Source: a virus (taxonomy: Duplodnaviria > Heunggongvirae > Uroviricota > Caudoviricetes). From it: a DNA stretch of 4,476 bases. The position numbers and the translations under genes were made by a program. The notes beneath the pieces were generated by a model that had not been told where the DNA came from, ran no database searches, and saw only the letters and a list, made by a program, of their open reading frames with translations. Location of the stretch: positions 1 to 4,476 of the IMG/VR virus record IMGVR_UViG_2778261151_000012, one strand, 5' to 3'. How positions within the stretch are numbered: position 1 is the stretch's first letter; every line of letters begins with the position of its first letter. Of the stretch, positions 1 through 4,476 are shown piece after piece.

Positions 1-74
1 AATGGGGCGGTTACATGTGGCGGGGTCAGTCGGCGGATGCGTTCCAGAACGCCGCCTGTCGCAATATTTTTCAT
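1..74 (-). CDS. ydaV: 5' end (24 codons) of a replication-protein gene in the lambda-P / DnaC-like position (YdaV-like); runs off the window
   Basis: ATG at 74..72 on minus strand, GGGGG Shine-Dalgarno about 9 nt upstream, 6 nt after the ydaU stop. Frame is open to the window edge; translation MKNIATGGVLERIRRLTPPHVTAP. Assignment rests on synteny and my recollection of the Rac YdaV N-terminus. Confidence 0.5.
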   Translation of the reverse strand, partial: MKNIATGGVLERIRRLTPPHVTAP

Positions 75-80
75 GGTTCG

Positions 81-938
81 TTACCCCCTGAAGCCTGGCG
101 GGATCGCACTGTCCGGCAACGAGACGGTGTTAACCTGTCTGAGCAACGTCTCAGGCCGAACACCTTTCGGCGCGAACAAGCCCTGGTATTCATTGGCGAT
201 GCTATGTCGAATCACCTGCTCAGGGGTAAAACCCTGCTGGCGGAATTTTTCCAGTTCCCGTATCGCCCCGTTAGCGCCCTGCTCCGTTCGAATCGGTTTA
301 CGCAATGCCTGGCGAAATTCAACCCACTCACGCCAAAGCGAGACAGAAATCCAGTTCGGCAAAACAATATCCAGAGGGTCAAACTTTTTGACACCTCGAT
401 TCCCCCGGGGGGGATTTAGGGGGGGATCTGTTTTTAGATCTTTATCTGTATCTTTATTAGTTGCCTTTGTGTTGGCATCATGTTCAAACACCACTTCAAC
501 ATCTGTTTGAACACCTGTTAAATTTCTCTCTTGTTTTGTTTGAACATCTGCTTCCTTTCTGCTTCTTCTGGCCTGAACAGATGCTTTTCCTGCGGCTGAT
601 TTTTTGGTTAATTTTTCCCTGACTGATGCCAGATCTTCCTCAATCCGAAGATGCACCCATTCCTCGCCGTTATCGCAAAAAAACTCCCGCAAGGATGGTT
701 CAACATCAGCCCATCGCTCGTTAGTCAGACGGGCAATTTTTGCCAGCCTGTTTTTGGGTATTGGCTTTCCTGTTTGCCAGTAATTGAACATCAGCAACAA
801 ATACGCACCGTGCTCCTCTGCTGACAAATGCATGGTGTCAGCCAGGTAATCAGCTATGTACAGTTGCATGTATGGTAATGCGGCCATAATTGCCCCGTAT
901 GATGCTGCCCGGTTGCTTAGAATAAGCACAAACAGCAT
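81..938 (-). CDS. ydaU: Replication initiation protein, lambda-O-position (DUF1376-type N-terminal domain, charged low-complexity linker, C-terminal domain), 285 aa
   Basis: Complete 285-aa ORF. N-terminus MAALPYMQLYIADYLADTMHLSAEEHGAYLLLMFNYWQTGKPIP is typical of the DUF1376 family. Length and position match what I recall for Rac YdaU. Stop TAA at 81-83 (complement). Confidence 0.85.
   Translation of the reverse strand: MLFVLILSNRAASYGAIMAALPYMQLYIADYLADTMHLSAEEHGAYLLLMFNYWQTGKPIPKNRLAKIARLTNERWADVEPSLREFFCDNGEEWVHLRIEEDLASVREKLTKKSAAGKASVQARRSRKEADVQTKQERNLTGVQTDVEVVFEHDANTKATNKDTDKDLKTDPPLNPPRGNRGVKKFDPLDIVLPNWISVSLWREWVEFRQALRKPIRTEQGANGAIRELEKFRQQGFTPEQVIRHSIANEYQGLFAPKGVRPETLLRQVNTVSLPDSAIPPGFRG
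481..583. repeat. Iteron-like repeat cluster inside the ydaU linker-coding region (candidate replication origin)
   Basis: TGTTCAAACA (481-490), CATCTGTTTGAACA (500-513), TGTTTGAACATCTG (537-550), CTGAACAGATG (573-583). Adjacent AT-rich segment 429-470 with two GATC sites (425-428, 437-440), then C5G7 / G7 tracts at 402-425. Confidence 0.5.
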
Positions 939-950
939 GAAAACTTTTGC

Positions 951-1373
951 TTAATGAACAATGATAGAATCGTCGGAAGACCCGCCACCGCTGAAATGCG
1001 CTTTCCGGTAAACGGCCTGGACTGCATCATCATGCGCATCAATTGCCGTACTTAACGCTTCCTGCGCCGCCAGTAATGCACGGCGTTCCAAGGTATCGAA
1101 GATGCAGAGTCGGTGACGCAGCTCGCGCGGAAGGATTGCCAGAATTGCTGGGATCAGCTTCTGAATTTTTTCTCTTTGCGTTTTCGTTTCACCTTTCAAC
1201 CAACGGTGATAGATATTCTGCTGATTATTCCAGTCCTTGCCTGGAACCAGGGGCAATTCGCCGCCCCCCTGGCGCAGATATTCTTCAGTAATTGCATTGG
1301 CTACCCATGCCTGCCCTTTTTCGGCTGCCAGGGCAAACAACACTGATTCGATGTGCTCATGCTTGATTTTCAT
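951..1373 (-). CDS. ydaT: YdaT-family protein (CII-like regulator / toxic protein of Rac-type prophages), 140 aa
   Basis: Complete ORF beginning MKIKHEHIESVLFALAAEKGQAWVANAITEEY. AAGAGG Shine-Dalgarno about 9 nt upstream. Starts 22 nt downstream of the ydaS stop, operon-like. Length matches recalled Rac YdaT. Confidence 0.9.
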   Translation of the reverse strand: MKIKHEHIESVLFALAAEKGQAWVANAITEEYLRQGGGELPLVPGKDWNNQQNIYHRWLKGETKTQREKIQKLIPAILAILPRELRHRLCIFDTLERRALLAAQEALSTAIDAHDDAVQAVYRKAHFSGGGSSDDSIIVH

Positions 1374-1395
1374 GAATCATTTGCCTCTTGATGTT

Positions 1396-1692
1396 TCAGG
1401 TATGATCAAATGAGGATTTGTTACTGTCATTTAGTTGCTTCACTGACATATTCTGCGAACAACATGCCGAACGTCGTAAATATGACCAGTCAATATCAGG
1501 ACGAAGTTCTTCGCACAGAACCTCACCTCTTGTTGCACGTTCAATTGCTGGACATCTCTCGGCAGGCAATTGACGTACCCCTTTGATCCATTGATTTACG
1601 CTTGGAGGTGATACACCTAAAAGCCTAGCCATTGCTGATTGCCCACCGACAACAGCACAAGCTTGCTTGAATGAATAGTTCTCTTTTTTCAT
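1396..1692 (-). CDS. ydaS: Cro-like HTH regulator YdaS, 98 aa
   Basis: Complete ORF MKKENYSFKQACAVVGGQSAMARLLGVSPPSVNQWIKG with a clear helix-turn-helix (QSAMARLLGVSPPSVNQW). GGAG Shine-Dalgarno 8 nt upstream. Divergent from racR across the operator region. Confidence 0.9.
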   Translation of the reverse strand: MKKENYSFKQACAVVGGQSAMARLLGVSPPSVNQWIKGVRQLPAERCPAIERATRGEVLCEELRPDIDWSYLRRSACCSQNMSVKQLNDSNKSSFDHT

Positions 1693-1720
1693 CGAATGAA
1701 CTCCAAAAACACACAGAAAT

Positions 1721-1788
1721 ATTAGGCGACGCCTAATATAAATGTCAATAGGCTATGCCTAATGCGGCAAGGGTAGGTATTGCCTAAT
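1721..1788. promoter_or_regulatory. Divergent immunity operator region (OR-like): three 17-bp palindromic sites plus promoter elements for ydaS and racR
   Basis: Sites ATTAGGCgaCGCCTAAT (1721-1737), AATAGGCtatGCCTAAT (1747-1763) and GGTAGGTattGCCTAAT (1772-1788), centres 25-26 bp apart. Minus-strand -35 TTGACA (complement of 1743-1748) with a TAATAT-like -10 about 18 bp downstream, directed at ydaS. Confidence 0.6.
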
Positions 1789-1815
1789 GCAATGAGCATA
1801 GGAGAATATTAAGCA

Positions 1816-2292
1816 ATGCTTAGTGGTAAAGACTTAGGCCGAGCGATAGAGCAGGCCATTAACAAAAAAATCGCATCGGGATCCGTCAAATCAAAGGCGG
1901 AGGTCGCACGCCACTTCAAAGTCCAACCACCATCAATTTATGACTGGATTAAGAAAGGCTCTATAAGTAAAGATAAACTTCCAGAATTATGGCGTTTCTT
2001 TTCTGATGTTGTTGGTCCAGAGCATTGGGGGCTTAACGAATACCCCATACCAACCCCCACCAATTCAGATACAAAAAGTGAACTTTTAGATATAAACAAC
2101 CTTTATCAAGCAGCCTCTGATGAAATAAGAGCGATTGTAGCTTTCCTGTTATCTGGAAATGCTACAGAACCAGATTGGGTTGACCACGATGTTCGCGCCT
2201 ATATAGCAGCGATGGAAATGAAAGTGGGTAAGTATCTGAAAGCTCTAGAATCTGAACGGAAAAGCCAGAACATCACAAAAACTGGAACTTAA
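1816..2292 (+). CDS. racR: CI-like prophage repressor RacR, 158 aa
   Basis: Complete ORF MLSGKDLGRAIEQAINKKIASGSVKSKAEVARHFKVQPPSIYDWIKKG with an N-terminal HTH. GGAG 11 nt upstream. Divergent from the cro-like ydaS. Length matches recalled K-12 RacR. Confidence 0.9.
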   Translation: MLSGKDLGRAIEQAINKKIASGSVKSKAEVARHFKVQPPSIYDWIKKGSISKDKLPELWRFFSDVVGPEHWGLNEYPIPTPTNSDTKSELLDINNLYQAASDEIRAIVAFLLSGNATEPDWVDHDVRAYIAAMEMKVGKYLKALESERKSQNITKTGT

Positions 2293-2305
2293 ACTTATAT
2301 GGTCT

Positions 2306-2333
2306 GACGGAAAACTCCTGGATTCCGTTATTT
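2306..2333 (+). terminator. Weak hairpin plus T-rich tail after racR (possible intrinsic terminator)
   Basis: Stem ACGGAA (2307-2312) / TTCCGT (2323-2328) with a 10-nt loop, followed by TATTT. AT-rich stem, so weak. Confidence 0.3.
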
Positions 2334-2386
2334 AACCCCCCATCACTTTCTGCTGTCGCCATCACCTATTAGGTTACGCTCAAAAC

Positions 2387-2430
2387 ATTAGGCATAGCCT
2401 ATTGACAATCAATTAGGCATTACCTATAGT
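2387..2430 (+). promoter_or_regulatory. Strong sigma70-type promoter overlapped by operator-like sites (PL-like early-left promoter)
   Basis: -35 TTGACA (2402-2407), 17-bp spacer, -10 TATAGT (2425-2430). Operator-like ATTAGGCataGCCTATT (2387-2403) overlaps the -35 and TAGGCattACCTA (2414-2426) overlaps the spacer/-10. A related ACCTATTAGGT lies at 2364-2374. Confidence 0.6.
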
Positions 2431-2599
2431 TCCAGCATACCACCCACCCCGCCCCACAGAACGCAGGGCAATACTTCGAGTTACCAGGCAGTGGTCAGGG
2501 GTTAAGTAGCCAGCCCGAGGCGTATGAACATGACGGCGGGATTCAAATTTTGCAGTGCAGCAGTTAGTTCCGCCACCCGGCGTTAAGGGGAGAGATAAG

Positions 2600-2734
2600 A
2601 TGGTGCATTACGAAGTAGTTCAGTATTTGATGGATTGTTGCGGTATCACTTACAACCAGGCTGTGCAGGCTTTACGCAGCAACGACTGGGATCTCTGGCA
2701 GGCAGAAGTCGCTATACGTAGCAACAAGATGTGA
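2600..2734 (+). CDS. ydaG: Small protein YdaG, 44 aa
   Basis: ATG 2600 with GGGGAGAG Shine-Dalgarno (2587-2594). Translation MVHYEVVQYLMDCCGITYNQAVQALRSNDWDLWQAEVAIRSNKM, stop TGA 2732-2734. Below the ORF-track length cutoff; found by manual translation. Confidence 0.75.
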   Translation: MVHYEVVQYLMDCCGITYNQAVQALRSNDWDLWQAEVAIRSNKM

Positions 2735-2744
2735 GATTCGCAAA

Positions 2745-2900
2745 ATGCAAAAAATCGACCTCGGCAACAACGAATCCCTGGTGTGCGGCGTGTTCCCCAA
2801 CCAGGATGGAACGTTCACTGCCATGACGTATACCAAAAGCAAAACATTTAAAACCGAAACTGGTGCGCGCCGATGGTTGGAGAAGCACACAGTAAGCTAA
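2745..2900 (+). CDS. ydaF: Small protein YdaF (DUF1391-like), 51 aa
   Basis: ATG 2745, 10 nt after the ydaG stop. Translation MQKIDLGNNESLVCGVFPNQDGTFTAMTYTKSKTFKTETGARRWLEKHTVS, stop TAA 2898-2900. Found by manual translation. Confidence 0.75.
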   Translation: MQKIDLGNNESLVCGVFPNQDGTFTAMTYTKSKTFKTETGARRWLEKHTVS

Positions 2901-3385
2901 CGATTAAAACGTCTACTCCTGCTGTTCCAGAATAACTTCATAAAATGGGAGTATTTTTCGGTGACGAGATAATAAGAACAGTTTGCGCTATCACTCTGAT
3001 GTTGAATGATGCCCTTCCGTTCTAATTTTTTCATAACCGGGTTACGGCAAGGAGAAGTGATAATAAGATTTCCTGTTTTAAGGAAATCTTTAAATACAGC
3101 GATTTCTTTCTCAGATAAACGAAGCAATACTCGTTGCTCTGGTAGTAATGAATAATGCTTTTGAATATGTGCTCGCAATCTTGAGAAGGAAATGGCGACC
3201 ACGAAAGAAAAGGCAAAAACGATAATCTGAAAGAGCCAAGGTATTTCAGTATAAGCATTGAATGCGACAGTAAACTCTTTCGGTATCAGCCAGAGAGTGA
3301 GACCAAAAATGATAATCGTATACATAAGTCTTTCGAGTGGCTCGTTAGCAAAAAGTTTCAACAATGGAGTAAATACATCCAACAT
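2897..3385 (-). CDS. sieB: Superinfection exclusion protein B (membrane protein), 162 aa
   Basis: Translation MLDVFTPLLKLFANEPLERLMYTIIIFGLTLWLIPKEF... with hydrophobic segments. Start chosen at ATG 3385..3383 to give 162 aa, matching recalled SieB. The containing ORF extends in-frame upstream to 3508. Confidence 0.85.
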   Translation of the reverse strand: MLDVFTPLLKLFANEPLERLMYTIIIFGLTLWLIPKEFTVAFNAYTEIPWLFQIIVFAFSFVVAISFSRLRAHIQKHYSLLPEQRVLLRLSEKEIAVFKDFLKTGNLIITSPCRNPVMKKLERKGIIQHQSDSANCSYYLVTEKYSHFMKLFWNSRSRRFNR

Positions 3386-3608
3386 ATCAATAACTCTCAA
3401 CTGTAAGGGTATTGAAATGTTAACACAAGCTCTCGCTGTAGGGGTATAGCCGAGACCACCGAAGCCCGGAGGTGGTGAAATAAAACCGGGCACAACACGA
3501 AGGCGCATTTCCGATATCCATAAAGAGTCGGTCTTGTCTGTTAAATTTAAATGGTGGGAGTGCGCCTCCGGTTGTAAATAACGACATTGCTGTGTGAAGT
3601 ACCAGTTG

Positions 3609-3648
3609 GCGGCATCGGTTTAATTGCTGGCTGATGTCCGCCCTTTTT
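3609..3648 (+). terminator. Terminator-like hairpin followed by T5 on the plus strand
   Basis: GGCGGCATC (3609-3617) pairs with GATGtCCGCC (3634-3643, one bulge) around a 16-nt loop, followed by CTTTTTAA. Confidence 0.3.
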
Positions 3649-3649
3649 A

Positions 3650-3804
3650 AAGTGAATTTTGTGATGCGGTGAATGCGGCTAAGCGCACGCGGCACAGTTA
3701 AAAGTCATGTTAGTCCTTATTGGTTTGGGTGGGAAAGCCGACTGTAATTGTTAACTGGTTAACGTCACCTGGAGGCACCAGGCACCGCATCACAAAATTC
3801 ACTT
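3650..3804. repeat. Perfect 22-bp inverted repeat flanking a 111-bp spacer
   Basis: AAGTGAATTTTGTGATGCGGTG (3650-3671) is the exact reverse complement of CACCGCATCACAAAATTCACTT (3783-3804). Spacer contains GTTAAC-tg-GTTAAC (3750-3763), hairpin CCTGG-aggca-CCAGG (3768-3782) and tandem AGGCACC x2 (3773-3786). Confidence 0.9.
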
Positions 3805-3931
3805 CGGTGATGAAAGGAAAGAGAAAATGTTGAATGTAGCTATTGAAAACCAGAACGGGTGGAATTATAGTGCACCTGCACCTCATAAAACGGGTGCCGG
3901 GATTAGCACCCCGAAAGTTACTCGAGCGCAT

Positions 3932-3954
3932 AACCGCGCTGAAGCGGTTTTTTT
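3932..3954 (+). terminator. Intrinsic-terminator-like hairpin plus T7 tract upstream of the Rha-family gene
   Basis: Stem AACCGC (3932-3937) / GCGGTT (3944-3949), 6-nt loop GCTGAA, run of seven T (3948-3954). Oriented for the plus strand. Confidence 0.35.
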
Positions 3955-4120
3955 ATGCGTAATGCACAGCCACATTCAAATTATGGTGAGGCGTGCGGGG
4001 CAGCCGCAAGGCTGGCCGGGTTCTCGAGTGACCGGTAGTGCTAACCCTGTGCGTCTCACCACCCATGAGATTAGCACCTCTGCTGGTGAGTTAATTAACT
4101 TATCACTTGAGGATGTCATT

Positions 4121-4476
4121 ATGGCTACTACCCTTTCTCACCCTGACGTAACCATCGAAAATGGTCGCGCCGTCACTACTTCTATTTCGATTGCTGAGTT
4201 TTTTGGCAAGCAGCATCACCATGTTGTTCAAAAAATAGAATCCCTCGAATGTTCTGAACTATTTTTAACCAGCAACTTTTCGCGGGTTAAATTCGAACAC
4301 CGCGGCAATTCTTATAACGCCTACCAAATCACCAAAAACGGCTTCGTTTTCCTGGTGATGGGCTTCACGGGCAAAAAAGCCGCCACATTCAAGGAAGCCT
4401 ACATTGCTGAGTTCGACCGCATGGAGGCCGAACTGCGCCAGAATAACACCCCACCTGCTGACAAGATGATTCCGGG
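4121..4476 (+). CDS. Phage regulatory protein Rha family (N-terminal Rha domain); 3' end beyond window
   Basis: ATG 4121 with GAGGA Shine-Dalgarno (4109-4113) 7 nt upstream. Translation MATTLSHPDVTIENGRAVTTSISIAEFFGKQHHHVVQKIESL...YQITKNGFVFLVMGFTGKKAATFKEAYIAEFDRMEAEL matches the Rha-domain signature. Frame is open to the window end. An in-frame upstream ATG at 3827 is an alternative start. Confidence 0.8.
   Translation, partial: MATTLSHPDVTIENGRAVTTSISIAEFFGKQHHHVVQKIESLECSELFLTSNFSRVKFEHRGNSYNAYQITKNGFVFLVMGFTGKKAATFKEAYIAEFDRMEAELRQNNTPPADKMIP

Follow-up and report, generated by a model that had tools for sequence, protein, structure and literature searches.

The window analysed here, a stretch of 4,476 nucleotides that is 97.5% identical to the Rac prophage of K-12, carries ydaU on its minus strand and, beginning 6 nt past the end of that gene, the first part of ydaV (Table 1). 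K-12 YdaV is matched in Pfam by IstB_IS21 (E = 9e-20) and by the Bac_DnaA ATPase (E = 9e-9), and homologous Pseudomonas phages keep the same gene order, initiator then loader. YdaU has PHROG matches to primosomal and O-like replication initiation families, and a gene 98% identical to it, carried in the 55.7-kb genome record of phage vB_EcoS-683R6, is annotated there as ‘DNA replication protein O’.

The two ends of YdaU have separate affinities. Its N-terminal domain is modelled confidently as a winged helix whose structural neighbours include origin-binding proteins, with a RepA_N-type initiator (4pta) among the closest. The C-terminal domain matches phrog_678 (‘replication initiation O-like’), shares 47% amino acid identity with the Gifsy-2 ‘gpO homolog’, and at the nucleotide level is 87% identical to alleles of the L001 type, whose N-domain is unrelated; it may contact the helicase loader or single-stranded DNA. 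Searches of Pfam and NCBIfam returned no family for this C-domain or for the L001-type N-domain. A C-domain profile run against the PDB brought up TALE/PPR repeat proteins, which we rejected as spurious (summed short matches to ‘G-TPEQV-A-AS’). Between the DUF1376 domain (aa 22–104) and the common C-domain (from about aa 175) lies a linker, and it is the part of ydaU encoding this linker that holds the repeats.

Table 1. Features of the ydaU region, in positions of the whole window; sequences are given in the sense of ydaU unless marked otherwise.
Feature	Positions	Strand	Remarks
ydaV start	1–74	-	DnaC/IstB-type AAA+ helicase loader; RefSeq annotation of identical region; gene runs off the window's left end
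ydaU coding sequence	81–938	-	ORF, 285 aa as annotated; RefSeq ‘YdaU family protein’; putative replication initiator containing the candidate origin
C-terminal domain, aa ~183–285	84–392	-	common to O-like initiators with other N-domains; DnaT-like tail
G/C-rich inverted-repeat element	402–425	-	right edge of AT tract; C7-TAAAT-C7-G5 (+ strand C5G7-ATTTA-G7)
AT-rich tract	425–462	-	A-rich on sense strand (AACTAATAAAGATACAGATAAAGATCTAAAAACAGATC); candidate unwinding region and crossover point between modules
Contiguous array of 11–12-bp-phased units	459–520	-	AACAGGT GTTCAAAC AGAT GTTGAAG TGGT GTTTGAAC ATGAT GCCAAC ACAAAG GCAAC
Extra degenerate copy, better than 570–579	492–501	-	TGTTGAAGTG
Iteron copy	537–546	-	TGTTCAAACA; exact TGTTYRAACA
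Outlying weak iteron-like copy	570–579	-	TGTTCAGGCC; 3 mismatches; 33 bp upstream of next copy
DUF1376 domain, aa 22–104	627–875	-	predicted winged-helix DNA-binding domain, then long helix

The initial annotation had proposed four related repeats at this locus, and they are present: a motif scan finds exact TGTTYRAACA matches at 481–490, 504–513 and 537–546, the first of which (TGTTCAAACA on the plus strand) is the reverse complement of the other two. When one mismatch is allowed the whole window holds four such sites, whereas dinucleotide shuffles average 0.83 and 1 of 200 reached four. The proposed fourth repeat is the weak outlying copy, which is polymorphic at position 579 among close alleles; the degenerate copy at 492–501 is a better one. 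In all, Rac has GTT-NN-AAC sites with dyad symmetry in three exact and two or more degenerate copies, one of the sites being inverted. In ydaU sense coordinates the copies fall at nt 360, 393, 426, 438 and 449 (aa 120–153), with start-to-start steps of 33, 33, 12 and 11 bp. The contiguous array takes in the exact copies at 504–513 and 481–490 (inverted) and degenerate copies at 492–501 and 470–476; its units can be matched one by one to those in enterobacterial homologues (L020, L017 and L029, for example), and the cores at 504–513 and 481–490 are invariant in 31 close alleles. For the putative functional unit, an array of GTT-N(1-2)-AAC sites phased at 11 bp, some 6–8 units across 459–579, is a better description than four 10-mers. 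Scans for DnaA boxes (TTWTNCACA) gave no match on either strand of the whole window, a scan for the IHF consensus near the repeats was negative, and a search of Rfam with positions 1–1700 gave no match, which leaves an RNA explanation without support.

The other elements of the initial annotation, an AT-rich segment with two GATC sites that is followed by C5G7 and G7 tracts, are present beyond the repeats as described. The duplex free energy of the 40-mer at 423–463 is -45.1 kcal/mol, where the window averages -55.1 (s.d. 4.4), the lowest stability of all 40-mers within 1–1700; its GC fraction is 0.30–0.33, both GATC sites (425–428 and 437–440) lie in the AT tract, and over the tract and its upstream flank (426–479) the sense strand is 54% A and 69% A+T. 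Across the K-12 ydaW–ydaV–ydaU–ydaT block, the element in ydaU is both the sole repeat cluster and the deepest GC trough. On the plus strand the runs are C5 at 402–406, G7 at 407–413, ATTTA at 414–418 and G7 at 419–425, and, given local codon usage, the codons chosen for them (four CCC together with CGG and GGG) would be expected with a probability of about 1e-5. The Rac order, a AATAAAGATACAGATAAAGATCTAAAA tract and then C7TAAATC7G5, is the family pattern of a (GATACA)n-type tract followed by a C-run/TA/C-run/G-run. This DNA motif recurs in distant homologues in all three reading phases and is kept while the peptide that it encodes varies (PPLNPPRG, PPKSPTGG, PPTPRKRG); its counterpart in gene O of Gifsy-2 is AAAAGATCTAACCCCCTTTAATCCCCC, and in one variant it is replaced by another palindrome, CCCTTCCGGAAGGG.

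For a wider comparison we surveyed 75 diverse DUF1376 (YdaU-type) genes, taking as linker the 240 nt that follow the domain. Exact GTTSAAC occurs there at 5.3 per kb against 0.76 per kb elsewhere, and consecutive cores are spaced mostly at or near multiples of 11 bp: 11 (17 times), 22 (11), 33/34 (4), 44 (1) and 55 (5); four gaps, of 116 and 122, are longer. By reading phase the cores number 42, 30 and 23. In Pseudomonas phage UFJF_PfDIW6 four copies of AACGACCGTTCAACGA follow one another every 11 bp, in Bordetella phage IFTN6 there are three copies 22 bp apart, and a divergent DUF1376 subfamily has AACCCAG sites instead, again mostly at 11-bp steps. Tracts of the GATACAGAT type occur in the linkers of 40 of the 75 homologues, including those of GC-rich hosts, where tracts of the (GATACA)n type likewise persist, and some lineages have tracts with a 7-bp period, which cannot be peptide repeats. 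Across homologues, conservation at synonymous sites is higher for the origin region than for the N-domain: the fraction of identical codons among identical residues is 0.64 for aa 126–170, where amino acid identity is 0.25, against 0.41 in the N-domain, where it is 0.60. Constraint at the DNA level is seen at the same position in homologues of other genera, and the layout is found again throughout a widespread family of phage initiator genes. As to distribution, genes of the DUF1376 family are found in prophages of enterobacteria, Pseudomonas, Acinetobacter, Bordetella, Achromobacter and many others.

Rac itself departs somewhat from this family consensus. The 7-mer GTTSAAC family matrix fails to score the Rac copies, and with a 15-nt matrix built on GTTSAAC sites from homologues less than 60% identical they went undetected, the cluster score being reached in 1808 of 5000 codon permutations. 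The distant-homologue matrix misses them because the Rac sites have a 2-nt centre (GTTCAAAC, GTTTGAAC); the phasing is present in Rac, and closer enterobacterial homologues, with whose units those of Rac align, mix both core forms. Overall the comparative evidence is strong, while that from the Rac repeats alone is marginal.

The repeats also vary together with the protein domain that would read them. One type of C-terminal domain is joined to three types of N-domain, each of them accompanied by repeats of its own in the same position: the DUF1376 domain with GTTCAAAC in Rac, a phrog_2509-type domain with GTAAC/GTTAC (five copies in sense nt 322–409), and a lambda-O domain with ATCCCnGAAAAnGGGGAT (six to seven copies) in Gifsy-2. 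Within DUF1376, all 37 cases had the repeat class of their nearest N-domain neighbour. The breakpoints of mosaic alleles lie at sense nt 497–514, at the AT tract, and therefore the N-domain, the iterons and the AT tract move as one unit; the C/G runs go with the C-terminal module and not with the iterons. Junctions of this kind cluster in a conserved AAAGATCTAAAA...CCCCC segment that the three initiator classes share although they are otherwise unrelated. For hybrid O genes of lambda, phi80 and 82, recombination junctions located at the origin were reportedly described by Furth and colleagues in 1978.

An origin of the Rac prophage, oriJ, has been known genetically for about 45 years, having reportedly been defined by Diaz and Pritchard in the late 1970s and by Potrykus et al. 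in 2000 (said to be in Plasmid 44:111). The element in ydaU is probably its sequence basis; the two belong to one prophage and to one replication gene block, of which the element is the only origin-like sequence. The records of K-12, phage Rac and vB_EcoS-683R6 carry no annotated origin, and in the literature searched on oriJ mapping, Rac iterons and DUF1376 replication we found no sequence-level description, the key mapping papers lying outside the searched set. PCR primers said to frame ‘oriJ’ have been published (PMC3945230); they map inside K-12 ydaV (L005 1163–1317), about 260–420 bp past the ydaU stop and some 0.7 kb from the repeats. We considered this primer site as an origin and rejected it, as it has no repeats, no AT trough and a GC content of 50–57%; at such a distance the 155-bp amplicon serves equally as a copy-number probe for an origin at the repeats. 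Rac has also been termed replication-defective (PMC11014345), so in some strains its origin may be a weak or decaying one.

Taken together, these observations suggest, with a probability that we put at roughly 0.8, that this Rac-type prophage has its replication origin at positions 402–579, within the part of the initiator gene that encodes the linker. The cis-acting origin that the initial annotation had put forward is supported in the sequence-level tests by layout, DNA-level conservation, co-variation of repeats and N-domain, junctions, predicted fold and gene order. Once repression by RacR is lifted, the ydaS–ydaT–ydaU–ydaV operon would be transcribed through the origin, possibly activating it, and the winged helix of YdaU would bind the near-palindromic GTT-N(1-2)-AAC array, where site spacings at or near multiples of 11 bp (33, 33, 12 and 11 bp) would place most sites on the same side of the helix. 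The resulting nucleoprotein complex could then destabilize the adjoining AT-rich tract, with the G/C-rich inverted repeat either bounding the bubble or taking a non-B structure, and the O-like C-terminal domain with its DnaT-like tail would recruit host DnaB by way of the DnaC-like YdaV.

It might be argued that a protein linker of low complexity and charged character (VQT, DTDKD, PPxNPP) yields the repeats and both kinds of tract, AT and C/G, as by-products that have no function as DNA. The four direct Rac copies all lie in one reading frame and encode SVQA, DVQT, GVQT and DVEV, that is, S/D/G-V-Q/E, and when synonymous codons are permuted with the YdaU amino acid sequence kept, the Rac cluster taken alone is marginal (P of about 0.05 and 0.07 by two statistics). 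The region is likewise not less polymorphic than the rest of the gene among the 31 close alleles (variable sites per 100 nt: 9.8, compared with 6.0 for the N-domain and 12.5 for the C-domain), a diversity too low to be very informative for a cryptic prophage on which selection may be relaxed; and C/G runs yield Pro and Gly in any frame, so that a PPxP..GG peptide is always made. Against all this, one exact copy is inverted, an orientation for which a peptide repeat cannot account, and in homologues the cores keep to multiples of 11 bp while using all three phases, some lineages have tracts with a 7-bp period, codon identity exceeds that of the conserved domain despite far lower amino acid identity, the codons chosen for the C/G runs are highly improbable, and the C-run motif outlasts changes of peptide. 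We accordingly regard a linker without DNA function as very unlikely.

A second alternative is a functional DNA site that is not the origin. The array might serve YdaU or another phage regulator for autoregulation or as a roadblock, or the linker DNA might be kept mainly because it promotes exchange of N- and C-modules. In favour of this are the exact clustering of mosaic junctions at AAAGATCTAAAA...CCCCC and the sharing of that segment by three initiator classes that are otherwise unrelated; initiators that bind iterons, such as plasmid Rep proteins, often autoregulate too. What makes this reading unlikely is that the full origin set is present (phased sites, a strand-asymmetric tract of low stability, a position in the initiator gene and a loader downstream), that homology through Gifsy-2 leads to lambda-type iterons, that the replication gene block offers no other origin candidate, and that junctions at the origin are, as noted above, classical for the lambda/phi80/82 hybrids as well. 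It is less plausible still that the functional oriJ lies elsewhere, for example inside ydaV at the published primers, and that the ydaU repeats are a decayed relic, even though Rac is described as replication-defective, its sites depart from the family consensus and IS elements interrupt the region in some strains. The repeat-free ydaV amplicon, with its GC content of 50–57% and equal value as a copy-number probe, argues against this, as do the invariance of the two central cores in 31 alleles and the presence of a 98% identical ydaU in a phage genome record of 55.7 kb.

The ydaU element offers a base-pair-level candidate for oriJ, which is annotated in none of the records examined, and so bears on current work on Rac induction, excision and claimed replication deficiency. 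DUF1376, a domain whose function is listed as unknown, would gain a putative role and predicted DNA sites, and the points at which phage initiators exchange their modules for specificity and for loader contact are located. We suggest more tentatively, as a proposal that may well not hold, that DUF1376/YdaU initiators form a distinct and widespread class of phage origins not yet described at the sequence level, in which short GTTSAAC sites (AACCCAG in one subfamily), mostly at 11-bp multiples, are read by a winged helix and accompanied by a short-period, strand-asymmetric tract of the (GATACA)n, (AACCAG)n or 7-bp CCAATA type and, in some lineages, by a C-run/TA/C-run/G-run in any phase. The last element may be a structural DNA signal, either a cruciform or an i-motif/G-quadruplex (the Rac plus strand reads G7-ATTTA-G7), and could both mark the boundary of helicase loading or unwinding and be the place where initiator classes cross over to swap their specificity modules. 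That an origin can lie within its initiator gene is textbook knowledge from lambda, with equivalents of ori-lambda in phi80, 82, P22 and Gifsy-2, and the principle being known, the surprise for a specialist is moderate.

Three known systems invite comparison. The iteron plasmids (pPS10, R6K and F RepE types, and staphylococcal RepA_N) combine a winged-helix initiator with phased direct and inverted repeats and an adjacent AT-rich unwinding tract, as Rac does with a predicted winged helix. Rac differs from them in having no DnaA box or IHF consensus near the repeats, in that its candidate origin lies within the initiator's own coding sequence, and in that YdaU has an O-like/DnaT-like C-domain and a dedicated DnaC-like partner. 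The likeness to DnaT (primosomal protein I) resides in the last ~75 residues of YdaU, which align with the DnaT C-terminal domain and include a nearly identical tail, VNTVS-PDS-IPPGFRG; there are weak NCBIfam hits, and phmmer gives E = 0.0023 for 2ru8 and 0.0088 for 9zbt. With E values of only 0.002–0.009, with no such domain reported by Pfam on YdaU, with DnaT not recovered by the C-domain profile in the PDB and with the rest of YdaU unrelated, the link between this domain and DnaT appears weak.

The closest parallel is ori-lambda, where the iterons are annotated at O aa 117–145, nearly the same position as the Rac repeats in YdaU. The elements also follow in the same order along transcription, iterons, an AT-rich tract and a 12+12 palindrome in lambda and repeats, an A-rich tract and a C/G inverted repeat in Rac, so that the lambda-like layout proposed in the initial annotation holds in position and in order, as well as in DNA-level constraint and in the co-variation of repeats with the N-domain. 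In both, the origin or its candidate lies in the linker-coding part of the gene, between an N-terminal DNA-binding domain and a C-terminal domain, with a helicase-loader gene next to it and a repeat type that moves with the N-domain in natural hybrids; and homology through Gifsy-2 ties the Rac element to genuine iterons of the lambda type and an AT tract resembling that of lambda. The components themselves are different. Lambda O and YdaU have no pairwise similarity (BLASTP E >= 1), the N-domain being phage_O_Nterm in the one and DUF1376 in the other; the Rac sites, with a 7–8-bp core of GTT-N(1-2)-AAC at multiples of 11 bp, are unrelated in sequence to lambda ATCCCTCAAAACGAGGGA, whose iterons are 18–19 bp long at steps of 20–24 bp; the right-hand inverted repeat of Rac consists of homopolymer C and G runs, unlike that of lambda; and the loader is DnaC/IstB-like in Rac and lambda P-like in lambda. 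Rac is therefore analogous to lambda in layout and does not, at the level of sequence, belong to the lambda O family.

The window corresponds to the immunity and replication region of an E. coli Rac-type prophage (100% identity to strain FDAARGOS_497, 97.5% to K-12 MG1655), and its ydaU gene contains an element that is best described, from sequence comparison, as a putative lambda-style origin lying within the gene for its initiator, with a class of initiator domain and binding site of its own. The initial annotation had read this element as a lambda-ori-like origin, a reading supported by the layout of lambda, by natural hybrid genes and by a survey of the gene family; the less expected parts are the architecture shared across the family and the conservation of the C/G-run junction. 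The repeats, the AT-rich tract with two GATC sites and the C/G runs are all present as described, with exact TGTTYRAACA matches at 481, 504 and 537, the first inverted relative to the other two. On the sense (coding) strand of ydaU, copies begin at nt 360 (weak), 393, 426, 438 (degenerate) and 449 (inverted), in steps of 33, 33, 12 and 11 bp spanning aa 120–153, and nt 419 to 480 form a contiguous array of 11–12-bp units (AACAGGT-GTTCAAAC-AGAT-GTTGAAG-TGGT-GTTTGAAC-ATGAT-GCCAAC-ACAAAG-GCAAC). The AT tract and its upstream flank (window 426–479) are 54% A and 69% A+T on this strand, and the least stable 40-mer of window 1–1700 falls in the tract.

Features of the window discussed in the text
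Feature	Window position	Strand	Remark
ydaV (start)	1–74	minus	
ydaU	81–938	minus	
YdaU tail, ...VNTVSLPDSAIPPGFRG	84–130		
C7-TAAAT-C7-G5	402–425	ydaU sense	after AT tract
AT-rich tract, AACTAATAAAGATACAGATAAAGATCTAAAAACAGATC	425–462	ydaU sense	after repeat array
First 17 annotated ydaU codons	887–938		
ydaT	951–1373	minus	
ydaS	1396–1692	minus	
TAGGC-N5-GCCTAAT, three copies	1723–1790		racR–ydaS intergenic, 25–26-bp steps
racR	1816–2292	plus	
TAGGC-N5-GCCTAAT, two copies	2387–2427		inverted, just downstream of racR
sieB	2897–3508	minus	
AAGTGAATTTTGTGATGCGGTG / CACCGCATCACAAAATTCACTT	3650–3671, 3783–3804		perfect 22-nt inverted repeat, 111 nt between
isrK match	3878–3954	plus	Rfam, 68.5 bits, above gathering score
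C4 antisense RNA match	3979–4066	plus	Rfam, 78.6 bits, above gathering score

As a single-sequence statistic in Rac the repeat cluster is modest: when the window was dinucleotide-shuffled 200 times, one shuffle reached its match count, and synonymous-codon permutation with the protein kept gave P of about 0.05–0.07. The homopolymer-run codons for PPLNPPRG have a probability of about 1e-5 under codon usage, which was not as predicted. Among 31 near-identical Rac alleles the origin region shows no special conservation, although the two central cores are invariant. In one Rac variant the C/G-run element is swapped for another palindrome, CCCTTCCGGAAGGG. In a Rac ydaU variant of 384–399 aa (seven loci, L146–L151 and L155), where Pfam matches DUF1376 only, the C/G runs after sense nt 514 give way to additional in-frame coding sequence of about 340 nt, opening with CTAACCCATCCCAAACCCTTCCCTTCCGGAAGGGAG. 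In Shigella flexneri and in some E. coli strains, the proposed origin within ydaU is also split by insertions of about 1.3 kb, at sense nt 460–464 (L015, L016, L157) or 488–494 (L152), flanked by target duplications of 5 or 7 bp; ORFs of 136 aa and 301 aa in the L015 insert are as expected of an IS3-family (IS2-like) element.

The wider family was sampled through 160 DUF1376 loci from one-genome-per-species contigs and IMG/VR, plus three phage homologues. Arrays such as AACGACCGTTCAACGACCGTTCAACG directly follow the conserved AGKASA..ARR motif in Pseudomonas, Rahnella, Pantoea, Kluyvera, Azotobacter, Propionivibrio, Achromobacter, Bordetella and several MAGs. A set of 75 diverse genes shows a sevenfold enrichment of exact GTTSAAC in the 240-nt post-domain segment, consecutive cores are spaced by 11, 22, 33/34, 44 or 55 bp (40 of 44 cases), and cores occur in all three reading phases; a peptide repeat cannot account for adjacent copies 11 bp apart. 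A (GATACA)n tract, or (AACCAG)n in Achromobacter and Bordetella, follows the cores in 40 of the 75 and is kept even in GC-rich hosts, while other lineages have CCAATA-type tracts of 7-bp period. In 31 diverged homologues, codon identity at identical residues is 64% in the origin region (aa identity 0.25) versus 41% in the conserved domain (aa identity 0.60). Besides E. coli, Achromobacter, Bordetella and three MAGs also have the C-run/TA/C-run/G-run element, in phases 0, 1 and 2 and with differing encoded peptides. The Rac cores, GTTCAAAC and GTTTGAAC, have a 2-nt centre and were not scored by a matrix derived from GTTSAAC sites of distant homologues; in nearer enterobacterial homologues both core forms are found, at positions matching Rac. 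One divergent subfamily, with NGKKGGRP following the domain, has AACCCAG sites, mostly in 11-bp steps; repeat class agreed with that of the closest neighbour by N-domain in 37 of 37 cases, with only three genes in the second class. Repeats were absent from five genes examined with other C-terminal fusions (L038, L039, L041–L043); the presence of DUF1376 is therefore not enough to predict an origin, and the domain is not confined to origin-containing initiators. Fusion partners include a 'GYVYF...KIGYSKNPW' domain and HNH endonuclease Pfam domains; P0047, P0068, P0087 and other P-numbered fusion proteins are known from Pfam annotation only.

In YdaU, DUF1376 lies at aa 22–104 (E = 8e-26), and an AlphaFold2 model of aa 18–131 (mean pLDDT 89.8) gives a three-helix winged-helix domain that includes a beta hairpin, and then a long helix. 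The C-terminal 75 residues resemble the C-terminal domain of DnaT (E = 0.002–0.009), a likeness that Pfam and a profile search did not recover, and the tail is a near-exact match to the C-terminal end of this host primosomal protein. The same tail occurs in Gifsy-2 gpO and in initiators of L001-type alleles, which have an unrelated N-domain, and hints at a shared host contact. The ydaV product is an IstB/DnaC-type ATPase. Diverged homologues all start at MAALPYMQLY, Met18 of the annotated 285-aa ydaU ORF, and the first 17 codons may be untranslated.

Rac has been reported to contain an active origin, oriJ (PMC3945230), and to be replication-defective (PMC11014345). The 'oriJ' primers of PMC3945230 amplify 155 bp within ydaV (1163–1317 of the K-12 locus, L005), an amplicon of 50–57% GC with no repeats and no origin-like features. 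Within the ydaW-ydaV-ydaU-ydaT block, no repeat cluster occurs other than that of the ydaU linker, and GC content dips lowest there; we therefore infer that the ydaU element, which carries no origin annotation in the records examined, is most likely the sequence basis of oriJ.

Elsewhere in the window, the TAGGC-N5-GCCTAAT repeats look like candidate RacR operator sets either side of racR, in an OR/OL-like arrangement; they include a perfect 22-nt inverted match (1743–1764 versus 2386–2407) containing TTGACA. The isrK and C4 antisense RNA part, with an ORF just downstream (from about 4131) that exits the right end, looks like a P1/P7-type immI (c4-antirepressor) module. The perfect 22-nt inverted repeat at 3650–3671 and 3783–3804 lies upstream of the isrK match.

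Natural hybrids occur in both directions, from which it follows that N-domain, repeats and AT tract move together as one unit. Alleles found in many E. coli genomes have about 87% DNA identity to Rac ydaU over the C-terminal half, starting at PLNPPR, and an unrelated N-terminal half (phrog_2509; no match in a Pfam search); their linker lacks GTTCAAAC and carries five GTAAC/GTTAC sites (sense nt 322–409), then an AT-rich stretch and a C5-TAAAT-C5 motif shared with Rac. Many others retain a Rac-like N-domain, repeats and AT tract (90–99% identity) with other C-domains, similarity ending at sense nt 506–514. From these alignments the junction of the putative exchangeable unit is at AAAGATCTAAAA...C-run. 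In the Gifsy-2 'gpO homolog', a true lambda-O N-domain (TIGR01610) is followed by six to seven iterons of lambda type, an AT tract visibly related to lambda's, AAAAGATCTAACCCCCTTTAATCCCCC and a C-domain with 47% identity to YdaU's. In lambda itself, four iterons annotated at O nt 349–433 (aa 117–145) come before an A-rich tract and then a palindrome of 12+12; the features in ydaU follow this order too, at nearly identical codons, although pairwise comparison shows no similarity between YdaU and lambda O. The same exchange behaviour has been described for lambda/phi80/82 hybrid O genes.

Follow-up and report, generated by a model that had tools for sequence, protein, structure and literature searches.

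The window, as we call the whole 4,476-nt stretch of DNA analysed here, comprises the immunity and early-left region of a Rac-type lambdoid prophage. Matches to Pfam identified genes for DUF1376 (81–938), YdaT (951–1373), YdaS/Cro (1396–1692) and SieB (2897–3508) on the minus strand, and a gene for DUF1391 (2745–2900) on the plus strand. A plus-strand open reading frame for a 158-aa protein (1816–2292) occupies the position that racR has in the Rac prophage of E. coli K-12; its only Pfam match is a weak one to a helix-turn-helix domain. A strong pL-type early-left promoter, TTGACA-17-TATAGT, lies on the plus strand at 2402–2430 and matches the consensus at 11 of 12 positions, and a promoter scan placed a pR-type promoter on the minus strand at 1748–1719. 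Both promoters are flanked by 13-bp TAGGY-N3-RCCTA operator-like palindromes.

The segment from 3480 to 3804 is ~95% identical to the sieB-kilR leader (kilS-kilR) of K-12 Rac, and includes a plus-strand homologue of the small RNA KilS (3554–3648). The putative start of this RNA at 3554 was placed by alignment to K-12 KilS and lies behind an extended -10 element, TGtTAAATT, read in the sequence at 3539–3547. KilS is a 98-nt sRNA that was verified by northern blot, has an independent transcription start site at 1418502 and was classed as "5' UTR of kilR" (Bar et al., 2021, PMC8175672). In RefSeq, KilS of K-12 Rac is b4833, from 1418502 to 1418405, and its terminator ends 2 nt before the arm A described below. 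A terminator-like hairpin had been noted at this place in the first-pass annotation of the window. A terminator scan reported a terminator-like site at 3611–3638 with a T run to 3648, and the ~95% identity of the leader to kilS-kilR indicates that this hairpin is the KilS terminator (stem, 3611–3638; U run, 3644–3648). The 3' half of the KilS homologue resembles DicF, with an Rfam DicF (RF00039) score of 28.6 bits at 3593–3643; this score is below the gathering threshold of 48 bits, and the resemblance is confined to the terminator half. KilS of K-12 Rac scores 39.1 bits as DicF, and KilS and DicF look like alleles of one sRNA slot.

Beyond the KilS terminator lies a 22-bp inverted repeat, followed on the plus strand by a Shine-Dalgarno sequence, AGGAAAGAG (3815–3823), and an ATG at 3827 (together 3815–3829); both are read directly from the sequence and agree with the initial description of the locus. 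This ATG is the start that PGAP assigns to the Rha gene in near-identical genomes. The frame that it opens crosses the promoter, RNA and terminator of an isrK-like sRNA gene (3843–3954, plus strand; promoter 3843–3871 with 10/12 matches, RNA 3878–3954, terminator 3932–3954) and a C4 antisense RNA (3979–4066, plus strand; Rfam score 78.6 bits, threshold 45), and PGAP extends the Rha gene through these two RNA genes. The isrK-like RNA scores 68.5 bits in Rfam (threshold 50) and overlaps a c4-a1b1 target motif. The Rha-domain coding region (4121–4476, plus strand) runs off the window; counted from ATG 3827, the Phage_pRha domain occupies residues 117–200. The 98-codon frame that begins at ATG 3827 is uninterrupted in every one of the 11 variants examined, and residues 14–105 match Pfam Phage_ASH. 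Substitutions in this frame are flat by codon position (398/510/529), with 193 synonymous versus 710 non-synonymous codon differences; those in the Rha part from ATG 4121 have a protein-coding look (691/512/1389). ATG 4121 is the first start after which the substitutions look protein-coding. Whether ribosomes start at 3827 bears on what the stem described below could control.

The inverted repeat as a conserved RNA helix

A repeat search of the window identified arm A (AAGTGAATTTTGTGATGCGGTG, 3650–3671) and arm B (CACCGCATCACAAAATTCACTT, 3783–3804), each 22 nt long, 100% complementary to one another and separated by a 111-nt spacer. We shuffled the window 200 times with dinucleotide composition preserved; at spacers of ≤300 nt, the longest perfect inverted repeat of a shuffle measured 8–13 nt and was never longer. 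The analytic expectation for a perfect 22-mer inverted repeat is ~8e-8. The exact match, together with these values, confirms the original claim that a perfect 22-bp repeat is beyond chance, and the distance of 10 nt from arm B to the ribosome-binding site was likewise as given there. RNA folding had been proposed as a check. When we folded the segment 3590–3830 with RNAfold, the predicted free energy was -87.7 kcal/mol (z = -4.6), and the 22-bp helix was present in the minimum free energy (MFE) and centroid structures alike. This helix, P1, has arm A as its 5' strand and arm B as its 3' strand, and closes a multi-hairpin, five-helix domain of ~155 nt that begins 2 nt past the KilS/DicF-type terminator.

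Covariation, also proposed as a check, was assessed in an alignment of 27 variants from E. coli, E. albertii, Scandinavium, Citrobacter, Lelliottia, Buttiauxella and viral contigs. RNAalifold returned a 21-bp closing helix and four inner helices. Across the 27 variants P1 is kept at 21–22 bp while the sequence of the arms changes, and 12 of its 21 pairs have compensatory changes on both sides. Overall, 97.5% of P1 cells are paired, a percentage that is inflated because the long-stem sequences were chosen by helix score; the compensatory changes between lineages are unaffected by that choice. Sliding the P1 partner by 1–3 columns reduced pairing to 33–44%, and the values observed for the whole structure were reached in none of 500 shuffles. 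The pairing also depends on the strand: 553 of 567 cells pair on the plus strand, as compared with 523 of 567 on the minus strand. The stem has 38 G-U cells, and 30 stem cells pair only as plus-strand RNA; read as DNA or from the opposite strand, these 30 would be A-C mismatches. Based on the covariation and the strand bias of the G-U pairs, we conclude that P1 is an RNA helix under RNA-level selection on the plus strand. The first-pass annotation had made an RNA duplex conditional on both arms being on one transcript, and these data support such a duplex on plus-strand RNA.

Variation in the arms among E. coli copies is consistent in type with the wider alignment. C-to-U transitions are commonest, and these turn G-C into G-U on the plus strand; several variants carry full compensatory double changes (U-A to C-G, A-U to G-C, U-A to G-C), a few have single mismatches, and a 1-nt bulge (A, G or C) is frequent at a fixed place in arm B. 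We also scanned one genome per species, as well as viral contigs, with a conserved 20-nt core. Copies were found in Citrobacter, Lelliottia, Scandinavium and Buttiauxella, at one further genome locus (L208) and in viral contigs. The arms of these copies have wholly different sequences, yet form 19–22 bp. It had been reasoned at the outset that a meaningful repeat should persist in related prophages that keep the flanking genes, and it is indeed conserved in related prophages.

Homologous loci and probable processing by RNase III

A 163-nt query (3646–3808) matched 4624 of 5426 complete E. coli genomes (85%), where the median copy number was 2 and the highest 9. It also matched 39 phage records, for example Rac-SA53, mEp460, Stx2a-converting phages and Shigella Stx phages. 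The ~155-nt element is unannotated in every E. coli match among the matches listed. An 801-nt query gave some match in 4679 of the 5426 genomes, most of them sharing the block 3606–3801. In an alignment with the dicF-dicB spacer of the K-12 Qin prophage (three sequences, 84% mean column identity), the arms and the flanks of the domain are nearly unchanged. Other prophage lineages are homologous up to the 3' end of arm B but not beyond it. The gene that follows is dicB in Qin, kilR in Rac and a 94-aa open reading frame in another type; in the window it is the module of isrK-like sRNA, C4 and Rha. K-12 Rac kilS-kilR is the orthologous locus, and its arms lie on the minus strand at about 1418403–1418382 and 1418270–1418248; past arm B, it has kilR where the window has the Rha module.

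The stem in Qin has the same position after the terminator of a DicF-type sRNA, lies in the same kind of repressor-controlled early-left operon and encloses the same interior domain. It differs from that of the window in the closing helix, which is a perfect Watson-Crick 22-mer in the window and 21 bp including three G-U pairs in K-12 Qin; in the upstream sRNA, which is a KilS allele in the window and DicF in Qin; and in what follows, which is the Ash/isrK/C4/Rha module in the window and dicB in Qin. The window has the other attributes of a dicBF-type site, namely a terminator (3611–3648) with arm A directly after it at 3650, a pL-type promoter, RacR/YdaS/YdaT-type immunity genes and, in P1, a continuous duplex of about two helical turns (at least 20 bp), as in the dicBF-type RNase III stem. 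Judged by sequence, the element is a paralogue of the Qin dicF-dicB RNase III site and an orthologue of the kilR leader, and we regard it as a known kind of device in a new mosaic context. Neither PMC8175672 nor the other literature searched mentions a stem-enclosed domain between KilS and kilR.

The Qin duplex is a documented substrate of RNase III. According to two secondary descriptions, RNase III acts on the full-length dicBF mRNA to give a 72-nt DicF, the 3' end of which is 19 nt beyond that of the terminated 53-nt form (PMC5069750, PMC9438474, both citing Faubladier, Cam & Bouche 1990), and a review counts dicA-dicF-dicB among the intergenic RNase III substrates (PMC2777011). With dicF annotated at 1649382–1649434, the 72-nt end falls at position 1954 of our Qin locus (L001). 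On the strength of these two descriptions and the current dicF annotation, the end is thus at position 13 of Qin arm A (L001 1942–1963), in the middle of the duplex, where an RNase III cut would be expected. Table S1 of Gordon 2017 lists position 1649470, "dicF-dicB", as a known ("Yes") rnc-dependent site, with 0 reads in both wild-type replicates and 26 in the rnc mutant; this position is inside the enclosed domain of Qin (arms 1649441–62 and 1649573–94). The sole Rac entry of that table, 1418510 ("kilR-sieB", unflagged), is ~107 nt upstream of Rac arm A, and so lends weak support to cleavage of the Rac copy. Read-through transcripts, ydfABC-dicFB-ydfD, have been described in K-12 (PMC10448788). 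A 2023 study stresses a different, upstream RNase III site, at the 5' end of a 190-nt DicF precursor. The initial suggestion that the repeat forms an RNase III duplex is thus supported by homology. Cleavage is known for the Qin paralogue from the literature, and by homology the same is expected of the prophage in the window.

We consider it probable that P1 on plus-strand transcripts is cut by RNase III, which would part the sRNA from the downstream message and reset the 5' end and stability of that message. Transcription of the plus strand would start at the promoter of the KilS homologue (~3554) or at the repressor-controlled pL-type promoter (2402–2430), and read-through of the KilS-type terminator at 3648 would allow the arms to fold into P1. 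RNase III would recognise the two-turn helix and cut both strands, the 5' strand near 3662|3663, as predicted by homology with the 3' end of the 72-nt DicF, and the 3' strand near 3793|3794. Three products are expected: a KilS/DicF-type RNA that continues for ~14 nt beyond its U run, the excised domain (~131 nt), and a downstream message with a new, monophosphorylated 5' end ~20 nt ahead of the Shine-Dalgarno sequence at 3815. Cleavage of P1 would in this way separate the sRNA from the message of the next, potentially harmful, gene, which is the antirepressor-like Ash/isrK/C4/Rha module in the window, kilR in Rac and dicB in Qin. A further plus-strand hairpin, UCAC-UUCG-GUGA (3798–3809), was read from the sequence. 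It includes the final 7 nt of arm B and would require P1 to be cut or open; after the cut, these nucleotides would refold into it near the new 5' end, where the hairpin could stabilise the processed message. One variant (L073) retains the stem of this hairpin and has UCAG as its loop.

RNase III sites are known in the early polycistronic RNAs of phages, including the lambda N leader, sib and the T7 early region. These sites consist of a two-turn duplex in an early transcript, and their cleavage by host RNase III separates cistrons and alters the stability or translation of the neighbouring message. The lambda N leader, like the element in the window, belongs to a pL-type operon. The lambda and T7 sites are not known to share sequence homology with the window, where the duplex closes a large, conserved multi-helix domain and not a simple hairpin. 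The genes whose leader carries this stem are ones that E. coli has to hold silent. KilR and DicB block cell division, and read-through into kilR has been reported to follow repression of the termination factor NusG by OxyS (PMC10798246). The cassette of sRNA, terminator and RNase III stem that is shared by Rac, Qin and the Rha prophage links three loci that had been studied separately (DicF, KilS and the silencing of kilR), and RNase III is a possible layer in the control of kilR and antirepressor expression. These findings do not overturn current understanding.

The enclosed domain and its kinship with STnc100

Inside P1, all four helices are formed by the plus strand. P2 (3675–3690) is a hairpin of 5 bp with a bulged A and a 5-nt loop; it is 100% paired in the alignment, and its shape was also seen by eye in canonical copies of STnc100. 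P3 (3691–3693 with 3737–3739) surrounds a hypervariable central segment (the whole spanning 3691–3739), and two of its three pairs are compensatory. P4 (3740–3766) is a hairpin with a near-invariant loop, TGTTAACTG, and in the window it is chimeric, with a Rac-type 5' strand, a Qin-type 3' strand and two mismatches. P5 (3768–3782) is the hairpin CCUGG-AGGCA-CCAGG, the U-A pair of which is UA in 19 sequences and GC in 8, being G-C in other genera. The first-pass annotation had listed symmetric elements in the spacer, and both GTTAAC-tg-GTTAAC and CCTGG-aggca-CCAGG (3768–3782) are present; what it missed is that these elements are helices of a conserved STnc100-like domain. Its description of the region as one with no convincing gene was correct for proteins only, as the region includes the KilS/DicF-type sRNA homologue and this conserved structured RNA domain.

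The Rfam STnc100 model (RF02076) matched the window at 3655–3796 over model positions 21–154 of 206, with a score of 34.1 bits (E = 7.2e-5) that is below the gathering threshold of 47 bits. Other copies scored 34.4 bits (Qin, E = 1.3e-4), 28 bits (Rac) and 43 bits (P7, E = 8e-7). The consensus helices of STnc100 (the closing helix, the 5' hairpin and the 3' CCNGG hairpin) are present in the window domain. A closing helix ending in GGUG/CACC, a P2 with a bulged A, and a 3' CCNGG-AGGCA-CCNGG hairpin are common to STnc100/PasD and the window, and it is on these shared helices, the Rfam scores and the shared 20-nt core that the family relationship rests. Canonical STnc100 genes, by contrast, stand alone, carry promoter-like and terminator sequences and have a closing helix of 6–10 bp, whereas the copy in the window lies inside an operon, has a 22-bp helix and scores below the gathering threshold. 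In a few canonical copies inspected by eye, the closing helix is immediately preceded by -10 and -35 elements and followed by an intrinsic terminator. Canonical copies score 50–132 bits and are often in arrays beside tRNA genes, and one has been reported downstream of stx2 (PMC12370729). A consensus scan of the region in the window detected no promoter ahead of arm A or on the minus strand, the best candidate by eye being a "-10" with 3/6 matches, and we rejected an independent promoter for the domain. A terminator scan of the window reported nothing after arm B, where CGGUGAUGAAAGG follows position 3804, and we likewise rejected the arms as an intrinsic terminator or attenuator. The window domain does not qualify as a stand-alone STnc100 gene because it is without a promoter and terminator (model positions 155–206) of its own. 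It is a distant relative of STnc100, and not a member by either Rfam threshold or gene organisation.

The length of the closing helix across the collected copies is bimodal, at 5–10 bp or 18–23 bp. A terminator within ~110 nt downstream was found for none of 90 long-stem copies and for 104 of 204 short-stem copies, in a heuristic test of copies that are distinct but phylogenetically non-independent. In copies embedded in operons, the two-turn helix has been added. In P7, the same interior lies between tRNA-Thr and terB in the ban operon and is closed by a stem of only 9 bp, indicating that the domain must have a role that does not need RNase III. In the literature searched we found no statement that connects KilS/kilR, DicF/dicB and STnc100, none on the bimodal length of the stem and none on the gap in annotation. 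A tentative and, in our estimation, unlikely generalisation is that STnc100/PasD and their relatives make up a large, mostly unannotated superfamily in two forms, one a stand-alone gene, and the other embedded in operons, its helix lengthened to 21–22 bp for release by RNase III from the leaders of toxic early genes (kilR, dicB, small membrane peptides, antirepressors). The freed RNA, or the domain in cis, would then have a function of its own, as is suggested by the near-invariant loops.

These same observations bear on a reading in which the purpose of the long helix is sRNA biogenesis: RNase III would excise the STnc100-like domain as a stable trans-acting RNA, and the helix would take the place of a promoter and terminator. 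The match of the interior to STnc100, the promoter-like and terminator sequences of the canonical copies and the mutual exclusion of long stems and terminators are all consistent with this reading, as are the loops TGTTAACTG and AGGCA, which are near-invariant across genera, and the description of PasD and STnc100 as target-binding sRNAs (bioRxiv 10.64898/2026.05.13.724894). However, the coverage of the Qin domain, 0 reads in wild-type cells and 26 in the rnc mutant, is the reverse of that expected if excision gave a stable RNA, with the caveat that the library may under-represent small RNAs. Moreover, the P7 domain lies between cistrons with only its 9-bp stem, and we found no northern or RIL-seq signal for the spacer in the literature searched. 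We therefore consider biogenesis of a trans-acting sRNA decidedly unlikely as the reason for the helix, and favour separation of the sRNA from the downstream message.

Occlusion of the ribosome-binding site and DNA-level readings

The first-pass annotation had also suggested that the duplex could gate translation. The uncut helix, together with pairing between the U run and the Shine-Dalgarno sequence, would hide the ribosome-binding site, and RNase III would free it, as in the lambda N leader. The MFE structure of the window does pair CUUUUUA (3643–3649) with UGAAAGG (3811–3817), and in simulations the dicB Shine-Dalgarno sequence of Qin rose from 0.27 to 0.80 unpaired after the cut. In addition, a start codon follows arm B by 15–30 nt in all four E. 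coli downstream types examined, and each of the four is preceded by a Shine-Dalgarno-like sequence, as judged by eye. However, the simulated effect in the window was small (0.65 to 0.80 unpaired), that in the kilR type was reversed (0.81 to 0.40), and that in the fourth type was absent (0.35 to 0.32). The ribosome-binding site is, moreover, outside the conserved module. Since the simulated occlusion is inconsistent among the four lineages, the element does not conserve pairing of the ribosome-binding site, and we rejected occlusion as a conserved mechanism. The RNase III part of the original suggestion thus stands by homology, and its gating part is not supported; we regard a translational gate as very unlikely, and retain cleavage of P1 as the preferred reading.

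The repeat had alternatively been considered as a cruciform, a protein-binding site or a cis-antisense pair, and the data disfavour all three. For an element acting as DNA, whether by extruding a cruciform, binding a dimeric protein or serving in recombination that leaves mosaic joints, it can be said that homology between lineages is lost at two places, the 3' end of arm B and the vicinity of the terminator, and that a perfect palindrome could in principle extrude or bind protein. However, the 30 stem cells that pair only as plus-strand RNA, the 1-nt bulge (A, G or C) that is common at a fixed place in arm B, the complete divergence of arm sequences between genera with a length of 21–22 bp kept, and an interior made up of covarying hairpins all argue against such a role, and homologous recombination within the conserved block explains the mosaic joints more simply. 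A DNA-level function is accordingly extremely improbable. A MITE with 22-bp terminal inverted repeats, which the ~155 bp between inverted repeats and the several copies per genome (median 2, up to 9) might bring to mind, or a cis-antisense small RNA pair is almost certainly wrong, given that the flanks (GCCCTTTTTA and CGGTGATGAA) have no target-site duplication, that every copy examined is syntenic after a KilS/DicF-type terminator in an early-left prophage operon, that relatives are without long terminal repeats, and that no promoter-like site was found on the minus strand in or near the element.

We also noted 70% complementarity between the KilS 5' region (3546–3565) and the P2 region (3683–3702), a long-range duplex that we weighed as a connection with the second known RNase III site, which lies upstream of DicF, and with position 1418510 of Gordon 2017. 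Comparison by hand showed that only 6–9 bp of it are common to Rac and Qin, and we attribute it to chance.

The untranslated leader and the KilS/DicF slot

Five 13-bp palindromes of the form TAGGY-N3-RCCTA, at window positions 1722-1786 and 2389-2425, border the divergent pR-type (1748-1719, minus strand) and pL-type (2402-2430, plus strand) promoters. They probably serve as operators for a RacR-like repressor, whose gene is at 1816-2292. The sieB gene (2897-3508, minus strand) is antisense to the pL-type transcript and, therefore, ~900 nt of the plus strand, from the DUF1391 gene to ATG 3827, are untranslated. For the same leader in K-12, it has been reported that read-through into kilR follows when OxyS represses the termination factor NusG (PMC10798246).

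The leader contains a homologue of KilS, the K-12 Rac sRNA (b4833), at 3554-3648, preceded by an extended -10 element, TGtTAAATT (3539-3547). Its terminator half has an Rfam DicF score of 28.6 bits in the window and 39.1 bits in K-12 Rac, and KilS and DicF therefore appear to be alleles of a single sRNA slot, with the same stem-enclosed domain after each. Further alleles of this slot were observed in viral contigs, e.g. L004 and L034. Published data for an RNase III mutant include a kilR-sieB entry with rnc-dependent coverage at K-12 position 1418510, with 0 reads in wild-type cells versus 41 in the rnc mutant, that is not marked as 'known' (Gordon et al., 2017, Table S1). This position corresponds to approximately window 3546 and precedes the KilS start by 8 nt. 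The signal could represent either a shoulder of the stem site or a second RNase III site resembling the one upstream of DicF.

Mosaic joints and the frame from ATG 3827

The inner hairpin P4 (3740-3766) is chimeric in the window copy, and its helix has two mismatches because a Rac-type 5' strand (GACTG) meets a Qin-type 3' strand (AACGTC). There seems to be a recombination joint inside the invariant P4 loop, TTGTTAACTGG. A second inter-lineage joint, at ~3801-3804, coincides with the 3' end of arm B of the closing helix. The conserved RNA block serves as a mosaic linker joining prophage modules.

Over 3827-4120, the frame that begins at the Rha start called by PGAP (ATG 3827) crosses an isrK-like promoter, an isrK-like RNA with its terminator, and the gene for the C4 RNA. 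None of the 11 variants examined interrupts this frame, which matches Pfam Phage_ASH with 62 bits; substitutions across 3827-4120 are evenly spread over the codon positions, in contrast to the Rha part. Either this leader is translated without amino-acid constraint, or RNA genes are what the protein family Phage_ASH was built on.

Long-stem and STnc100-type copies at other loci

Hydrophobic peptides of 36-38 aa (e.g. MSRNGIRSLVIVLAICLVAWSATIIKILHVTGVLNG) follow the long-stem domain in three loci that do not belong to the Qin/Rac-type lineages of E. coli: L208 (from 6410), from the genome scan, and the viral contigs L265 (from 9945) and L302 (from 3222, minus strand). Together with kilR and dicB, these peptides suggest that the long-stem form associates with early genes that are small and toxic.

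Tandem arrays of canonical STnc100-type domains, with three to five copies each, are present in L219 (3717-4821, within ~10 nt of tRNA genes), L253 (2265-3380, also near tRNA genes), L307 (4349-5513) and L197 (110-1688). Phage P7 (L364) carries a copy at 1501-1616, between tRNA-Thr and terB in the ban operon, which is controlled by C1.

Follow-up and report, generated by a model that had tools for sequence, protein, structure and literature searches.

A probable IsrK/C4-class regulatory RNA leader upstream of the Rha gene in a Rac-like lambdoid prophage

The stretch at positions 3827-4120, which precedes the Rha gene at the end of the window (the whole 4,476-nt piece of phage DNA that was analysed), is very probably an IsrK/C4-class regulatory RNA leader of the Rha gene in a Rac-like lambdoid prophage and not an extension of the Rha protein. 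The initial annotation had offered two alternatives for the open frame that runs through it, an N-terminal extension of Rha or an attenuator-type leader. The evidence speaks for a structured regulatory leader with a Rha start at Met-4121 and against the N-terminal extension. The leader part of "attenuator-type leader" thus holds, with a more specific identity: an IsrK/seqA-like RNA plus a C4/CI-type antisense RNA. The elements of the locus are as follows.

3827-4120, plus strand: 98-codon open frame, treated by PGAP as the Rha N-terminus and by Pfam as Phage_ASH; judged not to be a protein-coding extension
3843-3871, plus strand: predicted sigma-70-like promoter, TTGAAA, 17-nt spacer, TATAGT (promoter scan, 10/12 matches)
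3878-3954, plus strand: IsrK-like small RNA (seqA in P4; holds the a1/b1 boxes of P1) with an intrinsic terminator at its end; Rfam RF01394
3899-3909, plus strand: b1 box GGGATTAGCAC, complementary to b' of C4 (inverted repeat I7; exact direct repeat D2 common to b1 and b2)
3917-3926, plus strand: a1 box GTTACTCGAG, complementary to the a' loop of C4 (inverted repeat I8)
3932-3954, plus strand: Rho-independent terminator AACCGCG-CTGAAG-CGGTT followed by T7 (terminator scan, 3932-3949 plus T run); terminal hairpin of the IsrK model
3979-4066, plus strand: C4-type antisense RNA (CI RNA in P4, STnc1160 in Gifsy-1); Rfam RF01695
3983-3985, plus strand: AUG conserved at the C4 5' end, corresponding in position to the first start codon of Gifsy-1 orf45, in frame with ATG 4121
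4020-4031, plus strand: a' recognition loop of C4, GTTCTCGAGTGA, which fits the a2 and a1 boxes of its own locus
4037-4047, plus strand: b' recognition segment of C4, AGTGCTAACCC (inverted repeat I7 with b1)
4067-4078, plus strand: b2 target box GAGATTAGCACC, containing an exact 10-nt repeat, GATTAGCACC, common to b1
4103-4114, plus strand: a2 target box TCACTTGAGGAT, containing the Rha Shine-Dalgarno sequence GAGGA at 4109-4113
4121-4476, plus strand: 5' part of the Rha-family regulatory gene (PF09669, TIGR02681), which runs off the window

The first RNA matches RF01394 with 68.5 bits (gathering score 50, E 1.1e-13) over model positions 1-77 of 77, including the T7 terminator, and a weak match to RF03163 (c4-a1b1; 23.8 bits) overlaps it at 3865-3917. 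The terminator-like hairpin with T7 that had been noticed at 3932-3954 was recovered by the terminator scan and is the predicted 3' end of the short IsrK-like RNA. At the other end, the promoter found by the sequence scan at 3843-3871 ends 7 nt upstream of 3878 and predicts a transcription start near 3878, that is, downstream of ATG 3827. The same promoter geometry is seen in Gifsy-1, where TATATT lies 7 nt upstream of the isrK 5' end, and in the loci L022 and L039 an unrelated promoter, TTGACT/TATATT, stands at an equal distance from the same leader. Similarity among the relatives starts at about 3879-3884. The pairing GGGTGC/GCACCC proposed at 3892-3911 exists, but it competes with the IsrK consensus, in which GGGUGC pairs with GCACCU at 3878-3883. 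ARAGORN found no tRNA or tmRNA in the leader region.

The second RNA matches RF01695 with 78.6 bits (gathering score 45, E about 7e-15) over model positions 1-87 of 87. Folded alone, 3979-4066 adopts the consensus structure, in which a long basal stem encloses two hairpins, with -46.9 kcal/mol (z -4.15); a tRNA-like stem and a 3' ACCACCCA tail can be recognized. The hairpin CAGCC-GCAA-GGCTG described at 4001-4014 is present as hairpin 1 of C4. In 47 C4 homologues, retrieved by a pattern that fixes hairpin 2 and b', RNAalifold predicted 26 pairs, and double changes that compensate each other were seen in 16 of these. The proposed pairing CTCACC/GGTGAG at 4055-4090 can form, but it competes with the basal stem of C4, in which the CUCACC 3' strand pairs with GGUGAG 3985-3990. 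In the predicted fold of the full read-through leader (-104 kcal/mol, z -5.2), b1/a1 are paired with b'/a' and the Shine-Dalgarno site of ATG 4121 lies inside a hairpin. This fold matches the translationally inactive 'structure A' of Gifsy-1, which has been shown experimentally (PMC4825925), and it counts in favor of an RNA leader.

Complementarity between the C4 loop and the a2 box, and its covariation, were shown across loci. Here the a' loop and the a2 box form 12 contiguous pairs, G-U included. The 87 loci contain 47 a' loop variants, each of which fits its own a2 and a1. Among the 47 distinct loop sequences, the median a'/a2 pairing is 11 contiguous pairs in cognate versus 6 in non-cognate combinations, and runs of at least 9 pairs occur in 77% of the cognate and 7.5% of the non-cognate combinations. 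For a'/a1, runs of at least 9 nt are found in 67% of the loci with the cognate box and in 3.3% with non-cognate boxes. Copies of the 10-nt repeat shared by b1 and b2 lie at 3901-3910 and 4069-4078. Judged by eye, b' varies together with b2 among the homologues; the corresponding statistic, the longest contiguous run, is weak (6.9 cognate versus 5.5 non-cognate), since a bulge interrupts this short segment. The a2 box is also sequestered in cis, by a hairpin at 4077-4112.

We infer the start, termination, RNase P processing and repression at this locus by analogy with the known systems. Transcription from the constitutive promoter at 3843-3871 would begin near 3878, and most transcripts would end at the T7 terminator, yielding an IsrK-like RNA of roughly 77 nt with b1 and a1. 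Read-through transcripts would contain C4 (3979-4066) with its tRNA-like stem, a' and b', which RNase P may excise, as in P1 and P4. C4 would pair, in trans or in cis, with b2 at 4067-4078 and a2 at 4103-4114; this would cover the GAGGA of ATG 4121 and leave Rha untranslated, and the transcript would likely end prematurely. Having the target's boxes itself, the IsrK-like RNA could titrate C4 or remodel the leader and thereby turn Rha on. The putative antirepressor-like Rha would then promote lytic functions. Acting in trans, C4 may confer a sequence-specific secondary immunity against relatives that share the a2/b2 boxes. According to this scenario, the long ORF from ATG 3827 would be a by-product of a stop-poor conserved RNA and at most, from 3983 onward, an orf45-type coupling ORF.

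The true start of Rha is most likely ATG 4121. The Rha domain had been placed near Met-4121, and PF09669 indeed covers residues 117-200 of the fused ORF, which corresponds to residue 19 onward when counted from Met-4121. In TIGR02681, the curated full-length Rha model, position 3 aligns with residue 106 of the 279-aa product, 7 residues past Met-4121; the N-terminus of the family is therefore close to Met-99, which is ATG 4121. The GAGGA site attributed to this start is found at 4109-4113, 7 nt upstream. From this ATG the Rha product has 181 aa in L001, a locus that is 99% identical. Codon periodicity and synonymous excess begin at the Rha gene. The same leader precedes unrelated genes, each with its ATG at a fixed distance just past a2: Rha here, the ORF6N-domain protein AnrP in Gifsy-1 and an Icd-like protein in P1-like loci. 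In the annotation of phage 24B, ant likewise begins right after a2.

The isrK-orf45-anrP locus of Gifsy-1 (Hershko-Shalev et al. 2016, PMC4825925) has the same order and spacing: promoter (here a predicted one), 77-nt IsrK with terminator, C4-like element STnc1160, target box on the ribosome-binding site and antirepressor-like gene. Rfam isrK and C4 are both found there, orf45 begins with the conserved AUG of the C4 5' end, and the pairing in cis of the middle part of IsrK with the C4 region is predicted here too. The encoded proteins differ, AnrP having an ORF6N domain and Rha a Rha domain with no detectable similarity between them, as does the genomic place, which is the early-left region of a Rac-like prophage adjoining sieB here and downstream of antQ in Gifsy-1. 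The immI operon of P1/P7, with the order a1/b1, c4 RNA, a2/b2, icd, ant (Citron and Schuster; RF01695, RF03163), shares the C4 fold, the two recognition segments, which are complementary to one box pair upstream and another downstream, and a downstream box over the ribosome-binding site of the first gene. In P1 the c4 RNA represses Ant synthesis (PMC8546580), and RNase P processing of C4 is documented for P1/P7. P1/P7 have icd, whereas none is present here, so that the target box lies directly on the Rha ribosome-binding site. In the P1-like loci sampled, an Icd-like ORF of 75-82 aa follows a2 in a different phase. Fusion of the C4-AUG frame to ant in these loci was considered and rejected; in three of the four loci the frame terminates close to where the Icd-like ORF does and amounts to icd read out of frame. 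Unlike in P1/P7, the upstream boxes are packaged here as a terminated small RNA (IsrK). The P4 arrangement seqA, CI RNA, seqC shares both Rfam families in unchanged order (isrK 8615-8692 and C4 8420-8507, minus strand) and an open frame over the RNA that is the same and is matched by Phage_ASH. The two RNAs lie 108 nt apart in P4 and 25 nt apart in the present locus, and the documented output of the P4 system is premature transcription termination of the replication operon, not control of Rha. Structurally, IsrK and C4 are homologous to seqA and CI RNA of P4, and systems of this type occur in lambdoid prophages (PMC3632133). The element is thus of a known kind; as its biology is understood from P1, P4 and Gifsy-1, the locus adds a further member and not a principle.

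The open frame itself is as it had been described. No stop interrupts the 216 codons read from ATG 3827 past ATG 4121 up to the window end, and a Shine-Dalgarno-like site, AAAGGAAAGAGAAA, lies just upstream of ATG 3827. The stop-free stretch that contains this ATG begins already at 3755, and the other two frames have 6 and 13 stops within 3827-4120. A recount also agrees on the codons CTG (0), CGA (2) and AGG (1) in the leader. In dinucleotide-preserving shuffles, an open stretch of 98 codons in a given frame occurred in 0.7%, of 81 codons in 2.9% and of 46 codons in 12.6%. The first of these values makes the 98-codon frame more than a trivial chance event. That the leader lies inside a large conserved gene, as ORFs reaching >1 kb upstream in L012, L037 and L077 and 'peptidase' annotations might imply, was rejected; no family hit was obtained for the upstream parts of these ORFs, which are shadow ORFs on the strand opposite a TumE-like toxin gene and an HTH gene.

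Codon periodicity is absent from the leader (entropy by codon position 0.710/0.716/0.725 versus 1.158/1.078/1.388 in Rha), and so is a synonymous excess (fraction in the three frames 0.334/0.309/0.226 versus 0.487/0.209/0.201 in Rha); since constraint at the RNA level could mask a synonymous signal, these negative tests are not fully decisive. Frame-disrupting indels or stops in homologues had been named beforehand as the outcome favoring a leader, and the homologues do show frame-disrupting indels, in-frame stops and all three phases, with no synonymous-site drift. Counted from the C4 AUG, the gene AUG lies at 16 different distances, which fall into mod-3 classes of 48, 10 and 21 loci. Compared with L032, L040 has a 1-nt deletion that disrupts the upstream frame only. 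In L022 and L039, whose leader is 99% identical, unrelated sequence that carries an in-frame TGA takes the place of the ATG 3827 region. The suggestion that the open frame is coincidental holds in part. The section 3827-3982 has no coding support, and the section from AUG 3983 onward is the equivalent of the translated Gifsy-1 orf45. Among relatives, stops are unusually scarce in this frame.

Among the alternatives, the one that survives best takes the leader RNA to be partly translated as well, from AUG 3983, so that ribosomes are delivered to ATG 4121 or a Rha isoform with 46 additional residues is made. Selection would then keep the frame open but not the peptide sequence. We regard this as unlikely, with a precedent in its favor: Gifsy-1 orf45, which starts at the homologous AUG (Gifsy-1 nt 107, which is position 34210 of L124, in AAUUAUGGUGGGG), is a translated ORF in translational coupling with the downstream gene, and anrP translation requires it (PMC4825925). 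The C4 AUG precedes the gene AUG by 138 nt here and by 134 nt in Gifsy-1. The AUGA coupling of the Gifsy-1 type, with the stop of a short ORF over the gene start, is not found here, where the frame is fused to Rha with no separate stop. Among 79 non-redundant loci, about 59 have an ORF from the C4 AUG that extends to the gene start, by in-frame fusion, AUGA overlap or a longer overlap; arguing against this possibility are about 19 loci in which it stops 23-87 nt short of the gene. Furthermore, AUG 3983 has no Shine-Dalgarno site and is buried in the basal stem of C4. Stop counts are in favor: the spacer 4079-4102 is stop-free in all 20 distinct variants versus 5 and 15 stops in the other frames, and 18 of 18 sequences are stop-free over 3983-4120, where column resampling led to an expectation of 40%. 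These counts come from related sequences and are therefore not independent; the resampling and the distinct-word counts are suggestive of selected openness but confounded by shared ancestry. Frame 0 is just as open upstream of AUG 3983, where translation is not expected, and in P1-like leaders, in which icd is out of phase.

A stronger form of the same idea, that in the Rac-like subfamily the C4 gene doubles as coding sequence, with a stop-less orf45-type ORF fused to Rha and starting at AUG 3983 or ATG 3827, appears quite improbable. If true, the frame would be kept open by selection while the peptide was left unconstrained, and an N-terminally extended Rha, made from AUG 3983, or from ATG 3827 on antiterminated early-left read-through, would escape the masking of the 4121 ribosome-binding site by C4.

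A true coding extension, with ATG 3827 as the gene start, a 279-aa 'Ash-Rha' product of two domains and hairpins that are incidental, is very unlikely. It would account for the improbability of the frame in the shuffles, for the Shine-Dalgarno-like site at ATG 3827 and for the lack of a stop in any in-register relative, and it draws on the match of PF10554 (Phage_ASH) to the translated leader (57.9 bits, gathering score 26, residues 14-95), on several PHROG families that cover the translated leader and on the long form annotated by PGAP. Against it, the first 17 codons from ATG 3827 hold the leader's own predicted promoter upstream of the homology block, and they are the part replaced in L022 and L039. 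The upstream in-frame starts shift in position among lineages, several without a Shine-Dalgarno site, and an intrinsic terminator lies inside the ORF. The missing codon periodicity and synonymous excess, the varying phase to the downstream gene and the annotated start of phage 24B ant also argue against an extension. The same Pfam model matches the obsolete P4 cI ORF lying over the P4 CI RNA, which derives from an untranslated primary transcript (PMC4825925). Because of this match PF10554 probably models a translated RNA leader, and several PHROG families appear to have been built on it as well. As a real domain PF10554 lacks support on two further points: protein-level purifying selection was not found in the matched frame (RNA constraint could blunt this test), and neither the reading frame nor the start codon is conserved among the homologous loci. 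Translated Gifsy-1 orf45 has no PF10554 match. The least tenable alternative is a cis-acting attenuator in which a leader peptide from ATG 3827 controls the 3932-3954 terminator without a trans-acting RNA; a terminator inside an ORF with a Shine-Dalgarno site and the alternative pairings of GGGUGC with GCACCU or GCACCC would suit it, but the predicted transcription start falls downstream of ATG 3827, which moreover is not conserved, both RNA families matched by the element act in trans, and such an attenuator would leave no role for the covariation seen, locus by locus, between C4 loop and Shine-Dalgarno box.

Counted against an RNA leader were the frame being open more often than by chance, with 0 stops in 27 distinct in-register relatives versus 13-23 in the other frames, the treatment of the stretch as protein by PGAP, PF10554 and several PHROG families, and ATG 3827, whose plausible Shine-Dalgarno site could allow translation on read-through transcripts from upstream. 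In the literature PF10554 has been used as a marker for P4 epsilon and as a domain of Bro-network proteins. The proposal that Ash is P4 epsilon, a real antirepressor, and the 98 aa a real domain was rejected; epsilon matches PF25738 and has no similarity to the leader peptide, and PF10554 matches the obsolete P4 cI ORF over the CI RNA. The practical value of recognizing the regulatory RNA leader lies in annotation: Rha regains its true start, a sequence-specific immunity determinant comes to light, and the constant position of 'Ash' on the N-terminal side of unrelated antirepressor-type domains is explained. In the three E. coli chromosome records inspected, the PGAP start of Rha is about 98 codons too early; the long form is given in 3/3 and the RNA gene is annotated in none. 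The element was matched in 4679 of 5426 complete E. coli genomes.

The open frame of 98 codons ahead of the Rha gene (3827-4120) is not a protein extension; it belongs to a well-known kind of regulatory RNA system, here an uncharacterised member. The initial annotation had left the choice between a coding extension and a structured leader. Two Rfam RNA families above threshold and the lack of a coding signature favour the leader; start, phase and codon statistics all argue against the extension. The RNA elements are:

3843-3871: sigma-70-like promoter, predicted (TTGAAA, 17-nt spacer, TATAGT)
3878-3954: IsrK (RF01394), full-length Rfam match, 68.5 bits (gathering score 50)
3979-4066: C4 antisense RNA (RF01695), full-length Rfam match, 78.6 bits (gathering score 45)

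The predicted promoter ends 7 nt before the 5' end of IsrK, the 5' half of which is also covered by a weaker c4-a1b1 match in the Rfam scan. On its 3' side the IsrK model closes with the T7 terminator at 3932-3954, which had been noticed from the sequence alone, as had the GNRA hairpin at 4001-4014; both are present. The hairpins proposed at 3892-3911 and 4055-4090 are alternative pairings, rivals of the IsrK and C4 consensus structures. Support for the C4 fold comes from 47 homologues, in which 16 of the 26 predicted pairs show compensatory changes. IsrK and C4 are likewise present in Salmonella Gifsy-1, between antQ and anrP. IsrK has already been equated with seqA, and C4 with CI (PMC3632133; PMC4825925), and lambdoid prophages have been noted as carriers of "IsrK-C4 immunity systems" (PMC3632133).

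The target boxes surround C4. Boxes b1 and b2 form an exact 10-nt direct repeat, GATTAGCACC, identified with a repeat finder at 3901-3910 and 4069-4078. The C4 segment b' (4038-4047) is complementary to b1, and the C4 loop a' (4020-4031) to a1 (3917-3926). Loop a' also forms 12 contiguous pairs with a2 (4103-4114, TCACTTGAGGAT), which includes the Shine-Dalgarno site of ATG 4121; the GAGGA noted for this ATG was confirmed, 7 nt upstream of it. Inspection of sequences from 119 viral contigs carrying the conserved C4 core reveals that from locus to locus the loop varies in concert with the box immediately 5' of the downstream ATG. For 52 distinct loop/b' combinations with 47 distinct loops, the median number of contiguous loop/a2 pairs was 11 in cognate and 6 in non-cognate combinations; at least 9 pairs were formed by 77% of the cognate and 7.5% of the non-cognate combinations (67% and 3.3%, respectively, for loop/a1).

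For the whole read-through leader (3878-4130) the predicted fold has -104 kcal/mol (z -5.2), with b1/a1 paired in cis with b'/a' and with a hairpin (4077-4112) that sequesters the Shine-Dalgarno site of ATG 4121. Its Gifsy-1 counterpart is the translationally inactive "structure A", shown by mutagenesis (PMC4825925). By analogy with P1, P4 and Gifsy-1, constitutive transcription would begin near 3878 and termination at 3954 would yield a short IsrK-like RNA, while read-through would produce a precursor from which RNase P frees C4. Binding of C4 to b2/a2 would block Rha translation and cause premature termination. The IsrK-like RNA, which shares the target boxes, may compete for C4 or remodel the leader and thereby turn on Rha, presumably an antirepressor-like lytic regulator. 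Sequence-specific secondary immunity would be conferred by the pair of variable loop and box. A 12-nt inverted repeat, TTGAATGTAGCT (3830-3841) and AGCCACATTCAA (3968-3979), 92% complementary, joins the stretch just after ATG 3827 to the spacer that separates the IsrK terminator from C4, and could pair only on transcripts entering from upstream.

Several independent lines say that the frame 3827-4120 as a whole is non-coding. ATG 3827 lies outside the conserved unit, since homology among relatives starts at about 3879-3884. Relatives contradict the coding reading of the initial annotation: in two loci (L022 and L039) the leader is 99% identical from 3884 on and is preceded by an unrelated segment with its own -35/-10 at equal distance and an in-frame TGA, and in L040, compared with L032, one base is missing from the stretch that separates the Shine-Dalgarno site from the ATG, a deletion that breaks only the upstream frame. 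In other lineages the position of the first in-frame ATG differs and the Shine-Dalgarno site is often missing. Codons 6-15 of the frame from ATG 3827 are the predicted promoter and codons 36-43 the intrinsic terminator.

The codon-periodicity and synonymous-site analyses suggested initially gave no sign of protein-level selection in the leader, in contrast to the Rha gene. Across 18 in-register homologues (97% identity or less), no codon periodicity was found in the leader (mean column entropy 0.710/0.716/0.725 by codon position, against 1.158/1.078/1.388 in the Rha gene). Nor was there a synonymous excess in the leader among single-difference codons (fractions 0.334, 0.309 and 0.226 in the three frames); the Rha gene gave 0.487, 0.209 and 0.201, and as much as 13:0 in one close pair. 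The distance from the conserved AUG at the C4 5' end to that of the regulated gene takes 16 values, with 48, 10 and 21 loci in the mod-3 classes; the phase of the leader relative to the regulated gene is not conserved family-wide. The leader is common to unrelated genes, each with its ATG just past a2: Rha here, AnrP (ORF6N) in Gifsy-1 and Icd-like proteins of 75-82 aa in P1-like loci. The Rha domain starts 19 residues past Met-4121, in keeping with its initial placement, and the curated full-length Rha model TIGR02681 starts at Met-4121. The corrected Rha start is most likely 4121.

As described initially, a purine-rich Shine-Dalgarno-like site precedes ATG 3827, and no in-frame stop follows it as far as the window end; the codon counts were also confirmed. 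The open frame is non-trivial, and a 98-codon stop-free run in the given frame occurred in 0.7% of dinucleotide-preserving shuffles. The conserved AUG 3983 matches, by position, the first start codon of Gifsy-1 orf45 (isrK transcript nt 107, position 34210 of the Gifsy-1 sequence L124). The 45 codons of orf45 are translated, overlap anrP through AUGA and are required for anrP translation, and orf45 is conserved as nucleotide sequence, not as peptide (PMC4825925). In Gifsy-1, 134 nt lie between the orf45 AUG and anrP, whereas in the window the distance from AUG 3983 to ATG 4121 is 138 nt; the orf45-equivalent ORF is therefore fused in frame to Rha. Among 27 distinct in-register leaders, which share ancestry, none has a stop in the frame of ATG 3827, against 13-23 in the other frames; stops occur in 0 of 20 variants of the variable spacer 4079-4102, against 5 and 15 in the other frames. 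Under a column-resampling null, just ~40% of sequences would be stop-free over 3983-4120. Because the frame is likewise open upstream of AUG 3983, in P4, and in P1-like leaders with icd out of phase, and because the sequences are related, an inherited stop-poor RNA and a selected coupling ORF cannot be separated here.

Long upstream ORF extensions in some loci were rejected as genes; they are shadow ORFs opposite real genes. In locus L077 (6139-6826, minus strand), a TumE-like toxin gene and an HTH (HVO_A0114-like) gene directly adjoin the leader on its upstream side, on the opposite strand, and a shadow ORF of 277 codons, on the same strand as the leader, runs into the leader frame. Tandem IsrK/C4 leader modules, each ahead of a Rha-type gene or gene fragment, occur in L037 (two C4 matches), L012 (2304-4139) and L031 (3057-4853), in places merged so that one stop-free frame extends over 540-610 codons, which suggests recombination between leader modules.

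The homology search proposed for the 98-aa translation gave a match to Pfam PF10554 "Phage_ASH" (57.9 bits), a family that is itself probably the translated leader. Ash has been described as P4 epsilon, with PF10554 as the epsilon profile, in a survey of P4-like satellites (PMC8628076), and has been listed elsewhere among domains of unknown function, in fusion with Rha (PMC8951638). The identity with epsilon was rejected: epsilon matches PF25738 and has no similarity to the window peptide. In P4 (L123) the two are:

8168-8584, minus strand: old cI ORF, PF10554
7888-8175, minus strand: epsilon, PF25738

PF10554 matches residues 22-85 of the obsolete P4 "cI gene product" ORF, and these coincide exactly with CI RNA plus the target downstream of it; the primary transcript of P4 has been described as untranslated (PMC4825925). 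Most probably, the "Ash domain" is the IsrK/C4 leader translated in its usually open frame, and the epsilon profile of the survey may actually have detected the CI RNA region. A Pfam family and routine genome annotation apparently translate an RNA gene. The translated leader is contained in PHROG families 995, 821, 6928, 3960 and 29966. Its annotation varies: it has been absorbed into the gene by PGAP and in mEp460 and ST64B, whereas in phage 24B ant begins right past a2.

The window comes from an E. coli prophage, lambdoid and Rac-like, and represents its immunity and early-left region, with the following genes:

1396-1692, minus strand: YdaS/Cro-like gene
1816-2292: repressor-like HTH gene
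2600-2900: YdfB-like and DUF1391 (YdaF/YdfA-like) small genes
2897-3508 as listed, minus strand: sieB, ending at 2897
after 4120: Rha-family gene, running off the window

E. coli O121 (L001) has a 99% identical locus, with homologues of ydaE, recE and gam after the Rha gene; in related copies, kilR and recE lie downstream. Of 5426 complete E. coli genomes, 4679 contain sequence resembling 3400-4476. A TTAGGCNNNGCCTAA-like palindrome occurs five times at 1722-1787 and 2388-2427, against a chance expectation of 0.17, with three copies on one side of the repressor-like gene and two on the other; these are probably the immunity-switch operators. The SieB ORF as listed mechanically (2897-3508, minus strand) has 203 aa; the true start is probably internal, since the SieB domain begins at residue 62 and PGAP assigns 162 aa to sieB in the relative L002. 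At 3593-3643 (plus strand) a DicF-like hairpin is followed by a T run (terminator scan match 3611-3638; Rfam DicF 28.6 bits, under the gathering score of 48). A dicB pseudogene fragment immediately downstream of its counterpart in L002 suggests a remnant of a dicF-dicB module. Adjoining ATG 3827 on its upstream side, a 22-nt perfect inverted repeat (3650-3671/3783-3804, plus strand) bounds a structure of ~155 nt (-63 kcal/mol, z -4.4) with a partial Rfam STnc100 match of 34.1 bits, under the gathering score of 47.
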